In this document: piece by piece, positions 1 to 64,000 of the stretch
How positions within the stretch are numbered: position 1 is the stretch's first letter
How the letters are laid out: each line of letters begins with the position of its first letter
Assembly (NCBI GenBank): GCA_951406725.2
Contig: OX597821.1
Span: 107,074,001-107,138,000 of the forward strand
Source of the DNA: Octopus vulgaris
Taxonomy: Eukaryota
DNA: 64,000 nt
Reading direction: 5' to 3'
Translations under genes and position numbers: made by a program
Notes under the pieces: generated by a model
Told to the model about the DNA's origin: nothing
Database searches by the model: none
Seen by the model: only the letters and a program-made list of their open reading frames with translations

Positions 1-245
1 TACTAAGTGCCACATTATTATAGTCGTCATTTTTGTCAAACATTTCCTTATTAGAAGGTAAATTAGGAATTCTTTTAGAAATATTACCAACTAAAAAAAA
101 CCTTTTACATAACTAGGAACATTACTTTTGACATTTATATACCTAAGACTGAAATTGGGCTCGTGGCATCGTTCGTATTTTACCTGTATGAGATTAAGCT
201 CAACATCAATGAAGTTAATAGAGTCGTGTTCGTTGTATCTTCCTC
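1..245 (-). mobile_element. Degenerate Penelope-like reverse transcriptase C-terminal fragment
   Basis: Manual minus-strand translation gives SINFIDVELNL..KYE..HEPNFSLRYINVKSN.PSYVK...NISKRIPNLPSNKEMFDK, resembling the Penelope RT thumb region; contains frameshifts. Confidence 0.55.
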
Positions 246-497
246 TCATATATATATATATATATATATATTAGAAGAAATGGGGTAATCAGAAATCTGG
301 ATGGTTTTATATTTACAGATATTTATTAATACGTCACAGATTTTTATAAATCATATAGCGCTTGCGTCCACTCTAGTAGAGTCGTCAGATTGAACTTTTT
401 TCAGGAATTTTGTCTCTTTTTAAAGTATTATTAAGTGTGTAGGGGTGGAGAGGGATATAAGAGAGTACAAGAGGGTGAGAAATGGGGTGTGAGAGAG

Positions 498-504
<7 letters not shown>

Positions 505-533
<29 letters not shown>

Positions 534-1270
534 TTTCTATCTGAAAGAAGTGTCAATGGAAAAAAGAAGGAAAGGAAGAAGGAGAACAGAAAGAAGAAAA
601 TGTGTTGACATCTTTGCAGCTGGTCATTCTTTCAATAGTAAATGATTCTTGGCTTTTAGAAATGGCAAACCCAGCTGGTCACTCCAAGGGTGGGGATGGG
701 ACAAAATGTCACTTTTCACAAAATTGTCTGGATTTCTTTTTATCATTGTCTTGTGAGAGAGTGTGTGTGTATGTGCGCGCGTGTGTGTGGGTGTCTGTGT
801 ATCTAAAAGGAGTGTCAATGGAAAAGAGAAGGAAAGGAAGGAGAAGAGAAAGAAGAAAAAATGTGTTGACATCTTTGCAGCTGCTCAGTCTTTGAATAGT
901 AAATGATTCTTGGTTTTTAGAAATGGCAAACCTAGCTGGTCATTTCAGATGATCAAAATGTCACTTCTCAAAAAAGTGTCTCGATTTCTTTTTAGAAGGG
1001 AAGAAAGAAGGAAGAGAGGAAGAAGAAATAATTGTCTTGTGAGAGTGTGTGTGTGTATGTGCGCATGTGTGTGTGGGTGCCTGTGTATCTGAAAGGAGTG
1101 TCAATGGAAAAGAGAAGGGGAGAAAGAAGTAAGAGAGGAAGAAGAAATAATTGTGTAGACATTTATACCGCTCTTCAGTTCTTTCAATCCAATGGGTTGG
1201 AGATTCTGGAAGAAACATTGTTTTTATTTATGTATATGTACATATGTGTAGTACTCTGTGTGTGTGTGCG
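505..1270. repeat. Three imperfect tandem copies of a ~270-bp unit with GT microsatellite and purine-rich tract
   Basis: The motif TATCTGAAAGGAGTGTCAATGGAAAAGAGAAGG...GTTGACATCTTTGCAGCT recurs at about 538, 800 and 1086. Confidence 0.8.
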
Positions 1271-1365
1271 TGTGTCTGTTTAATACAATTTACTTTACAA
1301 AATTGGTCCTTCATCAAGTACAAATTATTATAGAAATATTTTCAGCCATTCGATTTATATATATT

Positions 1366-1417
<52 letters not shown>

Positions 1418-2115
1418 GTTAGTTAGTTATTTACATATATATATGCATATGTGTTAGTGTGTGTTTATGCATGCATGTTTCTCTATATTCCGTCTATGTA
1501 AAGTGTAAAACATCAAAATATTTTGAAATATACACGAGCAAGTGCTAATAATAAAGTGAATATTGTCTCGTTGGAATACAGGAATAATTGTATCTCAGAT
1601 TATTACCTTATATGAAGTACATTTCCGTTTTCGTTCCCTCGTTGACATCTTCCCCTAGTGTTCCCATATAAATAGTGTTGCAACCCCATGCCTAATCCTT
1701 AAACGAAAATGTCTGCGGCTTCCCAACCACACATCGTAACACGAATTGTAGCTAAGTCCCAGAAACTAGGAAAGGAAAAGAAAGAAAGAGAGTGACAGAT
1801 AGATAGACAGACAGAGACAAACTTAAAATGCCAGACGGATCGAGACACAGAGCAAATGAGTGGAAAGCTGAGCCTGACTTAGATGGGATTAGAAAAACAT
1901 TTTGGAACATTATTTCAGGTCTGTCTTATTTCTGCAATCGGGAAAAAGTGGCCAAATTGACATCTGATAATGGAAAACAGGCGAAAATGATGTAATGTGA
2001 TCTATCTACTTAGTAAAGAATCTGCTAATTCAACATCTTTTAAGATGTCAGACGCATTATAAAAATACAAATAAAATCAAACAAGAGAATTTTATGAAAT
2101 TATTATATAACTTAC

Positions 2116-3058
2116 CGATGTATTTAAACGAACTCCAATCCAAATAATGATTATCAAATACATCAAGTAAATAAATTCCGAAATAGTAACATAGATGTAT
2201 TCATAAAATTTAGTTTTCAAGGAATCATTTATTATTTTGTAAGTAGCAATGCAACATCCAATAATACAACCGAGTACGAGAAATCCCGAAAGCAACTGAA
2301 ATGATTCATTTACCAAATTCAGTATTCTACTCATAGTATCATGAGTGTTACATATTTCTTGAATTTCTTTATATTTCTTAAAGAAATACGAAGTGTCCGA
2401 TTGCTTTTCTTTTACATATATCTGAGCTTCGTTCTCTAATTTATTAAACTCATAAATCAGGGCTAAACTAAATGCACAGTTCATATAGTAGTCACATATA
2501 ACGTACGCAGATAATATACTGTAAAATACAATCTGTATTGTTAAAATTAGCATATGATACACATTGGTGATTTTCTCAAAAATTCTTAAAGAACTCTGAG
2601 AGCTCACAGTGAAATATGAAGAAACGAAAGTCATAAGACTAACTATAATAGGCAATAACGTAAATGTATAAAGTGATATACCGGAAAATATAAAACTAGA
2701 ATTATAGAATTTTCTATCATTTTCTTCCATTTTAAGTTTGGTGAATGCTTCGATTATTTCTTTGTGTTTAGATTTTCTGAAGGTTTTAATCAGACAATAA
2801 ATTGAAAGCCCCCCCCTGGATATACAATGCGTAAATATATCTAAATATTCCACTGCATGTGCTATGATCCATTTGTATTATATCAAAAATAGGTCTCGCA
2901 AGCAGATATATACAATAGACGATATAACAACCATAAAAACAGATTATGCGAGGCTTTAGTGATTTCAGTGTTGATAGGTTCATAACTGATATATGGAAAG
3001 TATTAATTTTCCGATAGAATTCCAGGAATTTATAGAAGCGTGTGTCCTTCAGTTCCAT
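2116..3058 (-). CDS. Unit A: GRL-like chemoreceptor first coding exon (TM1-TM6), with a +1 frameshift in a G8 run
   Basis: ATG at 3058 (MELKDTRFYK). ORFs 2786-3058 and 2092-2853 join into one paralogue if one base of the C8 run at 2809-2816 is removed. Ends RLNTS then GTAAGT. Length is 943 nt (3n+1). Confidence 0.75.
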
Positions 3059-3345
3059 ATTTTCTGTAATTCAATATTAACCGGTTACTTCTATATGAAC
3101 AGCTAAATTCTTTGATATAGACCGCGGGAGGTTAATTCCTTTGTCAGGTTACAAGTTCTTCAAATTAACTGCTGCACTGTGCTATGCCGTTTCATGTGTC
3201 AGGAAAGAACTAACAATGAACGTGAAACGAGATAAAAGCTATTTATACAGTTATTCAGTTTCATTCTCTATGGGTATTATTTCAAGCCTCTTGCAATGGA
3301 TATAACAAAAATATTAAACACATCGTTCACTAAGCTTCTTAAGAT
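3059..3345 (-). promoter_or_regulatory. Unit A putative 5' UTR and promoter
   Basis: Minus-strand TATAAATA at ~3240-3248 and the TAAGCTTCTTAA block at ~3331 sit at the same positions as in the other units. Confidence 0.55.
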
Positions 3346-3686
3346 GAAGGCAACTATATCTAATACTTATAATATATATGTATACAAAAGCACACACCCA
3401 CACATATATATGTGAGTGAATGTATGGGTTTATGTATTACTGCATTTTGCGGCTTATCCGATTTACGTATATACAATAGGAAGAACATCGATGTTATATC
3501 CTCATCGACCAGTCCGCATTACATCAAGCATTGTCCACGGTTGATCTATGAATTGATTCAAAGGACTTATGTCTACTTCAGAAAAGAAGTGTTCTTTGTC
3601 CTAGTGTGGACCTTAAAAATTAAGCTTAGGTTATTTACGAAGTGTTATTGCTTTTCCTTATGTACGGTGATACTGTTGGATCACTG

Positions 3687-3755
<69 letters not shown>

Positions 3756-3820
3756 ATATACATATATATATATATAATATACATAAAAATACATATATAC
3801 AAGCAGCACGTACGTATATA

Positions 3821-3870
<50 letters not shown>

Positions 3871-3876
<6 letters not shown>

Positions 3877-4318
3877 TCGCCATTCTAATATGGCAGTCCA
3901 TAAATATAAGACTAAACCTGTCGTGGATTAGCTCCAAGAGGCCATCGCCTCTAGCTAGCTATATGACACACGAACCTGCGTCCATTACAACATTCGAACA
4001 GTAATTTTAATATTTCTATTATTGAAAAGAAGTGGATGTATTCCACTGTAACTAGGTAAATAAAATCTTCGAACAGACAGTCAGTAGCGACACCTGCTGA
4101 GTCTGACTACGCTGCATTGATAACGGACAACAACCCTGAAACATGTCTGCAGATGTCTGACTAGCAAGGTGAAGCGGCTGACCTCCCCTGTTCGAAGGTT
4201 GTAATGGACGCAGGTACGTGTGTCATATAGCTAGCTGGAGGCGATGGCTTCTTGGAGCTAATCAGCGACAGCTTTAGTCTTATATTTATGGATTGCCATA
4301 TTAGTATGGCGATAACTA
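3871..4318. repeat. Inverted repeat with ~130-bp arms (3871-4001 and 4188-4318), Penelope-pLTR-like or MITE-like
   Basis: TAGTTATCGCCAT...CATTCGAACAG is the imperfect reverse complement of CTGTTCGAAGG...ATGGCGATAACTA. Confidence 0.8.
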
Positions 4319-4381
4319 TTAATATCCAGTAACGCTGCCGTAATCTCCTTTAGAGAGACTTAGTAATTAAAATATTTGTAT

Positions 4382-4475
<94 letters not shown>

Positions 4476-4751
4476 CATGTATATATAATCATATACATAT
4501 ATATACATACAGATATATATATAGATTAACATGTATACATATACATACACCTACATATGTATAGTTAACCCATTAAGGCCACTGTCCTATAAATACGAGA
4601 CTAAATGAGAACATTAAATATGCTCTATAACATTATCTGAGTGTCCTATTTCTAGGACACTGAGTATTTTCCACTAGTTGAAGTAAAGGAGTTTTAATAA
4701 CCATTTTTTTTCATTTTAGCCTATTTTCAATCATCTGTAAAACTCTGTATC

Positions 4752-4798
<47 letters not shown>

Positions 4799-4800
4799 TA

Positions 4801-5550
4801 AATTAAGGGCTCCTAAATTAAGATGCCGAGTGCTGGGAACACAAAAAGGGGATGAAACCGCGGTTCGAGTTGTAAAAGTTATCGGTAAACGTTTTTGATT
4901 TTCACTCTCGATAAATTCATCCCCTTTTTGTGTTCCCAGCACTCGGCATCTTAATTTAGGAGCCCTTAATTGTATAACTACATGAATAATATTTTTCTAT
5001 ATGAATAATATTTTTGTCTTATGACTAATTCGTCTTTTGTGCTGGGCACCTGGTAGTAAATAATATTACTACCCTTCTTGTTTATATTCGTATATTACAT
5101 GATGGATTTATTCGTAAAATTCTTCCCGGCATGCCCTATACTGCCGTGTAAATTTTTGCGTCTGCGCAGAGATTTGAAAAGTTAAGATCTGCTAGTAGTC
5201 GGGTTCAACACATGGTCCCACATCGCCGCAGACCTCGATTAAATTTAGGCGACTCGCTGATGAAGCTAGCCTTAGCAAACATATTCTGTGTTTTGCTAGA
5301 AAGAAGCAGAAACCGCGGTTCGAGTTGTAAAAGTTATCGGTAAACGTTTTTGATTTTCACTCTCGATAAATTCATCCCCTTTTTTGTGTTCCCAGCACTC
5401 GGCATCTTAATTTAGGAGCCCTTAATTGTATAACTACATGAATAATATTTTTCTATATGAATAATATTTTTGTCTTATGACTAATTCGTCTTTTGTGCTG
5501 GGCACCTGGTAGTAAATAATATTACTACCCTTCTTGTTTATATTCGTATA
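4801..5550 (+). mobile_element. Penelope-like pLTR remnant: ~240-bp direct repeat plus a short inverted 5' copy
   Basis: 4854-5092 is repeated at 5309-5548, and 4801-4856 is the reverse complement of ~4915-4971. A hammerhead motif lies at the junction. Partial-tandem plus inverted structure is typical of Penelope-like elements. Confidence 0.7.
5251..5326 (+). ncRNA. Minimal hammerhead ribozyme motif
   Basis: GACTCG-CTGATGA-[stem II, imperfect at its base]-GAAAC-CGCG-GTT-CGAGTT; stem III region is the palindrome AACCGCGGTT. Confidence 0.6.
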
Positions 5551-5617
5551 TATATATATATATACATACCAATCTCTAGTTAATATATATATATATATAC
5601 ACATATAGAGAGAGAAA

Positions 5618-5633
5618 TAGATAGATAGACAGT

Positions 5634-5673
<40 letters not shown>

Positions 5674-5678
5674 TAGAC

Positions 5679-5747
<69 letters not shown>
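5618..5747. repeat. (GATA)n/(GACA)n microsatellite
   Basis: Directly visible. Confidence 0.95.
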
Positions 5748-6029
5748 CTAGCCTAAAAGCCTCCCTATCGAGTGGCGTTTAAGCTATTTTATAGCTTTTA
5801 AGCAATTGATACCGAATGGGAAGATCTGCGAACAGATCTCTAACTTGTTTGGACGAACCTCAATGACGATCATATTCGTCGCAAAAAATCATGTAAAAAA
5901 AAACGGGTATAAACACCAAGATTATTGTCTTAATTCGAAGAATACTTTATGGTAAAACATTTGGTAAACTGGTAAATTAAAATTTTGCCAAAATATTTGA
6001 TACTTTGATACTTTGATACTTTGATAGGT

Positions 6030-6450
6030 TTCGGCCATTATTGGCCCAGGCCATGTCTAACTTAATAGCACCACCTGGTGAAGTCTTTCAAGTCAGAATT
6101 TGGGCACTATGGCCCAATCAAGTAGAGAGTTATTGTTTACAGAGACATATCCGGGTGTAGGGGGTTTATCCGGGATTTCTTGAAGGAATCTGTCCAAAGA
6201 CTTCTTGAACCCTATAGGGTCAGTTTCTGTTTTAATGTGTTTTGGTGTAATGTTAAAGAGAGCGGGGCCAATTGAGGTGAAATAATTGTGCCGTATTGTT
6301 GTTATGAGATGAGAGTGCGATTTTTGTTTTGGGCGGATGGCACGGGGCCCAAGCCTTGGATGTACCCTAAAGGTGATGCCAACATCATTTGGGCAATGCT
6401 GATGGAATATTTTCCACATCATGCAGATGATGTAGCGCTCACGACGACGT
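6030..6450 (-). mobile_element. 5'-truncated CR1-like LINE 3' end
   Basis: RRRERYIICMMWKIF...FKKSLDRFLQEIPDKP; reverse complement matches 46915-47335. Confidence 0.85.
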
Positions 6451-6518
6451 GATATACCAATGATATACCAATGAAATATCATTTTCCAATTAATCATAAG
6501 TATTATGAAATTAACAGG

Positions 6519-6581
<63 letters not shown>

Positions 6582-6663
6582 TGTGTGTGTGTGTGTACGT
6601 GTGTGCATGTGTGTGCATATCTGTGTGTGTTTGTGTGTGTATATATATGTATGTATATGTATG

Positions 6664-6700
<37 letters not shown>

Positions 6701-7367
6701 ATACGTATATATAAGAACACTATATACATGTATACTCAAGGACATATACACACATTTGCGCATATATATATATGTATATATATATACGTGTGTGTGTGTG
6801 TTTGCGAGTGCGTATGTGCGTGTCCCTGTATGTATGTATGGTAATGTATACACATTCTTAGAAACAGCGTTTTTATGCATAAATATTAAGAACAACAACA
6901 ACAACTACAAGGACAAGATATGGCTAAATAAATATATCAGTAAGATACCTAACAGATAAAAGAATAAACTGTTAGAAACTGTAAAATAATCAGAAGAGCA
7001 TTTGCTAATTTAAAATGATGTCTTCTAAAATCTTGATGAAGCGAAATTTGTGTGGCTTTCGTAAGATATATCTCACGATTAATTGTAGCTAAGTCGCAAA
7101 ACAAAGAGCGAGAGAGGGTGAGTTAATGACGGGATCACAGAATGAGATTCGGATGTCTATGGAAAAATTGTCATAGTGGAAGAGAAGGAGGAATGCCTTT
7201 TATAAGATATTAGGTGACATTAAAAGAAAACGATGAAATTGGCGTAGCATAATCTTTTCACACATGGACGAATACGATAAGTGGACAATTTTTTTCATGT
7301 AATATGTACTATAAATATATTTTTAAAATGAGGTTGGAGAATAATATAAATTTATTATGTAACTTAC

Positions 7368-8318
7368 CGAATTATGTAAGCGAAGACCAATCCAAACCAT
7401 TCTCGTCAAATACGACAAATTCAAAAAATTCACCAAAATAATAGTAGGGTATTCATTGAATAGAATTTGAAATGAACCATTTATTATGAAGTAAGTCATA
7501 ACACAACATCCAGTAAGACTACCAAGTACGACAAATCCCGAAGTCAACTGATATGTTTCATTCACTAAATTCAATATTCTACTCAGAGTATCATGTGAGT
7601 TACATATTTCTGTAATCTCTTTATATTTCTTAAAGAAATACGAAGTGTCTGATTGCTTTTCGTTTACGTATTTCTGAGCCTCGTACGCTACTTTATTAAA
7701 CTCATAAAGCAATGCAGTCCCAACTGCAATATTCATATACCAATCAAACATCATGGACGTAAATGTTATACAATGAAATACAAAGTATATTATTAAAAGT
7801 ATTAAGAGAGGGTTGTTGGTAGTTTTTAATTGAATTGGTGCGGAACTCCAAGTATTCTCAATGAAAAACGGGAGAACCATGTTAAAAATATAGAGAAGAA
7901 TAAGAGGCAAAAATATCCCTACAAAAAGAGTAATAAAAGAAAACATTAAGTTATAATTATAGAATTTTTTATCGTTTTCTTCTACTGTAATTTTGGTGAA
8001 TAAATCGATGATTTGTTTATTCTTAGATTTTCTGAAGATTCTGATCAAACAGTAGAGTGAAAGCAAACCCTGTAAAAATATTGTGTAAATATGTGCCAAT
8101 ATTCTATCAGTTTGGATATGATCAATTTGTATAGCATCATAAATATATTTGATGGGGTTTACAATCAGATATGCGAAGTACACGATATAAAAAGCATAGA
8201 AGCAGAGTGTGCTAAATTTGAGAGACTTCAATGAGATGTTGTTAATAAATATCCTAAATATATTCATCTTCTCATAAATTTGCAATATTCTATAAAATCG
8301 TGTTTCTTTCAGTTCCAT
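7368..8318 (-). CDS. Unit B: intact GRL-like chemoreceptor first coding exon (317 codons, TM1-TM6)
   Basis: MELKETRFY...six hydrophobic segments...CNSHDTLSRILNLVNETYQ...WIGLRLHNS, then a phase-0 GTAAGT donor. The H..L....L.N..F/Y motif before TM5 is typical of GR/GRL proteins. Confidence 0.85.
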
Positions 8319-8600
8319 AATTTTTGCAATTGTGTATTTTCACAAGTTCTATGTAAAGAATAAAACACTCTGACGTAAAACACACAAGCTCTATTTCTAT
8401 GTATGATCTCTAGTTCAGTAAGTTTCCTTCTATAATGAGTTGCGAGTATTCCAGGGATTCGTTTGTCACGAAAGACCTGGCAATGTATCTGTTATATAGT
8501 GTCATCTGTATTGTTTGAATGTGGGGATTATTTTAAGTCTGTTTTATGGACTTAAGATATATAACAAATTAGATACAGATAACTAAGCTTCTTAAAACCC
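8319..8600 (-). promoter_or_regulatory. Unit B putative 5' UTR and promoter
   Basis: Minus-strand TATATAAC at ~8492-8499, with the GGGATTATTT and TAAGCTTCTTAA blocks shared with the other units. Confidence 0.55.
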
Positions 8601-8644
8601 ATGAATCGTAGATGAGTTATATTAAATCCAGAAAGATGAATATA

Positions 8645-8685
<41 letters not shown>

Positions 8686-8686
8686 G

Positions 8687-8718
<32 letters not shown>

Positions 8719-8725
8719 TATACAC

Positions 8726-8762
<37 letters not shown>

Positions 8763-8812
8763 CATATATGTACATATACATATACATATATATACATATA
8801 TATCGATATATT

Positions 8813-8855
<43 letters not shown>

Positions 8856-8867
8856 ATATATACGAAA

Positions 8868-8912
<45 letters not shown>

Positions 8913-9230
8913 TACATGCAGTTTATGCTTGTCACTACTCTGCCTTTCATTTGATTTTCGCAATGAGGATATCGACATTATATTGATATCAATTAGTTTG
9001 CATTGTATCGAACGTGAGTTCCAGATTGATGTGTGCTGAGTAAAAGGTTTTCTATCAGTCACATAAAAGAAGCTTTCCCTTCTTCCTAATTCATATATTA
9101 GCGTGAACGTTAATGCAGAGATAGCGTCTTACGTAGTAGCAGTGTATTAGTTATATACTGTGATACAATTGTACATGCAAACATCCATGCATCCATACAT
9201 CCATATACATACATATATATATATACATAT

Positions 9231-9327
<97 letters not shown>

Positions 9328-9329
<2 letters not shown>

Positions 9330-9529
9330 ACCTTGTGTGTACCGTTGGCGATTTTTTTTCTTCTGTCTTCCCTTCTCTGGATCTTTCCTTCTCCTATGTT
9401 TCCGACGAAGAGCTCCGGTCGAAACGTTAAACCCTCTTTCTTCCCTTCTTTCCTGAGCGTCCAATAATACCATATTTGTTTCACGTCCTCGCGTTGTTAT
9501 TTTTTTTGTGTGTTTTCTTGTTTGGATTA

Positions 9530-9532
<3 letters not shown>
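9328..9532 (+). mobile_element. Short interspersed repeat with a hammerhead-like core; second copy at ~47402-47635
   Basis: TGTTTCCGACGAAGAGCTCCG(G/C)TC(G/T)AAACGTTAAACCCTC and its flanks are shared by both copies. Confidence 0.7.
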
Positions 9533-9572
<40 letters not shown>

Positions 9573-9573
9573 T

Positions 9574-10205
9574 TACAGGGTGCGATCAATTAACTATAGT
9601 CTGAATTCTGAATTACGCGAAAATGAAATGAACACTGATATCTAATTTTGACAGATAATTCTGCCAAAATTACATAGAAATATATTAGAATATTACAGAG
9701 TAAAGATATCCAATAAAATCGCCATTGTCTTCAGCCACAACCTCCAGATGATTTTTGCGATCTCCTACAACTCCTCTGGACGGTCTCCTTGTTTAAGATG
9801 GTGAATGCTGACATAATCCTTGCTTTCAGTTCATCTTTGGTGTTACATGGAGTTTTTTTTGTCTCTCGCTCAACTGCACCCCACACGTAATAATCAAGGA
9901 GTTTGCAGTCTGGGAAATTAGGTGGTCAGATGTTAGTGTCGATGTGGCTGCAGAAATTGCCTTACAGCCTTGACTGTGTTCTCCTGCTAGTGTGGCATGG
10001 TGCAAAATTCTTTTGCCAGATATAGGGTTTTCTAGCAGCCACCCTCTTGACCCAGAGCAGCAGTAATGCTTCGAGACACTTAATGTAGGCCACCGTGTTG
10101 AGTCTGAGCCCGTGTAGGAAGATGAATAGAAGGATAACGTCACCATCACTGGTGATCACACCAAAGACCATGATGCTTACTGGATGTGTCCACTGGCTCT
10201 TTTGC
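9574..10205 (-). mobile_element. Tc1/mariner-superfamily transposon 3' remnant
   Basis: IMVFGVITSDG...YIWQKNFAPCHTSRRTQ followed by a PPNFPDCKLLDYYVWG-like motif; TA-CAGGGTG terminus at ~9574. Confidence 0.8.
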
Positions 10206-10209
10206 GGTA

Positions 10210-10745
10210 AAGCAAACCTCGAGAGAACAGAGCAATCGTATGACGACAAGCCAGAGGGAGTAATGGAAAACGAGCATTACAAGACACTCTTAGATTTTAA
10301 CATGCAGTTCATCCAAGTCATAGAGGCAAAACGACCAGATATCGTGTTCATCATCCATAAAGATGAGAAAGAAACAAAGATAATAGATTTTGCAATACCA
10401 GGCTATCAGAGGGTGAAAGATAAAGAAACAAAAGATTGAGAAATAACAGCCACTGCGGGACTAGATAGGAAAGTTATGGGGCAAGAGGAAAGTAATGGTG
10501 ATACCGGTGGTAATTGGAGCATTAGGAGCAGTTTCCAAGGGCTATGAAAAACATATTAAGAATATTCGAGCTGCGGTCAGGCTCGAGGTGATCCAGCAGA
10601 CGTCATTGTTGGGTACAGCACGCATTCTAAGGAGAGTATTATCTCTTTGAGTCACAGAAGAAGGGAGTACTTGAAACCTTTCGTGATTTGTTGCTGCCTG
10701 CTTTCAAATAAAGAATAACCGGTAATTAAGAACTATCCGAGATGC
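10210..10745 (+). mobile_element. R4/Dong-like non-LTR retrotransposon 3' fragment (restriction-like endonuclease)
   Basis: KPEGVMENEHYKTLLDF...KRPDIV...IIDFAIPG and VIPVVIGALG, with stops. Confidence 0.8.
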
Positions 10746-10772
10746 TTTCATAATAAAAATGAAAATAAGAAA

Positions 10773-10931
<159 letters not shown>

Positions 10932-10934
10932 GGA

Positions 10935-12330
10935 ATAAGACTCATACTAAAAAATGAGCTCGAAAAATCGTATCAACTCCATTAAAACCCTTGAACTTTC
11001 AGTAGTCCAATACAGTTTTAACATCATTACCTGGAATCTTTCAGAGCTCCAATTTCTGGAGAAGAAGACAAGAAAAATACTAATTTCTAGGAACATGCAC
11101 CACCCAAAAGCAGATGTTGATCGTCAGTACCTACCTAGAAGTCATGTAGTAAGATGAATGATGCCGGTAGAACTGTCCTGCAAGAACTCCACTATAGAAA
11201 TGAAAAGGTATTTATCTAGTACAGAGGACTGTACGCTGCAACTTGTGTACAAACACGGGAGCAGTAAAACTCACATTTGATTGTCAATGAAGCTTGTAAA
11301 TTCGCAAGAGAACATTGCATTAATCTTGAAATAGTTGAAAAAATTGAAATCACTGGCACAAAACAAACCAAATGGATCAAGCAGACTGCAAAAAAAGAAC
11401 AGGCAGAAACAAATTGCGAAGCGATGGAGCTAGAAGCCTCTACATGGTCAGTATATACTTCGAAATCGAAATTCTGACGTAGATCAATCAACAACCCATC
11501 AGTGGCTGAGAAGTTCAGAACTGAAAACAGAGACTGAAGGTTTCATATTGGCGGCAAAAGACAAAAGCTTGCTAAGAAAAATCTACCAGGCTAACCTTCT
11601 TCAAACCTGTTGGGACCCTAACTGCAGGTTCCGCGACACATTTGACGAAGCAATAGACCATCTAGTCTGGAGAAGCATTTTACTGACATCAAACGAATAT
11701 AAAAATCGCCACGATAGGGTACCACAGTATTTACATTGGAAAATATGTAAACACTACAAAATTAACACTCCTGCTTACTGGTATGAACATCATCCTGAGC
11801 CAGTCGGTGAAGGTAAAAATGTCACTATACTCTGGGATTTTCCAGTCAACACTGACAGAACGTTCCAGATTAATTGACCAGACATAATTATTAAAGACAG
11901 GAAAGAAACAACTTGTACACTAATAGCTGTAAGTGTACCCCGCGTTAAAAATATATCTGTAAAGGAATTTGACAAACTAATTAAATATAAGGACATGGAA
12001 ATTTAAATACAAAAGATGTGGCATCTTAAAACAAGAACTGTTCCTGTTATTGTAGGAGCCCTAGGTAGGATAAAAGGAGGATGTTAGAAACATCAAGGTA
12101 ATATCTAAAGTGAACCATGTCTCAGAGAAATCCAAAAGATTGTGCTAACAAGTACTGCCCGCATCTTTAGAAAAATCCTATCCATTTAAATGTTAGTATT
12201 GCATTGCATGAAGATATTTTACTACCTCCCCTCCCCAAGCTTTCAGTAACATCTCTTATCCTTTACTCGCCCCAAGATGCAGGGTGTCTCAGGGCAAGCG
12301 ACTGGAACAAACATGCAGATTAAAAGTAAT
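10935..12330 (+). mobile_element. Degenerate R4/Dong-like LINE 3' part (RT C-terminus, zinc knuckle, REL endonuclease)
   Basis: MHHPKADVDR.YLPR, ETEGFILAAKD, YKNRHDRV.QYLHW, ILWDFPV and VPVIVGALG, with multiple stops. Confidence 0.85.
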
Positions 12331-12865
12331 AATAATAATAATAGTAATAATAATAGTAATAGTAATTATCGTAATTATAGTAACAATAATAATAATTCTT
12401 CTACGGTAGTGGTTGAAAATATTCTTAAGTCCACCATTTCGTCAATTGCAGCAGCTTCCAAGCTTCACCACTAATTCAGTTCTGAACTACACTGAAAACT
12501 ATTAAAAGTTTTAAAGTGGACACCTTCTCAGCTACACTTTGGCATAAATAGTTTGAGTTTTGGTTCAGTAGAAAAAATGTTACATCAAAATATCTGCGAC
12601 CTCAAGGGGTGGGGGGGCAGTAAGGCACCTATTCACCTTCAATTAACATAAACTTTTTAATTTTAAAATAAAAATACACTTTCCTTAGGCTTAAATAATA
12701 GAAAAATGTATGAGGAATTTAGAAACGTTAGTAGCATTGAACAAAAATTAGTAGAAGACAAGTTAATGGGCTGAAATACCATGAAATTTCGTGTAAGTGA
12801 GTAAGGAAATAACGCTTTAGCTATAAGAATAAAGATTATATTGTTAAAATGAATGTTTCCGTTCT

Positions 12866-13142
12866 AAGGCGGTGAGCTGGTAGATACGTTAGCACGCCGG
12901 GCGAAATGCGTAGCTGTATTTCGTCTGCCGCTTCGTTCTGAGTTCAAATTCCGCCGAAGTTGACTTTGCCTTACATCCTTTCGGGTCGATTAAATAAGTA
13001 CCAGTCGGTATAATTGACTTAATCCGTTTGTCTATCCGTGTTTGTCCTCTCTGTGTTTAGCCCCTTGTGCGGAGTAAAGATATAGGTATTTTGCCAATGT
13101 GTACGTTTTGAGTTCAAATTCCGCCGAGGTCGACTTTGCTTT
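12866..13142 (+). mobile_element. tRNA-derived SINE, family 1
   Basis: GGCGGTGAGCTGG...CACGCCGGGCGAAATGC...GAGTTCAAATTCCGCCG (B-box-like); copies at 13728 and 57307. Confidence 0.85.
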
Positions 13143-13726
13143 TTTATCCATTTCGGATTTGCTCAATTTGACGTACAGACTATTTAATTATTTTTTTTTT
13201 AACTAAACACTTTGAAACTTCCAATACTGGTACAAGGTGTCACATACAACAGGGTTTACTCTTACTGTTTTTGACAAAATTTTGTATTTTCGAAGTTATT
13301 TCGTCACAAGTTACAGACTGACAATGGACAAATTCATGTTTGATAAGTGCCAATACACGAAACTCTCAGGTTTTAATTTAATCTCTAACTTCTACCGATG
13401 ATATATATGCATATTATACCTGTACGTGTAAAAAAATCTCATCACGCAATCAAACCAATGAAAGAGCCTCTACCTGGTCTCTCGACACGCTAAACATAGC
13501 AGCCAATATATCCCCTACCCAGTATTTATATGTTTTCTTATATAATTCTCTAGAACAATACTATGTGAAAGCCAAATATATGACATCCTAGGCATAACAC
13601 CAACATGATCTTTTAACTTGTCTCATGAGGTCCCTGGGTGAGACTTGGAGCCAACTTGTTTAAATAAAAAGCAAAAGTCAAACATATAATAATAATGATG
13701 AGGAGGAGGAGGATAATAATAATAAA

Positions 13727-13959
13727 AGGCGGCGAGCTGGCAGAAACGTTAGCACGCCGGGCGAAATGCGTAGCCGTATTTCGTCTGCCGTTACATTCTG
13801 AGTTCAAATTCCGTCGAGGTCGACTTTGCCTTTCATCATTTCGAGGTCCATAAATTAAGTACCAGTTGTGCACTGGGGTCGATATAATTGACTTGATCCG
13901 TTTGTGAATCCTTGTTTGTCCTCTCTATGTTTAGCCCCTTGTGGGTAGTAACGAAATAG

Positions 13960-13960
<1 letters not shown>
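13727..13960 (+). mobile_element. tRNA-derived SINE, family 1
   Basis: Homologous to 12866-13080. Confidence 0.85.
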
Positions 13961-14027
<67 letters not shown>

Positions 14028-14479
14028 AAGAAGAACAACAACAACAACAACAACAACAGCAACAACAACAATAATAACAACAATAATAAATATGTTTGGA
14101 ATAGCAAAAGACATGGAGAAAATGCTTATTGAACGTATGAGACGTTGGAATGCTGAATAAAACTCGAAAAGGAGAAACTCAGACGTGGAATATTCCAAGG
14201 CGATAGCTTATTAGCTTATATCCATTACAATTCGTATTGGCCCCGAGACTGTTCGCTATGATACCACGCAAAGTGCTTAGAATTAAGTGAAAGGAATTGA
14301 ATAATATAAAGGTTTATGCAAAAAAAATGATTAACAGTTTGCAAGTCCTGTATATGCCATATGCATTTTCTCAAATGGCGCTGGTATCGAATTAAGAGTA
14401 GGAAAGTGCGCTATATTTAAGGCGAAAAGAAGAAGATTAAAATGAAAATTGTAATGCCAAATGGGTATTTAACAACATA

Positions 14480-14552
14480 CTAATAATAATGAGGAAGATT
14501 TATAATAATAATAGTAATAATAATAATAATAATGATAATAATAATAATAATG

Positions 14553-14610
<58 letters not shown>

Positions 14611-14639
14611 TGATGATGATGATGATGATGATAATATTG

Positions 14640-14732
<93 letters not shown>

Positions 14733-14735
14733 TTG

Positions 14736-14793
<58 letters not shown>
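14480..14793. repeat. (AAT)n/(GAT)n microsatellite
   Basis: Directly visible. Confidence 0.95.
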
Positions 14794-14798
<5 letters not shown>

Positions 14799-15350
14799 GC
14801 TCTGATGCAGTACCAGGCAGTGGCTCTCGTGGCTTCTGATCTTAACTGATTGAAAGTGTTATCATGTACATTGTTTTGTCTTCGTATAAAAGATGAGCTA
14901 CAGCAAATATTTTGCTCAATACCATAGATTTGCTTGTCAGTTGTTTGATCTTAACCAGCTAAGCATGTCTCTTAATACCTGACGATACGCGCATCTCTGA
15001 TCACGAGCAGAAGTAGTGGGGGAGCATCATAGCCATGTGTTGAGAGGGATTCTTTGGGGTTTTAATAATTCACCTCTGGAAACATGGGTGTTTCATTCAA
15101 CATACTTAAACAACCCTTATTTAGGGACCTTTTGAGCGGGATGGGTTACTCGATCAGAAGAAAATTCTAACTGGACCCCACCTGCAAGTTCATGCGTTGT
15201 TTATCTTGATATGAGATCACCACGTCGCGTACATATGATTGTGATGCATGTTCCTGGTGCACCCTTATCAGACGGGTAGTCATGATGGGTACACTGGGTT
15301 TCGTATATCTTACCCCAGTGTCACTTTGATGGCATGCACAGCTCTTTCGC

Positions 15351-15395
<45 letters not shown>

Positions 15396-15910
15396 GTAAT
15401 AAATGCCCTGATGCCGTACCAGACAGGGGCTCCCTTGGCTTCTGATCTTAATTGATTGGAAGTGTTATCATCTACAATGTTTTGTCTTGATATAAAAGAT
15501 GAGCTACAGCGAATATTCTGCTCAATACCATAAATTTCCCTGTCAGTTGTTTGACTCTAACCAGTTGAGTATGTCCCTTATTGGCTGACGATATCTGCAT
15601 CTCTAATCACGTAGTGGGGGCGCACCATATCCATCTGTTGAGAGGAATTATTTGGGCTTTAGACAATTCAACTTTGGAAACATGCGTTCAGCATCTTTAA
15701 ATGCCCTTATTCAAGGAACATTTGAGTAGAATGAGCTAGTTAACCTGACGAAAATTCTAACTGGGCCCCACCTGCAAGATCATGCGCTGTTTATCATGAT
15801 ATGAGGTTACCATGTCGACCACATGTGACTGTGTTGCATGTGCCTGGTGTACCCTTATCAGACGGGTAGTCATGATGAGTATACTGGACTTCGTATATTT
15901 TACCCGTTTC
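14794..15910 (+). mobile_element. Two tandem copies (14794-15350, 15400-15910) of a ~550-bp non-coding repeat associated with (AAT)n
   Basis: Both begin AAATGC(T/C)CTGATGC(A/C)GTACCAG; further copies at 17062-17480 (+) and 49230-49777 (-). Confidence 0.8.
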
Positions 15911-15912
15911 AC

Positions 15913-16488
<576 letters not shown>

Positions 16489-16927
16489 AGGAAGATTTGA
16501 AGGAAGCTAGGGAATTGAAATGTCAAGTGGGAAAACAATGAGAGCGTTTGAGAAACGGCAGAGGTATAAGTGTTTGGGAATCCGGGAAGCATACGAGATA
16601 ATAATTTAAGAAATTATACAAATTATCAGCAGGGAGTACACAAGGAGAGTCAAGAAACTGAATTCCCAAAATCTTATGGAAGCAATAAATTCAAGAACAG
16701 TTTGCCTTAATCAGATATGGAGTTGGAATTATAGACTGAATCAGAAACGATACGAAAAAAATTTGACAGAAAAATTAGGAAGTTGTTGACAATGTCTGGA
16801 GCCCACCATCGGAAAAGGCTTAATAGCAATAAAAGAATGTGTACAGATGGAAAGAAAATGTTTAGTAAAGTATTGGGTTGTCCGGAAAATAATGATAATA
16901 ATAATAATGATGATGATGATAATATTG

Positions 16928-17008
<81 letters not shown>

Positions 17009-17061
17009 TTGATAATAATAATAACAATAATAATAGTAATAATAATAACAATAATAATAAT

Positions 17062-17482
17062 AAATGCTCTGATGCAGTACCAGGCAGTGGCTCTCGTGGC
17101 TTCTGATCTTAACTGATTGAAAGTGTTATCATGTACATTGTTTTGTCTTCGTATAAAAGATGGGCTATAGCAAATATTTTGCTCAATACCATAGATTTGC
17201 TTGTCAGTTGTTTGACCTTAACCAGCTAAGCATGTTCCTTAATGCCTGACGATACGCGCATCTCTGATCACGAGCAGAAGTAGTGGGGGAGCATCATAGC
17301 CATGTGTTGAGAGGGATTCTTTGGGGTTTTAATAATTCACCTCTGGAAACATGGGTGTTTTATTCAACATACTTAAACAACCCTTATTTAGGGACCTTTT
17401 GAGCAGGATGGGTTACTCGACCAGAAGAAAATTCTGACTGGACCCCACCTGCAAGGTCATGCGTTGTTTATCTTGATATGAG
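17062..17482 (+). mobile_element. Copy of the (AAT)n-associated repeat, nearly identical to 14794-15215
   Basis: Near-identical sequence, including the interruption pattern of the preceding microsatellite. Confidence 0.85.
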
Positions 17483-19096
17483 CTCATATTTCGACTTATT
17501 TTAGAACATGGTTGAGTCCATAAAATAGGATTTGACTACACCTCTATTTAGAGCACAGTTTAAGCTATTTTCTCGTGGAAGAAGGTTTATGTTCCTATAA
17601 CCCTTTAAAATGGAAAATTAGAAAGTTTATTTTCGGCACTTGATGCTTTGGGAACCAGACAAAAATTGCTGCAGCTCGGCCTAGATGTGTTACCCCACCC
17701 TCCATATTCACCACATATTGCTCTTTCGGATTTCCACCTATACATGTCTTCGCAGAATAGTCTTAATGGTAAAAATTCAATTCCCTGATTGACGTAAAAA
17801 GATACCCAGATAAATTCTTTGCCATGAAACCACCTCAATTCTGAGAAGAGGGTATTTTCAATTTAAAGGAAAGATGGAGATGCATTGTGCAACAAAATGG
17901 TTCATATTTGGCTGATTAAAAATGTACTGGCAGGTATTTATTGACCTTTTTCTTTCCTTTAAAAACCGGCACGAACTTTCCGGGCAACGTAATATTTACA
18001 GAACACCACTAAAGGCAGTTAATAAAGAACAGGTGATGAAGTGCGTAATTAGAGAAAAGGACAAGAAGGAAATACAAGGGAGTACGTGAGAGAGATTGAA
18101 GAGAAACTTCTGGGTTGGAAATTTTGGAAAGACACTGAAGACGTATGTCTTAAAAAATCCTAGGTTTTGGAGAAAAAAGGAGCGGAATTAAAAAAGTAAA
18201 ATATAGAAAAAATTAGATATGAAAAAAATGTGTTCGCATGCTCCAAATTCTTCCTATTTCAAACTTTACGTAATTGTAATTTCTATCTTTTCTCCCTCTT
18301 TCTTTGCGATCCTGTATCAAACAGGCATATTGGGTCAACTAGTCACCAATTACGTTTTTCCTTATCTATAATTGCTATGTCCGGTCTAACTTCTTGTCCG
18401 TTTGAACAGAAAAGTCCCAGCCTTACATTTCTCCCACTTCAATATTCATTCGTTTGATGGTGGTACTAGCTGTGTTTCCAGCTATAAATCCCAATTTCTG
18501 GTAAGAAGAACAGGAAGTAAACTATAAGGAAATGCCGAATGATCCAAACAGCATTCATAAATTAAAATTGACGTTTTCCAAAAATTGTTTAACAGATGAG
18601 TCATTGTTATTCAAGTTATTAGAATGTTTTTCAAGTGTGTCCTAAAAATAGAACCTTTGCTGAAACGGGACAATAGCGCATCCATGTGACTAGTTTTCTA
18701 ACCCTTCACTCAAGCCTTCTGCATTTCTTGGATAAGCGAGATTTTGTTTGGCGGTCCTAAGACGTTTCACGAAGAATGGTAGTTAAGGCCGACGACCAAG
18801 AGAGAGAAAGTGTGAAAGAATGAATGATGGAATGTGAGAGTGAGTAGAATGCCTGTAGTGATAATAACCATACTGGTAGAGATGGAAGATTTTCATCCAT
18901 TATTTCAGATCTATCTCATGTTCACACTTGGGAAATAAAAGTGGTAATACGGATATCGGAAGGAAAGATATCAAGAAACTTCAAAAACCGATGAAATTGG
19001 GATAAAATATTCGACATCTTTTATGATGTAATATGTAAAATAAAATAAAAATGAAGTTAAAATTAAATTACGATTATATATTATTATATAACTTAC

Positions 19097-20047
19097 CGAT
19101 TTATTTAAAAGAACCCCAATCCACACCATTCGGATCAACTGCATCGTGATCACCGAAGACACAAACATAGCGAAAACGTAATCAGAGAGTATAATTGTTA
19201 ATGAATCATTTATAATTACATAAGTAGCAATACAACATCCAGTAATACTATTTAATGCGATCAACCCTGAAGACAACTGAAATGATTCATTCAATAAATT
19301 CAGTGTTTTACTCAGAGTATCATGTGAGTTACATATTTCTGGAATCTCTTTATATTTCTTAAAGAAATACGAAGTATCTGAATGCTTTTCTTTTACGTAT
19401 CTCTCAGCCTCGCACGCTACTTTATTAAATTCATACTGCAGTGCAGTTCCAATTGCGAGATTGATATACCAATCAAATAGCATGCCCGTGAGTGCTATAC
19501 AATCAAATAAAACGTGGGTTAATGAAATAATTAAGTCAAGAAGTTTGTTGGTTTTGAAAATAGTTGTTGAGAAATTCCAAACAGTGTTAATGAAAAACGG
19601 GAGAACGTATACCATGGTATTGAGTATAATGGGCGGCAGCAATACAACTATAGAAAGTGATATAAAAGAAAATATTAAGTTATTGTTATAGAATTTTTCA
19701 TCGTCTTCTTTAATTGTAAGTTCGGTGAATGCTTCGAGTATTTCTTTGTCTTTAGATTTTTGGAAGAATTTGATCAGACAGTAGAGTGAGACCAAACATT
19801 GAAGAAATAATGCATACATATGTACAAATATTCTATCAGTTTCGCGATGATACGATTCTATTGTATAATACATATATATAATGGGGTTTGTAATCAGATA
19901 TACAGAATACAGGATGTAAAAGGCAGAGATACAGATATTTTTACATTTGAGAGATTTCAGTGATATGTTCATAAGTGATGTCTTAGAAATATTAATTTTC
20001 CCATAAAATTGTAGTAGTTTGTAGAATCGTGTTTCTTTTAGTTCCAT
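19097..20047 (-). CDS. Unit C: intact GRL-like chemoreceptor first coding exon (317 codons)
   Basis: ATG at 20047 (MELKETRFYK), open to WIGVLLNKS, then GTAAGT; 951 nt; paralogous to unit B. Confidence 0.85.
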
Positions 20048-20340
20048 ACTCTTTGTAATAGAATATATCTCACAACTTTTATATAAAGAGTTAAACACGT
20101 TGAACTAAAACATAGAAGCCTTATTGCTGTGTAAGATCTCTAGTCCTTCAATTTTGCTTCTATAAGTTGTGAGTGCTGCAAAGCTTCGTGTGTTACGAAA
20201 CGACTGGATATAAAGATATCGGATAAAGCTCTTATATAATGCGACTCGCTTTGTTTGTATGTAGGGATTATTTCGAACCTGTTGCTATGGATTTAAAATA
20301 CATGTCAAATTGAATATTGCTCGATAAGCTTCTTAAGTCA
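20048..20340 (-). promoter_or_regulatory. Unit C putative 5' UTR and promoter
   Basis: Minus-strand TATATAAG at ~20231-20238, GTTGCTATGGAT at 20281 and TAAGCTTCTTAA at ~20325. Confidence 0.6.
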
Positions 20341-20416
20341 TAAATCTTAAATGATTTGTATTCAATCAACACCTTTTAATGCGTATAGAAAAATGAATAG
20401 CTATCTCTCTCTCTCA

Positions 20417-20455
<39 letters not shown>

Positions 20456-20654
20456 AAGCTGAGAATGTGTGTGTGAGTGTGTATATCTGCCTCTGTGTGT
20501 GAGTGTGTATATCTGCCGGTGTGTGTGTGTCTGTCTGTCTCTGTGCCTGACGTATCGTATTCAAACTTTTCACAAGATTTAGGTTCCATGGAGAATCATT
20601 GGCCAAATAAATTTACATCATATTGCTCAATACGAACCAACTTGGCAAAAATCA

Positions 20655-21097
20655 CAAATGATTTTTACCAAGTGTTCAGCGCGGAAATAAAACCTCGTAG
20701 GTTAATTTATATTGACATTATATAATTATATGCATAATTATAACAAGGCCTTGCCTTGCGCATCACCACGCGCTAAAAATTAAACCTCAAAAGACACTAT
20801 TGGTATCATAAATTCTCCGAGAAAAATACTCTGCATATAGGCTAGTAGAAAATGAATTACAACTTTGGTCAACCGCGTACATGGTAGTGTTTCGGGCTTA
20901 AAGTAATAAAGAACTTTATCTTTTGGCCTTCATCAGCGACGGTATTGTGGCAATAGTGTCTTTTGACGTCTATGTTTCAGTGCGTGGTGAGGCGCAAGCC
21001 AAACTCTTGTTATAATTATGTATATAATTATAAAATATGTATATAAATCTACTTACGTGGTTTTATTTCTGCGCTGAGCACTTGTTAAAAATCATTT
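20655..21097. mobile_element. MITE-like inverted repeat with ~155-bp diverged arms
   Basis: AAATGATTTTTACCAAGTG...AAAAGACACTATTG is mirrored by CAATAGTGTCTTTT...CACTTGTTAAAAATCATTT; a partial third arm lies near 21420-21480. Confidence 0.7.
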
Positions 21098-21506
21098 ATT
21101 ATTTTACCCTTTATTATGATTATAATTAATATTTGAAAAAATGTTTACTCCTTGATCAAAACTGTATTAACTGCAGTGTTGATCTTTAACATACTACACG
21201 TGACTATAAGAGAAGGATATGAATTCTAATCCGCAGCATATATCTGCGAGTCTCAACGGGTATAAGATAAGCGATGGCGCAGTTTCCTTGCAAATCCGTG
21301 GCCACTCGTATTTATATGCCTGGGTATACCGACGCTAATGAAGGCAAAAATATAACGATTTTTATTATTGTGGTGAGACGCATGTCTCACCAAAGAAATG
21401 AAAAACCGGGCTCACATTACTGGTGAGGCCCAAGCCAAGGCCGTGTTATAATTATGTATATAATTATAATATATACATATATATATCCGTTTCTCTATAT
21501 AAATAG

Positions 21507-21558
<52 letters not shown>

Positions 21559-22040
21559 TTCCGTTTTTCGTAGGGTAAAGACGTGTTGCTTTGCTCTGTG
21601 ACAAAAATAAACACAAAAAGGTTTGCACAAATCGACGAATTAATGGGCGAAAATTGATAAAAAACGTAAAACTTCCTATCTCATAGCGGTCTACTAGGAT
21701 ATATTTGTTAAAAACCGTAATATATTTCGCTTCAAGTCAAATATAATACACTAAAGTTAATTACGCACGCCAGATTTCCCGTCGAAAAAGCACGTGGTAA
21801 CATCTCTTAAGTTTATTCCCAATCGACTTCAACAAGCAAAATTAACCGTTTTTCTTTGGGCCTTCTACCTCATATAAGATAAGTACCCCTTTTCATTTGT
21901 TTATTTTCCCGTAATTCAATGTAAGGACCTATTCTCCGTTCACATTCTGCTAACAACTTTCACTTTCTGTTTCAGCTCCGTTACATCTCTTTAAAATTAT
22001 TCAATTTTAGGTAGGCATATATTTATTTGTTGCTTTATTT

Positions 22041-22084
<44 letters not shown>

Positions 22085-22739
22085 TCAGCCCCTCAATCTC
22101 CCTAAATATATAGACGCGAACATTAAAAGTATAGTCGCAATTAGTTTAGTTTAGAAGAAAACGTTTGTAGCTACGGATAGGTATATATTTATAATTTACA
22201 TTCTGTTAATAATCTTTCACCTTCTGTTTCAGCTTCGTAACCTCCTGTCTTTCTTTTGTTTCTTCATTTCTCTCTATCACACCATCATTCTTCTCTCAGC
22301 CGCTCAATCTTTTGCATCACTTCCTCTCTTTCATCTCTTTCTCTATCACACCATATTTCTTCTCTCAGCCTCTCTATCTTCTTAAATATATAGACACTCT
22401 CTCACTCTCTCCTTATCTTTTCTCAGCCGCTCAATCTTTTGCATAACCTCCTCTCTTTCATTTCTTTCTCTCTCTGTCACTTCACTCCTCTCCCTCACGC
22501 CTCTTTCCTTGTCTCTTCACTTCTCCACTACTCTCTGTCACACCATCTTTCCTCTCTCAGCCTCTCAATTTTTTCTAGATGCGAACATTCTCCTCTCACT
22601 CTCTCCTACTCTCTTCTTATCTTCTCTCAGCTCTCAATCTCTCTAAATACATAGACACTTTTTTCTCTATTTCTTATCTACCCTCTATCACACTATTAAA
22701 TTTTAAATATAATTAGATAGATGAATAAATAAAATATCC

Positions 22740-25700
22740 AAAAATATCCAGAACCTGGAAGAGTAACGAATTGGCGTTGTTCCGGAGAGCCTGGCAATGC
22801 GCCGACGGCGATAATCCGAACAACATAATTACAGCTGCGCTGAAGAGCAGTGGATATACAAGGACAATAGCGCAGATAGAGCGAAAGAAGCAGGAGTTTA
22901 TATGCTCCTATGCACTCATAAGATCTCACATGGGCACGCTTGATGCCATCTTTGACAACGAACAAAGTAAAGATGGCAAGGTTGGAGGCACGGGTGCTGA
23001 TGAAAGATGTTACCCCCACTTGGTAGACACCGAGGACAACAACAGAGAAGATAATTCAAGTGAGAAACCTGCCCGGGAAGTAAATGCCAGTGCAAGTGCC
23101 CCTACCAGCACTAAAAGCCAAAACCATGGAGATGAAAAAGCCAAAAAGGAAGTAAAAGGAGGAAAAACTAAAAGAAAAACAAGAGATGAAACAGCCAAAG
23201 AAGGAAAAACTAAAACTCAAAGAGAACCAAAAGATGAAACAGCCAAGGATAGAAGCAAACCTGACTATCAATGTACCAAAAAGGATAGAAAGAGACAGCG
23301 CACACGGATGTGTAAATTCTACCTGAAAGGTGTCTGCTGGCATGGAGAGGAAGGTGCAGACTGCCGTTTTGTACACCAAAGACCCCGCCACATAAACATG
23401 AAACAGGTCAGAAACCAACTACCAAAAGGAAAAGGAATGGACCACGCCCCACCTGCTCCAAAACGGAGGTACGCAGATGTGGTGGGTGCTACAAAACGCC
23501 AACATGTTATTGAAAGGGCGGCATGTTATTGTGCATGGCACAAAAGATTGTACAGCAGCTAACCTGGCTCCATCAAACTCAATCTCGCAGATGGGACTAT
23601 CGACAATACACAAGACCGCCACAGCAAATAGACCCAAGGTTGACACCACCGGCAACAGCATACACATCACCTCGATGCTCCTACTGAACATCAGAGGACA
23701 GCTAACACTCAGTAAGGGGACAAAAATCCCGTTCTTGAGAGACTTTGTTGCATGAAATCAAGCCTTATGCATAGCACTTACGGAAACACACCTGAAACCG
23801 GACATAGCAGATGCGGAAATACACATACCACAGTGTGGTGTTGTACCACGGACCGACAGAAAAGAAAGGAGTCATGGAGGTGTTGCTATGTACATCTGCG
23901 AGGACCTCACACCCCAGGTCCTTTTGTCATTCTCAAATTCGGTGTGTGACACAGTAATTGTACATATAAGGCAACTTGGTGTAGATATATGTGTTACATA
24001 TCGCCCTCCAGATGCCCCAAGCCATGTAGGCAAGTTTGAAGACTGCATTATAAAAGTAGAAGTTCTAGTAACGTTAGAACAACACATAATTGTACTTCTT
24101 ATGAGAGACTTCAATCTACCCAATGTCAGATGGCCCGAGGGCCTTTCTCTCCCAGGAATGACATGATGTGAACGAGGACAGACGAGGTCCCTCCTGAACC
24201 TCATCAACACTCTGTACATGGAGCAAGTAATACTCCAACAAACCAGGGCAGGTAATATACTGAATCTCTTCTTCACAAATAATATGGATCTCATCCATAA
24301 TGTGAAAGTGACACCGACAATACTCTCGGATCACAACATGGTAGAGCTGACCATGTACTGTCCAAAGTAAAGCATGGACATGCAGCCTACAAGAAACTCT
24401 CAGAATCTTTTCAGCTTGAACTTCCATAAGGCAAACTGGAGACAAATTGAGAAAGAGATCCTCAAAAAAAACTGGCCTGAATGTCTCTTCTCGCCAGACA
24501 TCGACATGAAACTTCAACAATTCATGTCTGTAATGCAAGCCATATGCTACAAATGTGTCCCAGAGAGAAAGGCCACTGTACACAAGAACAAAATCCCCAT
24601 AGAGAGGAAAATTCTAATGAGACGGCGTACAAAGGTTTCAAATCGCCTAAACAAACGAATTGAAAGCAGTGAAAAGTCCCGCCTAAACATAAAACAGTTG
24701 GAAATTGAAAATTGTCTGCAACTCTCACTTGAAAAAGAAAAAGCAGACAAAGAAGCCTGGGCTATAGGCATCATAATATCTAACCCCAGAGCTTTCTACA
24801 GGTATGCCAAATAAACAGCTGTGGTGCACTGTAGGATAGGGCCACTCCTTGAAAAGGATTGCACTCTCACAGGAAATCCAATGAGAGTAAGTGAAATACT
24901 AAATGAGCAATTCAACAGTATTTCCCTCCACCCCTAGGGCATTTTCAAGTCAGCAATCCAACTGACTTCTTTACCACTGCAGATATAAAATCAGTGGCAG
25001 CGATGATTGATTACATCAATATAAAGGAAGACGATGTAATAAAGGCTATAGATGAAATGAAAACAAACTCAGCTACAGGCCCCGATGGATTCCCAGCAAT
25101 CCTTCTAAAAGTATGTAAGAGAGTCCTAGCAGGACCACTGCAGTTCCTCTTTCAGAGCTTCCTTGCAACTGGCAAACTTCCAAGAAAACTAAAGGACGGT
25201 AAAATATGCCCTATTCATAAACGAGGTAGCAGAGCGGAGGCCAAGAACTACAGACCTATCTCTCTGACCTCACACATCAGCAAGGTCATGGAACGAATAG
25301 TCAGAAGGAAACTAATTACCTTCGTTGAAGAAAATGACTTGCTGCCTGACACCCAACATGGTTTCCGACCAGGAAGAAGCTGCTTAACTCAGCTCCTACA
25401 ACACTATGACTGGGTGCTGAAACGACTACTCAACCACTCAAATGTGGAAGTCATATATCGCGACTTTGCAAAGGCCTTTCATAAAGTCGATCATGGTATG
25501 ATATGTCACAAACTGAATGATCCTGGCATAGTTGGAAAATTGGGAGAATGGCTTCATGACTTTCTGAAGGATAGAAGTCAGGTGGTAGTAGCCAATGAGG
25601 CAACCTCCATTAACACACAAATAGTGAGCGGTGTTCCGCAGGTTACTGTTTTGGGACCACTACTGTTCATGATGGCCCTCACAGACATGCCCTCAGCCAC

Positions 25701-26699
25701 GATCATAAGTTATGCAGATGATACAAAAGTTTCACAGGCAATACAGTACCCTGAAGACAATAAACACCTGCAATGTGAGCTGGACAAAATATACAAGTGG
25801 GCTGAAAAGAATAGCATGCAGTTCAATGCTGAAAAGTTTCAAGTTTTATGCTATCAGCATGCAAAGCTAAATGCAATACCCAATAAATACACTGGACCTT
25901 GATGGATTGCAATCCCAGAGGCACAATCGGTGCGAGACCTGGGTATTTACATGAGTGATGATGCAATCTTTCATGTGCATGTTGCTAAACTGGCAATGAA
26001 ATGTAGGCGGCTGACCGGATGGATTCTTAGAACCTTTAGAACAAGAGACCAGGAAACCATGATGGTCCTCTGGAGGACATTTGTCCTAAGCCACTTTGAC
26101 TATTGCTCTCAGCTATGGTCACCATCCAGTGTCAAGTTAATCACAGAACTTGAGGCGATCCAACGAAGCTACACGAAGAAGATAAACTCTGTGCAGCATA
26201 TAAGCTACTAGGAAATACTCAAGAGATTAAGACTCTATTCCTTAGAGCGTAGGCGAGAACGATATGGCATAAAATACATCAGGAAGATCCTAGAAGGACT
26301 TGTCCCAAACTTTGGCATCGAGAGTTACACAAATGCCAGAACTGGGCGCCACTGCATAGTGCCAAGGACTCCAAATTTGCCATCAAGATGTAGGACGAGT
26401 TATTGTGATAGCCTGGGTTTCCAGGACCCACATCTCTTCAATATCCTCCCGAAGAACCTGTGAGACCTGCATGGGGTGGATGCAGATGTCTTTAAAATAT
26501 CTCTTCTTGTCAGGTGTCCCAAATGAACCAACTTCACGGCATTAGGTGCAGATGAAAGCAGCTGCATCGAACTCTCTCATGCACCAAATGGCAGTTGCTA
26601 AAAATCATTCGTGAAGTAATATCATGTAGCAAACCCAAATGGCGGTGCCCCTGCATGGCCACAGCTTGTGAGCTGAAACTAGATAAAAATGAAAAATAA

Positions 26700-26703
<4 letters not shown>
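22740..26703 (+). mobile_element. Near full-length degenerate CR1/L2-group LINE (ORF1, APE and RT)
   Basis: ORF1-like 22771-23562; APE motifs (LLNIRG, ALTETHL, YRPPD, DFNLP, SDHNMV); RT 24994-25902 (GPDG, NYRPISLTS, QHGFRPGRSC, GVPQ..VLGPLLF, YADD); many stops and frameshifts. Confidence 0.92.
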
Positions 26704-26747
<44 letters not shown>

Positions 26748-26936
26748 TTGCATCTATATATGTGCATATATCTCTACCCAAGTATGAATATAAATGTATA
26801 TATATATATAATTTTCCGTTTCCATGTATATGTATAGAAGTATATGCATAAACGTATATTTATACATGTATACATACATGTATATATTTAGTTGCATGTT
26901 TATATATCTATATCTATATCTATATCTATATCTATC

Positions 26937-27002
<66 letters not shown>

Positions 27003-27271
27003 AATGTATACATATAGATTTAGATGTATGTATGTACATTGTATATATACGTGTATGCATATATGTATATATATATATTGTGCTAGAGGTGGAAGATTTT
27101 CGTTCATTATTTCACCTGTATCGCATATTCATATTTGGGAATCGAAAGGTGCAAGACGGGTATCTGAAAGGAAGAAATCACATGAATTTAAAACACCAAT
27201 GAAATTGGGATAACGTGTTCGACATGTGTTACTAAAGAAAAACTACGATTATATATTATTACATAACTTAC

Positions 27272-28219
27272 CGTTTTATTTAAACGAAGTCCAATCCACA
27301 TCATTCTGATCAAAAGCATCATGTACAACGAAGCCAGAAACGTAACGGAAAAGTAATCAGAGACTATTTTGTATGGATCATTGATAATTATATAAGTAGC
27401 AACACAACATACAGTAATACTAACGAGTACGATAAATCCTGAAGACAACTGGAATGATTCATTCAATAAATTCAGTATTTTACTCAGAGTATCATGTGAG
27501 TTACATATTTCTGGAATCTCTTTATATTTCTTAAAGAAATACGAAGTATTTGAATGCTTTTCTTTTACGTATTTCTCAGCCTCGCACGCTACTTTATTAA
27601 ACTCATACTGAAGTACAGTTCCAATTGCGACATTGATATACCAATCAGACATTAAGTACATTTGTGATATAAAATCAAATACAAACTGAGATAATGAAAT
27701 ACTTATGTCAAGAATGTTGCTGGTTTTGAAAAGAGGTGTTGAGGAATGCCAAACAGTGTTCATGAAAAACGGGAGAACGTGTTCCATGATATTGAATATA
27801 ATGGGCGGCAGCAATACAGCTATAGAAAGTGATGTAAAAGAAAATCTTAAGTTATTGTTATAGAATTTTTCATCGTCTTCTTCAGTTTTAAGTTCGGTAA
27901 ATGCTTTGAGTATTTCTTTGTCTTTAGATTTTCGGAAGAATTTGATCAGATAGTAGAGTGAGACCAAACACTGAAGAAATAATGCATACATATCTACAAA
28001 TATTCTATCAGTTTCGCGATGATACGATTCTATTGTATAATACATATATATAATGGGAATTGCAATCAGATATACAGAATACAGGATGTAAAAGGCAGAG
28101 ATACAGATATCTTTACATTTGAGAGATTTCCGTGATATGTTCATAAGTGATGTCTTAGAAATATTAATTTTCCCATAAAATTGTAGTAGTTTGTAGAATC
28201 GTGTTTCTTTTAGTTCCAT
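27272..28219 (-). CDS. Unit D: intact GRL-like chemoreceptor first coding exon (316 codons)
   Basis: ATG at 28219, open to WIGLRLNKT, then GTAAGT; 948 nt; close paralogue of unit C. Confidence 0.85.
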
Positions 28220-28510
28220 ACTTTTTGTAATAGAATATTTCTCCCAACTTTTATATAAAGAGTTAAACCCGTTCAACTAAAACATAGAAGCCTTATTTCT
28301 GTGTAAGATCTCTAGTCCTTCAATTTTGCTTCTCTAAGTTGAGAGTGTTGCAAATATTCGTGTGTCACGAAAGAACAGGAAATAAAGATATCGGATAAAG
28401 CTGTTACATAATGCGACCAGCTTTGTTTGTAGGTAGGGATTACTTCAAACCTGTTGCTATGGATTTAAAATACATGTCAAATTGAATATTGCTAGATAAG
28501 CTTCTTAAAA
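28220..28510 (-). promoter_or_regulatory. Unit D putative 5' UTR and promoter
   Basis: Aligns to the unit C upstream region. The TATA position reads TATGTAAC; GTTGCTATGGAT is at 28453. Confidence 0.55.
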
Positions 28511-28572
28511 CATAAATATTAGATGCTTTATATTAAATCAACACTTCTTAAAGCGTATAGGAAAATTAATAT

Positions 28573-28625
<53 letters not shown>

Positions 28626-29009
28626 GAATTTATGCGTCATGTTAATCTTGTCATTTGATTTTTGCAGGTACATTAATTACAATATCGATATCATATTCTT
28701 CTCCATTATTTTGCATTTTAAGAAGCGTTGGTTCTAAGTTGATGTGCACTGAGTATTTTTTTCATTTGCTCATTATATATAAGAAGATTTGTTTTATATA
28801 TAAGAAGATTACTCCTAAATATGAGATCTCTCATAATATATATATATACATATATATATTTATATACATATACATATATACATATGATGCGCAGACATTT
28901 TATCTCTACATATGTAGGTTTATAACTGTGTGTGTTAATGTTTGTATGTATGGGGTGGTGCTACAAATTTCGCCACTTTAAGGTTACCTATATACACACA
29001 CATATAAGC

Positions 29010-29057
<48 letters not shown>

Positions 29058-29311
29058 TTACGTGTGATATTACTCTGATGTACATTTTGATTTCCGCATG
29101 TATATTGATTACAATATCGATATTATATTCTTCTCCATTAAATTGCCTTGTATGAAGCGTTAGTTCCAAATACCTGTGCATTGAGCAGTTCTTTTATCGG
29201 CTACATATAAATTTTCTCTTATATAGTAGATTTCCAGTACTTATGCAATTTCTTTTAAATATATGTATTTGTGTATGTGTATGTCTGTGTATCTAAACAT
29301 GTGTGTATGAG

Positions 29312-29352
<41 letters not shown>

Positions 29353-29886
29353 AGAGGGGGTGATGGGAAAACAAGACGATGAAAATGGAGAATAAACACT
29401 TCTTTTGGATTAATGTAAGTTGAATAATAAATTTTACTTTTTATGGAATTATGGAATATTAGTGGTTTAAAAATTAAATGCTACGTAGACGTCCGACAAC
29501 TTTACAGTTATAATGTGGCATCTTTCTTAGCATTAAACAAAATGCTCTTAAATGTCCATCAATTTGATGATATGACTGACACATATATCTAGGTTCTATT
29601 TTCTTTTTTATTTAATTTTGTTTTTCTTTGACCTTTTAAATTCTAATCAATTTTAGTTGTTTTATATTTTTTTAAATGGCACCTTGTAGCATACAAATAG
29701 ATTTATAATTACATAATTGTAATCGCCATTTCCTCCTTTTTCTTCACGAATATTGATAATTTCAATAATCTTGAACATATATCAATGAGTTTCGCATTCT
29801 ATGGTACAGGTAAAACCAGTGGAATAACTTGGATTATATAATCCCTAATAAGGATATGACTTCCTTGATCTAACAAACTAACTATA

Positions 29887-29928
<42 letters not shown>

Positions 29929-29954
29929 TAGATATGTATGTGCGTGTGTGTGAG

Positions 29955-30745
29955 AGAGTACTCACAAATAACAATACGAAATCGTATATAGGTGCCACGA
30001 AAAATCAAATAATACTGAGATACTACTCACACTAATCTAGCCTAAGAAATAGTAGTGAAGCGAACTCTACAGGCCTTGTAGCTACATCTAGGAATTAGAG
30101 GATTAAACAATTAGTTATTGTTTAAAATTGCGCATCCTAGCAACCTACTCGTCTTATACCTCTACTAATAAGCGGTGCCATCTCTGTTTAACAGAGCGCC
30201 TGAGAATAGCTATGGTTAAACCGCCTCTACTGATATAATTCTTTTTAACCGAGAACCACCTAAGATATTTACAAGCAAACTTTCCCTTCCCAAGTTCTTT
30301 TTTATATGCACTTTTCATAAAATAGTATTACAGCGCTCGTTCCATATTTTACAAAATACATAACTTCCTGCAATAATACGAACCACCTACAACCTATATT
30401 TCAAGACACATAGGTCATTATAGTAGCATCGGTTTTCTCTAATTCGTGTTAGCTCCCTCACATTGCACCAGCGGTGAACACCCAGAGGTCACAGGTGCGT
30501 GCAAAATATGCCATTCAATAAACATGAGACCACAGGTAGCACTAACTTATATTCTTCATCCACCTCATAACGGACTTTCACTCTTCTCTCTGACTATGAT
30601 TTCTTCGTTCTGACGATGTCTACCATTACCAACGAGGCAAAAATATTGTATATATTTTCCTCAACATGGTAAACAGAAACAATCGTAAAAAAATTTCACT
30701 CTCACTCTCACCATTATTTACTAATTAAATAATGGCTAACACACT
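29955..30745 (+). mobile_element. Penelope-like 3' fragment: degenerate GIY-YIG endonuclease plus 3' UTR with hammerhead motif
   Basis: KSYIGATKNQIILRYYSH*SSLRN...KRCHLCLTERL; CTGACGA (30610)...GAAAC-AATC-GTA (30676-30687). Confidence 0.75.
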
Positions 30746-30787
30746 TCTGTTTGTTATTTTACCGCCAGTTTCTTCTCGCCTATATAA

Positions 30788-31565
30788 ACATGGTTCCGGG
30801 TTCAGTCCCACTGCGTAGCACCTTGACCAAGTGTCTTCAACTATAGCCTCCAGTCGTCCAAGGCCTTTTGAGTGGATTTGGAAGGCGAAAACTGAAAGAA
30901 GCCCGTCGTATATATGTATATGTATGTATATATATATATATGTGTGTGTGTGTGTATGTGTGTGTGTGTGCGTGTGTTTGTTATTTCTGTCTGTGTTTGT
31001 CCCTCTCCCATCGCCTAACAACCGATGTTGGTGTGTTTACGTCCCCGTCACAAACGTTACCGATAGAATAAGTACTAGGCTTAGAGAGAATAGGTTCTCT
31101 GCCCGGTTTATTCGACTAATGGAGGTGCTCCAGAATGCCCAATGTCAAAGGATTGAAACAAGTAAAAGAATATATATATATTTTTAAATACTTACATTAT
31201 TTCATTCATTTCTCTGCGGCCATGCTTCAGCGCCGCACTTCTTCGAACAAACGCACCCCAAGGGATTATTCTTTGTAAGTCTAGTACTTATTATATCGGG
31301 TTATTTTCCCGAATCGTTAATCTACGGGGATGTAAATACACCGACATTGGTTGGCAACCGCTGGTGAGGAGGACGAGGACAGACTCACGAATACACACAC
31401 ACACACATATATATATATATACATATTTTCGAAAACACACTGATAATATTTTGGTCAGCCCAAAACATTATGTAAAAGATACGTGCCCAAGTTGTCATAC
31501 GTCGGATATGAAACCGAGACCATGTGGTTAGGAAGCAAGTTTCTTACCAACTAGCCAGTCTTGTG
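30788..31565. mobile_element. SINE family 3 fragments, head to tail-inverted pair (30788-31170 on +, ~31200-31565 on -)
   Basis: CATGGTTCCGGGTTCAGTCCCACTGCG...GAAAGAAGCCCGTCG is shared with 44906-45319. Confidence 0.7.
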
Positions 31566-31617
31566 CATATATATATGAATATATATATATGTATATAGAA
31601 ATACATATATATATATA

Positions 31618-31980
31618 TATTATTAGTGAATTGAAGAAATGGAGTTGAACGAAGATTGAACAGAAATCGTTTTATTGCATTCTACTCGTGTTTCGAAAGG
31701 CACAATTTACCAAATTCCGATTGAATAAGGAGACCATATTGTGTCTTTCTCTTCAGGAAAAATAGGAAATCCGATGGAAATCCGTTGTTTTGCTCCGCCT
31801 CTGTTCTGTTTTTGTTTTTTCCAACGGATTTCCTATTTCTTCCTGAAGAGAAAGACACAATATGGTCTCCTTATTCAATCGGAATTTGGTAAACTGTGCC
31901 TTTCGAAACACGTGTAGAATGCAATAAACGATTTCTGTTCAATCTTCGTTCAACTCCATTTCTTCAATTCACTAATAATA
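31618..31980. repeat. Inverted repeat with ~160-bp arms, each carrying a minimal hammerhead (Penelope pLTR-like)
   Basis: 31618-31779 is the reverse complement of 31818-31980. Confidence 0.85.
31840..31919 (+). ncRNA. Minimal hammerhead ribozyme motif (mirror copy on - strand at ~31679-31758)
   Basis: TTC-CTGAAGA-GAAAGACACA...TGTGCCTTTC-GAAAC-ACGT-GTA-GAA. Confidence 0.75.
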
Positions 31981-32130
31981 TTAAAATTCAATTATCCGCA
32001 CCAACGCACGGTTGCAACACCATAGGGTTGTACCTCCAACCGTGCTGTCTTCTGCTGTGATTTTTGCTATCAAGGTATCGGTTAAACTTTTGATTAATCT
32101 GCAACAAGATTATTCATCTTTCTATTTCAG

Positions 32131-32901
<771 letters not shown>

Positions 32902-33200
32902 ATTTTTGTAATTAAATATTTCTCCCAATTTACTTCTATATAGAAAGATAAATATATTGACATGAAATAGAGAGGCCTTGTTTTTGTTTAATTACTCTAG
33001 TACTTCAATTTTCCTTCTATATTAAGTTTAGAGTGCTGCAAATCTCGTGTGTTACGAACGAACTGGAAATAAAGAAGAAATCTGATAAATCTGTTATATA
33101 ATATCTTCCGCTTTTTTGTATGTAGGGATTATTTCAAATCTGTTGCTATGGATTCAAAATATACTTCAAATTGAATATTGCTCGCTAAGCTTCTTAAAAC
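32902..33200 (-). promoter_or_regulatory. Unit E putative 5' UTR and promoter
   Basis: Same conserved blocks as units C and D; GTTGCTATGGATTC at 33142. Confidence 0.55.
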
Positions 33201-33483
33201 ATATAAATAGCCGCTAATTTATATTAAATCAACAATTTTCAAAGTGGATAGAAAGAAGTATATCAACAATATAAATTATGCGTAATATTACTCTACTGTT
33301 GATTTCTTTTTCTTGAGTGCATTGATTAGAATATCGATATTATGTTCTTCTCCATATATTAAGAAGCGTTGGATACAAATGGATGTGCATTTAGTATTCC
33401 TTTCATGTGCCACAGATAAGGAGATTTGTCTAATGTAGAAGATTTCTCTTAACAATGAGATTTATGTTATATATTTATATATG

Positions 33484-33536
<53 letters not shown>

Positions 33537-33575
33537 ATAAACATATGTGTAAATATATATATATGTGTGTGTGTG

Positions 33576-33674
<99 letters not shown>

Positions 33675-33693
33675 GGCTATGCATATATATATA

Positions 33694-33751
<58 letters not shown>

Positions 33752-33889
33752 AGTGTGTGCGTGTTAGTGTTTGTCTGTATGGAGTGGTGTGAAACCTTTC
33801 GTCGCTTGAAGGGTACACAAATATACGCTCATATATGTATATATAATATATATATATATATATGTGTGTGTGTATGTGTGTGTGTGTGA

Positions 33890-34145
33890 AGCGCAATGGC
33901 CCAGTGGTTAGGGCAGCGGACGCGCGGTCGTAGGATCGCAGTTTCGATTCCCAGACCGGGCGTTGTGAGTATTTATTGAGCGAAAAACACCTAAAAGCTC
34001 CACGAGGCTCTGGCAGGGGTGGTGATCCCGGCTGTACTCTTTCACCACTCTTTCTTCTGTTGGCCTGCACGAATAGCCAGCGGGGTGGCGTCATTCGAAG
34101 GCTAAAACAGTGCGTACGCCTTGTGACCATCGATGTGTAACTACA

Positions 34146-34150
<5 letters not shown>
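33890..34150 (+). mobile_element. tRNA-derived SINE, family 2
   Basis: GCGCAATGGCCCAGTGGTTAGGGCAGCGGAC...GTTTCGATTCCC (A/B-box tRNA-like head); copies at 39791 and 47740. Confidence 0.85.
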
Positions 34151-34193
<43 letters not shown>

Positions 34194-34406
34194 ATATTAC
34201 TCTGATGTTCATTTCATATTCGCAAGTACATTGATTAACATATCGAATTGTATGAAGTATTAGTTCAAAATGGATGGGTATTGAGTAGTTCTTTTATCCG
34301 TCAAATATAAGATTTCTCTTATATATGTGTTCGTGTAAGTGTATGTGTGTGTCTATCTGTACATATGTGTGTATGTGTCTGTATGTGTATATATATATAT
34401 ATATAC

Positions 34407-35860
34407 TTTCATTTCATTTCATCGAGTTTCAACTCACGAGCTGTGGCCATGCTGGGGCACCAGCATTCGGTGTTGCTACATGATCTTACTTCACGAAAGC
34501 TTTTTAGTAATTGACATTTGGTGCATGAGAGATGTTGATGCAGTTGCCCTCATCTGCACCTCCTACCGTAAAGTTGGTTCATCTGGGATACCTGACAGGA
34601 AGAGGTCCAGCTTTATTTTAAAGACATCTGCATGCACCCCATGCAGGTCTCTCAGGTCCTTCGAGAGGATATTGAAGAGCTTTGGACCTCTGAGCTGTGG
34701 ACCTCGCAGTATCTAGTCCTACATCTTGATAGCGAATTTGGAGTCCTTGGCACTATACAGTGGTGCCGTTCTAGTATTTGTGTAATTCTCGATGCCAAAG
34801 TTAAGGATAACTCCTTCCAGGATCTTCCAGATTTATATTATGGCATATCTTTCATGCCTACGCTCTAAAGAATAGAGTTTTTAATCTCTTGAATCTTTCC
34901 CAATAGCATATATGCTGCATAGAGGCTATCTTCTTCGTGCAGCTTCGTTGGATTGCCTCAGGTTCTGAGACTAATTTGACACTGGTTGGTGACCATAGCT
35001 GAGAGCAATAGTTAAAGTGGCTTAGGACAAGTGTCCACCAGAGGACCATCATGGTTTCCTGGTCTAGTGTTCTAAAAGCTCTAAGAATCCATCTGGACAT
35101 TGCCAATTTAGCATCATGCACATAAGGTTGCATCATTACACATGTAAATACCCAGGTCTCGCACTGATTGTGCCTCTGGGATTGCAATCCCTCCATGTCC
35201 AGTGTATTTATTGTTTATTGCATTTAGTTTTGCATGTTGATAGCATAACGCTTGAGACTTTTTAGCATTGAATTGCATGCTATTCTTTTCAGCCCACTTG
35301 TATATTTTGTCTAGCTCACATTGCAGATGCATAGTGTCTTCAGGGTTCTGTATTACCTGTGAAACGTTTGTATCATCTGCATAACCTGTGATCGTGGCTC
35401 TCTGTGTGGCTGAGGGTATGTCTGAGAGGGCCATTGTGAACAGTAGTGGTCCCAAAACAGTGTCCTGAGGAACACCGCTCACTATTTGCGTGTTATTGGA
35501 GGTGGCCCCATTGGCTACTACCACCTGCTGACTTCTATCCTTCAGAAAGTCATGACGCCATTCTCCCAATTTTCCAACTATGCCAAGATCACGCAGTTTG
35601 TGACATATTCCATGATCCACTTTATCACAGGCCTTTGCAAAGTCGAGATATATCACTTCCACCTTTGAGTGGTCGAGCAGTTGTTTCAGCACCCAGTCAT
35701 AGTTTTGTAGGAGCTGAGTTAGACAACTTCTTCCTGGTCGGAAACCATGTTGGGTGTCAGGCAGCAAGTCATTTTCTTCAAGGAAGGTGATTAGTTTCCT
35801 TGTGACTATTCGTTCCATGATCTTGCTGATGTGTGAGGTCAGGAGATAGGTCTGTAGTTC
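34407..35860 (-). mobile_element. 5'-truncated CR1-like LINE, same family as 22740-26703, opposite orientation
   Basis: RT fragment LTSHISKIMERIV...QHGFRPGRSC...YADD is nearly identical in protein to 24994-25902 and shares the same 3' tail. Confidence 0.92.
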
Positions 35861-36029
35861 TTGTTCAAAATTGCATAGACGGTCTTGAAACCACCTGATG
35901 AATGTCCATAGAAGTGACAAGAAACGATCGTAGTGGATATCTTAATTATATTTAATTTATATAAAAATTTTTATGTATTGGATTAAGTCTTTCTTTGTTT
36001 GATTTGCATAATAGTGGTTTTGTCTCTAA

Positions 36030-36086
<57 letters not shown>

Positions 36087-36656
36087 GAGATGGGTAAACG
36101 AGACGAGGAACATGGAGAATAAAGCATTCTTTAAGGTTCATGTAAGTCAAATAATAATTTTTTCTTTTAACGGAATTATAGAATATTGGTTGTTTTAAAC
36201 GTTAAAAGCTAAGTGGCCGACCTACCACCTACAGATAGAATATCGCAAATGTCTTCACATTAAACAAAATGCTTTAAAATTCCCATCAACTAGATGATAT
36301 GACTGAAACATATATGGAGGTTCTATTTTCTTTTTATTTGAATTTGTTTTTCTTTGAGCTTTTAAATCTAATCAATTTATTTGTAGTTTTATATTTTTTG
36401 AAATGTCATCTTTTCTGTAACATACAAATAGATTAATAATTACATCAATTAATCTCCATTTCCTTTTTTTCCTCTACAATATTGATAATTTCAATATAAT
36501 TGAACATATACCAATGACTTTCGCATTCTATGGTACAGATAAAAGTAGTTAAATAATTTGGAATATATGATCCCTAATAAGGATATGCCTTCGTGGAACT
36601 AAACATATATTTATACACAGGTACACACACGCACACACACTCATATATAAATATAA

Positions 36657-36700
<44 letters not shown>

Positions 36701-37292
36701 GCATAAAATATATACGATATCTAATATTTTTAGAAATTTCACTACCAGTGGCCTAGCATGTATAAAAAGTCAATAGAAAACATATTCTCAATATAAAATA
36801 GTGTACGTTTAAACACAAGAGACACTAACTTTAACAGGTAATTTTACACGCTTGAATAAAAAGTAAAACTTTTACCTTGTTATTTTTTACGGTTATACCT
36901 AGGTTTCAATTTTTTTTGTAGCAAAAATTTGCCAGGCGAAACTCTCATCAGTAACCACGCCGTAACATTAACGTATAATTTAAAGACAAGTAAAACATTT
37001 CTCATCATTATATGTTATAATTTTTCAAATTCACCGCGCAAGCGCAGTTTCAATCGGTAGTAGATGACAAATGCCGAACTGATCTTTGAAATGCTAAAAT
37101 CATATACGTAAAATATACAGGGTAGCGAATATTTTTAGAAATATTTTGGGCTGCTCCTTCTAGCGTGTAAAAATTACCTGTTAAATGTAGTTTCTCTTGT
37201 ATTTAAATGTACACTATTATATATATAGCGGTTCGGCAAAGGAGACCGATGAAATAAGTACTGGGCTTACAAAGAATATATATATATATACC

Positions 37293-37351
<59 letters not shown>

Positions 37352-37679
37352 GTATTTATGTATGTATGTATATATATAACGGGAAGCTTTATGAAAATAA
37401 ACAAAAGACGAAGGCATGTGGAAAACAAACGAACAATTGTATTAGTATGGCGCTCAGGAAATATAAATAAAACAAGTCTTTAACGTTTCGAGCCTACGCT
37501 CTTCAACAAAACAAGTCTTTATATGTATGTAAATATATATATGTATATATATATGTATATATATGTATATATATATATGTATATATATGTATGTATATAT
37601 ATGTATATAAATATGTATGTATATATATGTATATATATGTATGTATATATATATGTATATATATGTATGTATATATATG

Positions 37680-37749
<70 letters not shown>

Positions 37750-37914
37750 CGCAGAACCCGGTTTCAGACCCACTACGTGACACCTTGGTAAAGTGTGTTT
37801 CTAGTATAGCCCCCAATCGGCCAAAGCCGTATGCCGCCTTCTCATCAGGAAAGACTCCCTCTGGGCAGTCATCTAAGAGTTTTTGTTCATCTTGATGCTG
37901 ACATAAGTTCCTTG

Positions 37915-37998
37915 TCTTTCCTGATGAGAAGGCGGCATAATGTCCCCCTTATTCCTTCGAAATTAGGAATATGCAGCCATCGAAACATATGTCGAGAA
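37915..37998 (+). ncRNA. Minimal hammerhead ribozyme motif in a Penelope-like repeat
   Basis: TTTC-CTGATGA-GAAGGCGGCATA...TATGCAGCCATC-GAAAC-ATAT-GTC-GAGA; short inverted copy at 37830-37856. Confidence 0.7.
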
Positions 37999-38148
37999 TA
38001 AAGGAATTTTGTCAAATCGTCGTTCAACTCCATTCTTTCATTTATTTATATATATATGTGTGTGTGTATATATGTATATATATATATATATATACATATA
38101 TATATGTGTGTGTGTGTGTATGTATGTGTGTGTGTGTATATATGTGTA

Positions 38149-38199
<51 letters not shown>

Positions 38200-38834
38200 C
38201 TACATATATACTTGTTCGAGTGGTATGTTTATTGCGCGTGTCTTTGTATGTGTGTACGTGTGTGCGTGGCGTGTGTTGTATTTGTATATGCGAAGGGGTG
38301 CTAATATTATCTCCGTTTTAAGGGTATCGCGATAGGCCTTCTTGGATCACCGAAATTCCGAGTGTTTTTACAGGTCTTAGAGAAAATGAAGCACCGCTGC
38401 AATAGGCGCGTGAGTTGCAGCGTGATGGAGTTATGTTGGGGAAAACATAACCGACTGATCCCCTTGCATTTTCGTTTGCCGAAACCAGGAACATTTCCGA
38501 ACACACGCGTATATATATATATACATATATATATATTAATAAATAAAACATATGCATATATATATATGCATATATATGTACGTACCTACCTCTACATGTA
38601 TATATACACGCATATATGAGTACAGGACACCAAAAAAAACGTCTAACACAATGAGAAACGAGAACATAGACACAAAACCAAGGAATTGGACATTTTTCTT
38701 AAACAACAACAAAAGATAGAGTACATGACAAATAACACAAAGAAAAAACACCTTCTTCAGTCGCCATGGTTTCATCTACTCTACGTTTCTAAGGTGACGG
38801 AACGCACGCATCCCTTTCTAGGTAAGATTGTTCT

Positions 38835-38888
<54 letters not shown>

Positions 38889-38920
38889 GTATATATATAT
38901 ATATATATATATGCATATAC

Positions 38921-38957
<37 letters not shown>

Positions 38958-39013
38958 TATGTACTTATGTTTATGTATATATATATAAATATATATATAT
39001 ACATATATATACA

Positions 39014-39075
<62 letters not shown>

Positions 39076-39734
39076 GATGCGACGGTAACGGGACCAAATT
39101 GTAGGTTGTAAGAGCTCTGCAGTCTTGGTTGCCAAACTTAGTATGAATTGTGTCTCGATAAAAAGACTGGTTGGTGGCTAACATTAAAAGGCAATACTCA
39201 ATGTTAGGTGAATATGTCTAAAGGAATGTATCAAATAATCGTGTTAATTACGCTATAACCAAATGATAAAGCCTTTCGCCGACAGGTGCAATGTGGTTGA
39301 GCAGTGCACGCCCCGTTGTCATCCAGAAACTGCTTGTACGCAAAGCCAGACGAGGAGAAGAATCAGGAAATTAATATGTAGCTGAAAAGAATGGATAACA
39401 TGTCAGGGAACGTCGCAAGTAACAAGCACGCAACGCATGAAGAACTCCAGGAAGTCCGACAAAACCTGTGATAGAGTGATACAATGGCAATAAAAATGAT
39501 AATTCTAGGAAGGACTTTATGTGTATTGAATACAACGCATGCGCGTTTCCACAAACCACATGACTTTAATCAGAGAGAACATTATCGGTCATCTTATCTG
39601 TGATCATCCTTTTCATCAACATCTTTGATCAAATTCATCAGGGGATACTGCATCACTGGATAAATCACATAGCGATGCCTATCCATTTTACCCACGATGA
39701 CGACCAATGTAGCTGATATCTATTTTTGTGAATT

Positions 39735-39790
<56 letters not shown>

Positions 39791-39791
<1 letters not shown>

Positions 39792-40072
39792 AGGTGCAAT
39801 GGTGCACTGGTTAGGGCAGCGGACTCGCGGTCGTAGGATCGCGGTTTCGATTCTCAGACCGGGCGTTGTGCTTGTTTGTTGAGCGAAAACACTTAAAGAC
39901 TCCGGCAGTGGGTGATGGCGATCCCTGTTGCACTCTTTCATCACAACTTTCTCTCACTCTTTCTTCTGTCGGCCTGTTCGCGCCATTTGAAGGCTACAAC
40001 AATGCGAAGCGCATTGTGGCCAGCGATATGTAGCAACATCTGATAGCCTTGTCGGTCACGGTGATCACGGTG
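39791..40072 (+). mobile_element. tRNA-derived SINE, family 2
   Basis: Homologous to 33890-34150. Confidence 0.85.
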
Positions 40073-40095
40073 ATATATATATATATATATATATG

Positions 40096-42100
40096 AGAAT
40101 ATAGTACAATACAACCCACTGAAGACACTTAAAAACTTATCCTCCTTAGTTCAAATACATGGCAAGGCCCTCACTAAACAGGAATTAGACTATCTAATTT
40201 TAAATACAGACCTAGTCTATCCTACGGATTACCTAAAATACACAAAATCTACATATTTGTAAAGTTTGCAAAGTTTCTCCATGCCTGTTCCTACTCCTAC
40301 TGACTTCAAACTGAGACCCATCATTGCTGGACCTGCTTGCGAAACCCACCGTTTGAGAAACTTTGTCGACATCTTATTCAAACCGTTTCTAAAATATGGG
40401 GGATGATTTAGACATGTTGAACGACCACCTGAAGACAATAAATGAAGGAACCCTGTTAGTATCATTCGATGTGGTGAATTTCTACACCAATTTCCCACAT
40501 GATTATGGTATAGAAGCGATCACATTCTGGTTAGAAGAATATCCAGAAGTGATCCCAGGGCGCATTAGCCACAGATTCATAATCGAAGCATTCAAATTCA
40601 TCCTACTGAACAACTATTTCATGTTCGATACAGTTTACTATCGACAAAAATGTGGAATTGCAATGGGAACCCGAGCTGCTCCAGTGATTGCGAACCTTGT
40701 TATAGGTTACATAGAGCTTCAAATATATCAATCATCACTACAAAAATATGGCAACTCATTTCATTGCTATTTAAAGGAGAACTGGAAGAGGTATTTGGAC
40801 GATTGCTTTAAACTTTGGAAATACAGCATGGACAAACTCCTCGATATCAAAATAATGCTCAACAATATTAATAGCAACATACAATTCACCATGGAGCACA
40901 GCAGTAAACAACTTCCTTTTCTTGGCATCATGATTAAAATAGTCAATAACCACATCGAAACAGATATCTATAAACACAGCTTCTAAACAATACCTATTAT
41001 TCAACTCATGCCACCCCAAACACATAAAAATTAATATCCCTTATAATCTAGCGAAAAGAATCTATACCATAGCATCGGACACCTATACTCGTGAACGAAG
41101 ACTCCTTGAACTTAGATCAATACTAATCAAACGATATTACTCAATATCATTAATAAATGATGACATTAAACGAGCTAAGGAAATAGATTTACGAACATTA
41201 AGGGAAGTCAACCGAAATCCTAAACCAGACTTAAAATCCTCTCATACATCTCCACACATAACCAATAAACAACGAATCCTTGAACATTATCATCCAAAAT
41301 ATTCTCATCCGCACAGGAGATAAAACAATGAACAAAATTTTAGGCTCACACAAAATTGTCAAGAGCAGAATGCAACCTAAATCATTGAAAAAATATTAAC
41401 CAGCGCAAGATTTTATCCATTAACAACAGAACCAAAAGTGAAAAAGTGTGGTCGACCTAACTGTGGTACATGCCCCCAACTTTTGGTGGGTTCCGAATTC
41501 CACTTTAAACAAGGTGAAATATTTCAGATCAAGTCAAATTTCACATGTGTCTCGGAAAACATTATCTATGCCATTACATGCATTGGCTATGGTAATAATT
41601 ATATTGGCGAAACAGGAATATTACTCCGTTGAAGAACCACTCTCCAAATTCCCCACCTCCAATACAGAGAGATACAGGTCAGTGAACACATAGAAAGGTG
41701 AGCTAGGAATCTTAATCCTAATTTCCTAATCTTCCCCTTCTATCAATGTACACAGAACACCTCAGTACAACAACAAATGAATAAAGAGGAAACTTTCATC
41801 AATAAATATCTTCCACAACCCAATATGATCACATAACATAATACAGAACACTACTGACCTTTCAGTTAATACTACTGACCCCCATATATCCCATACACCA
41901 TTCACATTACAGATCTATATCTACCCTAATTGCACCAAATCCAGAACTAATTACCTCCCTTACACATAATCGTTTTACTCAGGGACTAGTAGACGTGACA
42001 TCGTTCATTAATCAGTGTGCATTCAAAGCAATGATTAGCAAATACACGAAACCGGTATGCTTTTGAATCTCTTTAACAATTCACAATAATGACTTTTATT
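40096..42100 (+). mobile_element. Degenerate Penelope-like retroelement (RT plus GIY-YIG; Neptune-type Cys motif)
   Basis: LRPIIAGP, LVSFDVVNFYTNFPH, GIAMGT..APVIANL, WKRYLDDCF, LPFLGI; then KCGRPNCGTC...NIIYAITC...YIGETG. Confidence 0.9.
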
Positions 42101-42599
42101 ACTTTTATTCCTACCTTAGTTCATCTAATTGTATATATCTATCGTTAGTTTTCATAAAAAGCCTTTACTTTTTTTTTGTTTTCATTGTGCATTTTCGCTT
42201 ATTTTTGTTCTTACTTTCTCCTTACATTTCCACGTGTAGCCTCTATTTTCTTTTTGTAACATATGAAATTGATCATCACATATATTCCTCTATATTTGAA
42301 ACCTCGCGTTTTCCCAACTCGTGATTAGACTTTTCTTTCACTACAAATTATTTTCATAAATTTCAAACGACCAAATAAACAAAACCACACACTCCTATGA
42401 GAGAGTATTTATTTATATATACACTTCGTCAACACCTTCTGATAACTAAAGGATCACCCACACATTAAAAATTAGAAAAAGAGGGAAAAAAAGAAAAGAA
42501 AAGAAAGATAAAATAACTGCAAGCTCATAATTCAAATACAAATTTCTCAGTATTACAGCAAACATTCTGTACAATCTATTCTACATACTTCTCCTTAAA

Positions 42600-45500
42600 T
42601 AAATAAAAATAATCAACAAAACAAACGAACAAAATAAAATTTAATAAAACATATCCACCAGAATGGCTAGCCACCAAAAATCCAACAAAAACCGGTCTGA
42701 TAATGAAATCGACGTTCTTATCAACACATGGCATTGCCTTACCCAAACAGAAAACATCGGTGCTTCGTGTCTGAACGAAATTGCTAAACGAACAGTTCAC
42801 CTTTTGCAAACTCGATCTGAACTGCAGATACAAAATAAATTAAAGCAAATCGAAGTTGCTTTTAAATTAATAAACACTTCGATAAACTGAGATGTGTTTT
42901 CTCTTCGAAAGCATCACCGGCGCAACAACAACAGCAACAACAACAACAACCTCAACAACAACAGTATGAACCACTCCTTGATTCATCTACAATGGCCGAT
43001 TTGCTAAACGAAACGATTGACCCCCCCCCCCCAGTCACCAGGGTAACACAGCAGGAAGCACCACCCCTTCTTTTCACTGCCCCAGCAGCTCAATCATGAT
43101 CACTGTCAACATCATCTCCTCTGCTTACTACTACTAGTACTACACCCACTATCAATCCACAAACATCTTTGTCTACCGCTATCTCATGGAATCCACCTCC
43201 TCAATCATCATCAGTCAACATCTCTTCTGCCTGCTACTACTACTACAACTACTACTAATGCTATCTCAAGGAGTCTACCTCCTACAGGTCACAAAGGTCG
43301 CCAAAACCTCAACAAACTATCATCTACACCTCTCACAACTCACACACGCACCTACACACCAACTCGAAACCCCATCATTTGCCGATATTCTCTTCGCCAT
43401 AAATTATGCACTGATAGAGACTGCAAATCTACCCATTTACCTGGAACAAAACGCTCTATCCCCACAAACTACAACAGCCACCACCATAATACATACTCTA
43501 TTACAACACCACTACAGCCACCAATATATCAAACAAGGAATCCCCAAATCTGCCGCTATTTCCAGCGAGACAGATTGTGTTTGCACAGGGATTGCCCCTT
43601 TACCCATCTCCCGGGGACCCGTCGGACAAATGATAATATAAATAAAAATAAAAGCAAAAAAACCTACGACTCATATAGAAATAACCACTCATATAAAAAT
43701 AGCCACAACCACAGTCACCTACAGTTCCCTAGACAGGAAACTCTTTTTTAGCTATAATGAATCTAGCAAAAGAACTGGAAAAAATATCCGAGCTATAACC
43801 CACCACCATCCACCACTATCACCCCACTGCACATGCCATTAAAAAGCAAACAAATAAGCAAAACACCAAAACAATTAAAACCATCCACTCTCGCCTCAAC
43901 ATTTTTGCTTGACGCCCAAGGCATCAGCCCTACCACCAATACTCAAAAATGGAAAATAAAATTCCTGGAGGACTGGGTTGATGCCCATCCAAACCACACC
44001 CCTTTCTTCGTCCTCACCGAAACCCATCTTAGTAACCTCCACTTGGAAGCCGAGGTAAAAGTTAAAAATTTCAAAGCCATTCGTGCTGATCGTGCTGGCA
44101 GAAGAAAGGGTGGGACTGCCATTTATGTACATGATTCTTTCTCAACAGAGGCTATGAACATATTTTCCAATGGATACTGCGAAGCATTCGCTGTATTCAG
44201 TCAAACCAACAACTTAATAGTAGTTGGGCTCTACATACCACCCCAAACGCCCCTACCATGCTTCAAGGAATGCCTCAAAAACATAAAGTGTTTCATTCAG
44301 CAGTATCAATCTGACAACATCTTAATGATGGGGGACTTCAATCTCCCTGGAGTTGACTGGTCTACAAACAGTCTGCCGCCAGGTTCTTCTGTCTCAACCC
44401 CTGACAGCGAGACAGTGGAATCGCTTCATGATTTCATGGATGATTTCTTCCTGTCCCAACTGGTGCTCGAACCAACGAGATGTCACATAAACGTCCTAGA
44501 CGTAATTTTCAGCAATCACACTGACACTATCCACAATATTGCAGTGGAGAAAACTCTACTCTCTGATCATGACATGGTTCTCCGTGATCTGAGATTTCAC
44601 CGGCCAAAATGCAAAAGGAACGTCATCCCTCCTATCCATCCATTTGACTCTATGGATTTCCACAACGCAAACTGGGAAGCGATCAGTAATGATCTTGCAC
44701 AAGTCGATTGGTCCTTCACGCACACATACACACCCACTAACATCAAAAACATCAAAAAGTCCTGGCAGTCATTTGTAGAAACCATTACGAACATATGTGC
44801 AAAACACACCCCATTAAGATCTGCAAACAAATCTAAGTGCAGAATCCCTAGAAATAGAAAAACTCTCATCAGGAAAATTAAAAGAATTAACAAAAAAATC
44901 AACATAGGCGCAGGAGTGGATGTGTGGTAATTAGCTTGTTTACCAACCACATGTTTCCGGGTTCAGTCCCACTGCGTGGCACCTTGGGCAAGTATCTTCT
45001 ACTATAGCCTCGGGGCGACCAAAGCCTTGTGAGTGGATTTGGTAGATGGAAACTGAAAGAAGCCCATCGTATATCTGTATATATATATATGTGTGTGTGT
45101 TTGTGTTTGTGTGTCTGTGTTTGTCCCCCTAGCATTGCTTGACAACCGATGCTGATGTGTTTACGTCCTCGTCACTTAACGGTTCGGCAAAACAGACCGA
45201 TAGAATAAGTACTGGGCTTACAAAGAATAAGTGCCGGGATCGAGTTGCTCGATTAAAGGCGGTGCTCCAGCATGGCCGCAGTCAAATGACTGAAACGAGT
45301 AAAAGAGAGTAAAGAGTAAGCTGAAATACTGTCAACAGCAACACACCAACCTGACTGCCATCACGTCACTAGAGATTAAAAAACATAACCTCCAAAATAA
45401 CATGATGTTTATCATCAATAGTCAGAGAAGAGCTGAAGAGGCCTGGACCATTGAGAAGATCAAACTTAATCCCAAAGTGTTCTTCTCATTTGCAAAAAAA

Positions 45501-47340
45501 CACAAAGTTACTGGCTCTACTGTTGGCCCTCTGATTGATGAAAATGGTACTCTTCAAGACAATGCTAAAACCATGGGAGAGATGTTGCAGAAACAATACT
45601 GCTCTGTTTTCAGCAATCCTGATATAGCTGATCAGGGCTCTATCAGTGATGTTACACCCCAATACACTTTATCGGACATAACCTTTGGCGCTCCTGATGT
45701 CTTAGCAGCAATAAAGGAAATGAAGCATAATTCAACAGTAGGTCTCGATAGGTTCCCTGCTTGTGTCTTGAAGATGTGTCAATACCAACTTGCACCCCCT
45801 CTAGCCTATCTGTGGCGGATGCTGGATGCTGGATATATACCAGAAAACCTTCTATCCCAGTCTGTTGTCCCAGTTTTCAAAAAAGGAGACAAATCCCTTG
45901 CCGTGAATTACCGTCCAATCTCACTCACCTCTCATATCATTAAGGTATTTGAGAGAGTGGTGAGATCGCGTATGACTCACTTCCTTCAGAGTCATAATAT
46001 GCTGAACTCCAACCAGCATGGATTCCATAATGGAAGGGATTGCCTGACGCAGCTACTGCATCACTTCGATGACATTTTGAGAGCCTTGGAAGAGGGTTCC
46101 AAAACTGATGTTATCTACCTTGATTTCAGCAAGCCCTTTCAGAGGGTTGATCATAAGATCCTTTTGAGAAAGCTGTCCAATATTGGTGTCACTGGAAAGC
46201 TACTGCAGTGGATCAAGGGCTTCCTGTCAAACAGAACCCAACATGTTATAGTTGAAGGGGTCAATTCCAGCCCAGCCAAAGTCAGTAGTAGTGTCCCACA
46301 AGGCACTGTATTGGACCCACTTCTCTTCATCATCTACATTAATGACATCACTGACATCATCAAACACAGTAACATCAGAATCTTCGCTGATGATTCCAAG
46401 CTCCAAAAGGTCATCAATGGCGTGGATGACTGGATAAACCTTCAGTCAGACCTACTGGCTGTTGTCCAATGGGCGGAAAAGAACAACATGTTGCTAAACG
46501 AAGACAAATTCGAATTGATCCACTTTGGAAGGGAGGACGCTCTGAAACTCCCATACTCCCTTCCTTCTGGTGAAATTCTCATGGCGTCTGACAACATCAG
46601 AGACTTTGGAGTAACTGTGGACAACAACATAAGCTGGGCTACACATATAAGCAGCAAAGTCGACATGGCCCGCAGAATGTGTTCCTGGATTCTCAGAACC
46701 TTCCAGTCGAGAGATTCCCGAACCATTATCCTTCTCTTCTCCATATTTGCCCGACCTCACCTTGAATACTGCTGTCCTCTGTGGTCTCCCTACACGAAAC
46801 GGAATATTATGAAAGTTGAAGTTCTCCAAAGGTCAATCACGAAAAAGATAGATGGCATGTCAGACCTTGACTACTGGGGTCGACTGGAAAAGCTGAAACT
46901 GTATTCACTCTAACGACGCCGTGAACGCTACATTATCTGTATGATGTGGAAAATATTCCATCAGCACTGTCCAAATGATGTTGGTATCACCTTCAAAATA
47001 CATCCAAGACTTATACCCCGTGCCATCCGTCCACAGCAAAAATCTAAATCGCATCTCATAACAACAATACGGCACAATTAGTTCACCTCAATTGGACCCG
47101 CTCTCTTCAACATTACACCAGGACACCTCAAAACAGAAACTGACCACACAAAATTCAAGAAGTATTTGGACAAATTCCTTCAAACAGTCCCGGATAAACC
47201 ACCCACACCTGATATGTCTCCGCAAACAATAACTCTCTGCTCGAATGGGCCTTGGTGCCCAAATCCTGAATTGAAAGACTTCGCCAGGTGGTGCTATTAA
47301 GTTAGATATGACCTGGGGCAATACTGGCCAAAACCTTTCT
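42600..47340 (+). mobile_element. Near full-length CR1-like LINE (second family), ORF2 split by a SINE
   Basis: APE 43833-44905 (VLTETHL, KGGTAIYV, MGDFNLP, SDHDMV); RT 45402-46913 (NYRPISLTS, QHGF, YLDFSK, VPQGTVL.PLLF, FADD). The 5' boundary is approximate. Confidence 0.92.
44906..45319 (+). mobile_element. tRNA-derived SINE (family 3) inserted into LINE ORF2
   Basis: GGCGCAGGAGTGG.TGTGTGGTAA...CCGGGTTCAGTCCC head and AAAAGAGT tail; the LINE protein KKIN resumes as KLKYCQ after it. Confidence 0.85.
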
Positions 47341-47631
47341 AAGCTATATATATATATATATATTTTCATAAAGCTTCCCGTTATATATATATATATATAT
47401 ACTTCCGGTCTTTCAATATGTGACCTCGTGAGTACCGTTGGTGATTTTTTCCCTCTGTCTTCCCCTCTCGGGATCTTTCCTTCTCCTATGTTTCCGACGA
47501 AGAGCTCCGCTCTAAACGTTAAACCCTCCTTCTTCCCTTCTTTCCTGAGCGTCCAATAATAATTTATTTGTTCCACGTCCTCGCGTTGTTGTGTTTTTTG
47601 TTGTTTTTTGTGTTTTCTTGTTTAGTTTAAC

Positions 47632-47712
<81 letters not shown>

Positions 47713-47739
47713 CATATATACATATACATAAATACGTGG

Positions 47740-48121
47740 AGGCGCAATGGCCCAGTGGTTAGGGCAGCGGACTCGCGGTCGTAGGATCGCGATTTCGATT
47801 CCCAGACCGGTCGTTGTGAGTGTTTATTGAGCGAAAACACTTAAAGCTCCACGAGGCTCCAGCAGGGGATGGTGGTGATCCCTGCTGCACTCTTTCACCA
47901 CAACTTCCTCTCACTCTTACTTCCTGTTTCTGTTGTACCTGTATTTCAAGGGGCCGGCCTTGTCACTCTCTGTGTCACGCTGAATATCCCCGAGAACTAC
48001 GTTAAGGGTACACGTGTCTGTGGAGTGCTCAGCCACTTACACGTTAATTTCACGAGCAGGCTGTTCCGTTGATTCGGATCAACCGGAACCCTCGTCGTCG
48101 TAACCGACGGAGTGCTTCCAA
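47740..48121 (+). mobile_element. tRNA-derived SINE, family 2 head with a distinct 3' tail
   Basis: Head matches 33890. Confidence 0.85.
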
Positions 48122-48476
48122 ACATAAATACATATAGAGAGATATAGATAGACATAGATAGATAGATAGATGGATATTGATCTTAACGTACCAAAGATAT
48201 ACACAAGCAAAATATTATAATTTTATCCATACCCACACTGTTCCTCTTTCTTCTCTAAGCTCTTCCTTTCTAATTTTTCTTCTATCTGATGTAGCTCCAT
48301 GTTTCAGATCGATTTTATTACAAAATATATATGTTTCTAGCAGGTCAATGGCAATATCATACAAAATAGTAAGTAGAAACAAATCTTAGATGGGATGGTG
48401 TCTATTTGTATTGAATTAATAATAATTGATGTCATTCAATTGTTGTTCCTCAATATTTCTCCATTTTCTGTTTTCT

Positions 48477-48546
<70 letters not shown>

Positions 48547-48630
48547 TCTGGGCTTATATATAAATAAATATATATATATATGTGTGTGCGTGTGTGTGTG
48601 TGTTTGTGTGTGTGTGTGTTTGTGTATGTC

Positions 48631-48705
<75 letters not shown>

Positions 48706-48944
48706 ATGTGTGTGTGTGTAGAATTTTGAAAAGGAATACACGAGTTGATATGCATGGAAATTAATTCAAGATAGAAAATCCTAAAATTATTTTATAAAAA
48801 ACATTACCGTTTTCGGTTATTGAGACGTTTCCAACTGTAAGTATGGAAAACAATTAAATATCCAAAAAATTAAATGTAACCGGTACTGCAATGATTTTTA
48901 TAAAATCATTTTAGCATTTTCTGCCTTGACTGTGTGTGTGAGTT

Positions 48945-49019
<75 letters not shown>

Positions 49020-49229
49020 CCATGTATGTATGTATTTATGTATATAAGTTTGTACTTTAGTACTCTATCTGTAGTGCTCTCTAGGTACTCTATAACACAC
49101 TTGCTCTCCATCTCCATACCTTTTCTACTGCTGTTAAGCCTCTCCCAACTTGATCTGTCCCCAAGTAAAGCCGGTTGACATCAGCGCTCGGATGGTAGGC
49201 TCCATATTGTTATTATGATTATTATTATT

Positions 49230-49777
49230 GAGTGACAGAGCAGTTCATGCCATCAAAGTGACACTGGGGTAAAATATACGAAGCCCAGTATACCCATCAT
49301 GACTACCCGTCTGATAAGGGTACATCAGGAACATGCATCATAACCATATGTGCGCGACATGGTGATCTCATATCAAGATAAACAACGCATGACCTTGCAG
49401 GTGGGGCCCAGTTAGAATTTTCTTCAGCCCATCCCGCTCAAAAGGTCCCTGAATGAGGATTGTTTAAGGATGTTGAACAAACCACCCATGTTTTCAGAGG
49501 TGAATTATCCAAACCTCTAAGAATTCCTTTCAACACATGGCTATGATACTCCCCCACTACTTCTGCTCGTGATCAGAGATGCACATATCGTCAGCCATTA
49601 AGGGACATGTCCAAATGGTTAAGGTCAAACAACTGACAAGCAAATCTGTGGTATTGGGCAGAATATTTGCTGTAGCCCATCATTTATACCAAAACAAAAC
49701 AATGTACATGATAACACTTCCAATCAGTTAAGATCAGAAGCCATGAGAGCTACAGTCTGGTACTGCATCAGGGTATT
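49230..49777 (-). mobile_element. Copy of the (AAT)n-associated ~550-bp repeat
   Basis: Reverse complement of 14794-15350. Confidence 0.85.
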
Positions 49778-49789
49778 TATTATTATTAT

Positions 49790-52080
49790 TTTTTTTTTCT
49801 TCTTTCAAATTTGCTTCCATTTCTTGCCGAGTGTCTTCCCGACTCCTAGGGCAAAGAAACTCATAGTACACATTGGTAGGCCATTAAACTAAACTCAATA
49901 GTTCGTTCATTTTTTTTTTAAGGTAAATTAAAATATATGGGTAGTAATAGTTCTCACATCGACAATGCTCTTCTCAATACGTGTGATGTACCAGTTAAGA
50001 CAATCTTTTGCACTTCTTGCAGGGATGGTAAGCCAGGGATCATTCTCATATAATTTCCGGTTCCCTTTTTGATCATTCCTAATGCTCCTACGATCACTGG
50101 TATTGTAACCGCCTTGAGATGCCACATTTTCTCAATTTCAATGCGCAGGTCTTTATATTTTTTGAGCTTGTCAAACTCTTTCGCCGAGATATTATGATCA
50201 AAAGGGATGCTCATGTAGATCAATAAGCAAACTTTATTGTTTTGGTCTTTCACAACAATATCTGGTTTATTGGCTTTGATGTTCGGTCTGTATGTACTGA
50301 AAAGTCCCACAGATTCGTTACATTTTCTTCTTCAGTTACAGCTTCAGAGGTTTCTCCTCCCACCTATCAGCCAATTGCTCGTGCGCTTTTTTCGTTGCCA
50401 TTATTTTCACCTTCTTTGCAACAATAGTTGCTGTACTTCCCTCGGGTTGTTCAGTTTGGGTATACTGCACGTGATCAATAGCAAATATTTTGCTTTCCTT
50501 TATGATAGAATGAAGCTTCTTTCGTCTCTCATGATTTTCCACGAGCTTTAGCATCCAGTCATACGTTATTTCAAGATATTTGGCCAGTCCAATTGTGGTT
50601 GTTTTGTAAGCTAGTTCAAATTGGATCAGGCCTCGACCTTCTTGGACTCTGGGAAGGTAAAGGCGATCTACGTCTGCCTTTGGGTGGTGCATCCTATTAC
50701 AACTCAGCAGCTTGCGTATTTTCCTATCTATATTCTTTATTTCACTCATATTCCAGTTCAACACATTGTAGCTATAGGTAACAACTGGAACTGCTAAGGA
50801 ATTTATAGCTAACACCTGCATTTAGTTCAGATTTCAGGACTGCACGAACTCTCCTATAACATTCCTTCCTGATCTTCTCTTTCATGCTTGCATGCTGAAT
50901 ACCAGAGCCTTCATTTATCCCTATGTATGTTTGTTCTTGCTCAAGCTCTCTTATGACTGTGTCAACATCCAACACGACTGAATTTGTGGTCTTCACTTTC
51001 CCTTTCTGGAAAGTGGCCTTGGCACACTTCTCAAGCCCAAACAGTGCATAATAGGCCTTCACGTTCATTATCGTTTTACCATAGAGTTTAAAGTCATCCA
51101 TATAAAATAGATGGCTTATTTTTTTATTGGCAATTTTATACCCATACCTTGTTCTGTTTAATTCACTTGTAAGGGGTATTAGGCTATGCAGAATATTAAA
51201 GGTGAAAGTGAGTCACCTTGAAAAAATTCCACAGTTGATGTTTATATTTTCTGAGGCAAGTACTCCATTAGAGTGGTATAATTGGAGATTCGTATTCCAC
51301 AACGACATATAGTGCTTCAGGAAGTTTGAAATCACAGAGGAAATTTTGAAGATGTCCAGCGATCTCAAGATCCATGGATGCGGTATACTGTCGAAGGCCT
51401 TTTTATAGTCAATCCATGCGGAGCTGAGATTTCTGCGCTTGTTGTGACAGTTCTCAACAATCATACGATTAATTAGCAGTTGATCTTTGCATCCGTATGA
51501 GCCTCGGCGGCACCCTTTTTGTTCAATGGGGAAAATATCGTTCTTCTCCATGAATGCATATGTTTTCTCCGCCAGGATAGATGTTAGGATGTTATATGTG
51601 GTGGATAGACAGGTTATAGGCCGATAGTTTTTTGGAAGGTTGGTTTCGTTATTCTTTGGGAGCAGGTAAGTAATACCACTTGCTAACCATTCAGGTGTTT
51701 TCTTTGGGTCTCTCATAATTCCATTGAGCAGCTGATCTAGCTTACCGTGTGCGCATGGGAGCGATGCGAGCCAGAAATTCGGCACCCTATCATTACCGGG
51801 GGATTTCCAATTATGGGCCTTCGTGAGTGCCTTTCTTAGGTCTGCTATTGTGATGTCTTCCCATGCTTGTTGTTGTAAATTTTGGTAGGATCCTTCAGTT
51901 TGTATAATCCAGTCTGCATTTATGTTGTACGTCTTCTTGTCACTCCAAAACCTTTTCCAAAAGTTTTGAACTTCTTCCATGGGAGGGGTGGTCTTTAACG
52001 GTTACTTTCTCCTTCCCTAGTTCTCTGTAGAATTTTTTGGCATTGGATGTGAACAGCTTATTTTGCTTGTAAGACCTGTA
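49790..52080 (-). mobile_element. R4/Dong-like LINE remnant (RT plus REL endonuclease, internal deletion near 50330)
   Basis: NWKSPGND, NYRPITCL, EQKGC, WIDYKKAFDS, LFYMDD, MHHPKADVDRLYLPR, KPDIVV, IPVIVGALG. Confidence 0.9.
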
Positions 52081-52111
52081 AGATTTATTATTATTATTAT
52101 CATTATTATTA

Positions 52112-52166
<55 letters not shown>

Positions 52167-52170
52167 CATT

Positions 52171-52202
<32 letters not shown>

Positions 52203-52775
52203 CATCATTATTTAGTAGTCTTATTTTTCCTCACGCGTTTTCACTGTACTACGGAGCGCACCTCTGTACTACGGAGCGCACCATATATGCTATGGTTTGT
52301 TGTGGTGCTCTTATTGTTATGGTTTTAATTTGGACTATTATTATTGTTGCTGTTGTTATTGTTAAGCCAATACTGAAACTGGACAACAACACATGCAAGT
52401 AAATAGTTTACAACTCCTCACGCATTACTTGGAGAAGTGAGAATTTGTGTGTGGTCGCTAAAACGTTTAACAAAGAATTATAGCAAAGTCCCAGAACAAA
52501 GACAGAGAAGAAGTGAACTAATAGGAGAATGAGAGAAAAATTGCATGACGGTAGAGAAAATTGTCACAGTGTTAGAGATGGAAGATTTTCGTCCATTATT
52601 TCACCGCCATCAAATGTTCACATTTAGAAATCAAAAGACGGATATCGGAAGATAAGATATCACATACATTTAAAATACCAATGAAATTGGGATAGCATAT
52701 TCGATATCTTTTATGATGTAATATGTAAAATAGAATTGAAGAAAAAGTACGATTATATATTATTATATAACTTAC

Positions 52776-53889
52776 CGATTTATTTAAACGAACTCCAATC
52801 CACATCGTTATTAAAAGAATCTTGTTGAACGAAGCCACATATATAATGGAAGTGAGTTCCAGCAATGTATTTTGAAATGAAGAATTTATAATTATATAAG
52901 TAGTAACACAACATCCAGTAATACTAATGAGTACGATCAATCCTGAATAAAACTGATCTGATTCATTTACTAAATTCAGTGTTTTACTCAGAGTATTATG
53001 TGAGTTACATATTTCTGGAATCTCTTTATATTCCTTAAAGAAATACGAATTATTTGAATGCTTTTCTTTTACGTATCTCTCAGCCTCGCTCGCTACCTTA
53101 TTAAACTCATACTGCAGTGCAGTTCCAATTGCCATATTGATATACCAAGCAAACGGTATGTACGTATGTGATGTAAAATCAAATACAATGAGAATTAACG
53201 AAATAATTAAGTCAATAGATTTGCTACTGTTTGTTGTGGAATTCGAAACAGACTTCATGAGAAACGAGGGAACGTAGTACATAATATCGAATATAATAGG
53301 CGGCAGTAATGTCACTATAGAAAGTGATATAAAAGAAAATATTAAGTTATTGTTTTAGAAATTTTCATCGCCTTCTTCAATTGTAAGTTTGGTGAATACT
53401 TCGAGTATTTCTTTGTCTTTAGATTTACTGAAGAATTTGATCAGACCGTAGATTGATATCAAACACAGAAGAAATAGTGCATAAATATATACAATTATAC
53501 GATCAGTTGTTAAGCTCTGGTATGGGTGACAAAGACAGACACACAAGTACATACAAATACATACATACATACATACATACATACATACATACATACATAC
53601 ATACATACATACATACATGCATACATATATATATATAACACTGAAAATATATTGCACTAATATATACATATATGTCATGAGTTTCAATATGATACGCTTC
53701 TATTATATCGTAAATATATATAATGGGAGCTGTAATCAGATTTATAGAATACAGTGTATAAAAGGCAGAGATACAGATATTTTTACATTTGAGAGATTTC
53801 AGTGATATGTTCATAAGTGATATCTTACAAATATTAATTTTCCCATAAGATTGTAGTATTTTATAGAATCGTGTTTCTTTTAGTTCCAT
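52776..53889 (-). pseudogene. Unit F: GRL-like exon pseudogene (insertion, nonsense mutation, promoter lost)
   Basis: ATG at 53889; ~170-nt SINE/microsatellite insertion at ~53509-53679; TAA at 53355 where paralogues have TAT; donor LNKS|GTAAGT is intact. Confidence 0.85.
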
Positions 53890-54010
53890 ACTTTTTGTAA
53901 TAAAATATCTCTCACAACTTCTATTTAGAGAGTTAAACACGTTGAAATTAAAGACAGATGCCTTATTTCTGTACAAGTTATCTAATTCTTCAATTTTGCT
54001 TTAATAATAA

Positions 54011-54509
54011 GAATCTCTTTATATTCCTTAAAGAAATACGAAGTATTTGAATGCTTTTCTTTTACGTATCTCTCAGCCTCGCTCGCTACTTTATTAAACT
54101 CATACTGCAGTGCACTCCCAATTTCCATATTGATATACCAATCATAGAGTATGCACGTAAATAATATAAAACCAAATAAAATGGAAAATTAATGATATTA
54201 TAAATTCAAGAGTTTTTCTGGTATTTAAATAATTTTTTGAGGATTTCCGAACGTTGTACATCAAAACGGGAGAAAGTATACTATGATATTGAGTATAATA
54301 GGCGGCAGCAACATCACTATAGAAAGAGATATAAAAGAAAATATTAAGCTATTGTTATAGAATTTTTCATCGTCTTCTTTAATTGTAAGTTCGGTGAATG
54401 CTTCGTGTATTCTTTGTCTTTAGATTTACTGAAGAATTTGATCAGACCGTAGATTGATATCAAACATAGAAGAAATAGTACATAAATATATAGAATTATA
54501 CGATCAGTT
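54011..54509 (-). pseudogene. Unit G: internal fragment of a GRL-like exon (TM2 to the loop after TM4)
   Basis: Homologous to unit F from TDRI..YIY to YFFKEYKEI; both ends missing; same SINE junction as F. Confidence 0.8.
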
Positions 54510-54725
54510 GTTAACTTCTGGTATGGGTGACAAAGACAGACTCACAAATACATACATACATATATATATATATAAATGAATATTTTCGACAGGCTTCTTT
54601 AAGTTTTCCTCTACCAAGCACACTGACAAGGGTTTTGACCGCCCAAAGCAATGTTAGAAGACACGTGCCAAACGAAAGCGAAACCGTGCGGTTGGGAAGC
54701 AAGCTTCTTACCAGCAAGACAGTTC

Positions 54726-54730
<5 letters not shown>
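54510..54730 (-). mobile_element. SINE family 3 fragment
   Basis: CGACAGGCTTCTTTAAGTTT...GTTGGGAAGCAAGCTTCTTACCA is the reverse complement of the family 3 body. Confidence 0.65.
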
Positions 54731-54788
<58 letters not shown>

Positions 54789-54906
54789 AGGATAATATCG
54801 ATATTTAAACATCGATATAATCAAGTGGCCAGCATGGGAAAAATACCATACAAACTTTATAATTTTTTACAACTAAAAATAGGTGTGCCTGACAGACACC
54901 ACCATT

Positions 54907-54941
<35 letters not shown>

Positions 54942-55527
54942 ACAGTTGAAACATCCGTGTCAGAACCTGAGACATTGAAGACTGCTTAAATGCAAGAAAT
55001 TATACTAGTCTCTTTATATTTGATATTCAATATTTCATCCATTCAATAAGACAATCAATACTCTTCATATCATTTTACTATATATACTATTCATACTATG
55101 TATTCTATATTCTACATTCATATTATAAAGAACATAAATAAAACATAAAAAACCGCGAGTTGGAATTCATTTGAATAATATATATATATACACACATATA
55201 TATGTGTGTGTGTGGGTATGTGTTATGTTTATTGTATGTTTCTGTGTTTGTGTGCGTATACGTGTGTTTGTATATGTATATGCGGTGGGGGTGGTGCTAA
55301 AAATATCCTCGCTTTAAGGGTATCACAAAAAGCCTTTTTCGAGCCATGAAATTTCGTATCCCTCTAATTGGCTTAGAGACTGAAGCACTGCTGCAACATG
55401 TGCGTGAGTTGCAGCGTGATTGGGGGAACTAAGTTCGGGAAAATCAAATCCTACTGATCCTATTGTATTTTCTTTCGTCGAAACCAGGAACATTTCCGAA
55501 CACAATCGTATAAATATATGCATGTGT

Positions 55528-55580
<53 letters not shown>

Positions 55581-55609
55581 TGTGTTTGTGTGTGCGTGTG
55601 TGTATATGT

Positions 55610-55946
55610 CGGAGACCCCCTTCGGTCACGACACAGACCATGGGATTGCACCTAGAAAGTTACCCTCCTAGGAACAAGTCCGGGCGAGGTTGTTTATGGA
55701 AGACCAGCAGTCGCCCATGCATACCAGCCTCCCCTCTCCACGCCACCAGTGTTATCCAAGGGAAAGACAAAGGTCGATACAGCTTGGCACCAGTGACGTC
55801 GCAACTCATTTCTACAGCTGAGAGAACTGGAGCAACGTGAAATAAAGTGCCTTGCTCAAGAACACAACACGCAGCCCGGTCCGGGATTCGAGCTCACAAC
55901 CTCACGATCGTAAGCTCGACGCTCTAACCACTGAGCCATGCGCCTT
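55610..55946 (-). mobile_element. tRNA-derived SINE
   Basis: Minus-strand head GGCGCATGGCTCAGTGGTTAGAGCGTCGAGCTTACGATCGTGAGGTTGTGAGCTCGAATCCCGGACC. Confidence 0.85.
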
Positions 55947-56098
55947 CATGTATGTATATGTATCATCTTTATATAAGTATGTTTCTGTAAACAATTCTAC
56001 ACACGTACATTACACACAGATAAACACTGGCACACACTAACACGCATATACATACACAATTATATATATGTACATATGTTTATTTTTATTACGTATGC

Positions 56099-56215
<117 letters not shown>

Positions 56216-56998
56216 CATAAATATATGTATTTGTGTGTGTGTGTAAGTATGTATATCACAATATTAATAACGATGCGTCGGAAACAGGCCCAACATATGG
56301 GTTTTAAGAGCCCTGTAGTTTTGGTTGCCAAACTTAGTACGAATGGTGTCTCGATAAAAAGACCGGTTGGTGGCAAACATTGAAACAAAATAAATGCAAT
56401 GTTAGTGAAATGTGTCTAAAGAAATGTATCAAATAATGGTGTTAATAAGACTGTAACAAATGATAACGTCTTTCGCTAAAAGGTGCAATGTGCTTGCGCA
56501 GCGTACGTCCATTCGTCATCCAGAAATTGCTTCTACACAAAACCAGACAATGAGAAGAATGAGGAAGGAAATATGTAGCTGAATAGAATGGATAACAGCT
56601 TCGGAAACATCGCTGGTAACAAGACACTCAACGCATGCAAGACTCCAGGCGGTTCAACAAAACCTGTGATAAAGAGATTCAATGGCACGCGTTTCAACAA
56701 ATTACATGACTTTACAATCAGAGACTGTATCATTGCGATGTGAACAGTATCGGTCATATCGTCCGTGATCATCCGATTCTTCAACATCATTAATCAAATT
56801 CATCGAGTGATACAGCATCAGTGGATGAATTACAGTGTGATGTTTATGCATTTTACCCAAGTCGAAGTCCAATGTAGCTGCATGGATATTTCAATGTGTA
56901 CTTGGAATGGCGAAGTACATAATATCAAGTATTGTGTTATATATATATATACACATATATACATATATCTATATATACATATATATATATACATATAT

Positions 56999-57029
<31 letters not shown>

Positions 57030-57042
57030 CATATATATATAG

Positions 57043-57101
<59 letters not shown>

Positions 57102-57103
57102 CA

Positions 57104-57148
57104 GATAAATAGATAGGTAGATAAATAGATAGATATATAGATAGATAT

Positions 57149-57182
<34 letters not shown>

Positions 57183-57188
57183 GGATAA

Positions 57189-57267
<79 letters not shown>
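57104..57267. repeat. (GATA)n microsatellite
   Basis: Directly visible. Confidence 0.95.
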
Positions 57268-57305
57268 CTTAGATGGGCAGGTAGATAGATAGACGATATA
57301 GATAT

Positions 57306-57535
57306 AGGCGGCGAGCTGGCAGAAACGTATGCACGCCGGGCGAAATGCTTATGGGTATTTCGTCTGCGTTACGTTGTGAGTTCAAATTCCGCCGAGTTCG
57401 ACTTTGCATTTCATCCTTTCGGGGTCGATAAATTAAGTACCAGTTACGCAATGGGGTCGATGTAACCGACTTAATACCTATGTCTGTCCTTGTTTGTCCC
57501 CTCTGTGTTTAGCCCCTTGTGGGTAATAAAGAAAT
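57306..57535 (+). mobile_element. tRNA-derived SINE, family 1
   Basis: Homologous to 13727-13960. Confidence 0.85.
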
Positions 57536-57628
57536 AGATATAGATACAGTTAGTTGGATATATATATATATACAGATATACATATACGTGTATGTATGTA
57601 TGTATATATATATATATCTATATATATC

Positions 57629-57702
<74 letters not shown>

Positions 57703-58223
57703 GTAATTGTGTATCAATCCTGTATCCACTCGTACTAAGGATTAACCTACCATATACTATTTTTACACTTTTAACCATATTCAACGTTTCCTTATTCTTC
57801 TCTAGGCTCTTCCTTTTTATGTTTTCCTCCATCTGTTGAAGCTCCATGTTTCACATAGATATTTTTAGCATGTCAATAACAATAGTAATGGAAGTAGAAA
57901 CAGCTCTTAGATGGGATGTAGTCTATTTGTATTGAATTAAATAATAATAATTGATGTCATTCAATTGTCTTTCCTCTATATTTCTCCATTTTCTCTCATG
58001 TATATAAATATAAATATATGTATATATGTATGTAAGTACTTTAGTAATGTATCAGTAGTGCTCTGTAAGTATTCTATTACACTTTTCTGTATATGTTTTT
58101 CTACTGCTGTTAAGCCTCTCCCAACTTCATCTGTCCCCATTTACAGTCGGTTGACGTCAGAGATAGGTTGTTGGGCTCCATACTCTTATTGTTTTGGCTA
58201 TTAATATTATTACTATTATTATC

Positions 58224-58306
<83 letters not shown>

Positions 58307-59196
58307 CATTCAGTGGTTTACTTTTATCACGCGCGTTCACTGACCTACAAAACGGAGCTGTGTGTGCCTTGGGTAAGTGTTATGGTTTGTTGTGGGGCTC
58401 TTATGGTTACTGTATTAAAGTGATTTAAGAAGGATTATTATTGTTGCTGTTTTTGTTGTTTTTTTATTTAGTTGTTCTTGTGGTTACTGTTTTTAATTAG
58501 TAGAAAAACTAGGTGAAAGAAGAGGACGAGCAAGAGCAGGTGGAACAGAAGAAAGAAGGAAAAACAAAACAAGTAGGAAGAAAAGAAATAAGGAAATAAT
58601 GAAATAAATACATGACCCAAAAAAGAAAATAAAACTTCTGGGAAATCCAAAAACATCAGTGGAGCATTATTAATTTTATATTGACGTCTTCAAAAAATTT
58701 CTGTTGTTGACATCACTTATTGTTATTGAATTATTAGAGGGTCGTAACATTGTCTGCTAGAAATAAAACCATTACTAACATTGGCCAATAGCGCGTCCAT
58801 GTGAACAGATTTTTAACTATTCACACAAACCCTCATCATTTCTTGAATAAGTGAGAACTTGTGTGACATCCCTATCACCTTTAACAAAGAACTGTTGCAA
58901 AGTCCGGGACAAAGAGAAAGTTTGAATGAATGATGGAATGAGAAAAAAATTAGTTGGTGGTAGAAATAATAGACCTAGTTGTAATGATGGCAGATTTTCC
59001 TCCATTTTTTTACCTCTATCTCATTTTCACATTTGGGAATCAAAAGGTGCAGGACGATTATCAGAAGGTAAAATATCACAAAAATTTAAAACACCGAGGA
59101 AATTGGGATAACATATACGACATCATTTATGATGTAATATGTAAAATAAAAAGTACGATATGAAAAAGTACGATTATATATTATTATATAACTTAC

Positions 59197-60143
59197 CGAT
59201 TTATTTAAACGGACTCCAATCTTCATCGTTGTGATCAGAAGAATCACGTTCAAAGAAGCCACAAACATAAAGGAATAGTAATAAGAGAGTATAATTTTGT
59301 ATGAATTATTTATAATTATATAAGTAGCAACACAACATCCAGTAATACTAATGAGTACGATAAATCCCGAACACAACGGAAATGATGCATTTGCTAAATT
59401 CAGTGTTTTACTCAGAGTATCATGTGAGTTACATATTTCTGGAATCTCTTTATATTTCTTAAAGAAATACGAAGTATTTGAATGCTTTTCTTTTACGTAT
59501 TTCTCGGCCTCACTCTCTACTTTATTAAACTCATACTGCAGTGCAGTCCCAATTGCCATATTGATATACCAATCATAGAGTAAGAACGTAAAAAATATGC
59601 AATCAAATACAATGAAAATTAATGAAATAATAAATTCAAGAGTTTTGATGCTGCTTAAATATTTTGTTGAGGAATTCCAAACAGAGCTCATGAGAATAAT
59701 GAATACGATTTTCATGAGAGCGAATAAAATAGGCGGCAGCAATACAACTATAGAAAGTGATATAAAAGAAAATATTATGTTATTGTTATAGAATTTTTCA
59801 TCGTCTTTTTCAATTTTAAGTACGGTAAATGTTTCGAGTATTTCTTTGTCTTTAGATTTTCGGAAGAATTTGATCAGACAGTAGAGTGAAAGCAAACACT
59901 GAAAAAATAGTGTATAAATAAATACAAATCTTTCATGAGATTTATGAAGCAATCCTATTATAACAAACATAGTTATAATGGGGATTGTAGTCAGATATGC
60001 AGGATACAGGTTATAAAAGGCAGAAATACAGACATTTTTACATTTGAGAGATTTCAGTAATATGTTCACAAGTAATATCTTAGAAATATTAATTTTCCCA
60101 TAAATTGTAGTAATTTATAGAATCATTTTTCTTTTAATTCCAT
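59197..60143 (-). pseudogene. Unit H: GRL-like exon with N-terminal stop and -1 frameshift; the last 291 codons and donor are intact
   Basis: ATG GAA TTA AAA GAA AAA TGA (CGA in most paralogues); one T lost in TTT TAT near 60102; 947 nt; open from 60069 to LNKS|GTAAGT. Confidence 0.8.
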
Positions 60144-60420
60144 ACTTTTTGTACTAAAATATTTCTCACAACTTCTATTTAGAGAGTTAAACTCGTTGAC
60201 ATAAAATACAGAGGCCTTATTTTTGTATAAGATATCTAATTCTTCAATTTCAGTACAGTGTTGCAAACCTCCGTTTAACGAAAAGACTGGAAGTAAAGAT
60301 ATCGGATAAAGCTGTTATATAATGTCTCCCGCTTTGTTTGTATGTAGGAATTATTTCAAATCTGTTGCTATGGATTTAAAATATATGTGAAATTGAATAT
60401 TACTCGATAAGCTTCTTAAG
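60144..60420 (-). promoter_or_regulatory. Unit H putative 5' UTR and promoter
   Basis: Minus-strand TATATAAC at ~60314-60321, GTTGCTATGGAT at 60364 and TAAGCTTCTTAA at ~60408. Confidence 0.55.
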
Positions 60421-61363
60421 ATATAAATCTTAAATGATTTATATTTAATCGACACTTTTTAAAGCTTATAGGAAAATGAATTTCAACAATCTATTATGAA
60501 TTTATGTGTGATATTACTTTGATGTTCATTTGACTTTCGCAAGTATATTGATTACAATATCGATATTATATTCTTCTCCATAAGTTTGCTTTGTATGAAG
60601 CGTTGGTTCCAAATTGATGTTTATGGAGTAGCTCTATTATCTGCGACGTATAAGAAGATTTGACATTTATATAAGATTTCTCTTACATATGTCATGTGAC
60701 TTAAATATAAATATATATATATATGTGTATATAATTGAAAGAACTTTTGTTAATGCAATTTTAAAGATGTTTCTTCACTTGACCGGTTTCACTTTTCTAG
60801 AAACATTTTGTCAAAATTAAAATGAAAAGCTTTGTAAAAGCTTTGTTGTGTTAAGTACTGGTTGTCACAAAATATCACAATACATATATACATTCTTTGA
60901 TAAAAAAATTTAAAATATTAAAAACAGTTTACAAGAAAATATCTTGAGAAAATATAAAAAAGTTTATTAGAAATATGAGAGAAACTGAAGTACAGCTGCA
61001 ATAGTTTCGTGGGTCGCAGAGTTAGGGAGCTCTGCTGAGGGAATCATAACCGACTGATCTCCTTCTAATTCATTCTTTCCTAAGCCTGGGACATTTGCGA
61101 ACACACGTTTATATATATGCGTGCATGTGTTTGTGTGTGTATTAACTGTTATATATATGTATGTGTATGAGTACAGTATAGACCGTATTATCTGTAATTA
61201 TCCATTTGATCAACATCATAAATCCATTCCATTAGGCGAAAATATATCAGTGGATGAATCACAGATGTAGGTTTATCTGTTTTTACCAAGATGAAGACTT
61301 ACGTAGTTATGTAGATATGTCCGTGTGTACTTGGAATGGAGAAATACTTGATCTTTACTTACA

Positions 61364-61451
<88 letters not shown>

Positions 61452-62174
61452 TACATGTATATACATGTACGTGGAAAACGCCCCTTGTACAATGGACAAG
61501 CATGAGTTATCAAGTATTTAAACCAAATTTTCTCAAAACAACTTGTCCGGCCGTTCCATATGCCTCGCCTTAGAGAAACACTGATTTAACCTAAATTTGA
61601 GATACTAGCAAAAGAAGAAATAAAGATAGACTTTTTTTCTCTTCCAAAGAAAAACGATTTATTTACACAAATAAGTAACCGAAGATTTTAAATTACCAGT
61701 AATGATAAGTTTGTTGACTGGGTGAACACAAACATGGTTTAAACAGTAAGCTTGGGAGGAAAGAAACGAACCTTTAAGCAGTACAAAAACAACAAAAAAT
61801 GGAAGATACAGTTATGTACAGGTTGACGGAAGAAAAGCAGAAAAAAACGGCTTTATCGATCACATTCTCACCTAGAATCGATTTTTGTAATTCTTTCAAG
61901 ACTTATACACGCCCCGATACCGTCGATATCTACATATCAAATTTGAGCGTAATCGATTGGAGGATACCCGAGAACCGAGAAGACATACAGACAGACAGTC
62001 AGAAGTGATTTTATATAAGCTGCATATATATATATATATATATAAATATATTCGGTTAAGTAATTGAGATTCAAGTGAATTCTAAAGAATTCACATGAAT
62101 ATGGTCCTTAACTAGGATGCACCGGAAATCTATATGGTGTTAACCATACGACAAGTGGGGTGATTACAAATAGG

Positions 62175-62509
62175 AAAAAAGCAACAAGAATGGATTAAAA
62201 TCTCGGTACGATCGTTTCGTACGAGGACATCTTTAATAAGCTACAAAAAATGCAGTGAATACAGATGGCTCGTACTCGTCAGCCGAAAAAACATCAGAGA
62301 ATTCCCAAACATCAAAAGGGGTAGATACAAAAGAGGTTGTAAGTTAATCTTACAACCTCTTTTGTATCTACCCCTTTTGATGTTTGGGAATTCTCTGATG
62401 TTTTTTCGGCTGACGAGTACGGGCCATCTGTATTCACTGCATTTTTGTAGCTTATTAAAGATGTCCTCGTACGAAACGATCGTACCGAGATTTTAATCCA
62501 TTCTTGTTG

Positions 62510-62516
<7 letters not shown>
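62175..62516. repeat. Near-perfect palindrome (~169-bp arms, 5-nt loop) of a Penelope pLTR-like sequence
   Basis: 62175-62343 is the reverse complement of 62349-62516; loop TTAAT. Confidence 0.92.
62405..62489 (+). ncRNA. Minimal hammerhead ribozyme (mirror copy on - strand at 62202-62287)
   Basis: TTCGG-CTGACGA-GTACGGG...CTCGTAC-GAAAC-GATC-GTA-CCGAG: intact core, stems I and II pair, palindromic stem III loop. Confidence 0.85.
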
Positions 62517-62553
<37 letters not shown>

Positions 62554-63199
62554 TTAATATTTATTCATCTTATCCCCATTCGTACTAAGCATTAACCGAA
62601 CAAGTACTAAGTTATCATTAGTAATCTGCTTAACAGCCCCACCCAAAAGGTACAGAAGCAAAATTGTATGATTATAACCTTATTCGACCATTCTTTTTTC
62701 TTCTATAGGCTCTTCTTTTTCCTATTTATTCTTTACTCTGAAGATGACCCAAGAAAGAAACCAAAACTTCTAGGAAATGCGAAAACATCAGTGGAGCATT
62801 ATTAATTATGAAATGACGTCTTCAAATATTTCTGTTGTTGAGATCACTCATCATTTCTTCGATAAGCGTGAACTTGTGTGGCATCCCTAACGCCTTTCAC
62901 AAAGAACTGATACAAAGTCAAAGAGAGAGAAAGTGTGCATGAATGATGGAATGAGAACAAAATTAGATGTTGGTAGAAATAATAGACCCAGTGGTAATGA
63001 TGGAAGATTTTCCTCCATTTTTTTACCTTTATCTCACCTTCACGTTTGGGAATCGAAAGATGCAGGATGGATATCGGAATATATCACATAAATTTAAAAC
63101 ACCGAGGAAATTTGGATAATATATTCGACATCTTTTGTGATGTAATATGTAAAATAGAATTGAAGAAAAAGTACGATTATATATTATTATATAACTTAC

Positions 63200-64000
63200 C
63201 GATTTATTTAAACGGACTCCAATCTGCATCGTTGTGATCAGAAGAATCACGTTCAAAGAAGCCACAAACATAATGGAAACGTAATAAGTGAGTATAATTT
63301 TGTATGAATGATTTATAATTATATACGTAGCAACACAGCATCCAGTAATACTAATGAGTACGATAAGTCCCGAACACAATTGAAATGATTCATTTACTAA
63401 ATTCAGTGATTTACTCAGAGTATCATGTGAGTTACATATTTCTGGAATCTCTTTATATTTCTTAAAGAAATACGAAGTATTTGAATGCTTTTCTTTTACG
63501 TATCTCTCAGCCTCGCTCGCTACTTTATTAAACTCATACTGCAGTGCAGTTCCAATTGCCATATTGATATACCAATCATAGAATATGCACGTAAATAATA
63601 TACATTCAAATAAAGTGCAAATTAATGAAATAGTAAATTCAAGAGCTTCAATGCTGCTTAAATATTTTGTTGAGTAATTCCAAATAAAGTTCATGATAAC
63701 GATATTCATCAGAGCGAGTAAAATTGGTGGCAGCAATACAACTATAGAAATTGATATAAAAGAAAATATTATGTTATTGTTATAGAATTTTTCATCGTCT
63801 TTTTCAATTTTAAGTTCGGTAAATGCTTCGAGTATTTCTTTGTCTTTAGATTTTCGGAAGAATTTGATCAGACAGTAGAGTGAAGGCAAACACTTAAAAA
63901 ATAGTGTATAAATAAATACAAATCTTTCATGAGATTTATGAAACAATTCTATTATAGTATACATAGATATAATGAGGTTTGTAATCAGAAATACAGGTTA
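63200..64000 (-). pseudogene. Unit I: GRL-like exon running off the window; probable 7-nt deletion near 63990
   Basis: Open from 63997 to LNKS|GTAAGT. Reads AACCTGTAT-T-TCTGATT where unit H has AACCTGTAT-CCTGCATA-TCTGACT, implying a frameshift relative to the N-terminus. Confidence 0.65.

Follow-up and report, generated by a model that had tools for sequence, protein, structure and literature searches.

A candidate alternative first coding exon of a compound gustatory-receptor-like gene in an exon array of Octopus vulgaris

Compound receptor genes in which many long 5' exons share a single set of 3' exons are known from insects. In Tribolium castaneum, the gene Gr214 is described as combining 30 long 5' exons with a common set of three 3' exons (PMC6307266), and the gustatory receptor (GR) genes Gr39a, Gr28b and Gr23a of Drosophila have a layout of the same kind. 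GR-like proteins of animals (GRLs; 7TMIC) are known from molluscs (PMC7746228), and the criteria given for them comprise size, topology, loop lengths, a TM7 motif and 3' introns (PMC7746228, PMC9998090). Cephalopod chemosensation has been discussed via chemotactile receptors (CRs), GPCRs and ionotropic receptors (PMC11682238), with 26 CRs described in O. bimaculoides (PMC9068888, PMC11526382). Vertebrate clustered protocadherins also splice variable first exons to common final exons, although the proteins are unrelated; cephalopod protocadherins are described as not using variable first exons (PMC9068888), and since the octopus GRL locus presented here has such exons, the octopus appears to use the scheme elsewhere.

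The window analysed here is a stretch of 64,000 nt from assembly GCA_951406725.2, spanning C8:107,074,001-107,138,000, where C8 is contig OX597821.1. On balance, we favour the reading that the open reading frame (ORF) at 7368-8318 of this window is one of the alternative first coding exons in a compound, shared-tail GR-like (7TMIC) gene of the octopus that serves chemical sensing. The layout is like that of Gr214 and the three Drosophila genes, but the octopus cassette has 19 intact and 16 broken first exons spread over 265 kb, and the layout recurs in several sub-loci, including recent duplications of whole exon-plus-cassette units. The predicted product resembles other animal GRLs in length, in having seven helices with the N-terminus inside, in its long inner loops, and in its TM7 motif and 3' introns, although the octopus motif ends in QT. 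The CRs are likewise octopus-expanded, clustered candidate sensory ion channels; however, they are Cys-loop pentamers that derive from acetylcholine receptors, with whole genes encoding them, and we saw no link in fold or sequence between them and the octopus GRLs. The words 'gustatory' and 'GRL' are absent from the main text of the cephalopod chromosome paper (PMC9068888), and a literature search that covered few subscription journals found neither an octopus GRL expansion nor molluscan shared tails described. The shared-tail layout is known from insects and GRLs are known from molluscs, but a compound shared-tail GRL locus in an octopus appears to be new.

The first-exon copies touching the window, with the donor of the exon under study, are as follows.

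7368..8318, minus strand: intact first coding exon, 951 nt, encoding TM1-TM6 (317 aa), from the ATG at 8318 to the donor
7362..7367, minus strand: phase-0 splice donor GTAAGT, reading TCG/GTAAGT, which would open the predicted ~107-kb intron
19097..20047, minus strand: intact alternative first exon, 317 aa, 55.5% identity to 7368-8318
27272..28219, minus strand: intact alternative first exon, 316 aa, 54% identity to 7368-8318
2116..3058, minus strand: broken first-exon copy, donor kept, frameshift near the N-terminus
32248..32901, minus strand: broken copy with a stop; a microsatellite ends it about two-thirds along
52776..53889, minus strand: broken copy, donor kept, with a microsatellite insertion and a stop
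53991..54541, minus strand: degraded partial copy
59197..60114, minus strand: broken copy, donor kept, stop and frameshift just after the start, otherwise open (306 aa)
63200..64000, minus strand: copy with a single in-frame stop, extending beyond the window to C8:107138138

An earlier note on this DNA had placed a 317-aa ORF on the minus strand, from an ATG at 8318 to 7368, and the ORF is there. It is part of a gene and not a whole gene, encoding TM1-6 only; the note's treatment of this and the neighbouring ORFs as whole proteins or genes has to be abandoned, as they are better read as alternative first exons with a common distant TM7 cassette. The six hydrophobic segments claimed for the protein were located as Kyte-Doolittle peaks (1.38–2.64) at residues 35-53, 77-95, 124-142, 171-189, 261-279 and 293-311, and the motif said to follow TM4 in a polar loop, CNSHDTLSRILNLVNETYQ, occupies residues 239-257. 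The N-terminus is polar and the window ORF contains no signal-peptide-like stretch, in agreement with the lack of a signal peptide claimed earlier. Two further motifs stand in part: the TY said to end TM5 is present at residues 275-276 but is not the GR signature, which sits in TM7b, encoded by an exon outside the window; and TM6 does close at a phase-0 donor, but where WIG.RLN.S had been proposed this copy reads WIGLRLHNS. The proteins of the window are 98–100% identical to Octopus sinensis models.

Only three of the nine copies touching the window are intact (7368-8318, 19097-20047 and 27272-28219). A search of the 2.8-Gb genome itself, in which the best candidates were scored, returned 74 matches, every one of them within the interval 106.38-107.24 Mb of C8, and the donor lies at the same codon boundary (GT or GC) in 47 of 47 near-full-length single-frame copies, with CG/GTAAGT in 27 of the 47; given this clustering on one contig and the fixed donor boundary, the ORF is not a chance occurrence. 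The GC donor (AAT/GCAAGT) occurs in the intact first exon C8:106545289-106546299 (plus strand), the other 46 having GT, and P0031, the O. bimaculoides counterpart of that exon, is joined to a tail. Across the cluster of ~0.9 Mb at least 46 first exons are intact from ATG to donor, compared to 15 E3 exons (the second of three tail exons described below); these counts are lower bounds, as the regions examined were C8:106.34-106.57 and 106.70-107.328 Mb, leaving out C8:106.57-106.70 Mb. The plus strand carries groups of 7, 4, 2 and 3 intact first exons, each ahead of one cassette.

In a FastTree phylogeny the window exon groups with copy 107068815, ten younger copies and one Logan protein (support 1.0). 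Genome matches, copy counts and this tree bear out the expansion in octopus proposed in the earlier note; its lineage-specific status, in the sense of octopus-only, is not established, because intermediate profile matches could be from other cephalopods. Among 92 profile matches, those named at E<1e-16 are from Octopus, and two distant ones, from Littorina and Saccostrea, match the family profile at E=9e-8 and E=4e-6 respectively. The space between the window exons (22729-25902, 35114-35941, 40393-41323, 43047-46913 and 49954-52001) holds what we take to be LINE-like remains, with endonuclease- and reverse-transcriptase-like frames, and long microsatellites also occupy these gaps.

No TM7 exons were found inside the window by blastn of intron against intron or by tblastn. 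The nearest tail lies downstream of the exon, outside the window, 107,336 nt from its donor to E2:

C8:106974032-106973964, minus strand: E2, 69 nt, phase 0, nearest tail to the window exon
C8:106973055-106972966, minus strand: E3, 90 nt, phase 0, same cassette
C8:106971234-106971178, minus strand: E4, 57 nt, phase 0, same cassette
Window 7368 to E2, minus strand: predicted exon-1/E2 junction ...CATAATTCG/GTTCACAGC... of the putative splice

This cassette encodes a 71-aa tail, with AG/GT exon boundaries at codon boundaries, and when the four exons are joined in a script the product is 388 aa, in frame, with one terminal stop and seven hydrophobic peaks. The array above it, up to C8:107,239,728, is free of N gaps and contains 35 copies of the first exon, of which 19 are intact and the other 16 broken or partial; the pieces listed number 36, because a microsatellite divides one copy into two. 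No minus-strand tail exon was detected from C8:106,974,100 to 107,240,000 by tblastn, hmmsearch --max or nhmmer --max. Splice-bounded scans for E3 gave scores of at least 29.7 for 15 true exons compared to a best of 2.3 among 814 array candidates, and for E2, with a broad profile, at least 15.1 for 12 true exons compared to a best of -1.1 among 341. The margin was thin with a divergent-only E2 profile (3.8–10.8 for true exons compared to -4.5 in the array), and E4 separated less sharply (14 true exons at 32.9 or more compared to 20.1 in the array). Even cassettes with first exons as little as ~20–25% identical to the query are recovered by these scans. The layout is thus one of tandem long 5' exons and one set of three 3' exons, with no tail exon between them. 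In the cassette at C8:106452000, RefSeq isoforms of O. sinensis and O. bimaculoides (P0004, P0005, P0008) use an inner E2 acceptor that deletes 14 residues between TM6 and S7a, and a matching CAG is present in the 106974032 cassette.

Predicted gene models suggest exon choice for nearer copies. The O. sinensis locus LOC118764608 has three RefSeq predicted models, X1, X2 and X3, with three different first exons and an identical 71-aa tail; their first exons are 99.1% identical to C8:107014093, 100% to C8:107007697 and 98.6% to C8:106995960, respectively, the latter two over 70 aa. Models X2 and X3 are truncated 5', a sign that they may rest on partial transcript evidence. These three exons, the nearest to the cassette, are the only ones among the 19 intact first exons of the array that appear in named models; the other 16 intact exons all lie over 39 kb from the cassette, and among the proteins retrieved none of them is joined to the tail. 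At the sister locus LOC118764607, X1 and X2 are built on copy 106378782 and X3 and X4 on copy 106390099, with one tail, and copy 106378782 lies 72 kb from its cassette, beyond six intact copies. In O. bimaculoides, the predicted models of LOC106880719 place two kinds of first exon on a single tail.

Four sequencing runs were compared with the cassette; those behind contigs X6 and X7 are presumed to be RNA. Contig X6 joins E2, E3 and E4 at the predicted GT-AG sites and ends 15 nt short of the exon-1 junction; contig X7 joins E3 to E4 but carries the E2 of the sister cassette; run X3 covers the cassette introns and is DNA-like; and run X12 shows no cassette joint. Neither the proteins retrieved nor these four runs include a model or contig that joins the window exon to the tail, and a search of sequencing runs with the window exon returned no RNA run among the matches listed. 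Two proteins, P0041 and P0056, are 100% identical to two array exons over their first 43–46 residues and then continue into unrelated sequence; these are probably predictor artefacts.

The product of the window exon almost certainly belongs to the 7TMIC/GRL superfamily. The Pfam comparison suggested in the earlier note did return a match of the window ORF to 7tm_7 (PF08395), but a weak one (E=0.0098; 15.7 bits, below the 26.6-bit cut-off); 7tm_7 matches at E≤0.1 were found in 4 of 42 aligned members, the best at E=6.7e-5. A genome-wide PF08395 search gave no matches, but its control was also silent. Databases already assign PF08395 to three octopus isoforms, and one O. bimaculoides fragment is named 'Gustatory receptor'. 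A strict insect GR assignment was rejected, as the cut-off is not reached.

The fold is more informative. The full-length paralogue P0002 (RefSeq XP_036361421.1; 389 aa) is 39% identical to the window product over TM1-6, has no 7tm_7 match, and continues for 71 residues beyond TM1-6, ending TYILVVIQTKPL, in a tail identical to the cassette product. AlphaFold2 with a 107-sequence alignment models P0002, rather than the spliced product of the window exon itself, with pLDDT 89.1 and pTM 0.87 (a single-sequence model, pLDDT 42.7, was set aside) as six long helices followed by S7a, a beta-hairpin and S7b, an arrangement described for GRs (PMC12635824). Foldseek with this model gave 17 matches at E≤0.001, and all 16 of those listed are OR, Orco or GR; GPCRs appear only at E≥0.52 (TM 0.13–0.17). 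In VIA-align, among 48,161 chains, eight OR/GR chains scored Z 21.8–26.7 (rmsd 3.8–4.5, 313–372 residues aligned) compared to 8.2 for the next, so that the proposed structural comparison with Orco and GRs succeeds over the whole chain; the solved structures alike in fold are Orco, MhOR5, AgamOR28, DmGr43a, DmGr64a and BmGr9. Identity to these insect receptors is only 8–14%, and a ligand is therefore not transferable from them. The top ESM Atlas clusters are also GRs (0.96; TM up to 0.78), while a profile search of PDB sequences found only Gr43a (E=0.17–0.18), ranked below two ribosomal chance matches.

Other characters agree with membership. Counts of K+R (N-terminus 7, IL1 8, IL2 7; outer loops 2, 1 and 0), together with the whole-chain match to Orco, support on computational grounds the intracellular N-terminus that the note had expected, and the inner loops are 30 and 54 residues long compared to 16, 18 and 11 for the outer ones. 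The 388-aa script splice falls within the expected size of ~350–500 aa with seven TM segments, whereas the window ORF alone has six. The TM7 motif, TYILVVIQT, matches 3 of 4 positions of (T/S)Yhhhhh(Q/K/E)(F/L/M), the hydrophobic gate F/L/M being T; this motif is described as diagnostic but not definitive, members diverging at some or all positions (PMC7746228). Three phase-0 3' introns are present, judged by phase and not by alignment to insect introns, and two of the tail junctions are visible in contig X6. Fold, ESM Atlas, TM7 motif and introns together uphold the GR-like membership claimed in the earlier note, as do the polar N-terminus, the all-helical seven-TM model and the poor GPCR scores its exclusion of Cys-loop receptors and GPCRs. 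A chemotactile (Cys-loop) receptor was rejected because there is no signal peptide and the plan of beta-sandwich ectodomain and four TM segments is not found; a rhodopsin-type GPCR was rejected on its inverse topology and on Foldseek E≥0.52.

Median pairwise dN/dS among 20 array copies is 0.65 (190 non-independent pairs, 27 of them >1; pairwise counts throughout), and all 19 pairs involving the window exon are below 1 (0.40–0.84). With region borders set by hand from the helices of the P0002 model, the comparison of the window exon with 19097-20047 gives 0.39 for the cytosolic/anchor region (p=0.0015), 0.40 for the inner TM region (p=0.003) and 1.56 for the outer face (p=0.12). Among young copies, four disjoint pairs yield 0.80 overall (p=0.13), with the youngest clade near 1, and by region 0.48 (cytosolic/anchor, p=0.003), 0.70 (inner TM) and 1.46 (outer face, p=0.18). 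Non-synonymous change differs between outer and cytosolic regions (p=4e-15 to 7e-6) and synonymous change does not (p>0.3). The excess above 1 on the outer face is not significant (p=0.08–0.18), so that it is explained equally well by relaxed constraint and by positive selection; the regional values nevertheless indicate that constraint persists on the parts of the window exon involved in subunit assembly and is much looser on those where GRs bind ligand. It has retained its ATG, frame and donor across a dS of ~0.42 from its nearest relatives.

Upstream of the exon we noted one candidate element:

8585..8594, minus strand: TAAGAAGCTT, candidate promoter element, 276 nt upstream of the ATG

This 10-mer lies 250–466 nt upstream in 13 of the 46 intact first exons and occurs 21 times across the fetched region; as it is shared by descent, it is weak evidence for a promoter. 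Around 300 nt of upstream DNA has been co-duplicated with the first exons, and the sister exons do not all retain an acceptor AG ahead of the ATG, a putative one lying ~30 nt before the window ATG. From this upstream sequence (the co-duplicated DNA, the 10-mer and the lack of an invariant acceptor) we infer that each first exon may have a separate promoter. Dscam-like splicing from one common promoter, though it may still occur, is not supported, because the putative acceptor varies among sisters.

We propose that transcription probably begins from a promoter immediately ahead of the window exon, and that the phase-0 donor of this exon would splice over ~107 kb to the three shared exons at C8:106.974-106.971 Mb, skipping eight intact and four broken sister exons. 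This splice, which RefSeq models contain for three nearer sister exons and which we predict for the window exon, is in our judgement very likely. The predicted product is a 388-aa seven-helix subunit with its N-terminus inside, in which TM1-6 would supply an isoform-specific, outward-facing ligand pocket and the shared S7a-hairpin-S7b would line the pore identically in every isoform and supply some of the anchor. Since S7b is reported to line the pore and S7a to contribute to the anchor (PMC12635824), the isoforms would have a common pore and differ in the S1-S6 pocket. By analogy with solved GRs, the subunits may form tetrameric channels with ligand-gated cation channel activity, and the fast-changing outer face would point to detection of external chemicals. 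A chemosensory role for the family appears likely.

The same family and the same shared-tail splicing could instead serve development, or internal, light or redox sensing, rather than the sensing of external chemicals. NvecGrl1, a cnidarian GRL, is reported to act in body patterning (PMC5850775), chemoreception roles of GRLs outside insects have been called speculative (PMC7067487), and the octopus pore motif ends in QT and not QF. We nonetheless consider this unlikely, as the birth and death of dozens of copies together with divergence of the outer face is the pattern of tuning receptors, unlike that of single-copy developmental genes. It is less probable still that the distal copies, the window exon included, are stranded, decaying duplicates too far from the cassette to splice, with only a few proximal exons in use. 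The broken state of 16 of the 35 array copies, the restriction of models to the three nearest intact exons and a dN/dS near 1 in the young clade would all be expected in that case, but they must be set against the retention of ATG, frame and donor in the window exon, the purifying selection on its anchor side, and the sister array, in which the most distal exon, at 72 kb, is one that RefSeq joins to the tail.

Unspliced expression, yielding six-helix proteins that lack a pore helix and might for instance modulate other subunits, would account for frames that continue past the donor and for Logan contigs that give read-through products (P0003, P0006, P0007). Such contigs may, however, be DNA or pre-mRNA, read-through lengths in the array vary from 6 to 119 aa, and all 47 copies retain the donor; we regard this explanation as very improbable. 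Hardly credible is a private set of TM7 exons for each copy, too divergent to detect or missing from the assembly, or a GPCR or transporter: tail exons are indeed short (57–90 nt) and the E4 scan less sharp (32.9 compared to 20.1), but the scans recovered cassettes of highly divergent first exons in a gap-free stretch, and Foldseek ranks no GPCR better than E=0.52 (TM 0.13).

The locus contributes at least 46 intact candidates for receptor isoforms, exceeding the number of O. bimaculoides CRs, and carries the shared-tail GR design, known from insects, into a mollusc. More tentatively, the octopus may possess a second, hitherto undescribed chemosensory ion-channel family of at least 46 GR-like isoforms, organised in the manner of vertebrate clustered protocadherins, in which each sensory cell chooses among first exons encoding the ligand pocket and splices them to one invariant pore; isoforms with identical pore and anchor ends could then mix into heterotetramers. 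Such a family would be largely invisible in gene sets, since gene prediction recovers only a few of the first exons belonging to each cassette. The common tail and exon-specific probes provide targets for asking whether non-arthropod GRLs are chemoreceptors.

Several further features of the cluster were noted. Between C8:106.80 and 106.97 Mb, a unit of ~2 first exons plus cassette has been duplicated repeatedly and recently; the tails are near-identical, many first exons are broken, E2 is frameshifted at 106953230, and E3 is undetectable in the set at C8:106804962. An intact divergent first exon at C8:106755497 (plus strand), sister to the 107.25-Mb group, has no tail exon downstream on its own strand before the opposite-strand array, and was possibly stranded by rearrangement. 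The plus-strand array C8:107250612-107283987 comprises five divergent first-exon copies (107.250-107.276 Mb; two of the five counted without a stop check) followed by one cassette, whose last exon reads SYAILAYQT. Finally, P0060 (Saccostrea), P0048 (Littorina) and P0068 are models of 778–813 aa with two GRL-like units, and P0060 and P0048 have a single tail despite the two units; these may be mis-joined shared-tail loci, hinting at a wider molluscan layout.
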